DNA of 63,874 nt, the filler included, from an uncultured archaeon (GTDB lineage: Archaea > Iainarchaeota > Iainarchaeia > Iainarchaeales > 1-14-0-10-31-34): the NCBI GenBank assembly GCA_964442255.1. It is 6 parts of 5 records of this genome, joined end to end, with 100 filler letters (N's around TTAATTAATTAA, not from the genome) between each part and the next. Parts side by side here need not be neighbours in the genome. Positions count along the whole stretch, not along the records: positions 19,324 to 48,510 come from CAYTYC010000014.1; 5 more parts are not named here. One strand, written 5' to 3'. The position numbers and the translations under genes are program-made. Of this stretch, positions 1-63,874 are shown piece by piece (position 1 is the stretch's first letter; every line of letters starts with the position of its first letter). The notes beneath the pieces were generated by a model that saw only the letters and a program-made list of their open reading frames with translations, was not told where the DNA came from and did not search any database.

Positions 1-10
1 CAGGATTCTT

Positions 11-370
11 TTGACCCTTGAGCAAAACAAGCTGGACTCCTTCCATATCCAGGCGGTAGGCAACAGGGCTTCGCATTTCAGGAAGGAATACAGGGAGTTT
101 AAGGGACGGGCTGAAAGGGCAAAGACTGCCTCGGAAAAGGCAAGGTGGGCAAGGGCTGCAGAAAGCCGACTTGAGGAATCAAGGAGGGCAATCAGGGTTG
201 TGGAAGTTCTTAATGCAGCGGCTGCGGCTGGAATGAATTCCCGTAACCTTGATGACCCGGGGTTTGTTTTGCGTGATAGGTTTAGGAACACAAAAGACAG
301 CCTCGGCAAGCTAAAGTATGCGGAAGTAGTCGGCTCCAAAGCCGGCAGGGAGAAATTAACCAAAAAATAG
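11..370 (+). CDS. hypothetical basic protein (probably 5'-partial)
   Basis: Open frame at the window edge; Arg/Lys/Ala-rich, no recognisable motif. Confidence 0.5.
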   Translation: MTLEQNKLDSFHIQAVGNRASHFRKEYREFKGRAERAKTASEKARWARAAESRLEESRRAIRVVEVLNAAAAAGMNSRNLDDPGFVLRDRFRNTKDSLGKLKYAEVVGSKAGREKLTKK

Positions 371-418
371 CTGGAAGAAAAACGCAACCCTTAAATTCTC
401 CTTAACCATAATTTTTTC

Positions 419-1150
419 ATGCCAAGAAAAAAGCACCAGCACAGCCCGGGCAGAAGGCTTGCTTTAAGGGGTTTGGGTGCAGCAGGAATCGGAGGCATTT
501 TTTTGCCGGGAAAGGTTTTGGCTGCAGCGGAAAGGCTTCCGGTTGGAAAGGGAATAATTTACGGCAAAATGCCGAAGAAGTTCAGGTGGAAGCCGGGAAC
601 TTTTTTTCTTCACAACTGGCCAAACCCAAGGCTTTTCAGGAGAGACTTGAATAGCGCAAAAAAGGAAACAGCCGTAAAAGCCTTGGAAACGCTTTACCCT
701 GATGTGGAAAATATGCAGGAAACTTAACTTTTCCTGATGCAAATAAAGGAAAGGGCGAACGCCAACCTCAAGCGGGAAGGCTTTGAACCAAAACTTTTAA
801 CCAAAGACCTGTTGTATGTAATGCATTCCGTTCCGCCCTCAAGAGGCTTTATCAAAATCCTTTCAGAGAACGTTTTTGAAAGGCTTTTCACCAAAGAGCA
901 CAACACAGAAAACGCCCTGCAAAATGAGGCTGACTGGATACGGAAAACAGTCATTGAAACGGTTTTGCATGGGAAAGAACATTTATGCGGACTGAAATTT
1001 CCGCTTGGAAATTGCTTGCAAAAAACACGGACGCATTCGGTGTTTTGGACTGGATGCGGCAGAACCTTTCATGAAGCATTTTTTCGCTTATCGCCGAGAA
1101 AAGCCGTGAAAAGGGTTTTAAATATTTCCGTTGTGGGAATACATATTTAA
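419..1150 (+). pseudogene. probable decayed exported protein (Tat-like leader, zincin-like remnant)
   Basis: ORFs 419-727 and 737-1150 are in the same frame and separated by one TAA (725-727); N-terminus GRRLALRGLGAAG; VLHGKEH resembles HExxH. Confidence 0.35.
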
Positions 1151-1193
1151 GGGATTAAAGCCTTTTTTTTCCTTTAAAAACGGTGAGACTAGG

Positions 1194-1523
1194 TTGAATT
1201 CGGAAACTGATACACTTGAAAAAATCAAGGAATTAGAGCTGAAAGCAGAGAAAGCGCTTCAGCAGGCGGAAGAAAAGAAAAAACAAATTGTTGCGGACGC
1301 CCGCAAAAAGGCCGCCGAAATAATTGAAGCCCGGGAGAAAAAAAACGCCCATCAAAGGGAAAAAGCGCTTAAAAAGGCGGGAAAAGAGCTTGAAGAAGAA
1401 AAAAACAAAAAATTGAAGTCCGCCCGGCAAAGCGTTTTCAGGCTCAAAGCAAAAGCCAGACCCAAACTGGCGAAAGAAGCCGACTATTTGGTGAAAAAGT
1501 TCACGCAAGAGGCAGCAAAATGA
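1194..1523 (+). CDS. atpH: A/V-type ATP synthase subunit H (peripheral stalk, G-like)
   Basis: LEKIKELELKAEKAL coiled coil; GGTGAG RBS before TTG at 1194; overlaps the start of subunit I. Confidence 0.8.
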   Translation: MNSETDTLEKIKELELKAEKALQQAEEKKKQIVADARKKAAEIIEAREKKNAHQREKALKKAGKELEEEKNKKLKSARQSVFRLKAKARPKLAKEADYLVKKFTQEAAK

Positions 1524-2525
1524 TTACCCCCACGCAAATGAAAAAAATCCGGATAAGCGGGGCAAAAAGCCGGATGAAGGAAACCGTGGAAAGCCTGCAT
1601 GAACTCGGGTTAGTGCATTTAACTGAATTCGGGGGCGCAGAAGTCTTTAAAATCGGAGAACCCTTCCCTGAAGCAACGGAGCTGTCCGAGCAATTGCTCA
1701 AATTAAGGGGAATGATTTCCCATTTTGGCCTCAAAGGAAAAGGAAAGAAAGTCAGGGATTACGCGAAAGCAAAAAAACAGCTGGAGGAACTGCACGCACA
1801 GTTTTCTTCGCTCACAAAAGAAATCTTCTGCCTGAAAGAAAAAATTTCCGCTTTGGAAGAGGAAACAAAAACCCTTGAGCCTTTGGAGGCCCTGCACCTT
1901 AAGCCCTCAATCCTTTCCGGCTACTCGAGCCTAAGCGTTTTCCGGGGAACAATAAAAAAAGAAGTCCGCCCGGAACTGGAAAAAAAAGTGAAAGACTTTG
2001 AATTGATTGAAAAACCGTTCAACAAATCCAGGGCAATCGCCTTGTTTGTTTCCAAAGAAAAACAGGAAACGGCGCAAGGCATCCTTGCCGCAAACGGATT
2101 CAAAGAGTTAACTCCTTCAACGGAAAAATCTTTTGAACAGGCGAAAAGGGAGCTGAAAAGCCTGCGCGATTCTTTGGCTTCAAAGGAAAGGCGGCTTGAA
2201 AGGCTGAAAAACTCCAACCCAAAGTTTATCCTTGATTTTGAGCACACCTTAAGCCGGGAAATTGAAAAAGCCGAGGTTCCCCTGAAGTTTGCCACAACCG
2301 CAAACTCTTTTGTGGTGAGCGGATGGATTCCGGCAAAAAAACTGGACTCGCTGAACAAGTCTCTCGCAAAAAAAACAGGGGAAAAGGTTTTGCTGGAAAA
2401 GTTTGACGACACAACCGGCGCGCCAATCAAGCTGGACAACCCCGATGGAGTGAAAAACTTTGAATTCTATATGGGCCTTTACTCTTACCCGAAATACAGG
2501 GAAATCGACCCAAGCTTTTTGATGT
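1520..2525 (+). CDS. atpI: A/V-type ATP synthase subunit I (3'-truncated by linker)
   Basis: M.KIRI...LHELGLVHL N-terminus; GWIP; PIKLDNP; YSYPKYREIDPS. Confidence 0.93.
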
Positions 2526-2625
2526 NNNNNNNNNNNNNNNNNNNNNNNNNNNNNNNNNNNNNNNNNNNNTTAATTAATTAANNNNNNNNNNNNNNNNNNN
2601 NNNNNNNNNNNNNNNNNNNNNNNNN
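2526..2625. other. artificial contig linker
   Basis: N44-TTAATTAATTAA-N44 (stops in all frames). Confidence 0.98.
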
Positions 2626-2627
2626 CC

Positions 2628-3065
2628 CGGGGGAAAATAATCACACACCAGTGGAGAAAAATATCTGACTCGGTTTTCCTGCTGGCGCTTTTGTCTTTCT
2701 TTGCCCTGGCTTTTGACTCCTTTTTGCTTCCAGGGCAGACCTTTGACGAAATATTTTCTTTAATTGCAGTCCCTGCAGCAATTTTCCTTGCATTCATCCC
2801 CCCAGGGCATTTTTTCACAATCTTGTTCCTAAAGGAAAAAAATTATTCGCTTAAGTCCCTTGCCTTGGCTTTTGCGCTTTCTTTGGCGGCTTTTTTCTTT
2901 TCTTATCTTGTGGCACTTATTTCAGGTTTTCTTTTTGATTTTGCCTTCAGTTTTTTCACAGTTTTTTCCTTTTCATTTGCCTTTACTTTTATCCTTTATT
3001 CAGCTTTCGTTTTAAAGGAAAGGCTGATTCCATTCTTTTCTTACCTGAACAGGGAGGGGGCATGA
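2628..3065 (+). CDS. membrane protein, DUF1616-like N-terminal half (5'-partial)
   Basis: Hydrophobic; FIPPG...LALAFALSLA pattern; frame open to the contig edge. Confidence 0.55.
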   Translation, partial: RGKIITHQWRKISDSVFLLALLSFFALAFDSFLLPGQTFDEIFSLIAVPAAIFLAFIPPGHFFTILFLKEKNYSLKSLALAFALSLAAFFFSYLVALISGFLFDFAFSFFTVFSFSFAFTFILYSAFVLKERLIPFFSYLNREGA

Positions 3066-3066
3066 G

Positions 3067-3498
3067 ATGCTGTCAAATGAGTCAATGATTAAGGCTCTTT
3101 CCATTCTATTGGTTTTTGGGTTGCTTTACTCAGTCGCCCTGGTTTTTCTTCCAAAACCGCAAGCCTATTTCACCTTTTTATATCTTAAGCCCGGCTCATA
3201 CCAAAATTCAGTCTCCCAAACAATGGAGGCCTCCTTTGTTTACGGAATAGAAAACCACGAAGAAAAAGACTTCACTTACTTGGTTGAAATTTTCCTGGAT
3301 GAAGGAGTTTTAGGAAAAAAAAAGCTGAAAGAGTACGGTATTTTTGTTGAAAAAAGCGCCAGGAAAGAGATAGGGGAGAAAATTTTTTTGGGGGAAAGGG
3401 TGAAGAGTGACTCCAGGATTGAAATTGTGTTGCACGCCCCAACGGAAACCCAAACGGTCCATTACTGGATTAAGTCCCTGGAAAAGGAGCCAATTTAA
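3067..3498 (+). CDS. DUF1616-like protein, C-terminal extracellular half
   Basis: TM followed by FTFLYL...GIENHE...Y. Confidence 0.6.
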   Translation: MLSNESMIKALSILLVFGLLYSVALVFLPKPQAYFTFLYLKPGSYQNSVSQTMEASFVYGIENHEEKDFTYLVEIFLDEGVLGKKKLKEYGIFVEKSARKEIGEKIFLGERVKSDSRIEIVLHAPTETQTVHYWIKSLEKEPI

Positions 3499-3523
3499 AA
3501 ATTTTGCAGGGGGATAAAGGCTT

Positions 3524-4015
3524 ATGGACGTTCTTTTTCATCTTTTAATTCCCTTTCTTTTGCTTGCCTTCTTTAAGGTGAAGCACAGGTTTCTTCCGGC
3601 CCTCCTCATTCTTGCGGTTGTCCCTGACATGGAAAAATTTCTTGGCGGAGACAGGTTTTTGTTCCACAATTTTTTGTTTTTTGCCTTGGTTGTCAGCCTT
3701 GTCTTTGTTTTCTTTTTCAGGTCCCCTGAAAGAAACAAATTGACGGGCCTTTCGGCTTTCCTTTTGGGGTCCCACTTTGTGCTGGATTTGGGGGGGCCAA
3801 TGGCTTTCCTTTACCCCTTTGATTCCGCTTACTATTGGCTGAAAGCCTCCCTAACACTGCAAACCGGAACAATGTCCCCTTTTTTTTCCTTCAGCGTCCT
3901 TGCCCTTGACTCCCTGCCTGCTTACGCCAATGAGGCTGTCTCCGTTGTTTCAATTTTTCTTGCGGCAACAATCGCCTTAATGTTTCTGCTGTTCGGGAAA
4001 AAATTCCAAAAATAG
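3524..4015 (+). CDS. membrane-bound metal-dependent hydrolase (YdjM-like)
   Basis: H...PD...HN...SHFVLD motifs within TM segments. Confidence 0.7.
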   Translation: MDVLFHLLIPFLLLAFFKVKHRFLPALLILAVVPDMEKFLGGDRFLFHNFLFFALVVSLVFVFFFRSPERNKLTGLSAFLLGSHFVLDLGGPMAFLYPFDSAYYWLKASLTLQTGTMSPFFSFSVLALDSLPAYANEAVSVVSIFLAATIALMFLLFGKKFQK

Positions 4016-4017
4016 TT

Positions 4018-5040
4018 TTATTTTCCCAACTGTTTTTTCACTGCATCAAAAACTTCTTCCACTTGGATTGAATTGATGCATTCAAATCCGCGGGGGCATT
4101 TTACCGGCGCACCGGTTTCACAGGGAAAGCAGGGGAGCTCCCTCTTTATTATGATGTGTTCTTTCCCCAATGGCCCCCACCGCGCGTTGTTTGAAAAGGC
4201 GTTTATCACGACCAGGGGAGTTCCGACTGCCGCGGAAATGTGCATTGGGCCGGAGTTATTCGTTATGTATAAGTTAAGCCTTTTTGTAAGCGCCGCGAGT
4301 TCCATTGGATTCAGCTCAGTGAAAGCGTAAGCCTGTTCTCCAACCGAGTTTCTAATTCCCTCAACCAGTTCTTTTTCCCCTTGGCTTCCAGTAACCAAAA
4401 CCTTTGCGCCCAGCTCTTCAGCAATCCTTTTCCCTAACTCCGTAAACCTTTCCTTTTTCCACGCCCTCTCGGGAATGTCTCCCCTCACGCCGGGATGCAT
4501 TCCGACAACCAAATCCTTTTTCCTTATCCCGAGCCCTTTCATCAGTTTCGCGACTTCCTTTTCTGCTTCCTTGCTTACCTTAATTTCTGCCTTTCCTTCC
4601 ACTTCTAACCCCAATTCCCTAAGCAAATCAAGCGCCATTTCCGCTTCGTACTTTATTTTTTCGGGAAAATTTATTTTCCTGTTTGCGGCAAGCTTCCTTA
4701 AGCCGATGTTGTAGCCGAGCCTTGTGCGGGCTCCACTGAAGAAAAGCGCCATTGCGCCGAATGAATTCGGCCCAGGCTGAAAATCCACTGCAAAATCAAA
4801 CCCCCGCCCCCGTATTTCCCGCAGGAGCGACATTTTTTTCCGCAAAGAAAAATTCTTGTCATAGACTTTCACTTCATTAACCCACGGGTTTTCCTCCAAA
4901 AGCTTCGTCCACCTTTCCTGAACCAGCACTGAAATGAATGCTTCAGGAAAATTTTTCCTCAAACTTTTAAGTGCAGGGAAGCTTAACACCAAGTCGCCGA
5001 GCCTGTCCAGCCTTACCGCAAGAATTTTTTCAGCGTCCAT
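4018..5040 (-). CDS. glycosyltransferase family 9 (heptosyltransferase-like)
   Basis: RLDRLGDLVL; HPG; NSGPMHISAAVGTP; WGP; C-terminal Cys cluster. Confidence 0.92.
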   Translation of the reverse strand: MDAEKILAVRLDRLGDLVLSFPALKSLRKNFPEAFISVLVQERWTKLLEENPWVNEVKVYDKNFSLRKKMSLLREIRGRGFDFAVDFQPGPNSFGAMALFFSGARTRLGYNIGLRKLAANRKINFPEKIKYEAEMALDLLRELGLEVEGKAEIKVSKEAEKEVAKLMKGLGIRKKDLVVGMHPGVRGDIPERAWKKERFTELGKRIAEELGAKVLVTGSQGEKELVEGIRNSVGEQAYAFTELNPMELAALTKRLNLYITNNSGPMHISAAVGTPLVVINAFSNNARWGPLGKEHIIIKRELPCFPCETGAPVKCPRGFECINSIQVEEVFDAVKKQLGK

Positions 5041-6469
5041 TTCCCCCGCCCAAAAGCCTTTTTTTAATCAACCTTAAGACAAGCCTTGCAGCAAGCCCCG
5101 GCTTTTTCAGTGCCTTCCCCAGACTTTCCACACTGAAAAAAGCGCTTGTCTGCTCCACGTGCTTGAGCATTGACTCCTGCCAGCACTCCCTGTATAGTTT
5201 CATGAATTCCTTGAAGGGAACTTTTTCGTTTATGTAAAAAGAGTTCGCTACATTCTTCGGGTCCATGTCAAATTTTGTCCAGTCAATGTTGTTCAAATCA
5301 ACCAAACCCTTTTTTTCGCATTCCTCCCACAGTTCTGTCCCGGGCAGGGGCGTTGTGATGGAAATGTGCGCCGCCTTTATTCCCGGGTTTTTGATGAACT
5401 CCTTTGTTTCCAGCATCTCCTCCCTTGTTTCTGTGGGTGAGCCTATCATGAACTGCCCGTAAACGCCCATCCCGTATTCGTTTATTTTTTTTATTGCCTC
5501 AATGTTCTGCTGAACAGTTACAGTTCCTTTCTTCAAATAATTAAGTATTCTCTCATTGCCTGACTCAATCCCCAACGCCACATTAACTGCCCCCATTTTC
5601 TTCAACAGCTTCATTACCTCATCGTTAATCAAATTCGACCTTCCGTCCACCAGATACTTTATTTCCCCAAGCAAGCCAAACTCTTTCAGGTAACGCACAA
5701 TCTCCTGCAGCCTTTTTTTGTCTGAAATGAACAGGTCATCCACCACGGCAACAGCCTCTGCCCCGTACTTTTCATATAATTCCCTTATCTCTTCAGCAAC
5801 ATATTTCCCTGAATGATAGCGTATAAACTTCCAGTTCTTGGATGCCTGGCAGTAAACGCACCGATACGGGCATCCCCTTGAGGAAAGCAGGGAAGTGCCC
5901 CTAAGCAGTTCATGCGTGCACAAAATGTCCTGCGGCTTTAAGTAACGCTCCATTTCCAGGAGTTCCCTCGCGGGAAAGGGAATTTTGTCCAAAGGCTGAA
6001 TCAATGCCCTTTCCCCGGTTCTCTTCATCCTTGCCCCTTCCCTGAACGCAATCCCCTTCACTTCATCCAATTCCCGCGGAAAATCTTTTCCTTTTTCCAT
6101 TAACTGCATTAACTCCAGAAAGCTTTCCTCCCCTTCTCCAATCATCGCAATATCAAAGCTTTTGGGGAGGGTTTCAGGTATTGCGCTGATGTGCGGTCCC
6201 CCAAGCAAAACCGGAACATCCATTTTTTCCTTCACTTTTTCCGATGCCCGCACAGTTGAAAGATAATTTGGGGTGGTGCATGTTAAGGCAACCACGTCAG
6301 CCTTTGACTTCAAAACCTTTTCCAGCCCTCTTTTCTCGCCTTCCTGAATTATTTCAATTTCTGTTCCGGAAAAATTCCCGTACCTCTGCAAATAAGCCGC
6401 AAGATACCCTAACCCAAGGTTTGGGTAAATGCTCCTCTCCCACAAACTCGCCAAAACAATTTTAGTCAT
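5030..6469 (-). CDS. B12-binding radical SAM protein
   Basis: NLGLGYLAAYL; GGPH; IGEGE; SRGCPYRCVYC; GIESG; FMIGSPTET; start placed at MTKIV. Confidence 0.92.
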   Translation of the reverse strand: MTKIVLASLWERSIYPNLGLGYLAAYLQRYGNFSGTEIEIIQEGEKRGLEKVLKSKADVVALTCTTPNYLSTVRASEKVKEKMDVPVLLGGPHISAIPETLPKSFDIAMIGEGEESFLELMQLMEKGKDFPRELDEVKGIAFREGARMKRTGERALIQPLDKIPFPARELLEMERYLKPQDILCTHELLRGTSLLSSRGCPYRCVYCQASKNWKFIRYHSGKYVAEEIRELYEKYGAEAVAVVDDLFISDKKRLQEIVRYLKEFGLLGEIKYLVDGRSNLINDEVMKLLKKMGAVNVALGIESGNERILNYLKKGTVTVQQNIEAIKKINEYGMGVYGQFMIGSPTETREEMLETKEFIKNPGIKAAHISITTPLPGTELWEECEKKGLVDLNNIDWTKFDMDPKNVANSFYINEKVPFKEFMKLYRECWQESMLKHVEQTSAFFSVESLGKALKKPGLAARLVLRLIKKRLLGGGNGR

Positions 6470-7464
6470 GCTTTCTTCTCCGCAATCAAAGCCAAACCCA
6501 TTCCAATCAGCCACTGCCCCGGCAAATGAAAAACCTTTTCAAGCAAAATCCTTCCAACCCGGTTCCCCCACAAACCGGAAGCAATTCTTCCAAGCATTAC
6601 CTTGTATCCTTTGCCGCCCTTAACCTTTCCTGTTGCCATCATGTTTTCCACATTCCTTGGAAAAAAAATCCTGTAAGTGAAACCAGCTTCCTTGAGTGCG
6701 GAAGTCCATTCAGGGATGGAGTACTTATGTTCGTTTGCCCCGAGGTCGGCGATCCTGTGCTCAACTCTTTTGCTTTCAAATATTCCCCTAACAGGCTCGT
6801 TCACCAAAACAAGTTTTCCTTTTTTTTTAAGTACGCGTGAAATTTCCTTAAAGCTTTCCCTTAAGTCAGAGCAATGATGCAGGGTTGCGGTGGAAAAAAC
6901 AACATCAAAGCTTTTGTCAGCAAACGGAAGCTTGTTCATGTCCGCTAACATCCTTTCAAAGAACTGTCCGTTCTTCAGGTAAAGGTCCGCACTCTCTAAT
7001 CCAACAAATTTTTCTTTCACAATGTCTATTCCAACAGCGTAACAACCTTTTTTTGCGAAGTCCCTTGTGCTCCAGCACCTTCCCGCACCCAAATCCAGTA
7101 CGGTTTCAGTGCCTTTCAGTTTAAGCTCTTCCATGACCATTTCATAGTTGTCCGCCTGCTCCGCCCACCATTCCCTGTCTTCCCTGTTCTCAGGGCGGGG
7201 AAGCGAAAGCAGGAACTCCTTTAAATCAATTTTTTCCTTTGCCTTCTGCTCTTTCATCCACGCTTTCTGCTCTTTCATTATTTCTTCAGTATGCTCAACA
7301 AGAAAATCCGTTATTCCTTTGTTTACCTTGAATTCCTTTGAGCATTCAAGGCATTTTACCGTGCCTTCCCTGCACTCCAGAGGACTCCTTTTTTTCTCCC
7401 GTACCTTGAATTTCCTGCCCCCGCACTCCGGGCAAACCACGAGCTTGAGCATTTCTTTCCGCAT
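6466..7464 (-). CDS. class I SAM methyltransferase with N-terminal Trm112-like Zn ribbon
   Basis: CPEC...CLEC...GI; LDLGAG; LPFADKSFDVV; LHH. Confidence 0.88.
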   Translation of the reverse strand: MRKEMLKLVVCPECGGRKFKVREKKRSPLECREGTVKCLECSKEFKVNKGITDFLVEHTEEIMKEQKAWMKEQKAKEKIDLKEFLLSLPRPENREDREWWAEQADNYEMVMEELKLKGTETVLDLGAGRCWSTRDFAKKGCYAVGIDIVKEKFVGLESADLYLKNGQFFERMLADMNKLPFADKSFDVVFSTATLHHCSDLRESFKEISRVLKKKGKLVLVNEPVRGIFESKRVEHRIADLGANEHKYSIPEWTSALKEAGFTYRIFFPRNVENMMATGKVKGGKGYKVMLGRIASGLWGNRVGRILLEKVFHLPGQWLIGMGLALIAEKKA

Positions 7465-7539
7465 AAGGAAAAAAAACTCCAAAATCCTTTAATAAAAGAT
7501 TTATCAAAAACGTTCTTCAAAAGTTTCCGGGAAAAAGTT

Positions 7540-8511
7540 TCAATTTCCGAGTGCCTTCAAAAGCTCTTCCTTTCTGACAGAAGAGGTTCCAAGCTTTCCG
7601 ACAACAATTCCCGCGGCGGCGTTCGCAATATGCGCCGAATCACTTAAATCTGCGCCGGCCGCAAGACCCAATCCAAGCACCGCACTCACCGTGTCCCCTG
7701 CCCCGCTGACATCAAACACTTCCTCTGCACGTGAAGCAATCCTTACTGCAGTACTCCCTTTAAACAAAACCATCCCGTCTTTTCCCAGGGTTACAAGCAA
7801 CCCCTTGGGTGAAAGCTTTTCCATGAAAATCTCCGCGGCCTTTTCAAAGTCTTTTTCTCCAATTAACCTGATTCCGGTTTCTTTTTGAAGCTCTTTTTTA
7901 TTCTGCTTTAAAACCGCTGCCCCCCTGAAATCCAGCCCAAAAAAATCCCTTGAATCCGCGGCCACCGGCTTGCCCTGCCTTTCGCTTTCCTGCATCAGTC
8001 CCTTCACGATGTTTTTTGAAACAAAGCCCTTGCCGTAATCGGAAACAATGACCGCATCAATTTCCGGAAGCTTTTCCCGTATGTAGCCTGATGCGGTTTC
8101 CTCCAACGAAGAGCCAATTGAATGCGTTGACTCAAAGTCAATTCTCAAGACCTGCTGGCTTCTCGCAATAACCCTTGTTTTATGGGTTGTAATTCTTTTT
8201 TCTTCCCCCAAAAGGCCTTCAGTGCTTATCCCTTTTTTTGCAATAAGCTCCTTCAGCTTTTTTCCAAGTTCATCTTTTCCAACAGCCCCAAGCAAAAACA
8301 CGTTTCCGCCCAATGCCGAAACATTTTCCGCGGTGTTTGCCGCCCCGCCCAAACGAAACTCTTTCCTGGAGCCGTTAACTACCGGAATTGGGGCTTCAGG
8401 CGAAATCCTTTCCACTTCGCCTTCAATGTATTCATCCAGCATCACGTCCCCAACGACAAGAATTTTTTTTCCCTCAAATCTTTGCACTGTTTCCAAAAGT
8501 TTTTCATTCAT
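7540..8511 (-). CDS. hldA: D-glycero-beta-D-manno-heptose-7-phosphate kinase (RfaE domain I)
   Basis: VGDVMLDEY; RISPEAPIPV; GGAAN; SDYGKG; DVSGAGDTV. Confidence 0.93.
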   Translation of the reverse strand: MNEKLLETVQRFEGKKILVVGDVMLDEYIEGEVERISPEAPIPVVNGSRKEFRLGGAANTAENVSALGGNVFLLGAVGKDELGKKLKELIAKKGISTEGLLGEEKRITTHKTRVIARSQQVLRIDFESTHSIGSSLEETASGYIREKLPEIDAVIVSDYGKGFVSKNIVKGLMQESERQGKPVAADSRDFFGLDFRGAAVLKQNKKELQKETGIRLIGEKDFEKAAEIFMEKLSPKGLLVTLGKDGMVLFKGSTAVRIASRAEEVFDVSGAGDTVSAVLGLGLAAGADLSDSAHIANAAAGIVVGKLGTSSVRKEELLKALGN

Positions 8512-9077
8512 TTTTCCGCCTTTTCGATTGCGCTGCAGATTATGTGAAGAATTGTTTCATGCGCTTCCTGCACCCTCTGCGTCTGCGGGGAAGGCACAAC
8601 AAGGCTTGTTTCCGCAATTCCTTTTGCATTTCCCCCGCTGCCCCCCAAAAGCGCGGCTGTCTTCAGCCCTTTTTCTTTTGCTTTTTCCAGCGCCCTCAAA
8701 ATATTTTTTGATTCCCCGCTTGTTGAAATCGCAAGCAGAAGGTCGCCTTTTTTTCCCGCCGCCTCAACCTGCCTGCTGAACACTTCCCCGAAATCCCTGT
8801 CATTGGAGATTGCGGTCAAAACAGAGGGGTCGGCTGCAAGGGAAACGCATTCAAACGGCCTTCTCTCCTTTTCCAGCTTCCACACGAGCTCTGAAGCAAA
8901 GTGCTGCGCCTGCGCGGCGCTCCCCCCGTTTCCGCACACAAGAATTTTTCCGCCGCCGGAAAACGTTTCAACCGCGGAGGAAATTATTTTTTCAATTCCT
9001 TCAACAAAATCTTCGCCGAGAAGCCTTCTTTTGAGTTCCGCGCTTTCGCTTAACCCCTTTTTTATTTCTTCCCTCAA
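8508..9077 (-). CDS. gmhA: sedoheptulose-7-phosphate isomerase
   Basis: CGNGGSAAQAQH; ND..F..VFSRQV; ISTSG; RVQEAH. Confidence 0.93.
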   Translation of the reverse strand: MREEIKKGLSESAELKRRLLGEDFVEGIEKIISSAVETFSGGGKILVCGNGGSAAQAQHFASELVWKLEKERRPFECVSLAADPSVLTAISNDRDFGEVFSRQVEAAGKKGDLLLAISTSGESKNILRALEKAKEKGLKTAALLGGSGGNAKGIAETSLVVPSPQTQRVQEAHETILHIICSAIEKAEK

Positions 9078-9961
9078 TTCAATCCCTTTTCTTTCATCTG
9101 CCTTTTCACTTCTTTAATTCCTTCTCCCGTGCCCCGCATTCCGATTCCCAAAGAATTTAGCCTGGAAATGCTTAAAGAGCAGTCCTTCGGCCTCTTCGCC
9201 TTCTGCCCCAGTTCCGCGGTTTTCGCCTTCAGAATTTTTTCTTTGTCCAGCCCGAAAACTTCCGCAGCCTTTAACGCAAACCCGTGCCTGCTTTCCGCCC
9301 CGCTTCCCGTGACATGAAACAATCCGTTTTTTTCCCTTTCAACCAGTTCAACCAAGGCATTTGCGGCGTCATCAGTCAAGGTGGGGGACGTAACCTGGTC
9401 ATCAACCGCCCTTATCTCTTTTCCCTGCCCCAATTCTTCCTTAACCCAGTCCAAAAAAGTCTTTTTGCCTTTTCCCGAATTAAAGCCGTAAAGCGTGGAA
9501 GTACGCGCAATTATGTATAAGTTTGGATGCATTCCGGAAACAATTTTCTCCGCATCCAGTTTTGCTTTCCCGTACTCATTCAAAGGATTCGGCGCATCTT
9601 CCTCTTTATAATTCCCTTTTTCCCCGTCAAACACGTAGTCAGTGGAAAGAAACACAAGCCAGCATCCCAGTTCCCTGCACACATTCACCACGTTTTCCGT
9701 GCCTTTCACATTCACTTCCCTGCTTTCAGTTGGATTCTCCTCGCAGTAATCCACGTTCGTGAGCGCGGCAGCCAAAAAAACCGTTTCCGGCGACAGTTTT
9801 TTCACCAATTCATTCGTTTCCTGCGCATTTCTTATGTCCAGCCTTAAGAATTCTCCTCCTTCCAGTGAAGTGCCTTCAGCCTCCCATCCCCGGAACTTGA
9901 GCTCTTTTAAAAGCTTTTTTCCCAAAAGCCCTGCCCCGATAACCAAAGCCTTTTTTTTCAA
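9074..9961 (-). CDS. rfbD: dTDP-4-dehydrorhamnose reductase family
   Basis: GAGLLG; VDYCE; STDYVFDG; YGKAK; DQVTSPT; start placed at TTG 9961 after GGAGG. Confidence 0.88.
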   Translation of the reverse strand: MKKKALVIGAGLLGKKLLKELKFRGWEAEGTSLEGGEFLRLDIRNAQETNELVKKLSPETVFLAAALTNVDYCEENPTESREVNVKGTENVVNVCRELGCWLVFLSTDYVFDGEKGNYKEEDAPNPLNEYGKAKLDAEKIVSGMHPNLYIIARTSTLYGFNSGKGKKTFLDWVKEELGQGKEIRAVDDQVTSPTLTDDAANALVELVEREKNGLFHVTGSGAESRHGFALKAAEVFGLDKEKILKAKTAELGQKAKRPKDCSLSISRLNSLGIGMRGTGEGIKEVKRQMKEKGLN

Positions 9962-10038
9962 TGAAACCCCTCCACAGGGCCTTTTTTTGCTGCCGGAACC
10001 TTCAGCCAACGCATTTTTCCTGCTTCCATTAAACCAAA

Positions 10039-10494
10039 TTATTTTTGCCTGAGTTCCCAGCTGTAGGGCACTTCCTTTGAATCCGCGGGAACCCTGTATT
10101 CGTCGGGGTTTTCGTAGTTGTAGGTTTTTGTGGGAACATTCACCAGATATGCCTCTTCCGTCCCGACTGCCTTGAACCCGTGGAACACGTAGGGCGGAAC
10201 CTGAATAAGCATCGGGTTTCTTTCCCCAACAAAGAATTCCATCACTTCCCCGAAAGTTTTTGAATCTTTTCGGCTGTCATACAACACGACCTTCATTTCC
10301 CCTTTCAATGGCACAAGGTTGTCTGTCTGCAGCTTGTGGTAATGCCATCCTTTTATAACCCCGGGAAAAGCCGTTGTGACATACACCTGCCCGAACTCTT
10401 CAAAAAGCTCATCGTCCGCGCGCAGCATTTCCATTAACTTGCCCCTTTCATCCGGAATCACTTTTAGTTTCTTTGTTTTCACGCCTTCAATCAT
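10039..10494 (-). CDS. rfbC: dTDP-4-dehydrorhamnose 3,5-epimerase family (cupin)
   Basis: DERG; GVIKGWHYH; PP.VFHGF. Confidence 0.85.
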   Translation of the reverse strand: MIEGVKTKKLKVIPDERGKLMEMLRADDELFEEFGQVYVTTAFPGVIKGWHYHKLQTDNLVPLKGEMKVVLYDSRKDSKTFGEVMEFFVGERNPMLIQVPPYVFHGFKAVGTEEAYLVNVPTKTYNYENPDEYRVPADSKEVPYSWELRQK

Positions 10495-10527
10495 CCGTAC
10501 ACCAAAATAATTACAAAAGAAAAAAAT

Positions 10528-11397
10528 TTAAACAAGTGCTCCCGCTTTTTCCGTGGATTTGGCCTTCCTGCAAACGATCGTCTGAAGCTTTCCCATTCCA
10601 AGCGGCCCGGCCAAAATGAAAATCAAGTACACTGAAAGCATGTAAACTGCGCCTGAAACAATTCCCCCGGCCGGGACATCCAAAGCCTTAAGCGGGTGGC
10701 CGTGGTTTTTTTGGCTCAACACCCTGAACCCGTTTCCTTCCATAAGGGTTTTGAGCGAATGGTTTGAGTAATGGTTGAGGTGATGGAAGTCGTAAACCCT
10801 GTCAAACGGTTTCCTGAACCCAAGCCTGTTCAAAGCCCTCGCGGTCCTGTATAAAAGGCTTCCTGTGTTAACCGTGGTAATGAACGCAATTCCCCCGGGC
10901 TTAAGCAGGCTGTTTAGTTTTCCGGCAAACTTTTTTGGTTCCCCGATGTGTGCGATAACAGTTATGGCTGTTGCCGCGTCAAACTTTTTCCCTATTCTTG
11001 CCTTTAAGAAATCCCCTTTAATGAAATTGATTCCCGGATAAGAGTTTTCAATCAGGTCAATTCCGTGGAGTTCTGCTTTCGGGTTTTTTTCCGCCGCATG
11101 CTTTAGGAAGGCGCCGTTTCCACAGCCAATGTCCAGCAGCCTGATCTCCTTTTTTTCCGCAAGCCTTTTCGCCTCAGCGCAGATAAAGTCAAACAGCTTT
11201 TTGTTTTCGTTTTCAAACCAGTTTTTGTGCGTGTCGGTGAAATACTTTTCGCCGTAGTCTTCCACGCGCTTTGGGTTGACTGTAAAAGTGTGGGAACAGT
11301 TTCCGCAGCTGAAAAGGTTCAGCCTTTTTTCCATCAAAAAGGTTTTGCCGGCTTCACCACAAACAGGGCATTCTTCAGACTTTGCCTCGTCAATCAT
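10528..11397 (-). CDS. class I SAM methyltransferase with N-terminal Zn ribbon
   Basis: CPVC...CGNC; LLDIGCGNG; LKPGG; HLNHYS. Confidence 0.88.
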   Translation of the reverse strand: MIDEAKSEECPVCGEAGKTFLMEKRLNLFSCGNCSHTFTVNPKRVEDYGEKYFTDTHKNWFENENKKLFDFICAEAKRLAEKKEIRLLDIGCGNGAFLKHAAEKNPKAELHGIDLIENSYPGINFIKGDFLKARIGKKFDAATAITVIAHIGEPKKFAGKLNSLLKPGGIAFITTVNTGSLLYRTARALNRLGFRKPFDRVYDFHHLNHYSNHSLKTLMEGNGFRVLSQKNHGHPLKALDVPAGGIVSGAVYMLSVYLIFILAGPLGMGKLQTIVCRKAKSTEKAGALV

Positions 11398-11442
11398 CTT
11401 TGCACCAAAAGAGTTACATAAGAAAAAAACATAAACAAGTGC

Positions 11443-11832
11443 TCAGACTACAAAAAAGCTATCCATGGACTTCACTATCTCAGCGTCAAGCTGCATCCAC
11501 AACTGTGTTTTTTCTTCTACTGGCTTTCCGTCCACTTTCACATTTATTGCTTTTAAATTTCTTTCCGTACTTAATTCCCATTCAATCTTAATTCTTTCCA
11601 TGCCCGAAAAATGCTCTTTTAATCCTGCTGACCGCAAAAAGCTTACCCTTGGCGAATAAGAAAACATCATCGAGCCCGTGGGTTTTTCTTCCACTATCCC
11701 TTTTTCAAGAGCCCTGCGTAAGCCGCGGTTAAACCCAAGCACCGATTTTCGGGCCCTTCTCCTCTCCGCTGCTTCCCTTGCCTTTGCAGCCTCACGTTTC
11801 GCCTCAATATTTTTTGCCCTTATCTGCTGCAT
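11443..11832 (-). CDS. hypothetical basic protein
   Basis: AAGGAG upstream of ATG 11832; this start avoids overlap with the Zn-finger ORF. Confidence 0.45.
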   Translation of the reverse strand: MQQIRAKNIEAKREAAKAREAAERRRARKSVLGFNRGLRRALEKGIVEEKPTGSMMFSYSPRVSFLRSAGLKEHFSGMERIKIEWELSTERNLKAINVKVDGKPVEEKTQLWMQLDAEIVKSMDSFFVV

Positions 11833-11864
11833 TCTTTTTTTGAAGGCTCCTTTACTCAAAATAA

Positions 11865-12053
11865 TCAGTCCTGAAAGCTTCTTCCGCAGTAATCCTCTTT
11901 GCATTTCATTGAGCAGAACCTTTGATAATACAATGGCCCTAATTCTCGCGACAAAGCTTTCCCGCACTGCATGCAGGTTTTCTCGTTCTCTTTTTCCCTG
12001 AACCCCAAAACCTTCAGTGAATTGCTTTTCTTGATGTAATGGGAAAGGTCCAT
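11865..12053 (-). CDS. small Zn-finger protein
   Basis: CMQC...FCSMKC treble-clef-like pattern; starts 12 nt after the radical SAM gene. Confidence 0.6.
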   Translation of the reverse strand: MDLSHYIKKSNSLKVLGFREKENEKTCMQCGKALSRELGPLYYQRFCSMKCKEDYCGRSFQD

Positions 12054-12065
12054 ACCTTAATTTCC

Positions 12066-13115
12066 TCAGTAAATTGATTTAATCCTTTCGCAGCCCCTGC
12101 AGATTTCCGGCCAGTCCTTTTCCAGGATTTTTTTCCTGAACTCCCCGTACTTTTCGCCTTTCCATATTCCCTTAAAGCCCTGTTTTTTGAAGTCCCCCAA
12201 AGCAGAGCTTTCAGTGAGCGCGGGATTGTTTCTCTGCGTGGCGAAACAGCAAGGCAAAGCCTTTCCTTCGGCCGTAACATAAAGCCCTGTCCAGGGAAAG
12301 CTGCAGAATTCCTGCCGCACCGGGTCAAGGTTCGGCATTCCAATTATTTCCACTCCCATCTCTTCAGCTTTTTTTTCCGTTTCCCTGAAAATTTCCCTGA
12401 TTTTTTCTTTTCCCCGCAAGCCTTTTCCTTTTGAGCCAGCAAACTTTAACATCCCGACAAAAATTATTTTCTTTACTCCAATTGAATGAATTAATTCAAT
12501 TATTTCCGGCATTTCCTCCGCGTTTTCCTCCATTACAACTGTTGTGACAAACAGCTCAGGCCTCTTTGCATTGAACCTTTTTTTCACTTCCACCATTCCC
12601 TTAAGGTTTTCAATCACTTTCTCAAACTTCGCGCCCCCCCGAATTCTTTCATAATTTTCTTTTCTCGCGGAATCCAGTGAAATGTCAAGCGCATCCAGCT
12701 TTAATTCAACAAGTTTTTCAGCAGTCTTTTTGTCCATTAAAGTGAAATTGTCAGTGAACCACACATACAGGTCCTTGGATTTCGCGTATTCAACCATTTT
12801 CATAAGCCCCGGGTTCAAAAGGCTTTCCCCTATTCCCGTCAGATTCACCACCCGCAGGAAAGGGTTTGAGTCCAGCACGTTCCTGAAAGTCTTTAAGTCC
12901 AGGTCAACCGCTTTTTGCTTCATGTAAGTGTGCTCGCACATAACGCACCTTAAATTGCATTTTGTTGTCGGCTCAATTTGCACGGAAGTCGGCATGAAGC
13001 TTACTTTTTCCCGCGGGTTTTTGGAGTCCTTTATTCTGTTCCGCAAATTCATCAGCCCGCTTAACCCGTTGTTTTTGAGTGCCTTGAAAATGAGTTCGCT
13101 TTTTTTTTGCAGCAA
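12066..13115 (-). CDS. radical SAM protein with SPASM/twitch domain
   Basis: CNLRCVMC; GIGE; CSFPW...PCC...CRGC. Confidence 0.9.
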   Translation of the reverse strand: MLQKKSELIFKALKNNGLSGLMNLRNRIKDSKNPREKVSFMPTSVQIEPTTKCNLRCVMCEHTYMKQKAVDLDLKTFRNVLDSNPFLRVVNLTGIGESLLNPGLMKMVEYAKSKDLYVWFTDNFTLMDKKTAEKLVELKLDALDISLDSARKENYERIRGGAKFEKVIENLKGMVEVKKRFNAKRPELFVTTVVMEENAEEMPEIIELIHSIGVKKIIFVGMLKFAGSKGKGLRGKEKIREIFRETEKKAEEMGVEIIGMPNLDPVRQEFCSFPWTGLYVTAEGKALPCCFATQRNNPALTESSALGDFKKQGFKGIWKGEKYGEFRKKILEKDWPEICRGCERIKSIY

Positions 13116-13379
13116 CTTTTTTTCCCCGCCTAAAATTAACCTTTAAGCATAAGGTAAAAAGTCTTTCCCTTCAAACCCAATCCCCGGGTTTTATTTTCCG
13201 AATTTCCGCGTTCCCCAAAGTTTGGTTTTTAAAGCCAATAGCTTTTTAAAAAGGGAAGGCTATATATTATCCGCGGGTAATTCTATCACCCCGAATTCTG
13301 TAGAGGAAGACAAAAAGGCAAAGAGGAGAGCTAAAACGCCTGAAAAGGCGTTTCCCTGGCTCTTCTCTCTATTTTTTAC

Positions 13380-13515
13380 AAGCTTTTCAAAAAAGTTTGA
13401 TCAAAACCGGCTTACGCCGAACGGGCTTCGCCTTTCAAAAAAAGGCTAGCGAAAACTGGCTTACGCCAACAAGCTTTTTTCAAAAGCTTGAGCAAAAACG
13501 GGCTTCGCCTTTTAG
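13380..13515 (+). repeat. cluster of short palindromic repeats (3 complete, 1 truncated)
   Basis: AAGCTTTTCAAAAAAGTTTGATCAAAA, GCCTTTCAAAAAAAGGCTAGCGAAAA, AAGCTTTTTTCAAAAGCTTGAGCAAAA with repeated GGCTTACGCC and ACGGGCTTC linkers. Confidence 0.75.
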
Positions 13516-13615
13516 NNNNNNNNNNNNNNNNNNNNNNNNNNNNNNNNNNNNNNNNNNNNTTAATTAATTAANNNNNNNNNNNNNNNNNNNNNNNNNNNNN
13601 NNNNNNNNNNNNNNN
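13516..13615. other. artificial contig linker
   Basis: N44-TTAATTAATTAA-N44. Confidence 0.98.
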
Positions 13616-13981
13616 AAAAAAGCAGTACCAGCAGCTCAAATCGCAGCGGTTTGTCACCACCAAATTTCCCAAGGCGGTGAAGTTTTTGTGCCTTCCGCAC
13701 AATCCGCAGTCATAGGGGCAGTTTGCCCCGTCCATTGCATCATCTTTTCCCACGTTCGGGTTTTCAATTGTTTTCCCGTCTGCCGCAAACTTTCTTCCGC
13801 GGTTATAGTAGCCGGCGTCCTCCCAGTACAATTCCTTTATTTCCCCGTGTTCCGGGCATTCCCGGGAAATAAACACGTTTCCCTTCTCTTCAAACACTTC
13901 CGCATCCAATATCCGAGAGCATTCAGGGCACAGGCTCTTGGTTTTGTGCGGCAATTTTCCCGCATACTCCTCTGAAGCCAT
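13616..13981 (-). CDS. tes: tetraether lipid synthase (Tes/GDGT-MAS, MJ0619 family) radical SAM, N-terminal part
   Basis: TKSLCPEC...CPEHG; CPYDCGLC..H; VTNRCDLSCWYCFF; truncated by linker. Confidence 0.75.
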
Positions 13982-14039
13982 AAATCAATATTTAGTACTT
14001 TTAAAAACTATTAAAAGAATATCCTCTTCCCATTTAAAT

Positions 14040-14516
14040 ATGCCTTCCGCCCCGAAAGAGCTTGAGGAAAAGATTCTGGACACCTTTGCCGAGGTTGCGC
14101 AGGGCATCGGCTACTCCCCCCTTCACGGAAAAATTATTGGAGTGCTTCTGGTGGAGGACAGGCCTGTTTCATTGCAGGATTTGGCGAAGTTAACCGGCTA
14201 CAGCGCCTCCACTATCTCGCTTTCACTGGATTTTCTGGAGCTTTTGGGGGTAATCAAAAAGGTGAAGGTGTCCGCGGACAGAAAGCTTTACGTCCAGCTT
14301 CAGGGCGACCTGCTGGAGGCGCTGAAAAAGGTGTTCATCACCCGATTAAAGAAAAACATTTCCTCTTCCCTGGAAGAATTTGAAAAAAACCGTTCAGAGC
14401 TGAAAAGCCTTTCCGGAGAGAACGGCAAGGCCGCAAAAAGCCTTGAAAAACTGGAAAATGAAATCAGGCGCCTTGAAAACTACGTTGATTTGCTGTCCGA
14501 AATGAAGCTCCCGTGA
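14040..14516 (+). CDS. GbsR/MarR-family transcriptional regulator
   Basis: G...G.I.G.L; SLQDLAKLTGYSASTIS HTH; DRKLY wing. Confidence 0.85.
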   Translation: MPSAPKELEEKILDTFAEVAQGIGYSPLHGKIIGVLLVEDRPVSLQDLAKLTGYSASTISLSLDFLELLGVIKKVKVSADRKLYVQLQGDLLEALKKVFITRLKKNISSSLEEFEKNRSELKSLSGENGKAAKSLEKLENEIRRLENYVDLLSEMKLP

Positions 14517-14524
14517 ATTTTTTT

Positions 14525-15030
14525 TCAGCTTCCTGTAACCGTTCTGGTGAACTCGTTGTTTGACTCGTTTGTTTCTTCCACCTTGTTTTGCGGGTCCACC
14601 ACGACCCTTATTTCGTGTTCCCCGCTTTCATTGTATCCGGTGACGCAAACGCTTCCCGCCCCGTCACAGAGCATGTTCGAATATTTTTCCCCGTCAATGT
14701 ACAAATCGCTTTCCACTTTCGGGCAGTCATTGTTGGATTGCCCCATTTCAATCTCGTAGACAAGGTATCCGCCAAGCTCCGATGAATAATATGCGTCTTT
14801 TCCGTAAAGGTCTTTCTTTGCAAACCCGAACTGCCTTTCCACGGAATTGTTTTCTTCGCTTTCCTCGTCATCGTATTCGTTGTTTGGATCCAAAATAAAG
14901 GTGACCTTTTTGTCCAAAACCTGGGGCAGGGCGTAAAGGGTGCGGTATCTTGCGGTTCCTGAATCTATTATTTCAAAGTGGTCAATCACAACTTCGCTTC
15001 CGACCGTCACCTTGTAGTCCACGTTAAGCC
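14525..15030 (-). CDS. CARDB-domain surface protein, C-terminal part
   Basis: DPNNEYDDEESEENN and VDPQNKVEETNESNN CARDB motifs. Confidence 0.8.
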
Positions 15031-15130
15031 NNNNNNNNNNNNNNNNNNNNNNNNNNNNNNNNNNNNNNNNNNNNTTAATTAATTAANNNNNNNNNNNNNN
15101 NNNNNNNNNNNNNNNNNNNNNNNNNNNNNN
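15031..15130. other. artificial contig linker
   Basis: N44-TTAATTAATTAA-N44. Confidence 0.98.
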
Positions 15131-15865
15131 ATTTCCGCCGGCGCAACGGAGTCGGAGGTTGCGCCCGAGGAAAGCCTGCGCACAGCCTTGCGCCTCGGCG
15201 ATTCCGCGCTGGTTTTGGGTGAAGTAAGGTCAAAGGAAGCCAAGGTTTTGTATGAGGCAATGCGTGTCGGCGCAGCCGGAAACATTGTGATGGGCACAAT
15301 TCACGGCGACTCCGCTTACAGTGTCTGGGACCGTGTTGTAAATGATTTGGGCGTCCCCAACACTTCTTTCAAGGCAACCGACATCGTAACCGTCGCAAGG
15401 CCTATTCGCTTTGGCGGCTCTTTGGACAGGCACAGGAGGGTTGTGCAGGTCACGGAAGTGAAAAAGCACTGGACGCAGGACCCGGAACAGGAGGGCGCAT
15501 TGCTGGATTTAATGCTTTACGACGCAAAAAAAGACAAAATTGAATTGCTGGAAGACAATTTAAAGGAATCCGACTTGTTCAGCAAAATTTCCAAGTCCTC
15601 GGGCCTGAACATGAAGCAGATCTGGGACGGAATCAAAATGAACGCAAACTCCAAGGCTTTTTTGGTTGAATTAAAGAACCAGCATGAATTTCCGGATTTG
15701 CTTGAAGCCGAAAACACGGTTATCGCGCAGAACAAGCTTTTGATGCTCAAGGACGAACAGATTTCCGAGCACGGGTCGGTGGACTATGAAGAGCTTCTTG
15801 GAAAATGGAAGAACTGGGCAAAAAAAGGTTTCCTGAAAAGGCTGCTTGCGGGAAGAAAAAAATAA
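15131..15865 (+). CDS. type II/IV secretion (pilus assembly) ATPase, C-terminal part
   Basis: LRTALRLGD...LGEVRSKEA; MGTIHG; RRVVQVTEV. Confidence 0.9.
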   Translation: MSAGATESEVAPEESLRTALRLGDSALVLGEVRSKEAKVLYEAMRVGAAGNIVMGTIHGDSAYSVWDRVVNDLGVPNTSFKATDIVTVARPIRFGGSLDRHRRVVQVTEVKKHWTQDPEQEGALLDLMLYDAKKDKIELLEDNLKESDLFSKISKSSGLNMKQIWDGIKMNANSKAFLVELKNQHEFPDLLEAENTVIAQNKLLMLKDEQISEHGSVDYEELLGKWKNWAKKGFLKRLLAGRKK

Positions 15866-15871
15866 TTTTAA

Positions 15872-18247
15872 GTGGTGCAAATGGCAAGGCGGGACAGGTT
15901 TAAGGGCGAAAAGGAAAGGGTTTTCCGTGAAGTTTCCCCGGGTGAACTGTACAAGGGAATAAAGATTCCTTCAAGGGATTTCATGGAAGGCGAAACCCGC
16001 CTTGAAAAAACCCGGGACTCCGGGTTTGTGCGCTACTGCAAGTGGGCCTTTAAGGCAATGCCTTCCCTTGGAAAGGGCGCAAAATTCCAGCCCAAGTACA
16101 GGGAAGCAATTGCCTTCCTTGACTGGCCGCTTTCAGCGGAAGAATTCAATGCGGGCGCAAAGCTTGCAATGCTTTTAACCATGCTTGCGGGCGCAATCGC
16201 CTTTTTTGCCTTGTTTTTCACCGGAACAATAAACGAAATCAGCAGGTTTTCCGGAATGCCTGAACTCACCTACATTTACATTTTTTTTCCGGTTGTTGTG
16301 ATGGTTTTCCTTGTCACAAACTATGTGCAAAAATTTCCTTTGGCTGCAGCCGAAGTCGAGAAAACCCGCGCCCTGACTTATGTCCCGGAAATAATCGGCT
16401 ACATGATTATGTCCATGAAGCTTGTCCCGAATCTGGAGAAGGCCGTGGAGTTTGCCGCCGACCACGGAAGGGGAAAAATTGCGGAGGACTTCAGGAAAAT
16501 AATGTGGGAAGTCCAGCTGGGCGTGCACACCTCGCTTTCCTCTGCCCTGGATGATTTGGCTTACAGGTGGGGCAAGTTCAGCAGCGAATTCAAGACAGGG
16601 CTGATGATGATCCGTTCCTCCGTCCTTGAAACAACGGAAGCCAAGCGATACCAAATCCTTGACAAGACAATGACGGAAGTGCTGGACTCAATCCGCAACA
16701 AAATGGAGCAGTATGCCCGCAGCCTGTCCCAGCCCACCATAATACTTTTTTACATTGGAGTGCTTCTTCCCTTGATTCTGATAATAATTCTTCCTGTCGG
16801 CTCTGCCTTCACAAACCAGCCCATGGCACAGCCTTTTTTCCTTGTGATTGTCTACAATATTGCTATCCCGATTGCGGCAATCCTTTTCGCCAGAAATGTT
16901 TTAAAAAAGCGCCCCCCGACTTACGAGCCCCCCGTGATTCCGGAGGATTCCCCCCTTGTTCCCCCGAAAAACAGGATGAGGCTCGGCTCCGGATTAATTG
17001 ACATCCGTTTCATCGTGGTTGTTGTGCTGGTTGCGGGCTTTTTTGGCTCACTTTTTTTGAGCTCAAACGGAATAGTGGTTGGAAGGGAGGGCGGTTCCAC
17101 TGCCCCGGTTAAGTTTCTTCCCCCTGACCAGTCCTATGCGCAGGTTTTGGACAAGGCCGGGCTTCCCGGGAATTACTTTGACGTGAAAGGCGTTGACGGC
17201 GCCACAAGGGACGGCACTTTATTCAATGAAATTTACTACAGAAACCCTGGCCTGACTCCGGAGGGAATCCGCACCCGGGTAATCCTTGAAAGGGACAGGC
17301 TTTTCCTTAACCCCCAAAACGACATCACCCCCTACAACCTTTTGTTTGGATTGCTGATAACGGTTTCAGTTGCAGTGTTTGTTTTCCTTTACTTCAACAA
17401 CATTTACAAAAGAAAAGTGCAATTGGATGTTATGCAAATGGAGTCCGAATTCAAGGACGCCTTGTATGTCCTTGCCTCAAGGATGGGGGAAAACAAGCCG
17501 GTGGAGGAGGCGTTAAAGCACGCAAAAGAGTTTCTTCCCTCTTACAGGGTTTCAACCCAGTTGTTCGGCAAAACAGTGGACAACATCAGCCTTTTGGGAA
17601 TGCCTTTGGAGGCCGCGGTTTTTGACCCGAATTACGGCGCAATTAAATTCAATCCCTCCAACGTCATCCGAAGTTCAATGAAGATTTTGGTTGACTCCGT
17701 GCAATTGGGGGTGAATGTTGCCGCGCGCACCTTGATTTCGCTTTCCCTGCAGTTATCTAACTCCGAAAAAGTCAACAAGCTTCTCTCAACTTTGGTGCAG
17801 GACATCACTTCCATGATGAAGACAATGGCTGTTTTCATTGCCCCCGTTGTTTTGGGCATCACCACCGCTTTGCAGAGGATTGTGGTTGTTGTTTTGGGGG
17901 GAATCGCGTCCTCGAATTCCGCCGGCGCCACCGGCTCTCTGGATGTGTCCGCCGCCTCAGAGTACATCAGCGTTTCCGGAGTTGATTCCTTTATTTCCGG
18001 CGCCGGCTCTTTTGGGGGCTTCATTGACGCGGAAACAATTCAGCAGATTGTGTCCCCGTCCGAATTCATTTTGATTGTCGCAATTTACGTGATTCAGATA
18101 GTCGTTATTTTGATGTATTTCACCACCAAAATTGAGGAAGACAATCCCGTGCTTGCGAGAATAAACATTGCCCGCGCCCTGCCGATAGCTGTGATAGTGT
18201 TTGTTGTAAGCGTTGTGCTTGCAAGAATGGTTGTGGGGGGCTTCACA
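15872..18247 (+). CDS. T2SS-F/TadC-like pilus platform membrane protein (two fused domains)
   Basis: Two P/K..I..M...M...NLE/VE.A repeats, multiple TMs; follows the ATPase; stop codon lies at or in the gap. Confidence 0.8.
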
Positions 18248-18347
18248 NNNNNNNNNNNNNNNNNNNNNNNNNNNNNNNNNNNNNNNNNNNNNNNNNNNNN
18301 NNNNNNNNNNNNNNNNNNNNNNNNNNNNNNNNNNNNNNNNNNNNNNN

Positions 18348-18475
18348 TGAAAGGCATTTGGGGTTTTCTGCACGGTGAAGTTATAGCGGGCGGTTTTTGG
18401 GGTGGCTTCGCATGAAAGGCATTTGGGGTTTTCTGCACGGTGAAGTTATAGCGGGCGGTTTTTGGGGGCTTCGCA
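18348..18475 (+). repeat. tandem repeat, 65 bp and 63 bp units
   Basis: TGAAAGGCATTTGGGGTTTTCTGCACGGTGAAGTTATAGCGGGCGGTTTTTGGGG(TG)GCTTCGCA twice, next to a 100-N gap. Confidence 0.9.
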
Positions 18476-18553
18476 TATGAGTGAATCCTTGCGGGTTTTC
18501 CTGCGCTTCACTGCCGGAAAGGCTTTCAAAACTGTTTTGGGGGCTTTGTTTAA

Positions 18554-19009
18554 ATGAATTCTTCGGGGCAGGCGTTTTCGGTTTACCGGCTTTTGATTGG
18601 CGCAATTGTCGCGCTTTTGATGCTTGTGATTGTTTACAGCGCAATAAATTATTTTGAGGGATTAAAATTTAGGATGTGTGACTCCAACCTTCAGGGCGCC
18701 CTGATAAGCGCTTCAAACACGCCTGACGGGAGTGTTGTTGTGGTGGAGGAGTGCGCAATGGGCGCGGGAAAGGTTATTAACGCAAGGGAGCTTTCCCTGT
18801 TGCTGGGAGTTCCGGAAGAATGCTTCACTTTTGAGAGCTCGCGCAGCAGCGCGTTTGAGGTTGGCCCTGACGAAAAGTTTATTGAAGTCCGCCAGTTTGT
18901 TTCGCCTTCTGTTTACGTTTCATGCGACCAGCTCCCGACAGCCCCTTTTCCGGGCTCTCAGAATTACTGCGAGTTTGATTGCACTGTTTCCCTTGGAAAG
19001 CCGCTTTGA
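18554..19009 (+). CDS. archaeal type IV pilin-like protein (class III signal)
   Basis: MNSSGQ followed by a hydrophobic helix; Cys-containing globular domain; downstream of the pilus platform gene. Confidence 0.65.
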   Translation: MNSSGQAFSVYRLLIGAIVALLMLVIVYSAINYFEGLKFRMCDSNLQGALISASNTPDGSVVVVEECAMGAGKVINARELSLLLGVPEECFTFESSRSSAFEVGPDEKFIEVRQFVSPSVYVSCDQLPTAPFPGSQNYCEFDCTVSLGKPL

Positions 19010-19090
19010 CTCCTTTTAAAGCAAACAGTGTTTTTTTTTCTTGAAGTTCCGTTTTTTGTTTTTTTCTTTCATTTTTTTTTCCCGCCAGCC

Positions 19091-19129
19091 AAACCGTAAC
19101 CGCTAACGGGTTTTATAAAGGCCCGCAAC
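19091..19129 (+). promoter_or_regulatory. shared GTAAC-N-GCYRACG...TTATAAA promoter-like motif, copy 1
   Basis: 32/39 identical to 43561-43599; contains TTTATAAA. Confidence 0.5.
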
Positions 19130-19223
19130 CTGATTTTGAAGAATGCAAACCCATGCACCTTATTTTTGGTTTTTTGTCCAGAAAAGCAAACAAAATTTTA
19201 TGCTTGCCTTAAACAAATTTGAC

Positions 19224-19323
19224 NNNNNNNNNNNNNNNNNNNNNNNNNNNNNNNNNNNNNNNNNNNNTTAATTAATTAANNNNNNNNNNNNNNNNNNNNN
19301 NNNNNNNNNNNNNNNNNNNNNNN
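19224..19323. other. artificial contig linker
   Basis: N44-TTAATTAATTAA-N44. Confidence 0.98.
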
Positions 19324-19741
19324 CCCTGGAGGAGAACCGGCCCTGGAACCTGCTCGCCGAGGCCGAGCGGCTGGCGCCTGGATTTTTTTTCAGCTTGGCG
19401 CGGATTTCTTCAAGAACCCCCAGCTCTGCATCGGTGAACGCGGGCTTTAACTCCCCGACAAACGAACGGAATTCAGGGTAAACACTCTTCAAGGCATTAA
19501 GCCGTTCAACCCTTTCAGAGCCGTTTATCTGCTGCCATAAAAAAGCGTTTGCCTGCCTGTCCTTTGCCATCCAGTTCATTCCCACACGTGCGGCAAGCAC
19601 GCCGCCGCCAACAACTGCAGCCGCAACCGCAGCCTCCCCCAGCCTGCTTCTAATCCTTTGCCCCCTTGTCCTGCGCTGCGCGGAAGAACCCCTTATCCCC
19701 CCCACATTGCGCGCGGCATTTTTCCTCTTCATTTTAATCAA
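19324..19741 (-). CDS. hypothetical protein with basic N-terminus and one hydrophobic segment (3'-truncated)
   Basis: Arg-rich leader followed by AAVAAAVVGGGVLAA. Confidence 0.55.
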
Positions 19742-19908
19742 ATAAAATATAATGGCTTTGGAGGAATTTAAAGGTTTGCATCAAGTTTTTGAACGCAAGT
19801 TCGGTTTCCTAACACAAAAGGAATTTAACTGCTACACATTTATTAAATATAGAAAAAAATTTTTTGCTCAATTTCTCCCGATACTGACACCCAATACAAA
19901 AAAAAAAC

Positions 19909-20170
19909 TCCAGGTGCGCCTGGCAGGGGTCCGGAACCCGGCACAAAACATAAACAAAAAGGAAACCAGAACAAGGTTTTTGGTTTCTGAAAGGCTTGGA
20001 AAGCCAAAAAAAAAATGTTTGCAGGTGCCGGATTTATGCGAGCCCAAAAGGGTGAGCAAGCGCCATACAGCGTATTGCGCACTCTGCTGCCGCAAGCAGG
20101 CGGCAACCGGTGCCAGCTGACAGTGGCAGCCGTTCACCGGAAAAGTGCCCCCCCAAAAGGGTTAAGTGCC
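19909..20170. ncRNA. putative structured RNA or cis element upstream of mcm (family unknown)
   Basis: Dense nested inverted repeats: CCAGG/CCTGG, CCGGCAC/GTGCCGG, AAACAT/ATGTTT, GAAACCAGAAC/GTTTTTGGTTTC, CCGGTG/CACCGG, GCACT/AGTGC. Confidence 0.35.
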
Positions 20171-20200
20171 TGAAAAAAGAAATCTTAATGGTGTAATGGA

Positions 20201-22312
20201 TTGGAGCCAAAAACTGAACCCGTTTCAGCTGTGGAAACGGATGAAAACCCGTTTACAGCCAAATTTGAGGGCTTTTTCGAGGGTCCGCTGAAAAAAGGCG
20301 TTGAAAGGCTTTTAAACAAGTGGCCGGAAAAAAAGAGTCTGGAAATTGACTTCAGGGAACTGGAAAGGTTTGACCCGGATTTGGCTGACTCCTTACTGGA
20401 TGAACCTGATTATTTGCTGGATGCGGCGCAGTCCGCTCTTCAGGGAATTGAAAAGCCGATCCTTGACCAGGAAAAATTTACCCCCAAAGTGAGGTTTTAC
20501 AGCCTTCCAAAGGAAAGGCAGCCGCTTTTAAGGGAAATCGGCTCCGCTCATCTGGGGAAACTTGTTTCAGTGGAAGGGGTTGTGAGGCAGATAACTGATG
20601 TGCTGCCAAAGTTAAATGTTGCTGTCTGGGAGTGCAGGAGATGCGGAAAAGTGTACCGGGAGCCGCAGAGAAGAAGCGCCCCGGAAATGCCTGCAATGTG
20701 CGAATGCAGGCACCGCGACTTTGCATTGCAGCATGACAAAAGCGAGTTTCTGGATTACCAGAAACTTGAAGTCCAGGAGCCACTGGAATTATTGCGGGGA
20801 AACGAACAGGCGGTTAATCTGGACATTTACATGTCTGAAGATTTGGTGAATACGGTGACGGCGGGGGACAGGACAAGGGTCACAGGTATTTTAAGGTTAC
20901 GGCCTCCGAAAGACAAAAAGCTTGTGTTCAACCGCTACCTGGAGGCAGTGCATATTGAGGAAACCGCAAAAGAATTCGAGGAAGTGGAGATTTCAGGGGA
21001 AGAGGAAACGCAAATCAAGGAGCTCGCAAAAAAACAGGAAATCTACAACATTTTAATCCAGTCAATTGCGCCCGCAATTTACGGGCACGAAATAGTAAAG
21101 GAAGCAATTGTTTTGCAGTTGTTTGGGGGAACAAAAAAACTGCTTCCAAACAAGCAGGTAATCCGCGGAAACGTCCACATTCTTTTGGTCGGAGACCCCG
21201 GAATGGCCAAAAGCCAGATTCTGATGGCCGCCAACAACATCGCGCCGAAAAGCATTTACGTTGCCGGAAAAACGTCAAGCGGAGTCGGCCTCACGGCTTC
21301 GGCAGTGAAAGACGAATTCGGTGAAGGCGGCTGGACACTAAAAGCGGGCGCGCTTGTTTTGGCTTCAGGGGGGATTGCGATGGTGGACGAATTCGACAAA
21401 ATGCTTCCCGAGGACAGGAGCGCAATGCACGAGGCAATGGAGCAGGGAAGGGTTAGCGTGGCAAAAGCGGGGATTGTGACGCAGTTCAAGACAGACACAA
21501 GCATTTTGGCTGCAGCAAACCCGAAGTTCAGCCGGTTTGACCCCTTCAGCCCGGTAATGGAGCAGGTTAACCTGCCTTCCACCCTGATGTCAAGGTTTGA
21601 CTTGTTTTTCATGATGAAAGATGTGCTGGACAAAATAAAGGACGAGGCAATCGCGGAACACATTTTGAAGACACATAAAATGGGGCAGGTGTTAAGCCAG
21701 GAAAAGGCGTTAAGGAAAAAAATCGGGGAAAAAGGGATGGAGGAAATCGAGAAAAAAATCACTCCCATTGTTTCCGGGGATTTGCTCGCTAAATTCATTT
21801 CCTTTGCAAGGCAAAAAGTTTTCCCGGTAATGAGCGAAGATGCAATGAAAAAAATCGCGGAATTTTACATTGGCTTAAGGGAACAGGGAAAAAGGGAGGG
21901 CTCTTATGCCGCAACGCACAGGCAATTGGAGGGATTGGTGAGGCTGAGTGAAGCGAGTGCGCGTGTCAGGCTAAGCAATGCGGTTGAATTGACTGACGCC
22001 GACCGCGCAATCAGGGTTGTGAGGGCCTCTCTGGAGGACGTGGTAATTGACCCTGAAACAGGGAAAATTGACATTGACATCATTACCTCGGGGCAGACTT
22101 TCTCCCAGTTCACGCAGCTGACGAAAGTATTGAAGTTCATTAAAAAGGCGCAACAGGAACAGGACATGATTCCAATTGAAGAGGTAAGGGAAGAAATGAA
22201 GGGCGAAGGAATGGACAAAGAAAAAGTGGACGACGTTATTGACAAGCTGAAAAAAAAAGGCGAATTATACGAGCCAAAAAGAGGGTTTTTGAAGGCGACT
22301 GAAAGGAAATGA
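20201..22312 (+). CDS. mcm: replicative helicase MCM
   Basis: CRRC...CEC Zn finger; GDPGMAKS; DEFDKM; AAANP; SRFD; no intein. Confidence 0.97.
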   Translation: MEPKTEPVSAVETDENPFTAKFEGFFEGPLKKGVERLLNKWPEKKSLEIDFRELERFDPDLADSLLDEPDYLLDAAQSALQGIEKPILDQEKFTPKVRFYSLPKERQPLLREIGSAHLGKLVSVEGVVRQITDVLPKLNVAVWECRRCGKVYREPQRRSAPEMPAMCECRHRDFALQHDKSEFLDYQKLEVQEPLELLRGNEQAVNLDIYMSEDLVNTVTAGDRTRVTGILRLRPPKDKKLVFNRYLEAVHIEETAKEFEEVEISGEEETQIKELAKKQEIYNILIQSIAPAIYGHEIVKEAIVLQLFGGTKKLLPNKQVIRGNVHILLVGDPGMAKSQILMAANNIAPKSIYVAGKTSSGVGLTASAVKDEFGEGGWTLKAGALVLASGGIAMVDEFDKMLPEDRSAMHEAMEQGRVSVAKAGIVTQFKTDTSILAAANPKFSRFDPFSPVMEQVNLPSTLMSRFDLFFMMKDVLDKIKDEAIAEHILKTHKMGQVLSQEKALRKKIGEKGMEEIEKKITPIVSGDLLAKFISFARQKVFPVMSEDAMKKIAEFYIGLREQGKREGSYAATHRQLEGLVRLSEASARVRLSNAVELTDADRAIRVVRASLEDVVIDPETGKIDIDIITSGQTFSQFTQLTKVLKFIKKAQQEQDMIPIEEVREEMKGEGMDKEKVDDVIDKLKKKGELYEPKRGFLKATERK

Positions 22313-22314
22313 AA

Positions 22315-22506
22315 TTATGTTTGTTTTCTCCTTGCCCTTGCCAGATCCTTTCTAACCCTGTCCCAAGGAATTCCAAGCTTTCTCGCTGCTCTGGCCGACT
22401 GTTCAACATTTCCAAATCTTATTGCGGATTGGTATAGCTCTCCGTATTGCGTGGAAAGCTTTCTTTTTTGCCTTGAAGAAGCTCTTCTCCCCTTTCTTCC
22501 GCCCAT
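22315..22506 (-). CDS. small basic hypothetical protein
   Basis: 63-aa ORF filling the intergenic space; MGGRKGRRASSRQKRK. Confidence 0.5.
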   Translation of the reverse strand: MGGRKGRRASSRQKRKLSTQYGELYQSAIRFGNVEQSARAARKLGIPWDRVRKDLARARRKQT

Positions 22507-22535
22507 AAACCTAATTAAGCACTTAAAGCCTTTTA

Positions 22536-23144
22536 ATGTTCATGGGTTTTTTTGAGAAGCCCGTCCTCACAAAAAAACGGCGGGGGCAGCTGGACAAATT
22601 CAGGGAAAATGCGGTTAAAGCGATTGAAGAAATGATTAAAGAAGAAAAAAATGAAACAATTCGCAATGCGCTGGACACCGCGTTAAGCAACGTGGAAAAC
22701 ACTCCCCTCAAATTTTATCCAAGGCGTTCGCTTAGGTCGGCGATTTACTCAACACGGGGAAGGGTTTTCGGTTCCATGCTCAAAGGATTGAGCGTGAACA
22801 GGATTGCGGTGATGCAAAAAGGCCCAAAAATGTTTGTTATCCGCTCACGGCACATTGAATTGCCGGCTGAACACCTTTTTGAAGGCGACAGGCTTACATT
22901 GGACGGGGTGCACACTCTAATGCACGAGTACTGCCATTCAGTAAGGAATGTAAGCGAATTCGCGGAGAAACTCAAGCTTTCGCCTGAACAGGCGGAAGAG
23001 TTGATTGCGGATTTGCTTTCCGCGCGCATTGCGGTTAAAATGGGAATTGAAAGGGAAACAGTTTACGGCTTTTACGGGGGCAGGGGAATGGTTTACGGCG
23101 GTTTTCCGTTCCATGAAATGCTTAAGCGCGCGCTGAAGCTGTAA
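22536..23144 (+). CDS. hypothetical protein with HExxH...E zincin motif
   Basis: TLMHEYCH...AEELIAD. Confidence 0.6.
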   Translation: MFMGFFEKPVLTKKRRGQLDKFRENAVKAIEEMIKEEKNETIRNALDTALSNVENTPLKFYPRRSLRSAIYSTRGRVFGSMLKGLSVNRIAVMQKGPKMFVIRSRHIELPAEHLFEGDRLTLDGVHTLMHEYCHSVRNVSEFAEKLKLSPEQAEELIADLLSARIAVKMGIERETVYGFYGGRGMVYGGFPFHEMLKRALKL

Positions 23145-23197
23145 AAAAAACGAAAAACGGCTGCTTTTTATAGGAGTTTGGGTTTACTTTTTGTGAA

Positions 23198-24040
23198 ATG
23201 GAAAGAAAACTTTTGGTTCAGCTTCTGGCGCTGTTTGTTGCGGCGCAGGTAATCGGCTTGAGCGTGGGCTATGCGCTGGTTCAGGAAGAAGTGAAGGCAA
23301 GCATTATAACTGAAAACCCGGACGATGTTGTCAATTCGCTTGGGCTTTTTGTTTACATAATTGTTTTCACCGGAATCCTTTTGCTGATAATAAAGTTTTA
23401 CAGGGGCTGGCTTTTGTTTAAATTGCTTGACACGATTGTCGTGTTTTTGACTTCAATCATCGTGTTCAGCGTTTTTCTTGCGCCTTTTGACGCAATACTT
23501 GTTTTGGCTGTGGCGTTGGCTGTTGTTTTGCTTAGGTGGGTTTTCCGGGAAAACATTTTTCTCCGAAACTTCACTTCACTGGTCGCAACCGCGGGCGCCG
23601 GATCAATAATCGGGGTAAGCCTTGGGGTGGTGCCGATACTGGTTTTTATTGTGCTGCTTTCAGTTTACGATTTCATTGCGGTGTTTAAAACCAAGCACAT
23701 GGTTACATTGGCAAAGTCAATCACCAAAAAAAACCTGAGCTTTACGTTTGCGATGCCGACAAAAAAGCACACATTTGAGCTCGGCACCGGTGACATGGTT
23801 ATCCCGCTGGCTTTTGCTGTAAGCGTTTTGGGTGTCACCTCAAAACAGTTTCCTGAAAACCTTCCGCTGATTTTTGCTGCGCCTGCAATGGTTTTGCTCG
23901 GCTCAATAATTGGGTTGCTTTTCACCCTGAATTACAGTTCCGCGCACGTTGGAAAGGCTCTTCCCGCATTGCCGCCGCAGACGATTCTAATGTTGGCGAT
24001 GCTCGGCATAAGTTTTGCGATGGGGTGGATAAAGTTTTAG
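23198..24040 (+). CDS. presenilin-family intramembrane aspartyl protease
   Basis: YDFIAV; LGTGD; PALP; about 9 TMs. Confidence 0.92.
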   Translation: MERKLLVQLLALFVAAQVIGLSVGYALVQEEVKASIITENPDDVVNSLGLFVYIIVFTGILLLIIKFYRGWLLFKLLDTIVVFLTSIIVFSVFLAPFDAILVLAVALAVVLLRWVFRENIFLRNFTSLVATAGAGSIIGVSLGVVPILVFIVLLSVYDFIAVFKTKHMVTLAKSITKKNLSFTFAMPTKKHTFELGTGDMVIPLAFAVSVLGVTSKQFPENLPLIFAAPAMVLLGSIIGLLFTLNYSSAHVGKALPALPPQTILMLAMLGISFAMGWIKF

Positions 24041-24172
24041 TTTAGTAATCAATTATTGCAAGCCTTATTTTGCCATTTCTTTCGCCAAGGACTAGAACGT
24101 TAAAATCGTAAACCGGAAGATTGTGGGCCCTTGAATGCCCAAGAAGTTCATCTCGCGCTTCCAAAATTTTTT

Positions 24173-24619
24173 TCAGGGTATCCCCCTGTGTTGGGCCGCC
24201 ATTTTTTTGCACATCAGTTTGTCGTCTTTGGATAAAAACGAACTCACAAGAGTGCCTTTTCCTGTTTCCTTAACCAGAAGGAATTCTCCTAAGCCCCTCA
24301 AGGAGGGCGCGTGAAAAAATTCCTGGACAGGAATCCCGTCCACAACTGCCCCTTTTGCTTCTTCCAAAACATAATTCATGGGCACGATTTTTCCTTGTTT
24401 TATGAGGTCCAACAATAGTTTTTGAGTTTTCATGGCAGTTTTAAGGTGGCTTGTTTTTTCTTTGGCTATTAGCCGCCTGTGTTCCCCTGTGCCAACCACA
24501 AATCGTTTATTCCAGAAAATAACCTCCCTTGTTGCCTCGCGTTTTAACCCAGTCTTTACAAAGGCCTTGGCTCTCTGCTCAAAGTTCCTAAGCCGCCGCC
24601 TTCTAGGTTTTATGCCCAT
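24173..24619 (-). CDS. hypothetical basic protein
   Basis: MGIKPRRRRLR leader; fills the space between genes. Confidence 0.5.
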   Translation of the reverse strand: MGIKPRRRRLRNFEQRAKAFVKTGLKREATREVIFWNKRFVVGTGEHRRLIAKEKTSHLKTAMKTQKLLLDLIKQGKIVPMNYVLEEAKGAVVDGIPVQEFFHAPSLRGLGEFLLVKETGKGTLVSSFLSKDDKLMCKKMAAQHRGIP

Positions 24620-24655
24620 AGCAAAAATAGCTGTTTTTGTTGGCTTAAAGCTTTG

Positions 24656-25156
24656 CTATTTCACCCCAAAAAACTTGAGCAGGATTTCAGTTCCCCAGAG
24701 GGCAGCGTAGCCGATGAGCGCATAGCGCACGGTTTTTCCGGCAAAAGAGGCGAAAAAAAATTTTTTCAAATCGTAGTGGAGCAGGCCTGCAACAATTCCT
24801 ATCACATCAAAAGGAAACGGAGTCAATGCACCCAAAAAAATGAAAACCATTCCCTTGTGCTTTATCCCCCTTTTGATGAATGCGACCTTTTCAAGGCCTC
24901 TTTTGTATTTTTTTTCTATGGCCTTCCTTCCCCCCAATCCAAGAATGTACCCAGTCATTTCGCCTATCGCGGCACCAAAGCCTGCAACCAATGCAATCAC
25001 AACCGGGGGAAAAAAGCCGGTTGCACTGAAGCCCAGCACAATCAAGTCGATTGGCAGAACCAGAAACAGGGAGGCATTCGCTATCAACGAACCCACAAGC
25101 AATCCAACCAAACCATATTCCATTACAAGGAATTCAACCAGCCCCTCTGCAGCCAA
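24656..25156 (-). CDS. DedA/VTT (SNARE-associated) membrane protein
   Basis: GAAIGEMTGYILG; TPFPFDVIGIVAG; GKTVRY. Confidence 0.88.
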   Translation of the reverse strand: MAAEGLVEFLVMEYGLVGLLVGSLIANASLFLVLPIDLIVLGFSATGFFPPVVIALVAGFGAAIGEMTGYILGLGGRKAIEKKYKRGLEKVAFIKRGIKHKGMVFIFLGALTPFPFDVIGIVAGLLHYDLKKFFFASFAGKTVRYALIGYAALWGTEILLKFFGVK

Positions 25157-25223
25157 ACTTTCACCTTTCGCATTAAGAAAGAAATATACTCATATAAAAG
25201 GATTTGCGCGGATTTATTAGTGC

Positions 25224-25628
25224 ATGGAATACGAGAAAATGCTGGACAGGCTTTACTTGTCGCTGCCAAAGCACGCCTTAAGCAGGGAAAGGTTTGAGCT
25301 TCCCAGCCCTGAGTCTTTAATTCAGGGAAACAAGACCTTTGTGAAAAACTTTCAGCAAATCCTGAAGCTCATTAAAAGGGATCAAAAGCATTTCTTCAAG
25401 TTTGCAACCAGGGAATTGGGCGTTGCCGTGGGAATTGAGCAGGGAAGAATGGTTTTGAACGGAAGGTTTTCCCAGAAGCAGGTGGCGGACCTGCTTGAAA
25501 ACTATTTGAAAACCTGTGTGCTGTGCCCCGAATGCGGAAAGCCGGACACAAAGTTTGTGGAGCACCAGGGAATTAAGATGATGAAGTGCGAGGCGTGCGG
25601 TGCGCTTGCCGCGGTCAAAGTAATTTAA
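25224..25628 (+). CDS. eif2b: translation initiation factor aIF-2 beta
   Basis: YEKMLDR; RFELP; GNKT; CPECGKPDT...CEACGA. Confidence 0.95.
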   Translation: MEYEKMLDRLYLSLPKHALSRERFELPSPESLIQGNKTFVKNFQQILKLIKRDQKHFFKFATRELGVAVGIEQGRMVLNGRFSQKQVADLLENYLKTCVLCPECGKPDTKFVEHQGIKMMKCEACGALAAVKVI

Positions 25629-25636
25629 GGTGAAAA

Positions 25637-25930
25637 ACGATTTACTGCAAGCTCCACGAAAAAAACGGCCTCCAGGTTTTGGCGGCATGCGACAAGGGAT
25701 TAGAGGGAAAAAAAATTTCACACGGCGAAATCGAGTTTGAGGTAAGGAAAGAATTCTACAAGGGAAAAGAAGTAAGCGAAAAGGAATTGGCGGGGCTTTT
25801 AAGGGAAAACGGGAACGTGAACCTTGTGGGGGAAAAGTGCGTGAACGTTGCGGTAAAGGAAGGCTTAATAAGCAGTGACAGCATTATAAGGTTAAATGAT
25901 GTGCCGCACGCGCAGTTGTTCAAAATTTAA
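25637..25930 (+). CDS. DUF424 family protein
   Basis: IYCKLH...VLAACD...FYKG...NLVGEKCV...GLI...VPHAQ; start appears non-canonical. Confidence 0.8.
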   Translation, partial: TIYCKLHEKNGLQVLAACDKGLEGKKISHGEIEFEVRKEFYKGKEVSEKELAGLLRENGNVNLVGEKCVNVAVKEGLISSDSIIRLNDVPHAQLFKI

Positions 25931-25939
25931 GGTGAAAAA

Positions 25940-26275
25940 GTGAAAACAAAAAAAAAGCCTCAACAGACTGAAGAGGAAATGGCCGCCAGAATCAGGCTGC
26001 CGAGAAGAAAGGATGGAGAGCAGTTTGCGCTGGCCACACAGCTTGTTGGCGGGGACCAGATAAGGGCGGTTGCAGAGGACGGGGAGGAAAGGAGCTGCAG
26101 GATTCCCGGAAAAATGAGGAAACGCGTATGGATTCGCGTGGGGGATGTAATCATAATAAGGGCGTGGGATTTCCAGCCAAGCAAGGCTGATGTTGTGTGG
26201 AGGTATTTGCGCTTCCAGAAAGAGCATTTAAAGAAAAGGGGGCTTCTCCAAAAACTGCCTCTGGAAGAGGAATAA
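25940..26275 (+). CDS. eif1a: translation initiation factor aIF-1A
   Basis: RIPGKMRKRVWIRVGD; ADVVWRY. Confidence 0.95.
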   Translation: MKTKKKPQQTEEEMAARIRLPRRKDGEQFALATQLVGGDQIRAVAEDGEERSCRIPGKMRKRVWIRVGDVIIIRAWDFQPSKADVVWRYLRFQKEHLKKRGLLQKLPLEEE

Positions 26276-26353
26276 ACGCAGAATTCGGCTTCTTTTTGCC
26301 CGGAAAAAAGGCGTTATAGACGGTTTTAAAAGGGCTTTTTTTCCGAAATATTT

Positions 26354-27103
26354 ATGGACAAAAGAAGCGATTTACGCGAATTCATTAAAAGAGAGCCCAC
26401 GCAAAGGGTTTTCGCAAAAGTTTTCGACCGCAGCACCATTGAAAGCGTGCACGCGCTTTCCCTGAAAGGCTTTTTTGAGGAAGTGGAATTCGTTGTTTCA
26501 ACGGGCAAAGAGGCGCACGTGTTCAGGGCAAGGGACAAAAGCGGAAACTTCAGGGCGGTGAAGGCGTACAAGGTTTCAACCTCAAACTTCCATTCAATGG
26601 GGGAATACATTTCCGGCGACCAAAGGTTCAGGAACGTGAAAAAAAACAAGCGGGACACTGTGTTTGCGTGGACAAAAAAGGAGTTCAAAAACCTGCAGAA
26701 GGCAACGGAGGCAGGGGCAAATGTTCCCCTTCCCCATGGTTTCATGAACAACGTGCTGGTAATGGAGTTTGTGGGCGAAAAAGGGGAGGCCGCGAAAACC
26801 CTGAAGGACGGGGGCGCGAAAAGCGCGGAAAAAATAAGGAAAGGGTTTGTGGAATTCATGGCAAGAATGTACAACGCGGATTTGGTGCACGCGGACTTAA
26901 GCGAATACAATGTGCTGATGCGCGGAAAGGAAATGGTTTTCATTGACTTGGGGCAGGCTGTTCTCACCTCCCACCCAAAGGCAGAGGAATTCTTTGAAAG
27001 GGATTTAAGGAATGTGTGCGGTTACCTGGAAAAAAACGGGTTAAAGAAAACCCCAAAAGAATTGCGCGGGGAAGTGAAGGATTTCGCGGAAAAAATAAGG
27101 TGA
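26354..27103 (+). CDS. rio1: RIO1 serine kinase
   Basis: STGKEA; AVK.Y; KEFKNL; VHADLSEYN; IDLGQA. Confidence 0.95.
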   Translation: MDKRSDLREFIKREPTQRVFAKVFDRSTIESVHALSLKGFFEEVEFVVSTGKEAHVFRARDKSGNFRAVKAYKVSTSNFHSMGEYISGDQRFRNVKKNKRDTVFAWTKKEFKNLQKATEAGANVPLPHGFMNNVLVMEFVGEKGEAAKTLKDGGAKSAEKIRKGFVEFMARMYNADLVHADLSEYNVLMRGKEMVFIDLGQAVLTSHPKAEEFFERDLRNVCGYLEKNGLKKTPKELRGEVKDFAEKIR

Positions 27104-27111
27104 AAAAAAAA

Positions 27112-27651
27112 ATGCATGAAGATTTTTTGAAAATCCCGAAGGAACGGGTTGCAGTACTTATTGGAAACAGGGGGGAAACAAAAAAGTCCCTGGAAAAATT
27201 GACTAAAACAAAAATCATCGTGGATTCTTCCTCAGGGGAGGTTGAAGTGAAAGCAGGGGACAGCAACGCAATAGGTTTTTATAATGCTTTGAAGATTGTT
27301 AAAGCTATCGGCAGGGGCTTTTCCCCGAAAAACGCCTTTTTGTTGAATGACGAGCAATACTTCCTTGAATTAATTGACCTGAAGGAACTGCTTGGAAAAA
27401 GCGGGAAAAGCCTTCAGGTAAAGAAGGGAAGGGTAATCGGCAAAAAAGGCAAAACCCGTAATGAAATAGAGGACAAAACGGGCTGCATCATCTCGGTTTA
27501 CGGGAAAACCGTTGCGATAATAGGAAAAATGGACGAAATTGACCCCGCCAAAGAAGCGGTTGAAATGCTGTTGAATGGCGTCCCCCACAAGGCGGTGGAA
27601 GATTTTTTGGCGAGGAAAACGTTTTCCTCCGGAAAAAGGTTTGAATTGTAG
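27112..27651 (+). CDS. KH-domain rRNA processing protein (Dim2/Pno1)
   Basis: KIPKERVAVLIG; AIGRGFS; GRVIGKKGKT; VYGKTV. Confidence 0.92.
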   Translation: MHEDFLKIPKERVAVLIGNRGETKKSLEKLTKTKIIVDSSSGEVEVKAGDSNAIGFYNALKIVKAIGRGFSPKNAFLLNDEQYFLELIDLKELLGKSGKSLQVKKGRVIGKKGKTRNEIEDKTGCIISVYGKTVAIIGKMDEIDPAKEAVEMLLNGVPHKAVEDFLARKTFSSGKRFEL

Positions 27652-27661
27652 GTGAAAAGGA

Positions 27662-29404
27662 TTGCCTGACGGAGAAGAGGAAGGAATAACCCCCGCTGAG
27701 CACGCCGCAACAGCGGAAGAGCTTGAAAAGGACTTCAAAGAGCATTCGGTTGCCGAATTCTTCAAGAAAAACCGGCAGATGCTCGGGCTTTACGGAAAGG
27801 TGCGCACGCTAACCACGGTCATCCACGAATATGTGACAAATTCGCTTGATGCCTGTGAGGAGGCAAGGATTCTCCCGTTGATTAAAATCAAGATTCAGGA
27901 GCTTGAACCGGAGTACTATGAGGTTACGGCTGAAGACAACGGCCCGGGCCTTACCGAAAAAACGGTTGGAAAGGCTTTGGGGCAGCTGTTGGCCGGGACA
28001 AAATTCCACAGGCTGGTGCAGCAGCGCGGCCAGCAGGGAATCGGCGCGGCGGGCGCCACCATGCTTGCGCAGGTGACAACAGGAAAGCCGGTGAAGGTAA
28101 TCACCGGCACAGGGAAAGGAAAAGCCATTTCCCTTGAAATGACCATTGACCCCAAAAAAAACGAGCCAAAAATTTCAAACCTCAGGGAAATAAACAGGGA
28201 TTTCCGGGGCCTGGCGATTGAAGCAAAATTCAAGGACGTCTTGTACAGGGAAAGCGAACAGGGCGCATTGGAGTATTTGAGGAGGACGGCGATCGCAAAC
28301 CCGCACGCGGAAATACATTTCACGGACCCGGGAGGAAACAAAACAATTTTCAAGAGAAGCTTGAATGAGATTCCAAAGCCGCCTGCAGAAGTTAAACCGC
28401 ATCCAAAGGGCGCGACAGTGGATGAACTGCTTACGCTTGCAAAGGAAACAGATGCAAGAAAAGTCAATTCATTCCTGAAAACCGCGTTTGAAAGAATGGG
28501 GGACAAGGCGGTAAGGGAAATAGCGAAAAAGGTTTCCTTTGACCTGAACACAGATCCAAGGAAATTAGGGTGGAATGATGCGGAGGAGATAGTGAAATGC
28601 TTTAAGGGAATGGCTTTCATTGCCCCCCGCACAGACGCATTGAGGCCGATTGGAGAGGAAAGGATCAGGAAGTCGCTGGAGTCAATCGTGCAGCCCGAGT
28701 ACTCCAATGTAATCACAAGAAAGCCGCAGGTATACAAGGGCGGCTTTCCCTTTCAGGTGGAGGTTGCGATTGCCTACGGGGGAAACGCGGGAAGGGCTTA
28801 CAGCAACGGCGCAAAAAATGCGGAAGGCGTTGAGGAAAGAAAAATTGAAATAATGCGCTTCGCGAACCGCTCTCCCCTGCTTTTTGACGGCGGAGGCTGC
28901 GCAATCACAAAGGCGGTGCAGTCAATTGACTGGAAAAGGTACGGGATAAAAGACGTTGACTCCGCCCCGCTTACGGTTCTCGTGAACTTCATTTCCGTGC
29001 ACATCCCCTACACTTCCGCGGGAAAGCAGGCGATTGCGGACGAAGATGAAGTCATGGAGGAATTAAGGCTTTCCTTGATGGATTCAGGCAGGAAAACCGC
29101 GCGGTATATAATCGGGAAGCTCAGGGAAATAGAGAAGCAGGCAAAAAAAAAGCTTTACATGAAGTACGCGGTGGAAGTGGCTTACGCTGTAAGCGAACTC
29201 ACAAAAAAGCCGAAAAAGGAGATTGAAAAAAGGCTTTTGAACACTGTTTTAAAGAGATTGAAGCTTGAAGAAAAAGAAGACGAAAAAATGAACAAGAAGT
29301 CGGATGAAGAGGTTGAAAAAGAGATTGAAAAAAAGCACAAGAAAGAGGAAAAAGCCGGGGAAAAAAAGAAGCCAAAAAAGAGGAAGGGAAAGTTAAATGA
29401 ATGA
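27662..29404 (+). CDS. top6B: DNA topoisomerase VI subunit B
   Basis: SVAEFF; E...NSLDA; DNGPG; RGQQGIG; RFANRSPL. Confidence 0.97.
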   Translation: MPDGEEEGITPAEHAATAEELEKDFKEHSVAEFFKKNRQMLGLYGKVRTLTTVIHEYVTNSLDACEEARILPLIKIKIQELEPEYYEVTAEDNGPGLTEKTVGKALGQLLAGTKFHRLVQQRGQQGIGAAGATMLAQVTTGKPVKVITGTGKGKAISLEMTIDPKKNEPKISNLREINRDFRGLAIEAKFKDVLYRESEQGALEYLRRTAIANPHAEIHFTDPGGNKTIFKRSLNEIPKPPAEVKPHPKGATVDELLTLAKETDARKVNSFLKTAFERMGDKAVREIAKKVSFDLNTDPRKLGWNDAEEIVKCFKGMAFIAPRTDALRPIGEERIRKSLESIVQPEYSNVITRKPQVYKGGFPFQVEVAIAYGGNAGRAYSNGAKNAEGVEERKIEIMRFANRSPLLFDGGGCAITKAVQSIDWKRYGIKDVDSAPLTVLVNFISVHIPYTSAGKQAIADEDEVMEELRLSLMDSGRKTARYIIGKLREIEKQAKKKLYMKYAVEVAYAVSELTKKPKKEIEKRLLNTVLKRLKLEEKEDEKMNKKSDEEVEKEIEKKHKKEEKAGEKKKPKKRKGKLNE

Positions 29405-30485
29405 CGAACAGGTAGTGAAAAGGCTTAAGGGCGCGGGAAAAGAGGTTTACTCGCAGATAATGAAGGGCCAAAACCCCACTTACGAGCTTCCGGTGAGGAG
29501 CCTGGGAAACATTTACTTTGACCAAAAAAGCCAGACAATTAAACTGGGGGGCAAGAAAAGCGAAAGGCAGTTTTTGAATATCGCGCACACAAGGAAGTTC
29601 ATGCAGACAATGCTTGTTGCATCGGAAGTAAAGAAGATTATTGATGAAAAGGCAACGGTCAGCATCCGTGACCTGTATTATGCGCTGAAGCACACCATTG
29701 AGGGGACAAATGAAAACACTTTCGAGGAACAAAGCGAATCAGACCCGATAATTGAGGACATTGAGGCTTCATTGGGGCTTCTGAGGGAAGAGCTTCATTT
29801 GTCTGCATCCTCCAAGGGAGTTATTGCAGGAAACATGAAAATAAAGGACGGAAAGGACACAATTGATTTGACGAGAATGGGCTCAGGAGGATGGGGGGTG
29901 CCAAGCAATGTGGAGCCGGAAAGGGTGCAGTTCAAGGACGTTCACGCCGACTACATTTTGTTCATTGAAAAGGACGCCGTGTGGAAGAGGTTCAACGAAG
30001 ACAGGTTCTGGAAGAAAAACAAGTGCATCATAATTACTGGACGGGGGCAACCATCCCGGGCGGAAAGAAGGCTGGTGCAGCGGCTGCATAGGGAGCAAAA
30101 ACTGCCGGTGTACGCTTTAATGGATGCAGACCCGTGGGGAATGTACATTTACTCCGTGATAAAGCAGGGCTCCATTTCATTGAGTTATTCGGAGGAAAAG
30201 CTGGCCACGCCGAAAACAAAGTACATTGGGCTTACAGTGAAGGATGTGGACACATTCAAGATTCCAAAGGAAGTCACAATCAAATTGAATAAACTGGATG
30301 TTAAAAGGATTCATGAAATGAAGAACTACGAGTGGTTCAAGAAAAAGGAGTGGCAGGAAGAATTCAAGAGAATGAAGGACCGCGCAATCAAGCTGGAACT
30401 GGAAGCCCTGTCCAAAAAAGGGATTAGGTTTATAACCGAAAAGTATTTGCCGCAAAAGATTAAATCCAGGGATTTCCTGCCTTAA
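29397..30485 (+). CDS. top6A: DNA topoisomerase VI subunit A
   Basis: RDLYY; IEKDA; DADPWG; LELEAL. Confidence 0.97.
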   Translation: MNDEQVVKRLKGAGKEVYSQIMKGQNPTYELPVRSLGNIYFDQKSQTIKLGGKKSERQFLNIAHTRKFMQTMLVASEVKKIIDEKATVSIRDLYYALKHTIEGTNENTFEEQSESDPIIEDIEASLGLLREELHLSASSKGVIAGNMKIKDGKDTIDLTRMGSGGWGVPSNVEPERVQFKDVHADYILFIEKDAVWKRFNEDRFWKKNKCIIITGRGQPSRAERRLVQRLHREQKLPVYALMDADPWGMYIYSVIKQGSISLSYSEEKLATPKTKYIGLTVKDVDTFKIPKEVTIKLNKLDVKRIHEMKNYEWFKKKEWQEEFKRMKDRAIKLELEALSKKGIRFITEKYLPQKIKSRDFLP

Positions 30486-30537
30486 AAACGGGCAAAAGTT
30501 AAAATACCCTGCAGGCACTAATTTTAATCGGGCAAAA

Positions 30538-31140
30538 ATGAGTGTAAAGCTGTTCAAATTCGATTTAAAGAGGGTTCTCTTAACCATCCTTCTGGCGCTG
30601 TTTTTTTACTGGAGGGAATGGTTTGATGCAGGGGACAACCTGCAGGTGGCGGGGGCAGTAATCGGCTCCTATTTTTTGGCGTACATTTTGTTTCTTTCAT
30701 ACGGAAAATTCAAGCTCTGGTTCAGGGGAAGCTGTGTTGCATTTGACTTGGGCGGGGTGTACAGCACCGGAGACTATTTGACGGAAAAAACCAGTGAAAG
30801 GCCGGGAATGCGGGAACTGGTTTCAGGGCTGAAGCACAGGCATATTGTTGCATTGCTTTCCAACCAGAACAGCGACGCGCATAAGGTTTTTGAAAAAAAA
30901 TTCAAACTGGATGAAAGGTTTGACGTTCAGGTTGTTTCAGGGGTTGAAGGAGTAAGAAAACCCAGTCCAGAGATTTACAAAATTTTGCTTAAAAGGGCAG
31001 GGGTTAAGCCGGAAAACTGCGTGTTTATTGACGATATGGCGGAAAACCTTGAGCAGCCCAAAAAGCTGGGAATGAAGGGAATCCATTTTCAGTCCGTCCA
31101 GCAGGTAAGGGAAGAACTCAAGAAATCAGGCTTTCTTTAG
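30538..31140 (+). CDS. HAD-family phosphatase with two N-terminal TMs
   Basis: FDLGGV; LSN; RKP; FIDD. Confidence 0.85.
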   Translation: MSVKLFKFDLKRVLLTILLALFFYWREWFDAGDNLQVAGAVIGSYFLAYILFLSYGKFKLWFRGSCVAFDLGGVYSTGDYLTEKTSERPGMRELVSGLKHRHIVALLSNQNSDAHKVFEKKFKLDERFDVQVVSGVEGVRKPSPEIYKILLKRAGVKPENCVFIDDMAENLEQPKKLGMKGIHFQSVQQVREELKKSGFL

Positions 31141-32073
31141 TGTAGTGATTGGGCGGGTCTGGACAATGAATATTTTCGCTTTTTCCAACGCAAATTCAAT
31201 GTCCTGCGGGAATTTGTAGTGGTTTTCAATTTTTCTGCACACTTCAGCCAGTTCCATTATTTGCCTTCCCGTAAGCTTCTGGGTTTCCCTGATGTTTTTT
31301 GGGACACTGACTTCTTTTGTTTTGCCTTTAATTCTTGAAAGCATTTTTTCCTGCGCGTTTACCTCAATGTTTTCAATGAACCCTTCCTCTTTGTTCACCA
31401 CATATTTGTCGGGGGTAATTTTTCCCGCGACAACGCTTTCACCCAATCCAAGCCCTGCTTCAATCACCATTTCGTTTTTGTTTTCGGTGATTGGGTTTAC
31501 TGTGAATGCCACGCCCGCAACACCGGAGTTGACCATTTTTTGCACGACAACCGCAACCCCCACCGCCTTTTTGCTTAACTTTTTTTCAATCCTGTAAAAA
31601 ATTGCGCGCGGAGTGAACAGCGAACTCCAGCACTTTTTGACCGCGTCAAGAAGCCCGCTTTTTGTGACGTTTGTGTAGCTTTCCAGCTCTCCGGCCCATG
31701 AGGCGTCGGCGGCGTCCTCCGCGGTTGCGCTGCTCCTTACAGCCACATACTCTGCCTTAAGGGAAAAAAATTCTTTCAATACGGCGGTTTCCACTTCTTT
31801 TGGCGTTTTTCCCTTTGCGATTAGTGAACGGATGTTTTTGGACGCGTTGTCAACTGACGCCGTTTTCTTTGGGTTGGCTTTTTTCAGCTCTGCCCCGATT
31901 TTTTTGTCCAGCGAGTTTTCCTTCAAAAACAAGTCAAAGGAATCCGTTAAAACCACGAAGCCGTTGGGAACCGGAATTCCAGCATTAAGCATTTCCCCTA
32001 ACTGTGCGCCCTTGCCCCCGGCAATTTTCACGCTTTTCCCGGAAAGCTTTTTGAAGGGCAAAACAAAGCTCAT
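31126..32073 (-). CDS. stand-alone PEP synthase/PPDK-type ATP-grasp domain protein
   Basis: GGKGAQLGEM; VAVRSSATAED; SWAG; VVVQKMV; GLGESVVAG..TPD; PQDIEFA; QTRPITTL then stop. Confidence 0.93.
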   Translation of the reverse strand: MSFVLPFKKLSGKSVKIAGGKGAQLGEMLNAGIPVPNGFVVLTDSFDLFLKENSLDKKIGAELKKANPKKTASVDNASKNIRSLIAKGKTPKEVETAVLKEFFSLKAEYVAVRSSATAEDAADASWAGELESYTNVTKSGLLDAVKKCWSSLFTPRAIFYRIEKKLSKKAVGVAVVVQKMVNSGVAGVAFTVNPITENKNEMVIEAGLGLGESVVAGKITPDKYVVNKEEGFIENIEVNAQEKMLSRIKGKTKEVSVPKNIRETQKLTGRQIMELAEVCRKIENHYKFPQDIEFALEKAKIFIVQTRPITTLKKA

Positions 32074-33557
32074 TTTCTTTTCCCTCCCTTTAACTTGATT
32101 ACTTTTCCGTGGCTTGCGTCAACCTGCACCAAATCGCCGTCTTTCAGGATGGAAGTCGCGTTTTTTGTGCCCACAACACACGGAACATTCAGTTCCCTGC
32201 TCACAATTGCGGCATGGCATGTCAATCCGCCCTGGTCTGTTATGATTGCGGCGCATTTCATGATTGCGGGCATAAGTTCGGGGTAGGTTGCACTGCTCAC
32301 CAAAATATCGCCTTTCTCCACTTTGCCCATTTCGGAAGCCTTGTTCACTATTTTCACTGCTCCTGTTGCAAGGCCCGGGGAAGCAATCTGCCCCACTAAT
32401 TGCCTTACGCCTTTTGAGTTTTTCTCCTGCTTCACGTTTTTGATCCAGAAGTTTTTTGCTTTTTTTCCAGTCAAAACGGATTTTTTTCCTTTCCCGGAAA
32501 GAAAAACAAGGTAGTGCTGCCTTTTCTTTGTTTCCACTTTCAAGAGGCGTTTCCCTGTTTTCAGGAAAGCCGAAAATTCTTCCGCCGTAAAAAACCACAA
32601 ATCGTTTAGCGGAACAAATGTTCTGCGCGAGGCTTCTTTTGCAATCAAGTCCACAAGGTAATAGGATAAAATCATTGCCTCTTTCCTGTAGCCCTTAAGG
32701 AAAACCGTTTTTCCCGCGAATTCAACCCAGTATTTTTCATCCGGAGTTAACTGCAGCTCTTTTTCCGCCCTGCGCAGCTCTTTTTTGAGGTTCTTTTTTT
32801 CGTTTAACGCGTTTTCCAGCATTTTTTCAATGTTTTTCTGCTTCAGGTCCATTAATTCCTCATGGAAAAAGTCTTTTGTGAGAGCCGGGCCGCGCCAGCC
32901 AAAAGTCAGCCAGGGGTATTTTTTGGAGTGCTTAAATAAGGCGGAGTCAATTTTTTGGGGGGAAAAGGTTTTTGCTTTTTTGGCGAGCTTAAGGAACTCT
33001 AGTCTTTCTTTTCCGGAAAGCGTTAATTCCGGCGGGGCAGTGAAAATGGTGAAATAATCGTTTTTTTTTCTTTTAAGCTTTTTTTGTTTTTCTTTTTTGC
33101 GCAGTATTTCTTCAAGCCTTTTTGTCAGCATTCCTGCAACGGTTTCAACCGCAACAATAGTGAAGCCGTAGTCGCACATTTTCAGGTCCAATTCCAGCAG
33201 GCGGTCAAAGGTTTTTTTGAGCCGCGCATTGCTCAGACTTTTTATTTTGTTTCCCTCGATTTTTGAATGGATTTTTTGGAGTTCTTTTGACGGCTCCAGA
33301 GTGTTTTTCCTCACTTTGGCGATGAATTTTTTGTCTTCGGAGAATTTTTGAAAGCATTTTTTGCCCAGAGCCTTCCATTCCCCCATATCTATCGCCCAGC
33401 GGGCTTTTCCTTCCTTCATTTCGGTTGCATCAACCGAAACACGCCCTCCCGCCAACTTCCAGTAGTTTTTGCTTGCCACCACTGCCTGGTTAAGGCAGAA
33501 AGGCAGCAGGGGGCAGTCGTATTCCCATATCGCTGTCTCAAGCCTGCGCATCCTCAC
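32070..33557 (-). CDS. helical domain plus C-terminal phospho-His swivel (PEP-utilising mobile) domain, copy 4
   Basis: GGLTCHAAIVSRELNVPCVVGT; ATGA overlap with the ATP-grasp gene. Confidence 0.9.
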   Translation of the reverse strand: MRMRRLETAIWEYDCPLLPFCLNQAVVASKNYWKLAGGRVSVDATEMKEGKARWAIDMGEWKALGKKCFQKFSEDKKFIAKVRKNTLEPSKELQKIHSKIEGNKIKSLSNARLKKTFDRLLELDLKMCDYGFTIVAVETVAGMLTKRLEEILRKKEKQKKLKRKKNDYFTIFTAPPELTLSGKERLEFLKLAKKAKTFSPQKIDSALFKHSKKYPWLTFGWRGPALTKDFFHEELMDLKQKNIEKMLENALNEKKNLKKELRRAEKELQLTPDEKYWVEFAGKTVFLKGYRKEAMILSYYLVDLIAKEASRRTFVPLNDLWFFTAEEFSAFLKTGKRLLKVETKKRQHYLVFLSGKGKKSVLTGKKAKNFWIKNVKQEKNSKGVRQLVGQIASPGLATGAVKIVNKASEMGKVEKGDILVSSATYPELMPAIMKCAAIITDQGGLTCHAAIVSRELNVPCVVGTKNATSILKDGDLVQVDASHGKVIKLKGGKRK

Positions 33558-33586
33558 ACCAGATAAAAATTATCGCAACTTCCTTA

Positions 33587-35256
33587 TTATTCTTTCAGTT
33601 TCTTGATTATCCCGTGGTTGGCGTTCACGTGGATTAAGTCGCCGTCTTTGAAGACTTTTGTGGCAAACTTTGTTCCCACAACGCACGGAATGTTTAGTTC
33701 GCGGGAAACAATTGCGGCATGGCAGGTGATTCCCCCCAAATCCGTTACAATTGCTGCTGCCTTCTTCATTGCAGGGACGATATTGGGGTTAGTGGCGTGC
33801 GACACCATCACATTTCCCAGCTTCATTTTATTCATTTCCTCCGGAAGGTTAATTAGCTTCGCGATGCCTTTCACCAGCCCCGGCACGGCAGTGGAGCCCT
33901 CCAGTTCGGTTATCCTGTATTCTTTCGGTTTTGGCGCCTCTTTTTCATTGATTTGCCTTGCCTTTTTTCCGGTAAGGGTTTGCTCTTTTCCGTTAACTGA
34001 AAGGTAAACGCTGAATTTGAATCTTTCATTCAGTTCATTTGAGTCAAAGTCGTGCTTCAGGATTGCTTTTTTGAATTCGCCTGGCCACATGAAGCGCAGC
34101 TGGTTTAAGGAGAGGCCAAGCCGTTTCCCTATTTCCCTCAAAAGCGGTTCATAGGAAAAAAAAGAGCAGTACATTGCGTCCTTTCTGATCGCCTTCTCGT
34201 AAACAATTCTTTGGGCTGCGCGGAGGAGAAGGCGGCGCTTTTTGTCCGGCTTGAGCAGCTTCAGCAATTTTCTCTGATTTTCTTTTGCCCCGGGAATCCT
34301 GGAGCGCATTTTCTTCAGGATGCCTGGAACCTCTTTTTCATCCTTCACCAGCCCCTTAAGCTGTTCAATGAAGTAATCCTTGTCCCACGCTGGGCCAACG
34401 TACATGTAAGGCAGCCACCTGTACCGCAAAAAATGCTTTTCAATTTCTTTGTTTAATTTTGGGTTAACGGAAGGAAGCGCCTCAATTACCTGTGAAACGG
34501 TTTTTTTGCGAAAAAGCTTTCTGGCTGAAGGGATTTTGAGTATTTTTTGCGCCAGCCCCACTATTTCGCGTTCCTGTTTTGCCTGGAATGTTTCATGGCG
34601 CGGGATTGTAAGCAGGCTGAAAGTTTCCCCCACCTTCAAGTCCGGATTTTTTTCCTGAATCCTTTTTTTCAGGTAATCTGAAAGCATTTCATGCTCAAAC
34701 TCTAAAACAAGCGAAAGCATTNNNNNNNNNNNNNNNNNNNNNNNNNNNNNNNNNNNNNNNNNNNNNNNNNNNNNNNNNNNNNNNNNNNNNNNNNNNNNNN
34801 NNNNNNNNNNNNNNNNNNNNNTTTCAGGTAATCTGAAAGCATTTCATGCTCAAACTCTAAAACAAGCGAAAGCATTCCGGCTTCATGGCAGCGGAGGTGG
34901 AGGTTCATGTGGCTGGAGAAAGTTTTTTCCAGTTCTTTGTCGCTTAGTTTGCTGAAATCTTTTTTCTGGAGTTTTTTGGATTCCTTTATCAGGCGGTTTG
35001 AAAGGGTTATGGTTAAATTGCTCCTTTCCAACAGCCATTCCGGGTTTTTAAGGGCCTTTTCCAGCACCCTCTTGCCCGCTTTTTGGTAGCCTTTTCTGGT
35101 GAAACAAAAGAACATGTCGCCTTCACGGAAAACAGCCAGAATGTCAACCGCGTTTCCCGCGTCCTTTTTCATTCCTTTCCCCCAGTACCTGAAGACGCTT
35201 TCAAACAGATGGTATTGGGCGCGCGGAATTTCCTCAAAAATAAACCAGTCCCTCAT
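33587..35256 (-). CDS. helical domain plus phospho-His swivel domain, copy 3 (about 504 aa, spans an assembly gap)
   Basis: GGITCHAAIVSRELNIPCVVGT; about 55 bp duplicated on both sides of the gap joins the two ORFs. Confidence 0.88.
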
Positions 35257-36719
35257 TTCTTCACCTTTTTCACTGTTCCTTCCGTTGCGTTCACTTCCAC
35301 CAAATCGTTGTCCTTTAAAAATGCTGTGGCGTATTTTGTGCCGATCACGCAGGGCTTTTTCAGTTCGCGGGAAACAATTGCCGCATGGCATGTTACGCCG
35401 CCTTCATCTGTCACAATTGCGGAGGCCTTGCGCATCGCAACCACGCAGGAGGGGTCGGTGTTTGGCGCAACCAAAACATCGCCTTTTTTGAAGTTCCGCA
35501 GGTGGGTTATGTGAAGGATTACCTTCACCCTGCCTTTTGCCTTGCCTTTCATTGCGGGCTGCCCCTTAAGCAAACCGGAAAACCTTTTGGGGGCGTCCTC
35601 CTTCACCAGCTTTTTCAGGAAAGCTTCTGCTTCCCTTCCGGTTAAAACGGTTTGGTTTCCCCTGAAATAAATTAAAAGGGAGTATTCTTCGCGTTTGTTC
35701 ACTTCATTTAAATCCACGGGCTTTCCGTTAAGCAAATCATAGAATTCAGGCAAAACAAAAAACCTGAGCTGGTTCAATGAAACAGGCCTGCGTAACGAAA
35801 CTTCCCTGAATGTTTTGTGGAAACAGAATTCAATGTAGCTTAAAAGCAGTTCCTCGTAGGCGCGCAAATAGAGAAGGCCCCTCAACGCATTGACATGGCG
35901 TTTTTGCTTTTTTGAGAGCTTAAGCTCTTTGCAGATTTTTTTTGCCGCCTTATTCTGCTTTCTGAAATTGGATTCAATTCGCTCTTTTTCTTTTGACAGT
36001 CCTTTTTTCTTGAGTTCCTTTATCCTTTTCAGGAAATCTTCCCTTGTCCATGCCCTGTGTGTGTTGAAGAAGGGGATTGCAAAGTATTTTTTTTCATGCT
36101 TTTTGAGGAGCCTTTCAAAGTCTTTTCCATGTGATTCCGCCACTTCAATCAAATCCAGTTCCTCCTGAAGGTAGTGGATTAGTTTGTTTGGGGTTGAGAT
36201 TTCCCCCATAAGCGAGTTGAGTTCGTTTTCCCTTCCCTCCAGGCGGAGTCTGGGAAGCAGGATTTTTTCCTGAATGAACGCGGAGGTTTTGTCAATGAAC
36301 ATTATTGTGGTGCTGGTCGCGCCGATGAAGGTTTCCTGTGGCCCCCGGTATTTTTTGAATTCTTTTGCAAGCTTTTTGTCTGAAAGCCCTGAAAGTTTTT
36401 TGTTCCTGAATTTTTGGTTTCCCTTAAGGGATTGGGTGTAAGAGTTCCATGCGCTTTTGAATTGTTTTTCCGCGAAAGCCGGATCCGGAATGTTTTTTTC
36501 AACGTATTCCAGCATCTTGTTCCTTGGTTCCTGCGGGCGGAAGTAAACCCTTTCCGTGCGGCTGTATTTCACCATCAAGTGTTTGAAGTGGCTTTTAACG
36601 AATTTTTGGTAGTTCCAGTATCCGCCCAAAATCATGCTCCAGTAAAACAGGGAAAACTGTCGGACTGCATACCTGTCCCAGTGGAATTTCTTGAATTCGG
36701 AAAGAATTTTCATCTTCAT
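35253..36719 (-). CDS. helical domain plus phospho-His swivel domain, copy 2
   Basis: GGVTCHAAIVSRELKKPCVIGT; ATGA overlaps on both sides. Confidence 0.9.
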   Translation of the reverse strand: MKMKILSEFKKFHWDRYAVRQFSLFYWSMILGGYWNYQKFVKSHFKHLMVKYSRTERVYFRPQEPRNKMLEYVEKNIPDPAFAEKQFKSAWNSYTQSLKGNQKFRNKKLSGLSDKKLAKEFKKYRGPQETFIGATSTTIMFIDKTSAFIQEKILLPRLRLEGRENELNSLMGEISTPNKLIHYLQEELDLIEVAESHGKDFERLLKKHEKKYFAIPFFNTHRAWTREDFLKRIKELKKKGLSKEKERIESNFRKQNKAAKKICKELKLSKKQKRHVNALRGLLYLRAYEELLLSYIEFCFHKTFREVSLRRPVSLNQLRFFVLPEFYDLLNGKPVDLNEVNKREEYSLLIYFRGNQTVLTGREAEAFLKKLVKEDAPKRFSGLLKGQPAMKGKAKGRVKVILHITHLRNFKKGDVLVAPNTDPSCVVAMRKASAIVTDEGGVTCHAAIVSRELKKPCVIGTKYATAFLKDNDLVEVNATEGTVKKVKK

Positions 36720-38242
36720 TTTGAAAGCCTCTTCACGGTTCCTTTTGTTGCGTCAACCTCAACCAGCAGGTTGTCTTCAAGGGCTTTTGTTGCGACTCTC
36801 GTGCCGATTACGCACGGAATTTTAAGCTCGCGGGAGATTATGGCAGCGTGGGAGGTGATTCCGCCCGCGTCTGTTACGATTGCGGAGGCCTTTTTCATTG
36901 CCGAAACCAGAAAAGGGTTTGTGGCGCTGCTCACCAAAATGTTTCCTTTCCTCATTTTAGCCAAATCCTTTGAGGAATTGAGTATTTTAACCGTTCCCTT
37001 GGCTTTTCCCGGAAAAGCGCAGTCCCCGGAAAACTCGTTAATGTGTGAAAGTTCTTCCTGCATTGCCTCAACCTCCTTCATCCACTTCCTTGTTTCATCC
37101 CCTCCGACAATCTTGAGGCTTTTTCCCTTTTTAAGCGCCATGCTTAACTTCATTCTTTCATTTAAAAGCGTCGGGGTAATTTTTCTTTTCACAAGAAAGG
37201 ACTCCATTTCCCAGGGCGCAACCATCCTTGTTTGGTTTACGCTCAGGTAAAGCCTTTTGGAGATTTCATCCAAAAGCGAGTCAACGTGGTAATAAGAGCG
37301 GGACATCAGCTCCTTGCGGAAAACCTTCAAAAAAGCCACCATCCGCAGGTCGGAAAAAAGCCTTTCCATTTCTTTTCCCATTTTGAGTTTTTTAAGGAGT
37401 TTTCTTTGCCTTGTTTTTATTTCGGTGTAGCGGTTTTTTTCCTTTAAAAGCAGTTTTTTTCGGAAACAGGTTTTTTGGAGCAAATGCTTCAGGGATTCAA
37501 TGAAGTGCGCTTTTCCCACAACAGGGCCCTCGTAAACGTACACAATCCAGGGAAACCTTTTTGCGTGCAGGGAAAACAGGTAGTCGATTTTTGGCGCGGT
37601 TCTCGGCAAAAGGGATTGAATTTTTTGGGGGCTCTTTTTTTTGAAGAGCTCAACCGCTTTCCTGTTCTTCAAAACATTTAAGGCGATTTCAATCAACGCA
37701 AGCTCCTCCATGCGCATATGGGTTTTGCGTGTTGGGGTGGACAAAAGGTTAAAGTATTCCGCGCTCTTGCCTTCCGGAACCTGCGGAAGGCTGTTAAAAC
37801 GGTTTTTGAGGTAAGAGGAAAAAATTGGCCTCTGCATTTCAAGCAATGAACAGGTTGTGCCCCATTCAAGCGCAAGAGAGGCCTTTTTATTGAAACTTTC
37901 GTAGAGCTGCAGGAGCTGTTTGTTGGTTTTTTTGGAGAGGGGCATGCGGCTGGCTTTTTTCGCGAAGGAAACAGCCTGCTTTCCGCTTTTAAGCAGTTCG
38001 CGTTCAATCCGCTTCATTATTTCAGGGCTTTTAATTATCTTTTTTAAAAGGTGTTCGCCTGCGGAGGTAAAGGTTGCGGGCTTTGCGTAATAGGTCATGC
38101 TGTCCTCTTTCCGCAGCAGGGAATAGTCGCCGAAATTTGAGCCAAACCGTTTCGCTGACCTGTCCACCGCAATCCAGTGCAGCACTATGGGATAATAGTG
38201 GATTTCCGGCTCGGTTTCAATGTCTTCCCATCCCATCTTCAT
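36716..38242 (-). CDS. helical domain plus phospho-His swivel domain, copy 1
   Basis: GGITSHAAIISRELKIPCVIGT. Confidence 0.9.
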   Translation of the reverse strand: MKMGWEDIETEPEIHYYPIVLHWIAVDRSAKRFGSNFGDYSLLRKEDSMTYYAKPATFTSAGEHLLKKIIKSPEIMKRIERELLKSGKQAVSFAKKASRMPLSKKTNKQLLQLYESFNKKASLALEWGTTCSLLEMQRPIFSSYLKNRFNSLPQVPEGKSAEYFNLLSTPTRKTHMRMEELALIEIALNVLKNRKAVELFKKKSPQKIQSLLPRTAPKIDYLFSLHAKRFPWIVYVYEGPVVGKAHFIESLKHLLQKTCFRKKLLLKEKNRYTEIKTRQRKLLKKLKMGKEMERLFSDLRMVAFLKVFRKELMSRSYYHVDSLLDEISKRLYLSVNQTRMVAPWEMESFLVKRKITPTLLNERMKLSMALKKGKSLKIVGGDETRKWMKEVEAMQEELSHINEFSGDCAFPGKAKGTVKILNSSKDLAKMRKGNILVSSATNPFLVSAMKKASAIVTDAGGITSHAAIISRELKIPCVIGTRVATKALEDNLLVEVDATKGTVKRLSK

Positions 38243-38282
38243 GCACCAGAATAAATGAACCGGAGGTTAAAAAAACCTCCGC

Positions 38283-38669
38283 TTAAAGCCCTTTTCTCAC
38301 TCCCTTAAGGCCGACCCACGGAACCTTCGGGCCGACAATCACTGAATCCTGTTTCGGGAGGTCCATTCTCACCAGAGTTTTTCTGGAGTACTTGTTCCAT
38401 TTGCTCCACGCCTTAAGGTAATTGAAGTGGCAGTGAATCGCGAAAAAGAAAAGCAAAACCGCCGGAATAAAGTACAGTGCGTCAAAAAAGGCAAGCAAAA
38501 GCGACAAAAGCGCGAGGCCTAACACCGCCCAAAAAATTGCAAGGCGGTAAATTTCCTTTGCTTTCAGGGAAGCGTATTCCCTTCCGACAGCGTCACGCTT
38601 CCACCTTTCCATGCGCTTTGGGTCAAAGTTAATATCATGGGAATGCCCCTGCACCATTTTCAGGCTCAT
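38283..38669 (-). CDS. small 2-TM membrane protein, paralogue B
   Basis: GGTGA RBS before ATG 38669; LKMVQG...DPKR...AVGREY. Confidence 0.65.
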   Translation of the reverse strand: MSLKMVQGHSHDINFDPKRMERWKRDAVGREYASLKAKEIYRLAIFWAVLGLALLSLLLAFFDALYFIPAVLLFFFAIHCHFNYLKAWSKWNKYSRKTLVRMDLPKQDSVIVGPKVPWVGLKGVRKGL

Positions 38670-38687
38670 TTTTTTTTTCACCTTTCC

Positions 38688-38716
38688 TTTTGGCAAGCTT
38701 TTTTTCCAAAGAGTTT
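38688..38716 (-). repeat. short palindromic repeat family copy
   Basis: Reverse complement AAACTCTTTGGAAAAAAAGCTTGCCAAAA. Confidence 0.6.
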
Positions 38717-38759
38717 GTTTTTTTACCTTTTCCTTTTTTCACAATTCTATTTTTTTCGC

Positions 38760-39101
38760 CTAATCGTTATTCGGCCCGGAAATGCAGTCCACCCTTGTGA
38801 CAAACTTGCTTTCCCACATTTCCTTGTCGTCCAGTTTGTCCCCGTAAACAAACTGCGCCTTAAGCGTAAGCGGAATCAATGGAAGCAAAAGCACAAAGAA
38901 AAAAGGGCTTGCCAGCAGCCCGGCCAAAAAAACAACAAAGTCCACCGCCATAAAGGCGTAGTACTTTAATTTCAGGCTTTCAACTAACGTAATCCAGCGG
39001 AAGTACTGCCTTCCAACCGCTTTCCTTGAGTCGTATGGCAGTTTGCGCGGGTCTACAGTTACCTCAATGTTTTGCCCTTCAACAAGCTTCAGGTTTTGCA
39101 T
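38760..39101 (-). CDS. small 2-TM membrane protein, paralogue A
   Basis: GGTGA RBS; LKLVEG...DPRK...AVGRQY. Confidence 0.65.
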   Translation of the reverse strand: MQNLKLVEGQNIEVTVDPRKLPYDSRKAVGRQYFRWITLVESLKLKYYAFMAVDFVVFLAGLLASPFFFVLLLPLIPLTLKAQFVYGDKLDDKEMWESKFVTRVDCISGPNND

Positions 39102-39162
39102 TTTTTTTTCACCGTTTGCCGTTCACCAAATTTTTTTGCCCTTCCCCACAAAGGGCATCCTG

Positions 39163-39244
39163 TTTTTTCGCAAGCCTCCCTGCAAACCAAAGGTTTGCGG
39201 GGCCCCTCAAAAGTTTCTTTTGCAGGGGTTTCCCAAAAAGGCTT
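39163..39244 (-). repeat. palindromic repeat copy with two nested hairpins
   Basis: TTTTTCGCAAGCCT [CCCTGCAAACC-AAA-GGTTTGCGGGG][CCCCTCAAAAG-TTT-CTTTTGCAGGGG] TTTCCCAAAAAGGCTT. Confidence 0.65.
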
Positions 39245-39305
39245 ATTAACTCCCAATAGTTAACCTGTTAATACAATTAGCGCTTCGGGAATTAAAAGAA
39301 ATTTA

Positions 39306-39321
39306 CCCGATATATAACGGG
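39306..39321. promoter_or_regulatory. palindromic operator candidate
   Basis: CCCGATATATAACGGG, 1 nt past the HTH gene stop, upstream of a TTTTAAT TATA-like box on the minus strand. Confidence 0.55.
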
Positions 39322-39322
39322 G

Positions 39323-39997
39323 CTATAACTGGCGCTTTTCGGCTATGTTTTCAAGCAAAAAAGGCATTGCCTTTTCCTCCGCCCTCCTCAAGTGCTCCTG
39401 AAAAGTTGAGGCGGAGCATTTCATTGCCTTTGCGAGCTTGCCTATGTTGGCTTTCTTGGGGTAATCGTAGTAGCCGTGCTGGTACGCCAATAGCAGTGCT
39501 TTTTTTTGTTTTTCCGTGAGTTTGGGCATCAGGTGGGGAATGAAGACATCGGAAATCTTTTGTTTCTTTATTGAAATGGATTCAACCTTCAGCCATTTCC
39601 TGCATTTTTTCAAAAACTCTGAGAGGTGCTTTTTGTCCCAGGAAGCGCATTCAAGGTATTCAAATCCGTCCGGCTTCACGATGACGGGCTTGATGAACAT
39701 TATTTCCGGGGAAACATACATCTGGAGGTGGGTTTCTTTTGCGGGGGCTTCAAGGGAATATGCAAGAAAGTTTCCCTCTATTTCAATGTTTTTCAGCCTC
39801 TTGTCTTTGCGGATGGATTTCATGTAATCCTGCACGTTTTTTTCCTCCCCCAGAATAAAGTGCCCTGAAGTGAGGCGCATTTTGCTTCCTTCCTTGTAGG
39901 TGTTCATCAAAAACGCGAGGATTGTGACGTTGTGTTTCTGGGCGCGGGGAATCGCCATGGAATTTTCGTGCCAGAACTTCATTTTCGCGATCCACAT
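39323..39997 (-). CDS. HTH-10 (Bat-like) transcriptional regulator
   Basis: LTEKQKKALLLAYQHGYYDYPKK...LAKAM...STFQEHLRRAE. Confidence 0.9.
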   Translation of the reverse strand: MWIAKMKFWHENSMAIPRAQKHNVTILAFLMNTYKEGSKMRLTSGHFILGEEKNVQDYMKSIRKDKRLKNIEIEGNFLAYSLEAPAKETHLQMYVSPEIMFIKPVIVKPDGFEYLECASWDKKHLSEFLKKCRKWLKVESISIKKQKISDVFIPHLMPKLTEKQKKALLLAYQHGYYDYPKKANIGKLAKAMKCSASTFQEHLRRAEEKAMPFLLENIAEKRQL

Positions 39998-40163
39998 GAA
40001 AAAAACAACGCCTTCCAGGCATTTAAAGGTTTTCCTTGAACCAGGCCTTTGCCGCTTTCAGCCTGCGCTGCAGGCCAGGCCATCCGTTTTCAGCGCCATG
40101 GCCGGGCGTTTCCCGAATGCAACCGCTACCTTTTTATTTTCCCGCCGCGTATTGTTTAATGAA

Positions 40164-41522
40164 ATGATCCGCGAAGAGGCAGTTCCAAAGGTTAAAAAAA
40201 TTCCGGGGCCGAATGCAAGAAGGTGGAGGAAATTCCATGAAAGGTTTGCGGCAAAAAGCACCTACGAATGGGAATTCATTTGGGACCGGGGCAGGGATGC
40301 AACAGGGCCTTTCGCGACGGACGTGGACGGAAATGTGGTGCTGGACTTTTTTTCGCACGTTGCATCCGCTCCATTGGGCTACAACAACCCCGAAATACAG
40401 CAGTTAATGGTTGAAATGCAGGTCATTGACCCTGACCGTTACGCGGGCGCGGATTTGGTTGCGGGCTACGGCGCAAGCCCAAGGCAAAGCCCGATTCCAA
40501 CGCCCTCGCATTTGCAGGAAAAGCTCCTGAAGATAACAAAAAAATTCAAGTTCGGGCAGGTTTTTTTGTCCAACTCCGGCGCCGAGGCGGTGGAAAACGC
40601 GATTAAAATCTGCTATGACAACAAAAAAAACCAGGGTTATGGTTTTTGTTTTGACGGCGCATTCCACGGAAGGACTTTAGGCGCGTTGTCTTTAAACAGA
40701 AGCAAAACAATGCACCGCAAATACTATCCCCAAATCCCAAAAATAGTTTCCCTGCCTTTCTGCTGGCTTGAAGGCAACGTCTGCTGCGGTGACAAAGTTT
40801 ACACGCACAAGGGGCAGATGACGGCACTGGAGTCAATGCTTGACCCGGAGATAGGGGAAATAGACAAAAAAGAGGCTGCATTCATTATCCTGGAGCCGAT
40901 TCAGGGCGAAGGCGGCTACAATATCCCTACAAAGGAATTCATGAAGGAAACGCAGGAGACAATCTCAAAATACAATATTCCATTTATTGTGGATGAAATC
41001 CAGTCAGGGATGGGAAGGACAGGGAAATGGTGGGCTTCCGAGCATTTCGGGCTTAAGCCGGACATAATGACCGCGGGAAAGGCTTTGCGTGTTGCGGCAA
41101 CAATCGGAAAAAAGAAAATGTTTCCAAATGAAAACGCCCGAATTTCAGGGACATGGGCGGAAGGCAACGCAATTGCGTCCGCGGTCGGGTGCAAGACGAT
41201 TGAAATCATTGAAAAAAAGCATTTGCTCAGGAATGCGGATTCGACGGGAAAATATTTGAGGAAAAGGTTTTTGGAGTTAGACAGGCACAAAAGGAAAATA
41301 ACGAATGTGCGGGGCATAGGGCTGATGGACGCATTTGAATTCAAAAGCAAAAAAATGCGTGACCAGTTCAAGGCACTCGCGCTAAAGAACGGCCTGCTTT
41401 TGGGGGGATGCGGATACAAGAGTGTGAGAATCCTTCCGCCCTTGGATGTGACAAAAAGGGAAATTGATTTGGCTGCTGAAATCGCGGAAACGGCGCTGAA
41501 AAAAGTGAAAGAACGCAGATAG
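40164..41522 (+). CDS. class III PLP aminotransferase
   Basis: DVDGN..LD; NSGAEAVE; FHGRT; EPIQGEGG; DEIQSGMGRTG; AGKA. Confidence 0.93.
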   Translation: MIREEAVPKVKKIPGPNARRWRKFHERFAAKSTYEWEFIWDRGRDATGPFATDVDGNVVLDFFSHVASAPLGYNNPEIQQLMVEMQVIDPDRYAGADLVAGYGASPRQSPIPTPSHLQEKLLKITKKFKFGQVFLSNSGAEAVENAIKICYDNKKNQGYGFCFDGAFHGRTLGALSLNRSKTMHRKYYPQIPKIVSLPFCWLEGNVCCGDKVYTHKGQMTALESMLDPEIGEIDKKEAAFIILEPIQGEGGYNIPTKEFMKETQETISKYNIPFIVDEIQSGMGRTGKWWASEHFGLKPDIMTAGKALRVAATIGKKKMFPNENARISGTWAEGNAIASAVGCKTIEIIEKKHLLRNADSTGKYLRKRFLELDRHKRKITNVRGIGLMDAFEFKSKKMRDQFKALALKNGLLLGGCGYKSVRILPPLDVTKREIDLAAEIAETALKKVKERR

Positions 41523-41692
41523 GCGAGCCTAAGCTCTTTAACAACAACACCTGAAACAACAATAACTGATTTTTCCTTCCTGCATTTCGCCAAAAACTGG
41601 AAGGCAAACTCCCCCAAAGGCCTAATCCCATTGCCCCTGTCCTCAAAGTAGTCCCTCCAGATTGCAGTATCCAAATAGAATTTCTTTGGCAT
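41523..41692 (-). pseudogene. PIN-domain toxin fragment
   Basis: FYLDTAIWRDY...VVSGVVVKEL, then the frame runs antisense into the aminotransferase. Confidence 0.6.
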
Positions 41693-41825
41693 CAAGAAAA
41701 AGGAAGCAAAGGCATTAGAGCGTTTGGAGGGGGCAGATTTCCTGTGAACATCAGAACCTGCGGTTCCGCGAAGCGGGTTTTGATGAAACTTTTATCAAAA
41801 GTTTCTCCGATGCCTCCCTTAAGTT

Positions 41826-42905
41826 TCAAAAGAAAACATTGAACAGGTAACCCAAAACCAGAATCTGCGGAACCGTAATGACCGGAAGAAGAATTGCAGC
41901 CCTTTTTCCGATGTTGCTCCAAATCAAACCTATTTCAGTGTAGTCGGTTGCAACGCCAGCCATAAGGAAAGTGAAGCTGTTTCCGAAAGCGCCGGTCTGG
42001 CGGAAAATTTCAAAGGAAAGGGGCGCAGAGCCCTCGCTGCAGACCTCAATAATTGTGGCAAGAATTAAAGTGATTAGGAGACCTAAAAGCGTCGGACCCA
42101 AAAAAGCCATGAACAGTTCATGGGTTATGAAGGCCCGCGCAAGGCTTGCGAGGAATATGCCGATTAAAATCCACCACAAAACCATTTTCGTCAGGCTCCA
42201 GCTTCCCTTCAAAACGCCTTTAAAGGAATCCAAAATGTTGGGAAAAGTGTAGCCGTAATTTTTGAGGCGCTTTTTGGCGTCCTCCCTGACTGAAAAAGAG
42301 TAAACCTTTTCCTCCACGGGCTTGTTGCATTCAACAATGCATTTCCTGTCAAGAACCTGGTAGATTAGTCCGGTTATTATCGCGATTATTATCGCGGAAA
42401 CAATCAGCAAAAAGGCCTTTGCGCCGAAAAAACCGAAAAGCAGGAAAGTTATGGGAAGGTTTGCCCACGGGCTTGCCAAAAGAAAGGCGATTACGCTTGG
42501 GGTGGAGGCGCCTTTTTTGTATAACTCCATTGCGATTGCAAGGATTCCATGGGAGCAGGCCGACATCAGGAAACCGAACACAACGGAATAAAGGATTGTG
42601 CGCTTGCGGTGCCGGGAAAGGAATTTCCGGATGTATTCGTTGGGGACAAGGTAGTCAATTGCGCCTCCAACCAAAAAGCCCAAAAGCAGCGCCCACCAAA
42701 TCAGGTAAACGTAGTCAACGAATGCGCTGAGGATTGGGTTAAGGAAAGGAATGAACAGGCCTGCGATGAGCACTAATCCGGTGAATAAGCTGACAATAAA
42801 AAGCCTTTCACGGTACCATTTCTTGGTTTTCACTGCACAGTGCGGGCAGGCCTTTTTTCCTTCCTTTTCCGGCACATGCCCTGCATGCAAATGTTCGTGC
42901 GGCAT
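41826..42905 (-). CDS. permease (DUF318/ArsP-like) with His/Cys N-terminus
   Basis: ACSHG; FLLASP; VCSEG..P; FLMAG; HEHLHAGH...CPHC. Confidence 0.85.
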   Translation of the reverse strand: MPHEHLHAGHVPEKEGKKACPHCAVKTKKWYRERLFIVSLFTGLVLIAGLFIPFLNPILSAFVDYVYLIWWALLLGFLVGGAIDYLVPNEYIRKFLSRHRKRTILYSVVFGFLMSACSHGILAIAMELYKKGASTPSVIAFLLASPWANLPITFLLFGFFGAKAFLLIVSAIIIAIITGLIYQVLDRKCIVECNKPVEEKVYSFSVREDAKKRLKNYGYTFPNILDSFKGVLKGSWSLTKMVLWWILIGIFLASLARAFITHELFMAFLGPTLLGLLITLILATIIEVCSEGSAPLSFEIFRQTGAFGNSFTFLMAGVATDYTEIGLIWSNIGKRAAILLPVITVPQILVLGYLFNVFF

Positions 42906-42997
42906 TTGCCATTGAAGGTATGCGAAAACCAATAAAAGGGGCTATTGTATCGAAAAGGAAAGCCGGACACATTAAATCCGGCAACCCGCAGGTTAAA

Positions 42998-43019
42998 TTT
43001 ATAAGACGTCAGCCGTTAC
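42998..43019 (-). promoter_or_regulatory. shared promoter-like motif, copy 3 (permease promoter candidate)
   Basis: Reverse complement GTAACGGCTGACGTCTTATAAA. Confidence 0.4.
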
Positions 43020-43060
43020 ATTAAAATGGCAGGAAAAATACTGCTTTGGCGGTAGTTTAA

Positions 43061-43540
43061 TTGATTAGAAGGGCGGAAGGAAAGGACCTCAAAGAAGTGG
43101 AGGAAATGTATTTCAGCGAAAGCTCCAACCGTTTTCTTTATTATGACCCAATAAACAGGAAAACCTTCAAAAGAGACTGGAACGACATGCTGAGAAGGAA
43201 ATACAACTTTGTTTGCGTGAGAAAAGGGGAGGTTGTGGGCTTTATTTCCTGCGTAAGGGCAATAGGCCAGGAATGGCACGTCGCACACATTGGGCCAATA
43301 GTCGTGAAACCGGACAGGGACAGTGAAGGCATAGGAAAGGAAATGATGGAATTTCTCCTCAAAAAACTGAAGTATTCAAGCAGGTTCAAAAGGCTTGAGC
43401 TGGAGGTTAACTCGGACAACACAAGGGCAGTAAATTTCTTCAAAAAACAGGGGTTTGAAATAGAGGCCGTTTTGAAAAAGCACACGGAAAGAAACGGCGA
43501 ATACTTTGACGATTTTCTGATGGTGAGGTTTTTCCAGTAA
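43061..43540 (+). CDS. GNAT acetyltransferase
   Basis: IRRA; GEVVGF; GIGKEMM; LEV..DN.RA..FFKKQGF. Confidence 0.9.
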   Translation: MIRRAEGKDLKEVEEMYFSESSNRFLYYDPINRKTFKRDWNDMLRRKYNFVCVRKGEVVGFISCVRAIGQEWHVAHIGPIVVKPDRDSEGIGKEMMEFLLKKLKYSSRFKRLELEVNSDNTRAVNFFKKQGFEIEAVLKKHTERNGEYFDDFLMVRFFQ

Positions 43541-43560
43541 ATGGGTTCCCTGAAAGACGT

Positions 43561-43599
43561 AAAACGTAACTGCCAACGGGGTTTATAAAGACCCACCAC
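43561..43599 (+). promoter_or_regulatory. shared promoter-like motif, copy 2
   Basis: 32/39 identical to 19091-19129. Confidence 0.5.
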
Positions 43600-43600
43600 T

Positions 43601-43958
43601 TAAACTACGGCGGGTTAAAAATTCGCCGAATTTTTGTTCCCGCAAACGACCTGCAAAAACCCCGATTCATCCGCCCATTGAAACAGGCGGGGTTCCCGAA
43701 AAGGCACCAAACGCTTCTACATTGTCTTTCCACCTGTAAACTTCCGCCCATTGAAACAGGCGGGGTTCCCGAAAAGGCACCAAACGCTTCTACATTGNNN
43801 NNNNNNNNNNNNNNNNNNNNNNNNNNNNNNNNNNNNNNNNNNNNNNNNNNNNNNNNNNNNNNNNNNNNNNNNNNNNNNNNNNNNNNNNNNNNNNNNNTCT
43901 TTCCACCTGTAAACTTCCGCCCATTGAAACAGGCGGGGTTCCCGAAAAGGGTTTCTAA
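43601..43958 (+). mobile_element. non-coding mini-element with internal 73-bp tandem amplification
   Basis: Homologous to 63713-63823 (inverted); hairpins at both ends; core TCCGCCCATTGAAACAGGCGGGGTTCCCGAAAAGG occurs 3 times. Confidence 0.55.
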
Positions 43959-44022
43959 AAGCCGTGCCCCCCAGCCAAAGTAAATTCTTTTATATTCCTT
44001 TCCCTTAATTTTAGGGAACAGA

Positions 44023-45507
44023 ATGCGGGACAAAAAGGCGATTGCCGGAGAAATAGGACGGGTTTATCCCCGCTCACTGAAATTCTTGAGCGTAAAACTG
44101 CATGATTTGGTGGAAGGGCGGCTTTGGCTCAAGGTATTAATTGGAATGGTTTTGGGAATAATCGTCGGGCTGGCTTTCGGCCCGAGCGCTGGCTTCGTGG
44201 ATTCAAGCACAGCATACGCGGTCGGGGAATGGCTCGCCCTCCCGGGAACGATTTTCCTTGCAGTCCTGCAGATGATAGTGATTCCTTTGGTGTTTGCTTC
44301 AATCATCCGCGGAATCGCGTCAAGCGAAAACATTGAGCAGCTCAAAAAAACAGGGCTAACGGTTGCCGCCTTCTTCATTGCAACAACCGTGCTGGCGATA
44401 GTCATCGGTGTTTTTTTGGCTTCCTCCATTGAACCCGGAAAATACGTCAGCCAGACGGAAATAGAAAAAGGAATGGGGCAGAATGTTGAGGCAGGGGAAG
44501 GAACAGGGGTTGAGGCACCGAAATGGGCGGAAATTCCGTCAATTCTGACAGGCATACTGCCAAACAACATCTTCAATTCGGTTATCCACGGGGAAATGCT
44601 GCAGGTGGTTATTTTTGCGCTGATTTTCGGGATAGCCCTGGTTAATATGCGGACAAAGAATTCAAAGCCCTTGCTGGAGCTTTTGGGTTCACTGCAGGAG
44701 GTCTGCATGATGATAGTGAAGTGGGCGATGTTTTTCGCTCCCCTCGCCGTATTCGGCTTGATGGCAAGGCTTACAAGCAGGCTTGGGGTTGACGCACTGC
44801 TTGGAATGAGCGTTTACGTTGGAGTAGTATTGCTGGGGCTTGCGTCAATGCTGGCGTTTTACCTTGCGGTAATCTATGTTTTCACAAGGAAGGGGCCGCT
44901 GGACTTTTTAAGGAAAGTGAAGGACGTTTTGCTGCTGGCTTTCTCCACATCAAGTTCCGCGGCGGTAATGCCTTTGACAATTAAAACCGCGGAAGAAAAA
45001 CTGGATGTACGGCCTTCGGTTTCGCAGTTTGTTGTTCCCCTTGGGGCAACAGTCAACATGAGCGGCACGGCGTTATACCAGGGGGTTGCAACCGTTTTCC
45101 TTGCGCAGGTTTTTGGGGTGGATTTGGTTTTGACTGCGCTGCTTTTTTTGGTTGCCGTGATAGTGGGCTCCTCAATAGGCACGCCCGCAACACCCGGAGT
45201 CGGGATAATAGTGCTGGCAATGGTTTTGGGCTCGGTTGGAATTCCCGTGGCGGCGCTTGCATTGATTATTGGGGTGGACAGGATTCTGGACATGTGCCGC
45301 ACAGCCATAAATGTCACAGGAGATCTGGCGGCATGCGTTGTGATGAAAAGGTTTGTGAAAGTCGAAACAACCGCACAGCAGCAGCTTTTGGCCGAGGCGG
45401 AAAGGGAAAAGCAAAGAAAGCTTTTGGGGGAAGACGTTTTGATTGAGGAATCCGAGGATTTGGCAGTAATTGACTCCGCAGGCTATGATTTTCCGCAAGA
45501 AAACTAA
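44023..45507 (+). CDS. dicarboxylate/amino acid:cation symporter (GltP/DAACS)
   Basis: FSTSSSAAVMP; GATVNMSGTALY; DRILDMCRTAINVTGD. Confidence 0.93.
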   Translation: MRDKKAIAGEIGRVYPRSLKFLSVKLHDLVEGRLWLKVLIGMVLGIIVGLAFGPSAGFVDSSTAYAVGEWLALPGTIFLAVLQMIVIPLVFASIIRGIASSENIEQLKKTGLTVAAFFIATTVLAIVIGVFLASSIEPGKYVSQTEIEKGMGQNVEAGEGTGVEAPKWAEIPSILTGILPNNIFNSVIHGEMLQVVIFALIFGIALVNMRTKNSKPLLELLGSLQEVCMMIVKWAMFFAPLAVFGLMARLTSRLGVDALLGMSVYVGVVLLGLASMLAFYLAVIYVFTRKGPLDFLRKVKDVLLLAFSTSSSAAVMPLTIKTAEEKLDVRPSVSQFVVPLGATVNMSGTALYQGVATVFLAQVFGVDLVLTALLFLVAVIVGSSIGTPATPGVGIIVLAMVLGSVGIPVAALALIIGVDRILDMCRTAINVTGDLAACVVMKRFVKVETTAQQQLLAEAEREKQRKLLGEDVLIEESEDLAVIDSAGYDFPQEN

Positions 45508-45547
45508 AATCTTTTATACTCGTTTCCCCTATTTTGTAGGGCTCGCC

Positions 45548-46075
45548 ATGATTGAAATAAGGGTTCACGGACGCGGAGGGCAGGGAGTCAAAAAGGCCGC
45601 ACAGATTCTGGCAAGAGCCGCGCACTTAAGCGGATTCAAAACACAGGATTTCGCGGTTTACGGCGCGGAAAGGCAGGGCGCGCCTGTCACAAGCTTTGTG
45701 CGCATGGACAAAAAAAACGTGGACTTAAGGGGATACGTTTTTGAGCCCGACTACATTATTGTATTGGATGACTCAATCAAAAGAAAAAAGACGCTGGCTG
45801 GAAGAAAAAAGGAGACAATTGGCCTGATTAATTCAGGGGGCAAAAAAAAGGAGAAAGGCATAATCAAGGTGGACGCAACAGATATTTCCTTAAAGGAAAC
45901 AGGGAAAGCAATTGCAAACGTTCCAATGCTTGGCGCATTCGTTAAGGTGTCCGGAAAAATTCCGTTCAAAAGCCTTGAAAAGGCGATCCGAATTGAATTG
46001 GAAAAGTACCCTGAAAAAATCAAGGAAAAAAACGTTAACGCGGCAAGGAAAGGCTTTGAGGCGGCGAAAAAATGA
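45548..46075 (+). CDS. porC: pyruvate/2-oxoacid:ferredoxin oxidoreductase gamma subunit
   Basis: EIRVHGRGGQG; YGAERQGAPV; N..MLGA. Confidence 0.92.
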   Translation: MIEIRVHGRGGQGVKKAAQILARAAHLSGFKTQDFAVYGAERQGAPVTSFVRMDKKNVDLRGYVFEPDYIIVLDDSIKRKKTLAGRKKETIGLINSGGKKKEKGIIKVDATDISLKETGKAIANVPMLGAFVKVSGKIPFKSLEKAIRIELEKYPEKIKEKNVNAARKGFEAAKK

Positions 46076-46371
46076 AGGGAAAGCTTGTGGAAGAAACAAA
46101 AATAAAGTACCTGGGAAGGAAAGGGATTCCGGCAACAGAGTTCGGGGCAAAACACCCCGACACCGGAAGCTGGAAAGTTTTCGAGCCAAGGATTGACCAC
46201 GGCAAATGCATTAAATGCCATTTGTGCTGGCTGCAGTGCCCGGACAACGCAATTAAGATAATCAAGGAAGGAAGGGTTGCGGTTGACTACGGCCTGTGCA
46301 AGGGCTGCGGAACCTGCGCGGAAGTCTGCCCCGTGAAGTGCATTAAAATGGTTAAGAGCAAAAAAAACTGA
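46072..46371 (+). CDS. porD: pyruvate/2-oxoacid:ferredoxin oxidoreductase delta subunit
   Basis: TGSWK; two CxxCxxCxxxCP motifs. Confidence 0.92.
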   Translation: MKGKLVEETKIKYLGRKGIPATEFGAKHPDTGSWKVFEPRIDHGKCIKCHLCWLQCPDNAIKIIKEGRVAVDYGLCKGCGTCAEVCPVKCIKMVKSKKN

Positions 46372-46388
46372 ATCAAAAGTGGTAAAAG

Positions 46389-47579
46389 ATGAAAGAGAAG
46401 GCGAAAAGGGAAAAAAAAGTGGGAAAGGATTCAGGCAAAAAAAATGTTGAGCTTTTGGACGGAAATTTGGCTGCAGCGTGGGGCGTGAAATTGTGCAGGG
46501 TGGAATGCGTGCCAGCCTTTCCAATAACGCCGCAAACTGAAATGATGGAAGAGCTTGCGAAATGGGTTGTGAGAAAAAAAATTGACATAGAGTTTACACA
46601 GCTGGAGTCAGAGCATTCAGTCATAAGCTCGGCTTTGGGAAGCGAAATGACTGGCGCAAGGACTTTTACGGCAACATCCTCACAGGGAATAATGCTGATG
46701 CACGAGGTTTTGCCCATAGTTGCGGGCACAAGGATGCCGATGGTGATGGTGAACGGCTCAAGGGCAGTGAGCGCGCCGATTGCGCTGTGGCCCGACCACA
46801 ACGACTTTCTGGCGATGCGGGACTCCGGCTGGCTGATGTTCATGGCGGAAACCAACCAGGAGCTATTGGACTCAATAATAATTGCATTCAGGGTTTCGGA
46901 AAACAAAAAAGTTTTGCTGCCCAGCCTGGTTGGAATGGACGGATACATTTTATCATACACAAGGGAAGAAGTCAAGGCGCCAAAGCAAAGCTTGGTGGAC
47001 AAATTCCTTCCAAGGCTCAGGCTGGAAACAAAACTGGACGTGAAAAAGCCGATGACATTGGGGACCCCGGTTTTGCATGAGTACATGGAATTCAAGGCGC
47101 AAATGCACAGGGCACAGCAGAACGCGGTGAAAGAAATTGAAAAGGCGCACAAGGAATGGGCAAGGCTTACCGGAAGAAAGTACGGTTTTCTGGAGGAAGT
47201 GAACACAAAAGGCGCAAAGGCCGTGCTGGTTATGATGGGCGCAAACACAAGCATTGCAAAGGCGGCGGTCAAAAGGATGCGGAAAAAAGGAAAAAAAGTC
47301 GGTTTGGTGAAATTGCGGGTGATAAGGCCTTTCCCGGAAAAATGGCTGAAAAAAGCGCTTAAGGGCGCGAAGTCCGTGGGGGTTGCGGACCAGAACATTG
47401 CCCCGGGTTTGGGGGGAATACTGTACCCGGAGGTAAAGGCTGCACTGGCTGGAGAGAAAAAAATTGTTTCAAGCTATGTGTTCGGCTTGGGAGGAAAAAT
47501 GGTTTCGGTTGAAGATTTTGGGCAGGTGTTTGAGGATTTGCTGAAAGGAAAAAAGGAAGCGAGAAAATGGCTGGTGTAA
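46389..47579 (+). CDS. porA: pyruvate/2-oxoacid:ferredoxin oxidoreductase alpha subunit
   Basis: FPITPQT; ESEHS; TATSSQG; RDSGW. Confidence 0.92.
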   Translation: MKEKAKREKKVGKDSGKKNVELLDGNLAAAWGVKLCRVECVPAFPITPQTEMMEELAKWVVRKKIDIEFTQLESEHSVISSALGSEMTGARTFTATSSQGIMLMHEVLPIVAGTRMPMVMVNGSRAVSAPIALWPDHNDFLAMRDSGWLMFMAETNQELLDSIIIAFRVSENKKVLLPSLVGMDGYILSYTREEVKAPKQSLVDKFLPRLRLETKLDVKKPMTLGTPVLHEYMEFKAQMHRAQQNAVKEIEKAHKEWARLTGRKYGFLEEVNTKGAKAVLVMMGANTSIAKAAVKRMRKKGKKVGLVKLRVIRPFPEKWLKKALKGAKSVGVADQNIAPGLGGILYPEVKAALAGEKKIVSSYVFGLGGKMVSVEDFGQVFEDLLKGKKEARKWLV

Positions 47580-48496
47580 AGGCAAAAAAATTCATTTCCG
47601 CAGTGAAGGACGTCCCAAGGGAGGAATTTATAGGGGGAGGGACTTTTGCCTGCGCGGGATGCCAGGCGGTTTTGGGGATAAAATATGTTTTGAAGGCTTT
47701 GGGAAAAAACACCATCATGGTCAACCCAAGCGGGTGCATGACCTTGACTGCAACCTATCCTTTCACCCCCTACAAGGTGCCGTGGGTGCACAACGCAATA
47801 GAGAACGCGGATTCAACCGCCGCAGGAATAGTGTCGGGGCTGAAAAGAAAAAAAATGGACAAAAAGGTCACCGTGGTTGTCTACGCCGGGGACGGCGCAA
47901 CATACGACATAGGTTTCCAGGCTTTGAGCGGGGCCGCGGAAAGGCAGGACAACTTCATTCACGTCTGCTACAATAATGAATCATTTGCAAACACCGGTTT
48001 CCAGAAAAGCTCGGGATCACCGAAGTTTGCCAGAACTTCAACAACCCCGCCCTGGAGGCTGATTGAAGGAAACCCTTTTCCAAGGAAGCACATGACAAAA
48101 ATAATGGTTGCGCACGATTCCCCTTATGTTGCGACCGCCTCCACCGCCTTTCCTGTTGACTTCATGAAAAAGGTGCAGAAGGCGGCAACAATTCAGGGAT
48201 TGAAGTACATTGAATTGTTAAGCCCCTGCATTCCGGGTTGGATGATTGGCGCGGACCAGGGAATGAAGGCCGCAAAGGAAATGGTGGAAGCAGGGCTTTG
48301 GCCGCTTTACGAGGTGGAAAACGGGAAGTTTTCGCTTTCATACAAGCCCAACATGAATCCGGTGGAAAAGGCGCTGAAAATGCAGGGACGGTACAGGCAC
48401 CTGGAGAAAGAGGAATTCGCGGAAATACAGAAACAGGTTAACGAGGAATGGAAAAAATACTTGACAGGGGAATTCTGGACAGTTAATGAATATTAA
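47567..48496 (+). CDS. porB: pyruvate/2-oxoacid:ferredoxin oxidoreductase beta subunit
   Basis: ACAGC; GDGATYDIGFQ; NNE...NTG.Q; SPC..GW. Confidence 0.92.
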   Translation: MAGVKAKKFISAVKDVPREEFIGGGTFACAGCQAVLGIKYVLKALGKNTIMVNPSGCMTLTATYPFTPYKVPWVHNAIENADSTAAGIVSGLKRKKMDKKVTVVVYAGDGATYDIGFQALSGAAERQDNFIHVCYNNESFANTGFQKSSGSPKFARTSTTPPWRLIEGNPFPRKHMTKIMVAHDSPYVATASTAFPVDFMKKVQKAATIQGLKYIELLSPCIPGWMIGADQGMKAAKEMVEAGLWPLYEVENGKFSLSYKPNMNPVEKALKMQGRYRHLEKEEFAEIQKQVNEEWKKYLTGEFWTVNEY

Positions 48497-48510
48497 AAGG
48501 AAGAAAAAAA

Positions 48511-48610
48511 NNNNNNNNNNNNNNNNNNNNNNNNNNNNNNNNNNNNNNNNNNNNTTAATTAATTAANNNNNNNNNNNNNNNNNNNNNNNNNNNNNNNNNN
48601 NNNNNNNNNN
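48511..48610. other. artificial contig linker
   Basis: N44-TTAATTAATTAA-N44. Confidence 0.98.
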
Positions 48611-48612
48611 TG

Positions 48613-48807
48613 CAGCAGTTCATTGTGGAGTCCCTTCCATTGGTTGGCCCGAAGCTTGCGCGAAGCCTGCTGAAAAAATTTGGCTCCGTGAAAAAGGTTT
48701 TCAGTGCCTCCGGGAAAAGGCTGATGAACGTGGAAAAAATCGGCGAAAAAAAGGCGAAAGAAATCCGAAGAATAATTGACGCGGAGTTCAGGGAAGAAAA
48801 GGGTTAA
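48613..48807 (+). CDS. tandem HhH C-terminus of an ERCC4/XPF (Hef-like) nuclease
   Basis: ESLP.VGP.LA..LL.KFGS...V..IGEKKA. Confidence 0.75.
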   Translation, partial: QQFIVESLPLVGPKLARSLLKKFGSVKKVFSASGKRLMNVEKIGEKKAKEIRRIIDAEFREEKG

Positions 48808-50198
48808 ATGTATTCCAGCACTTTTCCGCCGTCGCCGTGGTAAATGCTGTTCTGGAAAGTGCAGCGGTCAAAGGTTTCAAACAACCCCCATTCATAGGAG
48901 CTGGAGTTCAGCCCCTTCCTTGAAATAAAGAAATAATCTGCATTGAACTTTTTAACCCAGTTTTGGTGGGCGTTGCAGTCAGAGCTTTGGAGCATTTCCT
49001 TCATCATTTCATTCCTTTCATCCAAATCAGGCGCAAACTCAAAATAGCCGTCAATTATTACTTTTCTTTCCGTGAAATAAGTCAAGGGATGGCCCATGTC
49101 CCAGCGTGCCATAATGCTTTCGCCTTCACTGGAATGCTCCTTAAGCCAAAGCATTGCGTTCCTTTCGTGTTGGTGAGTGTAAATGCCGGGATTCAACAGG
49201 CCTGGGACAAGCGCAAACAAAACCAGCGCAAACATCAGCAAAGCAAAAATTTTGGGGTAAGGGAAAACCTTTCCGCGCACAAACTCCAAACCAAACCCGG
49301 CCATCAAAGCCGCTGGAATGGAAAAGAAAATCATCATCCTGAACCCGACAAACGCGAACGCAAAGGAAAGGGCAAACCAAAGTTTCAGGAACAGCTGTTC
49401 CCTCAACTTGACCAGGGCAATGAAAACAAAAACCCAGGCAAGGATAAGGGAATTGACAACAGTCATAAGCGTTACTGAGCTCAGCTCAGAGGATTCAAAG
49501 GAAACCCCGGAAACGTAATCCCCGGGCGGGTAAGGCAGGGAGTTCAGCCACAAAAGGAAAACCGTTACCACAATGAATTCAAGCAACAGGATTTTCTTCC
49601 AGTTAAGGTTCCAGCCCTTGAATCTTCCAAGAACCGCCAAAACCAGAAGGAATGCGAGGAGGTTGATTGAGGAAAGCGGGTGAAGCAAAATCTGGGCCGT
49701 GGAAACGAGGAGTGCGGGAAAGTAGCGCTGCGAATACACGAGGTAAATTATGAAAGGAATCAGGAGCAAGGCCAGACCATCGGGGCGGGAGTAGGAGGAA
49801 GTGCGCATCAGGTGGAGGGCCATTGTCGCAATGAAAAAGGCGGAAAAAAGCGCAACGCGGTCGGAGCCAAAAATTCTGCGCGCAAAAACGAATACAAGCA
49901 ATGCGGCCAATGCGCCGTGGATTGACGGAAACAATCTTATGAGGAATTCCGCGTCCAGGCCGGTGAAGAGGGATTGCAGCGCGTAAGAAACATGGAATAA
50001 GGGGGCATAAGAGTAATGGCGGCCCTGCATGGAGAGTTCATCGTACTTTGGAACAGCCTGTTCAGACAACACAAGTTCACTCATCCGCGCATGAAATAAA
50101 GGGTCAGGGCCCTTAAAGGAGTCAATTGTCAGGGGAGGAATGCGGAGAAGAAAGCCGAGAACAACAATCAATGCAAGGAACAGCTTCACGTTCTTCAT
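48804..50198 (-). CDS. STT3/AglB-like GT-C membrane protein
   Basis: DPLFHAR; about 12 TMs; A..WLK; RWDMGH (WWDxG-like). Confidence 0.7.
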   Translation of the reverse strand: MKNVKLFLALIVVLGFLLRIPPLTIDSFKGPDPLFHARMSELVLSEQAVPKYDELSMQGRHYSYAPLFHVSYALQSLFTGLDAEFLIRLFPSIHGALAALLVFVFARRIFGSDRVALFSAFFIATMALHLMRTSSYSRPDGLALLLIPFIIYLVYSQRYFPALLVSTAQILLHPLSSINLLAFLLVLAVLGRFKGWNLNWKKILLLEFIVVTVFLLWLNSLPYPPGDYVSGVSFESSELSSVTLMTVVNSLILAWVFVFIALVKLREQLFLKLWFALSFAFAFVGFRMMIFFSIPAALMAGFGLEFVRGKVFPYPKIFALLMFALVLFALVPGLLNPGIYTHQHERNAMLWLKEHSSEGESIMARWDMGHPLTYFTERKVIIDGYFEFAPDLDERNEMMKEMLQSSDCNAHQNWVKKFNADYFFISRKGLNSSSYEWGLFETFDRCTFQNSIYHGDGGKVLEYI

Positions 50199-50656
50199 TT
50201 CCTTCCCCCCAACTCCATTAACGCGTTTCTTTCAATTAGAGGGTCAGCCAATTTAATGTTTGGCCTGAAGGGCTTTTCCTTCAGTTTCATTAATTCCGAA
50301 AGCACGGGTTTTCCTTTTTTTGAGAAAACCACGAAAAAAAGCGTGTTTTTGCCTTTTTTCAGGGAAGCCTTTTTGAGGGCGTTTTTCACCTGCCTTTCCC
50401 CAACCACACGCAAAATGAACTCTGTTTTCAGGGTTGGGCTGATGGAGGAGCCGCGGGAAAATGTTTCAATTGCCTTTTCAGCCGCAAACCATATCTGGTT
50501 AAGTGAGGCGACTTCCTTTGCCGGAACCAGGGCGGCGTGGAAATTGTTTCCCCCGGACCATAGAGAAAGGTTTTTAAGTGTTGTTTGGGGTGAATTAATA
50601 ATTGCAGTTCCGTGGAACACGGAAACAAAATAATCCCCAATTTTTTTGGAGAACAT
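50195..50656 (-). CDS. cgi121: KEOPS complex subunit Cgi121
   Basis: A..A...F; EFILRVVGERQVKNAL; IERNAL. Confidence 0.7.
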   Translation of the reverse strand: MFSKKIGDYFVSVFHGTAIINSPQTTLKNLSLWSGGNNFHAALVPAKEVASLNQIWFAAEKAIETFSRGSSISPTLKTEFILRVVGERQVKNALKKASLKKGKNTLFFVVFSKKGKPVLSELMKLKEKPFRPNIKLADPLIERNALMELGGRK

Positions 50657-50704
50657 AGTGAATTAAACTGTTGTTGTGTTTAAAAGAATTAGTCCGGTGG
50701 AAAA

Positions 50705-51247
50705 ATGGTTCAATGGCATTACAAGTCCAAAAAAAAGCGTTCAGGGGGGGTGAGAACAACCCTCAGGAGAAGCACGAAAAAGCTTGCCTGGAAAGGCCGC
50801 GGATTCACTGCCACAGGCATTTTAACGGATGAAGGCAAAGAGGAAAGGTTCAATGAAAGGGTGCGCGGGGGAAAAGAGAAAACAAAGGTCAGGCTTGCAA
50901 GGAACGCGGTCGTGGCCTTGGAAGGGGGAAAAAGCGTTAAAGGAAAGGTTCTCACAACCTTCGGAAACCCGGCCGACAGGCATTACATCAGGAGAAACAT
51001 TTTAACGAAAGGCGCGCTGATAGAGGTTGAGGCAGGCAAGGAAAAGCTTAAGGCAAGGGTTACAAGCAGGCCCGGGCAAACCGGAACAGTTAACGCCGTG
51101 GCGTTAAAAAAGGAAGAAATAGGGGCACTGGAAGCAGAAGAAAAGCAGAAAAAGCCCAAAAAAAATAAAAAAGAAAGAAAAAAGCCTGAAAAAGAAAAAG
51201 AGCCCCCTAAAGGGCAGGAAAAAAAACCAGAAGAAGGAAAGATTTAA
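50705..51247 (+). CDS. rps8e: 30S ribosomal protein S8e with K/E-rich tail
   Basis: RVRGG; NPA..YIRRNILTKGA; VTSRPGQ.G.VNAV. Confidence 0.95.
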   Translation: MVQWHYKSKKKRSGGVRTTLRRSTKKLAWKGRGFTATGILTDEGKEERFNERVRGGKEKTKVRLARNAVVALEGGKSVKGKVLTTFGNPADRHYIRRNILTKGALIEVEAGKEKLKARVTSRPGQTGTVNAVALKKEEIGALEAEEKQKKPKKNKKERKKPEKEKEPPKGQEKKPEEGKI

Positions 51248-51396
51248 ATACTAGATGCTGCGCTATTTATATACGTTACTACACCTTGTTTTTAGTTTTA
51301 ATTTTGAGGGGCTTTTATTAGCGGGTGTAATTTCTGAAAATTCTGAAAAAACGGAAAAAAACTGTTTTCTTAAACACAACGGCAGGTGGTAAGCAG

Positions 51397-52305
51397 ATGG
51401 GTAAGATTCAATGTCCGGAGTGCAAAAGCACCAAAGTCCTTAGGGACGCTGAAAAAGGCGAGCTTGTGTGCCAGAGCTGCGGGCTGATAATGGAAGAGGA
51501 CTCCATTGACCTGGGAAAGGAGTGGAGGAGCTTTGACTCGGACCAGTTTGAGGAAAGGGCCAGAACAGGCAGCCCGATGAAGTACGTGAAGCTCAACAAA
51601 GGGCTTGTGACAATGATTGACAGGAGGGGCACGGACTTAAGGGGAAACAAGCTGAGCTCAAAAAGCAGGGCACAAATGTACAGGCTGATTAAATGGCATA
51701 AGAGGGCTTCAATTTCCAGTTCAATGCAGAGAAACCTTTCAATCGCATTGACTGAATTAAGGAGGGTTGCCTCTTACTTGAATATCCCTGAATCGCTGGT
51801 TGAGGCTGCGGCCTTGCTTTACAGGAAAACCGTGAAAAAAGGGCTGATTAGGGGAAGGCTTATTGAGGCGGTCGTTGCCGCTGTTCTCTACACTGTTTGC
51901 AGAACATATCATGTGCCGAGAACATTGAATGAAATGGCTGAAGCCTCCGGACTGACCAAAAAGGAAATTGGAAGGACTTACAGGTTTTTGGTGAGGGAAC
52001 TGAAGCTGGATGTTCCTTTAACAAACCCAATCCACTATATTCCAAGGTTTGCCTCCGAGCTTAACCTGAGCGGGGAAGTGCAGGAAGAGGGAAGGAAAAT
52101 TTTGGAGGAAGCCATTGAAAACGGCCTCATTTCAGGAAGGGGTCCGACCGGTGTTGCGGCCGCCGCGGTTTACATTGCGGGCCTTTTGAAGGGCGAGCGC
52201 AGGACACAAAAAGAGGTTGCAAACGTTGCCGGCGTCACAGAGGTTACAATCCGGAACAGGTACAGGGAATTAAAGAAAAGACTGAACATTGAAGTGGTTG
52301 CTTAA
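51397..52305 (+). CDS. tfb: transcription initiation factor IIB
   Basis: CPEC...CQSCG; EWRSF; GRGPTGVAAA; TQKEVA...VTEVTIRNRY. Confidence 0.97.
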   Translation: MGKIQCPECKSTKVLRDAEKGELVCQSCGLIMEEDSIDLGKEWRSFDSDQFEERARTGSPMKYVKLNKGLVTMIDRRGTDLRGNKLSSKSRAQMYRLIKWHKRASISSSMQRNLSIALTELRRVASYLNIPESLVEAAALLYRKTVKKGLIRGRLIEAVVAAVLYTVCRTYHVPRTLNEMAEASGLTKKEIGRTYRFLVRELKLDVPLTNPIHYIPRFASELNLSGEVQEEGRKILEEAIENGLISGRGPTGVAAAAVYIAGLLKGERRTQKEVANVAGVTEVTIRNRYRELKKRLNIEVVA

Positions 52306-52326
52306 ACTTTTTGCGAAGCAAAAAGA

Positions 52327-52458
52327 TTTTTCGCCAGCCCCCCTGTGAAGCAAGGCTCGTTGAAAGACTTTAAGTTTTTCGACGCGTCGGAAACCCGCAG
52401 GTTTCCAACGTCACGTGGCCACGCAAACTGAAAGTTTGCATGGTTTCCCAAAAGGCTG
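52327..52458 (-). repeat. palindromic repeat copy with three nested hairpins
   Basis: TTTTTCGCCAGCC...[CGTTGAAAGAC/GTTTTTCGACG][CGTCGGAAAC/GTTTCCAACG][CCACGCAAAC/GTTTGCATGG] TTTCCCAAAAGGCTG. Confidence 0.65.
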
Positions 52459-52535
52459 ACCGCTTCAATTCTTTTTCTTATTTTTTTTTCTTTTCAAAAA
52501 AAAAAACAGTGAACAAAAAACGGGGGTGAAAAGCA

Positions 52536-52712
52536 GTGGACAGCTTTAACAGGGTCGGAGACTTTTTGAACCGCGGATTCGGTTTTGTGGTTGTGCCCAT
52601 TAAGGCGCAGATTTTGACCGCAGGAACCAGAACAGTGAAAAAAACAAGGAAGGCTAAAACCGTTAAGAGAAAAACAGCAAAAAGGAAAACAGCCAAAAAG
52701 AAACGAAGATAA
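52536..52712 (+). CDS. 58-aa protein with histone-H1-like basic tail (not in the ORF track)
   Basis: GGGGTGA RBS, GTG start; MDSFNRVGDFLNRGFGFVVVPIKAQILTAGTRTVKKTRKAKTVKRKTAKRKTAKKKRR. Confidence 0.6.
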   Translation: MDSFNRVGDFLNRGFGFVVVPIKAQILTAGTRTVKKTRKAKTVKRKTAKRKTAKKKRR

Positions 52713-52731
52713 AGGCTGTTGCCGAAGGCCC

Positions 52732-52762
52732 TTTTTTGGCGAAGCTTTTTTCTAAAAAGCTT
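52732..52762 (-). repeat. short palindromic repeat family copy
   Basis: Reverse complement AAGCTTTTTAGAAAAAAGCTTCGCCAAAAAA. Confidence 0.65.
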
Positions 52763-52787
52763 CAATTCCTTTCTTTTTTTTCTTATT

Positions 52788-53441
52788 TTATGTCAATTCG
52801 ATCGAATTCGGAACCAGTATTTCTTGCTTTGAGCATTCGGCTTCAGTTGCTTTTGCTCCAGTGCACACTTCAAGTGTTTCCATCCAACCAGTTATTTTTA
52901 CTTCCTTGTCAACAAATGTTTCCACTAATTCCTGTTCACTGTGCCAAGGGGTAAATGAACAGAAAGCGCCCCTGATGTTTTCCGGATTTGTCCACCCTTC
53001 TTTGGAATCAGGGGTTTCAAGATAAAAGTCCATCCAACAGTTCTTGTTGTTCCTGAACTCAATTTTCGGGGTCGCCTGGCAAACATTAATTGCTGAACCG
53101 TCAACATAGCATGGCGCCCTCAGGATCCCCTCAAATTCTGGAACAGTTGGCTCAAGATTCACACGCGGAACTGCCTCACATTTGTTTTTAACACATTTTG
53201 GGCTTTTTGGCATGCACACAACTGCAGGGCAGGACATTCTTTCAGTAGGCATGACTGGACAAGGGTCCTCATAATGATAAAAATTTACTGGTTTTTGCGG
53301 GCAACCGCAGCAACCGCCTCCCTGGAGCTTGCAATCAGTATCCTGTTCACAGTACAAGGAGTCATCCAAATACTCTTGTTTCACGCAGCCGGAAAAAGCC
53401 AGCAAAGCAGCCAGCAACAGGAGACACAACAACCTTTTCAT
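52788..53441 (-). CDS. Cys-rich lipoprotein
   Basis: Lipobox AFSGC; C..DTDC....CCGC...C..C. Confidence 0.75.
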   Translation of the reverse strand: MKRLLCLLLLAALLAFSGCVKQEYLDDSLYCEQDTDCKLQGGGCCGCPQKPVNFYHYEDPCPVMPTERMSCPAVVCMPKSPKCVKNKCEAVPRVNLEPTVPEFEGILRAPCYVDGSAINVCQATPKIEFRNNKNCWMDFYLETPDSKEGWTNPENIRGAFCSFTPWHSEQELVETFVDKEVKITGWMETLEVCTGAKATEAECSKQEILVPNSIELT

Positions 53442-53513
53442 AGCCTAAAAAAAAGTCTTTTCGGATATTTAAAGATACCTGAATTTAAGGTGTTTGCTGG
53501 AAAAAAGGATTAT

Positions 53514-53801
53514 ATGGAGCCTTCACTTGTTTCCTCTGCGAAAAGAAACTGCGCGCTTTGCGCCGGGCGAAAGTTTTTCCGCGGTTCCGAAAAATACAGG
53601 GAAATGACGCAGGAAAAGCTCAGGCAGTTAAGGGAACACTATCTCCAGCGCTTCCAGGAATTAAGGAGAAAAGAGGAAGAAACCCCTGAACTCGGGGAAA
53701 TAATGGAAAAAAAGACAATGGCACTGGATTTGATTGACGCCTGCGCCAAATGCGACAGGTCGGAAGACCGCGTGAACAGGGCGCTAACGGGAATGAAATA
53801 A
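53514..53801 (+). CDS. hypothetical protein, CxxC-coil-CxxC
   Basis: CALC...CAKC; ATG at 53514. Confidence 0.55.
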   Translation: MEPSLVSSAKRNCALCAGRKFFRGSEKYREMTQEKLRQLREHYLQRFQELRRKEEETPELGEIMEKKTMALDLIDACAKCDRSEDRVNRALTGMK

Positions 53802-53813
53802 AGCAGGGAAAGG

Positions 53814-54074
53814 TTAAAGGCGGATGGAAATCCTGCTTCCAAGCGCCTGCCCCGGGAGAGGCACGGACATTTTTGCCTTCAACGCCCCTTTTCTTCCATG
53901 CAATCCGGTTATTTTCCCTGAAAGCGTTTTCCCTGACGAAGTGCGCCAGTGCACGGGTTTTCCCAAAAAAGCCCCTGCCTTTCCGGCTGAATCAATTCCC
54001 TCAACCTCAATTATTATGTGCGCGGTTTTCTGTGTTTTTCTTCCGCCCTGAAAGTTTTTTATTGAAGCCTTCAT
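53814..54074 (-). CDS. rpl35ae: 50S ribosomal protein L35Ae
   Basis: G..TQ; GK.V.W; GKI...HG..GA; LPGQALG; hidden in the C-terminus of ORF 53814..54551. Confidence 0.92.
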   Translation of the reverse strand: MKASIKNFQGGRKTQKTAHIIIEVEGIDSAGKAGAFLGKPVHWRTSSGKTLSGKITGLHGRKGALKAKMSVPLPGQALGSRISIRL

Positions 54075-54135
54075 AAGAGTGGAATTGCATGAAAAAGAAT
54101 TTAAATCCGAAAGCCCCCAATATTTAGGTGATGGA

Positions 54136-54792
54136 ATGCTCGTGGCAGGGGTGGACGAGGCAGGCAGGGGGCCGGTAATTGGTCCAATGGTTTTGTGCTG
54201 TGCGGTGATTGACAGCGAAAAGGAAGAGGAACTGGAAAAACTGGGGCCAAAGGACTCAAAACTGCTTTCCCCAAAGCAAAGGAAAAGCCTGTACGCAAAA
54301 ATGGGAACCTGCCTCAGCAATTTTGCGGTTGCAAGTGTGGATGCAAACGAAATTGACTCGTTAAGGGGCAGGCGTTCACTGAATGAAATTGAGGCAATGA
54401 GGATAGGCGGAATGCTTAACTCCCTAAAAGAAAAGCCTGAGCTTGTGCTGGTTGACTCCCCGGACATCATAATGGGAAACTTTTCTTTGCGCATAAAAAA
54501 ATACATTTCCTTTGATTGTGTTGTGAGGTCGGAGCACAGGGCAGACTTCAATTACCCCATTGTTGCCGCTGCCTCAATCATTGCGAAAGTGGAAAGGGAC
54601 AGGCAGATAGCGGAGTTGTGCAGAAAGCACGGGGATTTGGGCTCGGGATACTGCCATGACGCGGTTACGCTGAAGTTTTTGCGGGAATGGCTGGACAAAA
54701 ACAATTGCCTTCCGGAGTTCAGCAGAAAAAGCTGGTGCACCTCTAAAATGATTTTGGACGAAAAATTCCAGAAAAAGCTGGAGGAATGGTGA
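54136..54792 (+). CDS. rnhB: ribonuclease HII
   Basis: GVDEAGRGPVIGP; DSKLL; VAAASIIAKVERD; GSGY. Confidence 0.96.
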   Translation: MLVAGVDEAGRGPVIGPMVLCCAVIDSEKEEELEKLGPKDSKLLSPKQRKSLYAKMGTCLSNFAVASVDANEIDSLRGRRSLNEIEAMRIGGMLNSLKEKPELVLVDSPDIIMGNFSLRIKKYISFDCVVRSEHRADFNYPIVAAASIIAKVERDRQIAELCRKHGDLGSGYCHDAVTLKFLREWLDKNNCLPEFSRKSWCTSKMILDEKFQKKLEEW

Positions 54793-55296
54793 ATGGCGGA
54801 AGAAAAAAAAAGGAGTTGGCATGATTTTGGGTTTGATTTTGAAAAGATTGAGGAAATGATGGACAAACTGGTTGAAGGAATGGTTTCAGGCAAAGAAAAA
54901 GTTGAGAACAGTAAGCCTGTTGTCATGGGCTTTCAGATGCGCATAGGGCAAAACGGGTTGCCGGAAATAAAGGAATTCGGGAACATTAAAAAAGGCAGGG
55001 GAAAACCGGAGATTTTCGAGGCAAGGGAGCCTTTGGCTGACGTCACGGAAAGCGATAAAGAAATTTTTGTGACCGCAGAGCTTCCCGGGGTTGAAAAAAA
55101 GGACATCTTATTGAATTCCAAAAAAAACGGGCTCACGATTTCAGCGGAAGGGGAAAGAAAGTTTTTCAGGGAAATAAGGGTGAAACAGGAAGTCAGGCCA
55201 AAAACAGCGAAGGCAAGGTTCAAGAACGGCATACTGGAAGTATGCCTCCAAAAGGCTGAGCCAAAAAAAAGAAAAGGAAACATCAAAATTGAGTGA
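54793..55296 (+). CDS. hsp20: archaeal small heat-shock protein Hsp20
   Basis: P.I.EFGN; REPL.DV; AELPGV; A.FKNGILEV; I.IE. Confidence 0.93.
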   Translation: MAEEKKRSWHDFGFDFEKIEEMMDKLVEGMVSGKEKVENSKPVVMGFQMRIGQNGLPEIKEFGNIKKGRGKPEIFEAREPLADVTESDKEIFVTAELPGVEKKDILLNSKKNGLTISAEGERKFFREIRVKQEVRPKTAKARFKNGILEVCLQKAEPKKRKGNIKIE

Positions 55297-55819
55297 CAGT
55301 TTTTTTTGCGGAGGATTCTTTTGTTCCTTTTTCTTCACCGTATTTCGGATTTTTTTTCAGCATTATTGAGCCTTTCCCGAAGTATTCCAGGAATTTCTTG
55401 GTTGTGCGCACATTGTATGTGAGGCCGCTTCTTTCACGGGAAATAAAGCCCTTTTCTTCAAGGATTTTGATTTCCTCGTAGGCCTTTGAGGACCTGAATT
55501 TTATCACCTGGCTCTGCTTTACGGGCTGCTTGAAGGCAATGTATGCGAGGGTTTTCATTATTGCCTTGCTTAATTCGCTTGAAGCCGCAAGATGGGTTAC
55601 GTTCTGGTCGAACTCCGGCTTTACCCGCATCCGGTATCCTTCCACTTCCTTCACTATCTCCAAGGCTGAGTCACGGGAATTGAATTCCTTCATTAATTCC
55701 ATTGCAGAGGTCTCCACAACCGCAAGCTCCGGAATTTTGCAGACCCCTGCAAGCTCCTGCAAAGGCAGAGGCTTTGGGGACATGAAAAGCGCGGCTTCAA
55801 TTGTTTTCTTCAGCTCCAA
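55283..55819 (-). CDS. scpB: SMC-Scp complex subunit ScpB
   Basis: IEAALF; LSKA..KTLA.IA.KQP; TTKKFLEYFG. Confidence 0.92.
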   Translation of the reverse strand: MELKKTIEAALFMSPKPLPLQELAGVCKIPELAVVETSAMELMKEFNSRDSALEIVKEVEGYRMRVKPEFDQNVTHLAASSELSKAIMKTLAYIAFKQPVKQSQVIKFRSSKAYEEIKILEEKGFISRERSGLTYNVRTTKKFLEYFGKGSIMLKKNPKYGEEKGTKESSAKKTVTQF

Positions 55820-55914
55820 AAAAATTCACCTTCAAAAAAAAATTTTAAAGCAGTTTTTCCCATTGAACCTTCACCAAGGCCTGCCTTTAACCCGTGAACC
55901 CTTCACAATCTCTT

Positions 55915-56940
55915 TCACCTGATTTTAACCCCCGAACCCTTCACGATTTCCCCAATCAACCGGGCTTTTTCTTTTCCCTTCAGGGAATGAAGCAAATCCT
56001 TCGCATCGCCTTTCCGCACAATTAAAACCATTCCCACTCCCATGTTGAATGTTTTCCACATGTCTTTTTCCGGCACCCCGCCTTTTTCCTGAATCAGCTC
56101 AAATACTGGAAGAACTTTCACGGAATCCTTTTCAACCTCCGCGCCCAACCCTTTTGGCAGCACTCTCTCCAGATTTCCGGGAATTCCTCCCCCGGTGATG
56201 TGCGCAACGGCCTTCACTTTTTTGGATTTAATTAAAGGGAGAACGGAATGCAAATAACTTTTATGCGGCTTGAGGAGTTCTTTCCCCAAAGGGTTTTTAA
56301 GCGGAGCAAGCCTTTTTTTGGGGTTAAAATGCTTGAATACTTTTCTTGCAAGGGAATAGCCGTTTGTGTGAAGGCCGCTGGAGGCAAGCGCAACCAGTGC
56401 GTCGCCTTTTTTCACTTTTTTTGGGTTCGGGACAAGGTTTTTTTCCGCAGCCCCGACAATGCAGCCCGCCAAATCCAGCTCTCCTTTCAAGTAGACGCCG
56501 GGCATTTCCGCGGTTTCACCGGCAATTAAAGGCATTTGCGCCTTCCTGCAGGCCTTTGCAAGGCCTTTTATGGCCCCCTGGATTGCTTTCGGCTTCAGTT
56601 TTGAGAACGCAATGTAATCCAGGAAAAAAAGGGGCTCTGCGCCAAGGCAGAGAATGTCATTGACTGAATGGTTCACCAAATCCTCGCCCAAAGAATCCCA
56701 TTCATTCAATTGGGAGGCGATTTTTGTTTTTGTCCCCACCCCGTCCACGCTTGCAACCAAAACAGGGTTTTTGTATTTCTTTAGCTTTTTAAGGTTGACA
56801 GCGCCGCCGAAGGCGCCGAAAGAGCTTTCAACTGAAGAATCAAACGTGGATTTGATTAAGGACGCCATGTTTTTTTTGCTTGCGTTTGCGCGGGAAAGGC
56901 TGACGCCGGAGGAAAAATAAGTGATGCGCTTTCCTTTCAT
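55915..56940 (-). CDS. purM: phosphoribosylformylglycinamidine cyclo-ligase
   Basis: DGVGTK; GAEPLFFLDY; GETAEMP; SSGLHTNGYSL; HITGGG; FNMGVG. Confidence 0.96.
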   Translation of the reverse strand: MKGKRITYFSSGVSLSRANASKKNMASLIKSTFDSSVESSFGAFGGAVNLKKLKKYKNPVLVASVDGVGTKTKIASQLNEWDSLGEDLVNHSVNDILCLGAEPLFFLDYIAFSKLKPKAIQGAIKGLAKACRKAQMPLIAGETAEMPGVYLKGELDLAGCIVGAAEKNLVPNPKKVKKGDALVALASSGLHTNGYSLARKVFKHFNPKKRLAPLKNPLGKELLKPHKSYLHSVLPLIKSKKVKAVAHITGGGIPGNLERVLPKGLGAEVEKDSVKVLPVFELIQEKGGVPEKDMWKTFNMGVGMVLIVRKGDAKDLLHSLKGKEKARLIGEIVKGSGVKIR

Positions 56941-57027
56941 ACTTAAATAACACTTTGAAATTGTTTTAAATAGCTTTCATTTTTTTTCCACAAAACAGAT
57001 TCCAGCCCCAAGGCAGTGAAATAGCGT

Positions 57028-57432
57028 TTACCCCTTACGGGACATTGCGCGAATCATTTCCTTTATTTCATCCAGGTCCTTTTGCACGTTTTCTATTTCC
57101 CTTTCGGCTTTCCTGTTGACCTTGTAATCCTGCTCCGCTTTTGCCCGGTCCCTTTCGGTTTGCCTGTTCTGGCTCATTAAAATCACGGGCGCCTGGATTG
57201 CCGCAAGGCATGAAAGCAAAAGGTTAAGCAGAATGTAAGGAAACGGGTCCACAGGGCGCTCAAGCAGGAGATAGGTGTTGACCGCAATCCAGCTCAAAAG
57301 AAACAACGCAAACAAGCCGATAAAGGTCCAGCTTCCGCCTAAAACAGTTATCCTGTCAGCCCACCTCTGGCCAAGAGTCAGCCTGCTTCTGCGGTAAACG
57401 TGGTTCGGGTGCACTGGATGGTTTTCGTCCAT
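57028..57432 (-). CDS. DUF1003 membrane protein
   Basis: [27 protein letters not shown]. Confidence 0.92.
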
Positions 57433-57483
57433 TCAACTAATTTAATAATTTTTCTGCTTTTTATTTGTTTGGGTGACGGCAAA

Positions 57484-58368
57484 ATGGCGAAAAAAAAGCT
57501 GAACAGGGTTTTAGTGAACCGCGGCCTGGCGCAAATGCTTAAGGGCGGGGTTATAATGGACGTTGTCACGGCAAAGCAGGCGCGGACAGCCGAACAAGCC
57601 GGGGCGGTTGCGGTGATGGCGCTTGAAAGGGTTCCCTCGGACATAAGGAAAGATGGGGGGGTTGCAAGGATGTCCGACCCGTTCATCATAAAGCAGATAA
57701 TGAAGGCGGTGAGCATTCCCGTGATGGCAAAGGCGAGGATAGGGCATTTTGTGGAGGCGCAGGTTTTGGAGTCATTGGGCGTTGACTTCATTGACGAAAG
57801 CGAGGTGCTTACGCCTGCTGACGAAAAGTTTCACATAGACAAAACAAAATTTAGGGCGCCGTTTGTGTGCGGCGAAACCTGTTTAGGTGAAGGCTTAAGG
57901 AGAATAAATGAAGGCGCCTCCATGATGAGAACAAAAGGCGAGGCGGGAACTGGAAACATTGTGGAGGCAGTGAAGCACATCCGGGCAGTGAACGAAGAAA
58001 TTGCCGCGTTAAAGGGAATGAATGAAAAAAAACTGACGGCTTACGCGAAAAAGGAGCGCGTTCCGTTTTCCCTTGTGAAAGAGGTCAGGAAAAAGCAAAA
58101 GCTTCCTGTTGTGAATTTTGCCGCAGGGGGAATCGCAACACCCGCCGATGCCGCGCTTGTGATGCAGCTGGGGGTTGAAGGAGTGTTTGTCGGCTCCGGA
58201 ATCTTCAAGTCCGCTAACCCTGTGAAAAGGGGAAAAGCGATTGTGGATGCAACCCACAATTTTCGTGACGCAAAGATTGTGGCAAAGGCTTCGGAAAGGC
58301 TGGGGGAAGCGATGCGCGGACAGGAAATAGGCGAATTGAATGAAAAGTTTGCGGAACGGGGCTGGTGA
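57484..58368 (+). CDS. pdxS: PLP synthase lyase subunit
   Basis: [43 protein letters not shown]. Confidence 0.97.
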
Positions 58369-58412
58369 ATTTAGCCTGCATTAAAGCCTTTTTTTTGGCA
58401 TTGGGTGAAAGA

Positions 58413-58973
58413 ATGAAAGTTGGAGTGCTTGCATTGCAGGGCTCTTTTGCGGAGCACCTTGAGGCGCTGAAAAGGCTTAAGGTTAAGGCGGTTGAAGTCA
58501 GGAAAGCCGGCGAACTCAAAGGCTTAAGCGGATTAATTATTCCCGGGGGAGAGAGCACAACCCTTTCCCTCCTTATCCACAAAAACGGTTTGGCAAAGGA
58601 AATCAAAAAAGCAGTGCGGAAGGGAATGGCGGTTTACGGAACCTGCGCCGGGTGTGTGCTGCTTTCAAAAAAGGCTGAAGGCCGGAAAGTCAGGGTTTTG
58701 GGGCTGATGGATTTTTCTGCGGAAAGGAACGGGTTCGGCAGACAGCGGGAATCGTTTGTCAAGCCGGTGAAAATTTGGGGCGAAAAAAAAATGTGCGGAG
58801 TTTTCATCAGGGCGCCGAGAATACGCTTTGTGGGGCCAAAAGCAAGGGTTTTGGTTCGGCTGGAAGGCGAGCCTGTAATGGTTGAACAGGGAAAAATGCT
58901 TGCCTCATCTTTTCACCCTGAACTGGCTGGTTCACTGGCTTTGCACAGGCTTTTCCTTGAAAAATGCCGTTAA
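58413..58973 (+). CDS. pdxT: PLP synthase glutaminase subunit
   Basis: GVLALQG; PGGEST; GTCAG; FIRAP; FHPE. Confidence 0.96.
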   Translation: MKVGVLALQGSFAEHLEALKRLKVKAVEVRKAGELKGLSGLIIPGGESTTLSLLIHKNGLAKEIKKAVRKGMAVYGTCAGCVLLSKKAEGRKVRVLGLMDFSAERNGFGRQRESFVKPVKIWGEKKMCGVFIRAPRIRFVGPKARVLVRLEGEPVMVEQGKMLASSFHPELAGSLALHRLFLEKCR

Positions 58974-59066
58974 ATCCCGGAAAAAACGTTCCAGTTATGC
59001 TTAAATACTCTTAATTCGTTGTTAAATACTAATTTTTTCATTAAAAATTTTTGGGAGGTAAAAAAA

Positions 59067-59717
59067 ATGGTTGACTTTGGAGGAGCAATTAAAAAGCCGT
59101 TCACTGACAACAAGAAACTGGTGATTGGCTTTATTGTCGGATTGATTCCGGTGGTGCAGCTGCTGAATTTTGGGTTTGGATTAAGCACTGCGCAAAGAAA
59201 GCTCAACGGCGACGACAGCCTCTCGGAATGGGGCGACATTGGCGGCATAATAGTGAAGACAATAATGGCAATAGTTGTGGGAATAATTTACATGATTCCT
59301 GCACTGATTTTTGGCGCCATTGCGTTGACTTCATTGTTTCCGGTGATCATGAGCCTTTTGGTGAGCGGAACAGCCGATCCAAACGTGATTTTCCAGTCAA
59401 TTGCAGGGGCTGGTGCAATGGTCATAATTGCAGCCGTTTTGTTTATTGCGGCGGCATTTGTTTTGCCGATGGCGCTGATGCATTACCTTAAAGGCGGTTT
59501 CAGCGCTGCATTCAGCTTCGGTTCAGTCATAAGAAAGGCGCTGACAGGAAAATATATCCTTTCATGGATTGTGGTCATAGTCTACGGCCTTGTCTGGTCG
59601 GTTATCGGCCTTGGGCTGGGGGCGGTGACCGCCGGAATCGGCACGTGGATTGTAGCCGGAATTGCTTCCTATGCGCTTGCAATAACCGAATACTCAATCT
59701 TTGCCCAGACTTACTGA
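59067..59717 (+). CDS. DUF4013 membrane protein
   Basis: AIK.PF; LIP; EW; IY.IP; GGAGG RBS. Confidence 0.8.
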   Translation: MVDFGGAIKKPFTDNKKLVIGFIVGLIPVVQLLNFGFGLSTAQRKLNGDDSLSEWGDIGGIIVKTIMAIVVGIIYMIPALIFGAIALTSLFPVIMSLLVSGTADPNVIFQSIAGAGAMVIIAAVLFIAAAFVLPMALMHYLKGGFSAAFSFGSVIRKALTGKYILSWIVVIVYGLVWSVIGLGLGAVTAGIGTWIVAGIASYALAITEYSIFAQTY

Positions 59718-59758
59718 AACTGGGCAACTTTTTTTTTCTTTTTTTTTTAAGAATGTGT

Positions 59759-60181
59759 TTAGCTTCCGCGCTTAAGTTTTTCCGTGAATTTCCTGTAAAC
59801 CTGTGCGAAGGGGCGGAAGAGGCGCGCAAGTTTTGGGGAATGCGCGAGCACATGGAACACGCCGGACAATTCAATGGAGGCAAGGAGGCGGATTGAGCGC
59901 AGGGCACGGGCAAGGCGCAGTATTGCGCCGAAGGGAAGGAAGCTGGCAAAAATATACCAGTTTTCGAGGAGGAATTTTCTCTTGTTTTTTGCGAGAACAA
60001 GGAGGGCGACAATGTCAACGAACAGGATTGCCAATGCCGAATACTCGGCAAGGGTTAAGAGAAGGTGCTGGGTTTCGGAGAGTTCCCGGAAAAACGGCAG
60101 CACCAGGGCAACAATAAGCACAATAATGCTTGCGTTTACCGCCAAAGCCCATAAATCCAACAGAAACCTGTTTTTCTTCAT
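59759..60181 (-). CDS. ion-channel voltage-sensor-like (S1-S4) protein without pore
   Basis: Three TMs, F.D in S2, K.FL.ENW, S4 LRLARALRSIRLL. Confidence 0.65.
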   Translation of the reverse strand: MKKNRFLLDLWALAVNASIIVLIVALVLPFFRELSETQHLLLTLAEYSALAILFVDIVALLVLAKNKRKFLLENWYIFASFLPFGAILRLARALRSIRLLASIELSGVFHVLAHSPKLARLFRPFAQVYRKFTEKLKRGS

Positions 60182-60231
60182 TTCAGTTAATAAGCGTTTA
60201 AGTGGTATTTAAGGGAATTGGTCATTGGGGG

Positions 60232-61632
60232 CTAATTGTTTTGGGCTTGCTCGGATTCCATTATCTTTCTTGTTTTCGCCAAATCCTTCAAAAATTTTCC
60301 TGAAAAATGCAGGGCCATTTCCGCACAGAAATCGTTTGGAAGCTCTTCCTCCAAAGAAAAACCCTTTCTTTTCGCGTACTTAATCATCTGGTCGGAAACG
60401 GTTTCCTTTTTTTCCAGAACATTTGAAAGCCTTTTAATCATTTTCCTGTTCTTTTCCTCCGCAAGCTTTCTCGCAAAAAACAGGAACCTTTTACAGTAAT
60501 TCAACACATCCGGGTCGGAGAGGCCGTGGAAAACGGCTTTTGCCTGCAGTTCCTCCTTCACAAAACTGTGCGGGGGAATGAAGACAACCTTTTCCTCGTG
60601 CCTGAACGGGCATTCAAGCGCGGTGTCGGAGGGAATTACGTGCAAAAAGTTTTGCTGGATTTCCCTCAACACGGACTTAATCAAAAAGGTTACGGGAAAA
60701 ATCCGGGAAAGCATGTTCATGTCCCCTCCCCTTGACTCAATTGTGCCGAGCTTGTTTATTTTTACGGGAACCCAAATGAAGTCAAGGACTGGCTTTTTTT
60801 CCGCCTCCTTTTTGTAGCCCAGTTCCTTCATCCTGTCGCGCATAATCCTGTCTTTTCTTTTCAGGGACTTGGTTAAATCGGTGAGCGTGTGAACATATCC
60901 TGAGAGGTTGCCCATTTCAGGGTAACGGTAAAGGAAGCCCGTGCTTTTAAGCGATTTTTCCGTGCGGTTGAAGAGAACCCTTGAGTCCTTTGAAAGGCAT
61001 TTGCCTTCAATGAATGGGGACGACTGAAGCAATGCAATCAGCAAGGGGTCAATTGCCGTGAGGAAGTTGAAGCTGTCCAGAAGGCTTTCCTTTGTTTTTG
61101 AGGCAAAAGATTTTTTCAGGAAACGCTTTTTTTTGTCAAAGACCCCGCGAGGCAGGGAGTAATGGTAGTGGAAACCGTATCCTCTGGGGCCGTAGTAAGT
61201 GAAGTATTTTTTTCCCACGATTTCAGCCAAAAGCTTGTACCGTTTTCCAGCAAGGGTTGCGCTTATTTTTCCGGGGTAAGAGCCGAAAGGAAAAAGCTTG
61301 AGGCCCTCTTTTTCGGCTTCCCCGGAAACGATTGAAATGTTTTCCAGGAAATCAAGGGAAGTGTTGAAAACGCTTTTCGTGGGATAGGAGTGGACTTCAA
61401 GTATGTGTTTCGCCACTTCCGGCACAACAATGTTTTTTTTGCGTGCCCTAACGCGCTTTATTATGCCGTCCGCTTTCTCCGAAACATAGCCCTTGGAGTC
61501 CAATACCGTAATCTCGCCCTCGTATCCGCTCAAAGAGCGCTTAAGCGGAAAAGTGTAGTTTCCTCCCGAGTAAATCCTGTAAAGATAGGAGCTTTTTCCA
61601 AGCTCAACTTTTGCGGTGTTTTTTTTGTTCAT
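60232..61632 (-). CDS. glutamate-cysteine ligase GCS2-like carboxylate-amine ligase
   Basis: GYEGE...D; E.....LE; GFHYH; SSPF..G; SR; TIESR..D. Confidence 0.75.
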   Translation of the reverse strand: MNKKNTAKVELGKSSYLYRIYSGGNYTFPLKRSLSGYEGEITVLDSKGYVSEKADGIIKRVRARKKNIVVPEVAKHILEVHSYPTKSVFNTSLDFLENISIVSGEAEKEGLKLFPFGSYPGKISATLAGKRYKLLAEIVGKKYFTYYGPRGYGFHYHYSLPRGVFDKKKRFLKKSFASKTKESLLDSFNFLTAIDPLLIALLQSSPFIEGKCLSKDSRVLFNRTEKSLKSTGFLYRYPEMGNLSGYVHTLTDLTKSLKRKDRIMRDRMKELGYKKEAEKKPVLDFIWVPVKINKLGTIESRGGDMNMLSRIFPVTFLIKSVLREIQQNFLHVIPSDTALECPFRHEEKVVFIPPHSFVKEELQAKAVFHGLSDPDVLNYCKRFLFFARKLAEEKNRKMIKRLSNVLEKKETVSDQMIKYAKRKGFSLEEELPNDFCAEMALHFSGKFLKDLAKTRKIMESEQAQNN

Positions 61633-61711
61633 TCGGTTGCCCTTTGGGTTAGAAATGTGGGGGCAAAAACTTTTATTAATTAAGGAGGAATTTTGCAGGC
61701 AAAAACAGAAT

Positions 61712-62080
61712 TCAGAAGGCGTTTTTTGCTTCTTCCAGGCTGTTGTTCAGGGACCCCAGAAGCGCGGCATCCAAATCTATTCCCGCAAACCCCAAAAAAA
61801 AGAAAACAACCTGCTTCAGCAACAGGAATATTATGTAAAAGAAAAGGAAAAGAAGGGCTTTTTGCGCCCATGGATGCCAGTTTTTTGTGAAGGGAAAGTA
61901 TTTTTCAATAAGGATTTCCGCTGAACGCCAGATTTTTCCGCGCAAAAGGATGAAGGAGGCAAAAAAGGCCCCCAAAACCGCAACCAACTCCGGGGGAAAT
62001 TCAAGGAGGTAAAAGGAGTAAAGCAGGAACGGCAGCATTAACAGGCGGAAGGCAAGCCTTTTCTTTTCCTTTTCCATCAA
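61712..62080 (-). CDS. hypothetical membrane protein
   Basis: Three hydrophobic segments. Confidence 0.55.
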   Translation of the reverse strand: MMEKEKKRLAFRLLMLPFLLYSFYLLEFPPELVAVLGAFFASFILLRGKIWRSAEILIEKYFPFTKNWHPWAQKALLFLFFYIIFLLLKQVVFFFLGFAGIDLDAALLGSLNNSLEEAKNAF

Positions 62081-62101
62081 ACAAAAAAGCCCTGCAAAAA
62101 G

Positions 62102-62374
62102 TTAAAAACCCGTGGCTTTCCCTTTCACCAGTTCCAGTTTTTGTTTCCTTGAAAGCCTTTTTACCCGCAGTTCGCGTTTCAGTGCCGCACTTCTGCTCTT
62201 GAATTTTTCAGAGTAAACCACTTTAACAGGAGTTCTTGCGCGCGTATATTTTGCGCCTTTTCCGGAATTGTGCAATTTAAGTCTTTCAGTGAGGTTTAAA
62301 GTGCAGCCACAATAGAAGCTGCCGTCCCTGCATTCAAGGAGGTAAACGAAGTGCGAGGAAGGCATTTGTTGCAC
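62102..62374 (-). CDS. GIY-YIG nuclease (UPF0213/YhbQ-like)
   Basis: VYLLECRDGSFYCG; R...HN.GKGAKYTR; A.KRE. Confidence 0.9.
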   Translation of the reverse strand: MQQMPSSHFVYLLECRDGSFYCGCTLNLTERLKLHNSGKGAKYTRARTPVKVVYSEKFKSRSAALKRELRVKRLSRKQKLELVKGKATGF

Positions 62375-62856
62375 TACCCGATTAATTTCCCGTTTTTTTG
62401 GAAGTAATCAAACAGCGCGGGGTTGTTTCTTGGGTCAGGCCCCTCAAATGCGCCCGGGCCAGTGTAACCGGCTTCAATTTTAAGGGAGTCCTTTAACACT
62501 AACACGTCTGTTATCACAATTCCACTATAAGCTAAAGACGAAACACCAGACCAGAAAGCGCCTTCGTAAAGCTCTTCCCCGTTCAACTTTACAACAAACG
62601 GTTTTTGGTACAAGCCGTGAGAAGTGGAAGGGCGCTCTGATTCAGAATAAGAATTGATCTTGTTTATTCCGCTTTCAGTGAGCCTGATTTCATGGGTGTT
62701 CTTATTGTAGGAAATGATGTCTTCGTCTGAAAGCACCAACTCTCCTGTTTCCTCAAGGTAAATCCCAAACCCGGGTTTTGCCTGGCTGCCATCAAGGCAT
62801 CCGCTTAACGCAATAAGCGCAAAAAAAGCGGAAACCGAAAAATAAACCAGTTTCAT
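62374..62856 (-). CDS. lipoprotein
   Basis: Lipobox ALSGC; C-terminal DPRN. Confidence 0.7.
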   Translation of the reverse strand: MKLVYFSVSAFFALIALSGCLDGSQAKPGFGIYLEETGELVLSDEDIISYNKNTHEIRLTESGINKINSYSESERPSTSHGLYQKPFVVKLNGEELYEGAFWSGVSSLAYSGIVITDVLVLKDSLKIEAGYTGPGAFEGPDPRNNPALFDYFQKNGKLIG

Positions 62857-63015
62857 AAATGATTAGGCGCCTCAAACAAATTTAAATGTTATCTTTGTTC
62901 ACGGAACAGGCTTAAACTCCCCAAAAGAATTAGCCGTAATGAAATTATTAACTGTTGCGGTACTGCTGTAAAAAATCCAGTGTCTCCAGGGGATAGTGCC
63001 CTGAAATCTTCGGTT

Positions 63016-63420
63016 TCAAAGCTCCTCCAGTCTGATTATTTTCGTGGCAGAATCGAAGCCCTTGTCAAAGGAATAAATCTCTTTTAGTCCCCTGTCCAGC
63101 ATTATTGCTACGGTGGTGCAGTCTGTGAAGCTGAGTTTTTCATAGCTTTTGAACAGTTCAAATGCCAGCGCTAAATGCTTTTGTTCAACTTTTATCATTT
63201 CTATTTCGGAGTTGGTTATTTCTTCCAGGATTTTGTTTGATGCTGCAGCATTTTTCTTTGACCTTGCCAATGTAAGCAATTCGTCCAGAATATAGTCTGA
63301 ATACGCAACGTTTCCAACGCTTCCTTCAGCTATTGCTTCAACTATTTTTTTGGCTTTAGGGTGGTGTTTTTCATCGCTGAAAAAGCCCGCGAACAATGTA
63401 ACCGTGTCAATAAATCGCAT
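63016..63420 (-). CDS. vapC: VapC/PIN toxin
   Basis: FIDT; ILDE; LSFTDC; SFD.GFD. Confidence 0.92.
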   Translation of the reverse strand: MRFIDTVTLFAGFFSDEKHHPKAKKIVEAIAEGSVGNVAYSDYILDELLTLARSKKNAAASNKILEEITNSEIEMIKVEQKHLALAFELFKSYEKLSFTDCTTVAIMLDRGLKEIYSFDKGFDSATKIIRLEEL

Positions 63421-63662
63421 TAGTCAAAACCCGCAATAATCAAGTCGTGTTCTTTAACCGCATCAAACCTTTTGCCTGCCCTGAATTTTCCAACCAAATT
63501 CTTCAAGCTGCCCTTTTTCTTTGGCCTCAAAATGAGTTCCTTGTCCAAATCAATCACCTGAATCTCTTGCCCCGGTAGCAAACCATGCTTTCTCCTGCTT
63601 TCAGCCTGCAACGTAAACTGGAATCCCTTAGACAATTTGATGTCATAAACATCCACACTCAA
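63420..63662 (-). CDS. vapB: AbrB/MazE-type antitoxin
   Basis: K..KGFQFTL...R...GL..G; LILRP; coupled to vapC. Confidence 0.85.
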   Translation of the reverse strand: MSVDVYDIKLSKGFQFTLQAESRRKHGLLPGQEIQVIDLDKELILRPKKKGSLKNLVGKFRAGKRFDAVKEHDLIIAGFD

Positions 63663-63712
63663 TTTGCATCACCATTAATATCTGTATACTTCATTATATT
63701 TAAGCTTTTTCA

Positions 63713-63823
63713 TTAGAAACCCCTTCAGGGAACCCGCCTGTTTCAATGGGCGGATGAATCGGGGTTTTCGCAGGCCGTTTACGGGAAAAAAAAACCAGGC
63801 ATGCTTTAACCCGCCGCAGTTTA
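63713..63823 (-). mobile_element. non-coding mini-element, second copy
   Basis: Reverse complement TAAACTGCGGCGGGTTAAA...CCCGATTCATCCGCCCATTGAAACAGGCGGGTTCCCTGAAGGGGTTTCTAA matches 43601-43958. Confidence 0.55.
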
Positions 63824-63842
63824 GGCAGCGGTTTGCGGATTG

Positions 63843-63874
63843 CTTCGCCAAAAAACTTTTTTCCAAAAAGTTTG
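63843..63874 (+). repeat. short palindromic repeat family copy (truncated by window end)
   Basis: CTTCGCCAAAAAACTTTTTTCCAAAAAGTTTG. Confidence 0.55.

What the first reader, a model, noticed from the sequence alone, without database searches (positions are those of the whole stretch)
31126..38242. Modular split dikinase array: one ATP-grasp subunit and four diverged substrate-domain/His-swivel paralogues
Seen: five co-oriented genes, with three of the four junctions being ATGA overlaps. Four ~490-510 aa proteins end in an intact GGxT(C/S)HAAI(V/I)SREL.PCV.GT swivel domain. Their ~400-aa helical N-termini share only sparse motifs (T-x-P/S-T-P; H..(K/R)(Y/F).W...GP; RK..M; E...R......N.L.F...EF). 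The fifth gene is a complete ATP-grasp domain that stops at QTRPITTL, and no PEP/pyruvate TIM-barrel gene lies in the window. Established: PEP synthase/PPDK is ordered ATP-grasp, swivel, barrel, whereas rifampin phosphotransferase (RPH) is ATP-grasp, helical substrate domain, C-terminal swivel. Inference: this is a split RPH-like system in which one shared ATP module loads phosphate onto interchangeable acceptor-specific modules. It could be a combinatorial small-molecule or antibiotic kinase battery, or a His phosphorelay. All four keep the Thr two residues before the His, which is the regulatory phosphosite in PPDK/PEPS. I know of no characterised system with this layout, though such proteins may be common and generically annotated in DPANN/CPR genomes.
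Basis: partly seen in the sequence, partly recalled or inferred. Interest (0 to 1): 0.9.

Follow-up and report, generated by a model that had tools for sequence, protein, structure and literature searches.

The report
Split dikinase with four acceptor modules
A tiny-genome archaeon has one gene for the ATP-binding half of a two-part kinase and four very different genes for the substrate-binding, phosphate-carrying half; the two-part enzyme type is already known, but this one-to-many layout, common in ultra-small microbes, is untested and its substrates are unknown.

Summary
Five co-oriented minus-strand genes encode four 488-508 aa paralogues (diverged N-domain of about 400 aa, conserved C-terminal His swivel) and one 315-aa stand-alone ATP-grasp. 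The N run inside the third paralogue is a scaffolding artefact: public contigs bridge it. Models of the two paralogues folded (P1, and the most divergent, P2) align end to end with the rifampin-binding plus swivel domains of rifampin phosphotransferase (Z 19.8 and 19.9). The genome's only two PEP/pyruvate barrels sit in full-length PEP synthase and PPDK. So this is a split RPH-type dikinase. What differs is the 4:1 ratio, a PEP-synthase-like swivel (Thr, not Met, two residues before His) and a shorter substrate domain. The layout recurs in CPR bacteria and DPANN archaea: up to 9 modules per 17-kb locus and about 16 per genome, never more than one stand-alone ATP-grasp per locus. A syntenic Iainarchaeum locus also keeps a regulator, two small membrane proteins and a HAD hydrolase. 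Substrates are unknown and trans-phosphorylation is inferred. This scan flagged the same system on other genomes at least 8 times. My paper searches found no description of the arrays.

The parts
39323..39997 (-). HTH_10-family transcription regulator at the head of the co-oriented gene row
   Evidence: PF04967 E 1.5e-19. It is 54% identical to the gene in the same position of the syntenic locus L023, and is also found upstream of S genes in L019 and L026.
38760..39101 (-). Small membrane protein TM1 (113 aa), no Pfam family
   Evidence: It is 38% identical to the ORF in the same position in L023 and weakly similar to TM2 (E 1e-7 over 31 aa).
38283..38696 (-). Small membrane protein TM2 (137 aa), no Pfam family above cut-off
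   Evidence: It is 30% identical to the ORF in the same position in L023.
36716..38242 (-). P1: substrate-domain plus His-swivel module (508 aa, His465)
   Evidence: PF00391 E 6e-22. AF2 model pLDDT 93.9. RPH 5fbt Z 19.8, rmsd 5.0, 431 residues aligned, model 1-507 = RPH 326-867.
35253..36719 (-). P2: most divergent module (488 aa, His445); it has R-x-x-E-E where the family has K-x-x-R-K
   Evidence: PF00391 E 7e-25. AF2 pLDDT 91.6. RPH 5fbt Z 19.9, rmsd 4.8, 426 aligned. Sister to an Iainarchaeum gene (40% identity).
33587..35256 (-). P3: module of 504 aa once the scaffold gap is closed
   Evidence: PF00391 E 1.5e-23 on the C-terminal piece. Open 504-aa frame after collapsing the duplicate. 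Contigs bridge the gap.
34722..34821 (.). 100-N scaffolding gap inside P3, an artefact
   Evidence: An exact 55-nt duplicate flanks it: 34667-34721 = 34822-34876. Contigs of runs X1 and X2 join 34666 to 34822.
32070..33557 (-). P4: module (495 aa from GTG, His448)
   Evidence: PF00391 E 1.6e-25. Matches the family profile over positions 4-509 at E 1.5e-147.
31126..32073 (-). G: stand-alone ATP-grasp (PPDK_N) subunit, 315 aa, the only one in the genome
   Evidence: PF01326 E 6e-97. PDB sequence hits: PEPS 8a8e 3.5e-64, RPH 5fbs 2.4e-55, HpeI 9goj 6.3e-46. The genome's other PPDK_N copies lie in full-length PEPS and PPDK.
30538..31140 (+). HAD-IA hydrolase (200 aa) with a hydrophobic N-terminal stretch, convergent with G and overlapping its 3' end by 15 nt
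   Evidence: PF00702 and PF13419. TIGR01509 at 58.1 bits against a cut-off of 29.4. Relatives lie next to or inside S arrays in 6 other loci.

Best explanation
The locus encodes a split, AMP-forming small-molecule dikinase of the rifampin-phosphotransferase / HpeHI type. One ATP-grasp subunit (G) serves four specificity subunits (P1-P4).

Inferred cycle, by homology with RPH, PpsAB and HpeHI:
1. G binds Mg-ATP.
2. The C-terminal swivel domain of a P subunit docks on G.
3. Its His (465, 445, 448, and the equivalent in P3) attacks the beta-phosphate. The gamma-phosphate is lost as Pi and AMP is released.
4. The phospho-His swivel swings back onto its own helical N-domain.
5. There a conserved basic cluster (K306/R309/K310 in P1) positions the phosphate for transfer to a nucleophile, most likely a hydroxyl, of a small molecule bound in the cleft.

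Because the N-domains are old, diverged subfamilies, each P most likely takes a different acceptor. The acceptors are unknown. The neighbouring HTH_10 regulator, two small membrane proteins and a HAD hydrolase probably belong to the same unit.

Shown: domain make-up, fold, gene arrangement, distribution. Inferred: trans-phosphorylation, sharing of G, and the chemistry of the acceptors.
For: Domains: G is a complete PPDK_N. Each P has a C-terminal PEP-utilizers swivel carrying the His motif.

Fold: the P1 and P2 models (pLDDT 93.9 and 91.6) align over nearly their whole length only with RPH.
- P1 against 5fbt: Z 19.8, rmsd 5.0, 431 aligned.
- P2 against 5fbt: Z 19.9, rmsd 4.8, 426 aligned.
- N-domains alone: Z 16.6-16.7 over 318-336 residues, against RPH 321-752.

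Sequence: the family profile matches RPH 512-865 at E 3.5e-27. It places K306 on RPH Arg666 and K310 on Lys670. These residues are needed for the second phosphotransfer in RPH (PMC4844700, passages).

Precedent: two-component enzymes of this build work in trans, and their His is essential (PMC12167813, sections 8 and 10).

One engine:
- The genome has one stand-alone G and four P. Its only barrels are in full-length PEPS and PPDK.
- Swivels are 53-59% identical between paralogues, against 18-28% for the N-domains.
- G is 47-62% identical to 13 of the 14 stand-alone G of CPR and DPANN loci aligned, and 38% to the fourteenth (L048).
- ATGA overlaps couple the genes.

Recurrence:
- In 64 fetched loci, 33 hold 2 or more S genes, 20 hold 4 or more, and the maximum is 9. 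Fourteen loci hold exactly one stand-alone G and none holds two, giving 168 S ORFs against 14 G ORFs.
- Close relatives G003, G007 and G008 carry S arrays ending in one G.

Old subfamilies: 76 of 79 S proteins that have a same-locus paralogue find their best match in another locus.

Complex prediction of P1 + G + ATP + Mg gave weak support: score 0.32, best of 3 controls 0.00. That mark was reached by 116 of 157 solved complexes and 2 of 215 mismatched pairs, but at 0.60 or under by only 18 of those 157 and by both mismatches. The runs agree in at least 81% of contacts, and the partner's pLDDT is at least 85. The pass may reflect likeness to RPH.
Against: - There is no biochemical or expression evidence for this locus.
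- The complex score is only a weak pass.
- The residue aligned with RPH Glu667, essential there, is Val in P1.
- P2 has E-E where over 90% of the family has R and most have K, so P2 may act differently or not at all in the second step.
- G and the swivels are closer by sequence to PEP synthase than to RPH or HpeI. They keep Thr two residues before His, where RPH, HpeH, PpsA and CreH have Met (PMC12167813 section 8). The CPR/DPANN clade is therefore not simply a member of the phenolic-kinase subfamily.
- By my reading, 6 of 15 S-positive relatives showed no dedicated G. These are G011, G016, G022, G029, G033 and G035; most have a single or divergent S, and G016 is 83% complete.
- No catabolic or biosynthetic genes nearby point to a substrate.
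- Only P1 and P2 were folded.
Confidence: 0.7

Rival explanations
1. Xenobiotic or antibiotic inactivation battery. Each module phosphorylates and so disarms a different toxic small molecule made by hosts or neighbours, as RPH does with rifamycins.
For: RPH is the only solved structure that matches the whole module. Copy number varies from 0 to about 16 among related genomes of about 1 Mb, as expected for accessory, environment-driven genes. A dedicated regulator sits upstream.
Against: No protein reaches the NCBIfam rifamycin-phosphotransferase cut-offs: NF041857 gives 42-70 bits for the modules and 268 for G, against 999. The Glu667 equivalent is not conserved. Nothing identifies any toxin as a substrate. 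This rival concerns the biological role only and shares the mechanism of the main explanation.
Confidence: 0.15
2. Activation enzymes rather than end-point kinases. Phosphorylation makes a leaving group for a following condensation, elimination or transfer step, as in the prodigiosin ligases PigC/RedH. Alternatively it makes an acyl phosphate that a phosphotransacylase then uses.
For: G and the modules match the NCBIfam PigC and RedH models about as well as the RPH models. PTA_PTB phosphotransacylase genes lie inside or beside S arrays in 4 of 65 loci, and hexapeptide transferases in 4 of 65.
Against: All those matches are far below cut-off and mostly cover only the shared ATP-grasp and swivel. 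The window's own locus has no PTA or transferase. Its conserved partners are a regulator, two membrane proteins and a HAD hydrolase.
Confidence: 0.1
3. The modules work without G. G pairs with only one of them (or with none), and the others take phosphate from another donor or merely exchange phosphate between compounds.
For: HpeH alone transfers phosphate from 4-phosphoacetophenone to acetovanillone (PMC12167813, abstract). By my reading, 6 of 15 S-positive relatives lack a detectable dedicated G. Only a weak complex score was obtained.
Against: The swivel domains are far more conserved than the N-domains. Of the 8 related genomes with two or more full modules, 7 have a stand-alone G, usually at the end of the array. 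Fused G+module proteins exist in CPR (L027, L059).
Confidence: 0.1
4. A His-phosphorelay or protein kinase system, in which the phospho-His is passed to proteins rather than small molecules.
For: The swivel domain is shared with PTS enzyme I. The Thr two residues before His, a regulatory site in PEPS/PPDK, is kept.
Against: The N-domain is the RPH small-molecule-binding fold, with the basic phosphotransfer cluster kept. No HPr-like or receiver gene lies in the locus. No PF03618 regulator is in the genome.
Confidence: 0.04
5. A split PEP synthase whose barrel is encoded elsewhere.
For: By sequence, G and the swivels are closest to PEP synthase.
Against: The genome's only two PF02896 barrels lie inside complete PEPS (802-aa frame) and PPDK (881-aa frame) genes. 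The modules carry an RPH-type domain instead of a barrel.
Confidence: 0.01

Closest known systems
Two-component small-molecule dikinases: HpeHI (Rhodococcus), PpsAB phenylphosphate synthase (Thauera), CreHI (Corynebacterium), PasAB (Desulfatiglans)
   Same: Both have a separate ATP-grasp subunit plus a subunit made of an RPH-like substrate domain and a C-terminal His swivel, encoded by adjacent genes. G matches the HpeI crystal structure 9GOJ at E 6.3e-46 (PDB code confirmed). As reported for HpeH, RPH is the only solved structure spanning the whole module (PMC12167813 section 8).
   Different: - Four (elsewhere up to about 16) specificity subunits per ATP-grasp, instead of one.
- Modules of about 500 aa rather than 71 kDa.
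- Thr, not Met, two residues before the His.
- Swivel and ATP-grasp closer to PEP synthase.
- No aromatic-catabolism genes nearby.
- Hosts are DPANN/CPR organisms with genomes of about 1 Mb.
Rifampin phosphotransferase RPH (PDB 5FBS/5FBT/5FBU, 5HV1)
   Same: The order of substrate domain then swivel and the fold are the same (Z 19.8-19.9). Basic residues lie at the positions of Arg666 and Lys670. The His lies within 50 residues of the C-terminus.
   Different: RPH is one chain with the ATP-grasp fused at the N-terminus. The Glu667 equivalent is not kept. Structure-aligned identity is 13-19%. Scores are far below the NCBIfam RPH cut-offs.
PEP synthase / pyruvate phosphate dikinase
   Same: The ATP-grasp and swivel are the closest sequence relatives (8a8e: 3.5e-64 for G and 3.5e-25 for the P1 swivel). 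The GGxT(C/S)H motif with Thr is shared.
   Different: There is no PEP/pyruvate TIM barrel. The swivel is C-terminal, not central. The substrate domain is RPH-like.
Prodigiosin ligases PigC/RedH/HapC (RPH-like ATP-dependent condensing enzymes)
   Same: They share the ATP-grasp and the C-terminal swivel. Matches are at E 1e-67 to 1e-71 for G and 1e-14 to 1e-20 for the modules.
   Different: They are single-chain enzymes of about 880 aa. All scores here are far below their cut-offs of 1300-1350 bits. No pigment genes are present.

Membership tests
Two-component RPH-type small-molecule dikinases (PpsAB/CreHI/HpeHI) | Separate ATP-grasp subunit homologous to the RPH/PEPS nucleotide domain | tested here: met
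   PF01326 E 6e-97. HpeI 9goj E 6.3e-46 and RPH 2.4e-55. 315-aa stand-alone gene.
Two-component RPH-type small-molecule dikinases (PpsAB/CreHI/HpeHI) | Partner subunit made of an RPH rifampin-binding-like domain followed by a C-terminal swivel | tested here: met
   P1 Z 19.8 (431 aligned) and P2 Z 19.9 (426 aligned) against RPH 321/326-867. The profile matches RPH 512-865 at E 3.5e-27. P3 and P4 were not folded, but match the same profile at E 1e-147 or better.
Two-component RPH-type small-molecule dikinases (PpsAB/CreHI/HpeHI) | Catalytic His in a T/SxxGGxxxH motif within 50 residues of the C-terminus | tested here: met
   His lies 43-47 residues from the C-terminus in all four. It is invariant in 72 aligned sequences.
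Two-component RPH-type small-molecule dikinases (PpsAB/CreHI/HpeHI) | Met two residues before the His, as reported for RPH, HpeH, PpsA and CreH | tested here: not met
   All four have Thr, and T463 is 90% or more conserved in the family. RPH shows GGLMTH. The statement on Met comes from PMC12167813 section 8.
Two-component RPH-type small-molecule dikinases (PpsAB/CreHI/HpeHI) | ATP-dependent phosphorylation of a small molecule that needs both components and yields AMP and Pi | not testable with these tools
   Needs purified proteins. The complex prediction gave only a weak pass (score 0.32, best of 3 controls 0.00).
Rifampin phosphotransferase (RPH) | Single chain: ATP-grasp, rifampin-binding domain, swivel | tested here: not met
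   ATP-grasp and modules are separate genes.
Rifampin phosphotransferase (RPH) | Arg666-Glu667 pair and Lys670 at the second active site | tested here: not met
   Profile alignment gives K306 for Arg666, V307 for Glu667 and K310 for Lys670 in P1. P2 has R, A and E at those positions. The roles of these residues are from PMC4844700 (passages).
Rifampin phosphotransferase (RPH) | NCBIfam equivalog score (NF041857 cut-off 999; NF000283 cut-off 1700) | tested here: not met
   G scores 268 and 180 bits. The modules score 42-70 and 30-47 bits.
PEP synthase / PPDK | C-terminal PEP/pyruvate-binding TIM barrel (PF02896) | tested here: not met
   No PF02896 in the five proteins. The genome's two copies lie in full-length enzymes on other contigs.
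PEP synthase / PPDK | Regulatory Thr served by a PSRP/PDRP kinase-phosphatase (PF03618) | tested here: inconclusive
   The Thr is present, but no PF03618 match was found in the 93.8%-complete genome. The control search rang in only 4 of 14 reference genomes.
Prodigiosin ligases PigC/RedH | NCBIfam equivalog score (cut-offs 1300 and 1350) | tested here: not met
   G scores 228-239 bits and the modules 50-70 bits.

The most novel reading that the evidence does not exclude
The CPR/DPANN arrays are a modular 'capture' system for organisms that cannot make their own building blocks. One conserved ATP-grasp engine drives a changeable set of specificity modules, each of which phosphorylates a different membrane-permeant compound taken from the host or surroundings (lipid alcohols, vitamins, phenolics and the like). 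The AMP-forming chemistry lets it trap these at very low concentration. The conserved HAD hydrolase, small membrane proteins and dedicated regulator would form the release, uptake and induction parts. The modules are old subfamilies shared between ultra-small bacteria and archaea, which would make this a common, exchangeable toolkit of the episymbiotic lifestyle.
Probability: 0.25. Interest if true: 0.8.

Novelty: new variant of a known kind. Interest (0 to 1): 0.55.

Why it matters
CPR bacteria and DPANN archaea have genomes of about 1 Mb. Some nevertheless spend 1-2% of that on up to about 16 diverged copies of this module, which implies strong and varied selection on a function nobody has assayed.

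If one ATP-grasp really charges many specificity subunits, this would be a natural plug-in kinase platform. Its substrates would show what these symbionts take from, or defend against in, their hosts.

It also corrects annotation. These genes are named 'PEP-utilizing enzyme', 'phosphoenolpyruvate synthase' or, in one DPANN study, 'phenylphosphate synthase' taken as a sign of phenol degradation (PMC8091004, passages). None of these names has been tested.

Tried and rejected
- Split PEP synthase: rejected, because both barrels in the genome lie in full-length enzymes and the modules have an RPH-type domain.
- Anti-phage defence: PADLOC gave no match for G, P1, P2, P4 or the two small membrane proteins.
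- Regulatory Thr: no PF03618 gene in the own genome, which is 93.8% complete.
- Expression: no RNA holder listed for window 34822-38242. Only two DNA runs of one study hold it, and one may be the source.
- ESM Atlas on P1 residues 1-400: the top named cluster is 'PEP-utilising enzyme mobile domain-containing protein' (0.95). One cluster has PF27448 Rph_4th on 21% of members. A T4 Gp59 row at 0.92 is taken as chance. These are leads only.
- NCBIfam: no model reaches its cut-off for G or any module.
- The original phenylphosphate synthase papers (PMC529068, PMC1636309) are not held. What I say of PpsAB comes from PMC12167813 and PMC7500099.
- Paper searches for a description of the arrays found none that I could see. 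One search ('PEP-utili' with 'Patescibacteria') returned 0 papers. In the 15 papers listed (of 712 holding two or more of its terms), 'PEP-utilizing' and 'swivel' occur 0 times. One search also returned 0.
- I did not try to name substrates from pocket residues, because model coordinates cannot be read in the script box.


Full report
**What is in the sequence**

On the minus strand of window 31126-38242 lie five co-oriented genes:
- P1 36716-38242 (508 aa)
- P2 35253-36719 (488 aa)
- P3 33587-35256
- P4 32070-33557 (495 aa)
- G 31126-32073 (315 aa)

ATGA start/stop overlaps join P1/P2, P2/P3 and P4/G. P3 and P4 are 29 nt apart, and P4 more likely starts at the ATG two codons inside the listed GTG.

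G is a complete PPDK_N ATP-grasp (PF01326, E 6e-97). Each P ends in a PEP-utilizers swivel (PF00391, E 6e-22 to 2e-25) and has no Pfam match in its first ~400 residues. All four carry GGxT(C/S)HAAI(V/I)SRE, with the His 43-47 residues from the C-terminus. Pairwise identity is 53-59% in the last ~104 columns but only 18-28% in the N-part.

P3 is cut by 100 N (34722-34821). The run is flanked by an exact 55-nt duplicate. Collapsing it in a script gives an open 504-aa frame. Contigs from two public DNA runs of one microbial-mat study join 34666 directly to 34822: a 4780-nt contig in X1, which may be the source sample, and a 408-nt contig in X2. The gap is a scaffolding artefact and P3 is intact.

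**Genome context**

The window is a string of contigs. The locus lies on contig C14 (window 19324-48510) of a 1.28-Mb genome in 51 contigs, 93.8% complete. Topoisomerase VI genes lie next door, so this is an archaeon.

The genome holds six swivel domains: the four P plus one 802-aa and one 881-aa frame. Those two frames also carry PPDK_N and the genome's only two PEP/pyruvate barrels, so they are ordinary PEP synthase and PPDK. G is the only stand-alone ATP-grasp. The 'split PEP synthase with a barrel elsewhere' reading is thus contradicted.

**What the N-domains are**

I folded P1 with a 72-row alignment (pLDDT 93.9, pTM 0.91).
- Foldseek against the PDB put the six RPH entries first (E 7e-13 to 4e-10, TMq 0.42-0.60). 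Every other hit covers only the swivel.
- VIA-align gave 5fbt Z 19.8, rmsd 5.0 A, 431 residues, model 1-507 on RPH 326-867.
- For the N-domain alone it gave 5hv3 Z 16.6, 336 residues, model 1-396 on RPH 326-751.

I then folded the most divergent paralogue, P2 (pLDDT 91.6).
- Whole model: 5fbt Z 19.9, rmsd 4.8, 426 residues.
- N-domain alone: 5hv2 Z 16.7, 318 residues.

By sequence, a profile of the family matches RPH 512-865 at E 3.5e-27. In that alignment the nearly invariant K306 falls on RPH Arg666 and K310 on Lys670, while Glu667 is Val in P1. Arg666, Glu667 and Lys670 form the second phosphotransfer site of RPH, and Arg666 and Glu667 are essential there (PMC4844700, passages read). P2 has R-A-Y-E-E at these positions.

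P3 and P4 were not folded. They match the same profile from end to end at E 1e-147 or better.

**Comparison with what is known**

HpeHI of Rhodococcus is a two-component dikinase. HpeI is an ATP-grasp homologous to that of RPH (crystal structure 9GOJ), and HpeH carries the rifampin-binding-like and swivel domains. The His is essential, the two proteins form only a transient complex, and PpsAB and CreHI are homologues (PMC12167813: abstract, sections 8 and 10, data availability). PasAB is a further example (PMC7500099, passages). G matches 9GOJ at E 6.3e-46.

The differences are real, however.
- That paper notes that RPH, HpeH, PpsA and CreH have Met two residues before the His, whereas PEPS, PPDK and PtsI have the regulatory Thr.
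- All four paralogues here, and 90% or more of 72 relatives, have Thr.
- Both G and the swivels score better against archaeal PEP synthase 8a8e (3.5e-64 and 3.5e-25) than against RPH (2.4e-55 and 2e-9).
- No NCBIfam model (PEPS, RPH, PigC/RedH, PRK08296) comes near its cut-off.
- The regulatory kinase for that Thr (PF03618) was not found in the genome.

**Distribution**

P1 has at least 880 relatives at E 1e-3 or better among 7997 scored candidates. Those that carry a name are called 'PEP-utilizing enzyme', 'phosphoenolpyruvate synthase' or 'hypothetical', and come from Patescibacteria, Micrarchaeota, Diapherotrites and Nanoarchaeota. The N-domain alone (residues 1-400) finds 1031 cluster representatives at E 1e-3 or better, 493 at 1e-10 and 31 at 1e-30, among 1.84 billion.

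I fetched 64 loci from species-representative genomes and scanned them with a profile of the family and with G. The loci were chosen for likeness to P1 and carry flanks of at most 8 kb.

| Feature | Loci (of 64) |
|---|---|
| At least one module gene with an N-domain | 60 |
| Two or more | 33 |
| Four or more | 20 |
| Seven or more | 5 |
| Exactly one stand-alone G | 14 |
| Two stand-alone G | 0 |

The maximum is 9 modules (L024, L046). In total there are 168 module ORFs against 14 G ORFs.

Fused forms also exist:
- L027 and L059 show the RPH order, G then module.
- L062 (Woesearchaeota) has an open frame of 3249 aa holding eight swivel-ended modules.

Among 40 relatives plus the own genome, the tally (37 of 41) mostly reflects PEPS/PPDK swivels. 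By my reading of its rows, matches that include the N-domain occur in 15 of 41 genomes, at 1 to about 16 copies. Within the own family:
- G003 has 5, G005 has 11, G007 has 3 and G008 has 7.
- G001, G004 and G006 show only PEPS-type matches, and G002 shows none.

G003, G007 and G008 have arrays that end in one G. G005 has two arrays, each followed by a G cut by a contig end. G039 has about 16 modules and one stand-alone G on another contig.

Six module-positive genomes (G011, G016, G022, G029, G033, G035), mostly with a single or divergent module, showed no dedicated G.

**Age of the paralogues**

Of 79 full-length modules with a same-locus paralogue, 76 have their best BLAST match in another locus.

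In a FastTree of 110 modules, P1, P3 and P4 fall in a supported clade of 30 rows (18 bacterial, 9 archaeal). P2 is sister (support 100) to an Iainarchaeum gene, inside a clade of 27 rows that is mostly bacterial. Supported branches force at least 12 changes of the Bacteria/Archaea label. Long branches, bin mislabelling and the biased choice of loci limit this result. It shows old subfamilies shared by CPR and DPANN, not a direction of transfer.

By contrast, G is 47-62% identical to 13 of the 14 stand-alone G proteins aligned from both domains, and 38% to the fourteenth, L048.

**Neighbours**

Upstream on the same strand lie an HTH_10 regulator (39323-39997) and two small, weakly paralogous membrane proteins (38760-39101 and 38283-38696). 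Convergent with G lies a HAD-IA hydrolase (30538-31140; TIGR01509 above cut-off) with a hydrophobic N-terminus.

Locus L023 (an Iainarchaeum MAG) has the same order: HTH_10 (54% identical), TM1 (38%), TM2 (30%), two modules, G and HAD (37%), all on one strand.

Over the 65 loci (the 64 plus the window), the commonest neighbour families are:

| Neighbour family | Loci (of 65) |
|---|---|
| TrmB-type regulators | 8 |
| HAD hydrolases | 7 |
| PIN | 4 |
| PTA_PTB | 4 |
| Hexapeptide transferases | 4 |
| HTH_10 | 4 |
| HD hydrolases | 3 |

These are modest frequencies. They suggest a regulated unit that often includes a phosphohydrolase.

**Does G bind a module?**

One complex job (P1 and G with their alignments, plus ATP and Mg) gave 'weak support': score 0.32 (runs 0.30, 0.34, 0.32) against a best of 3 controls of 0.00.
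- That mark was reached by 116 of 157 solved complexes and 2 of 215 mismatched pairs.
- At 0.60 or under it was reached by only 18 of those 157 and by both mismatches.
- The runs agree in at least 81% of contacts, and the partner's pLDDT is at least 85.
- The calibration did not include ligands or my own alignments, and the pass may come from likeness to RPH.

This fits the transient HpeH-HpeI complex, but it is not strong evidence.

**Verdict**

The locus is a split RPH-type dikinase in which one ATP-grasp most likely charges four diverged specificity subunits. The mechanism is inferred from RPH, PpsAB and HpeHI (confidence 0.7).

It is a new variant of a known kind. The split enzyme is known. 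The one-to-many arrays, the PEPS-like swivel and the spread through CPR and DPANN are not described in any paper my searches reached. One DPANN study did call such genes phenylphosphate synthase (PMC8091004), and one of its MAGs is my locus L051, which holds seven modules.

Earlier follow-ups in this scan reached the same reading on at least eight other genomes. They gave me the lead to the HpeHI paper, which I then read myself.

Noticed in passing
window 34722-34821: 100-N scaffold gap inside P3, flanked by an exact 55-nt duplicate. Similar 100-N runs lie at 18248-18347 and 43798-43897. The window itself is a chain of contigs joined by 44N-12-44N spacers.
   Followed up: yes
L062:3-9749 (Woesearchaeota MAG); also P0121 (1500 aa), P0123 (2309 aa), P0125 (1506 aa): Open frames with several modules fused head to tail in one frame: eight swivel-ended modules in a 3249-aa frame in L062, and 3-4 N-domain matches in the long proteins. 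Whether these are true giant multi-module proteins or assembly or gene-calling effects was not checked.
   Followed up: partly
window 38283-39101 and L023:6015-6666: Two small paralogous membrane proteins (113 and 137 aa, no family) sit between the HTH_10 regulator and the first module, and are conserved in the syntenic Iainarchaeum locus. They may form an uptake or anchoring part of the system.
   Followed up: partly
L044, L047, L048, L073 (PTA_PTB); L044, L051, L056, L073 (hexapeptide transferase): Phosphotransacylase and hexapeptide-repeat transferase genes lie inside or beside module arrays in Woesearchaeota and Nanoarchaeota-type loci. This hints that some modules may make acyl phosphates or feed transferases.
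   Followed up: no
P0077 and other hits of about 600 aa: Some relatives are about 100 aa longer. One carries an N-terminal ArsR-type HTH (PF12840, PF25212) fused to the module, so it may be both a sensor-regulator and an enzyme.
   Followed up: no
G009 and G040 (717-718-aa frames), G037:C1:228244-230247 (678-aa frame): Related genomes carry single-chain proteins with a G-like ATP-grasp and a swivel, but with a middle part that the module profile does not recognise. These may be a further, fused branch of the family.
   Followed up: no
window 30538-31140: The HAD hydrolase has Gly where most HAD phosphatases have the second Asp of motif I (FDLGGV), and about 60 hydrophobic N-terminal residues that the HAD neighbours checked in other loci (L065, L073) appear not to have, since their Pfam match starts near residue 15 (read). 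The motif reading is mine and was not tested.
   Followed up: partly
locus titles: Several loci with typical module arrays come from bins titled Gammaproteobacteria, Methanosarcinales, Methylomirabilota or Planctomycetota. Given their content they are probably mis-binned CPR/DPANN contigs. This was not checked.
   Followed up: no
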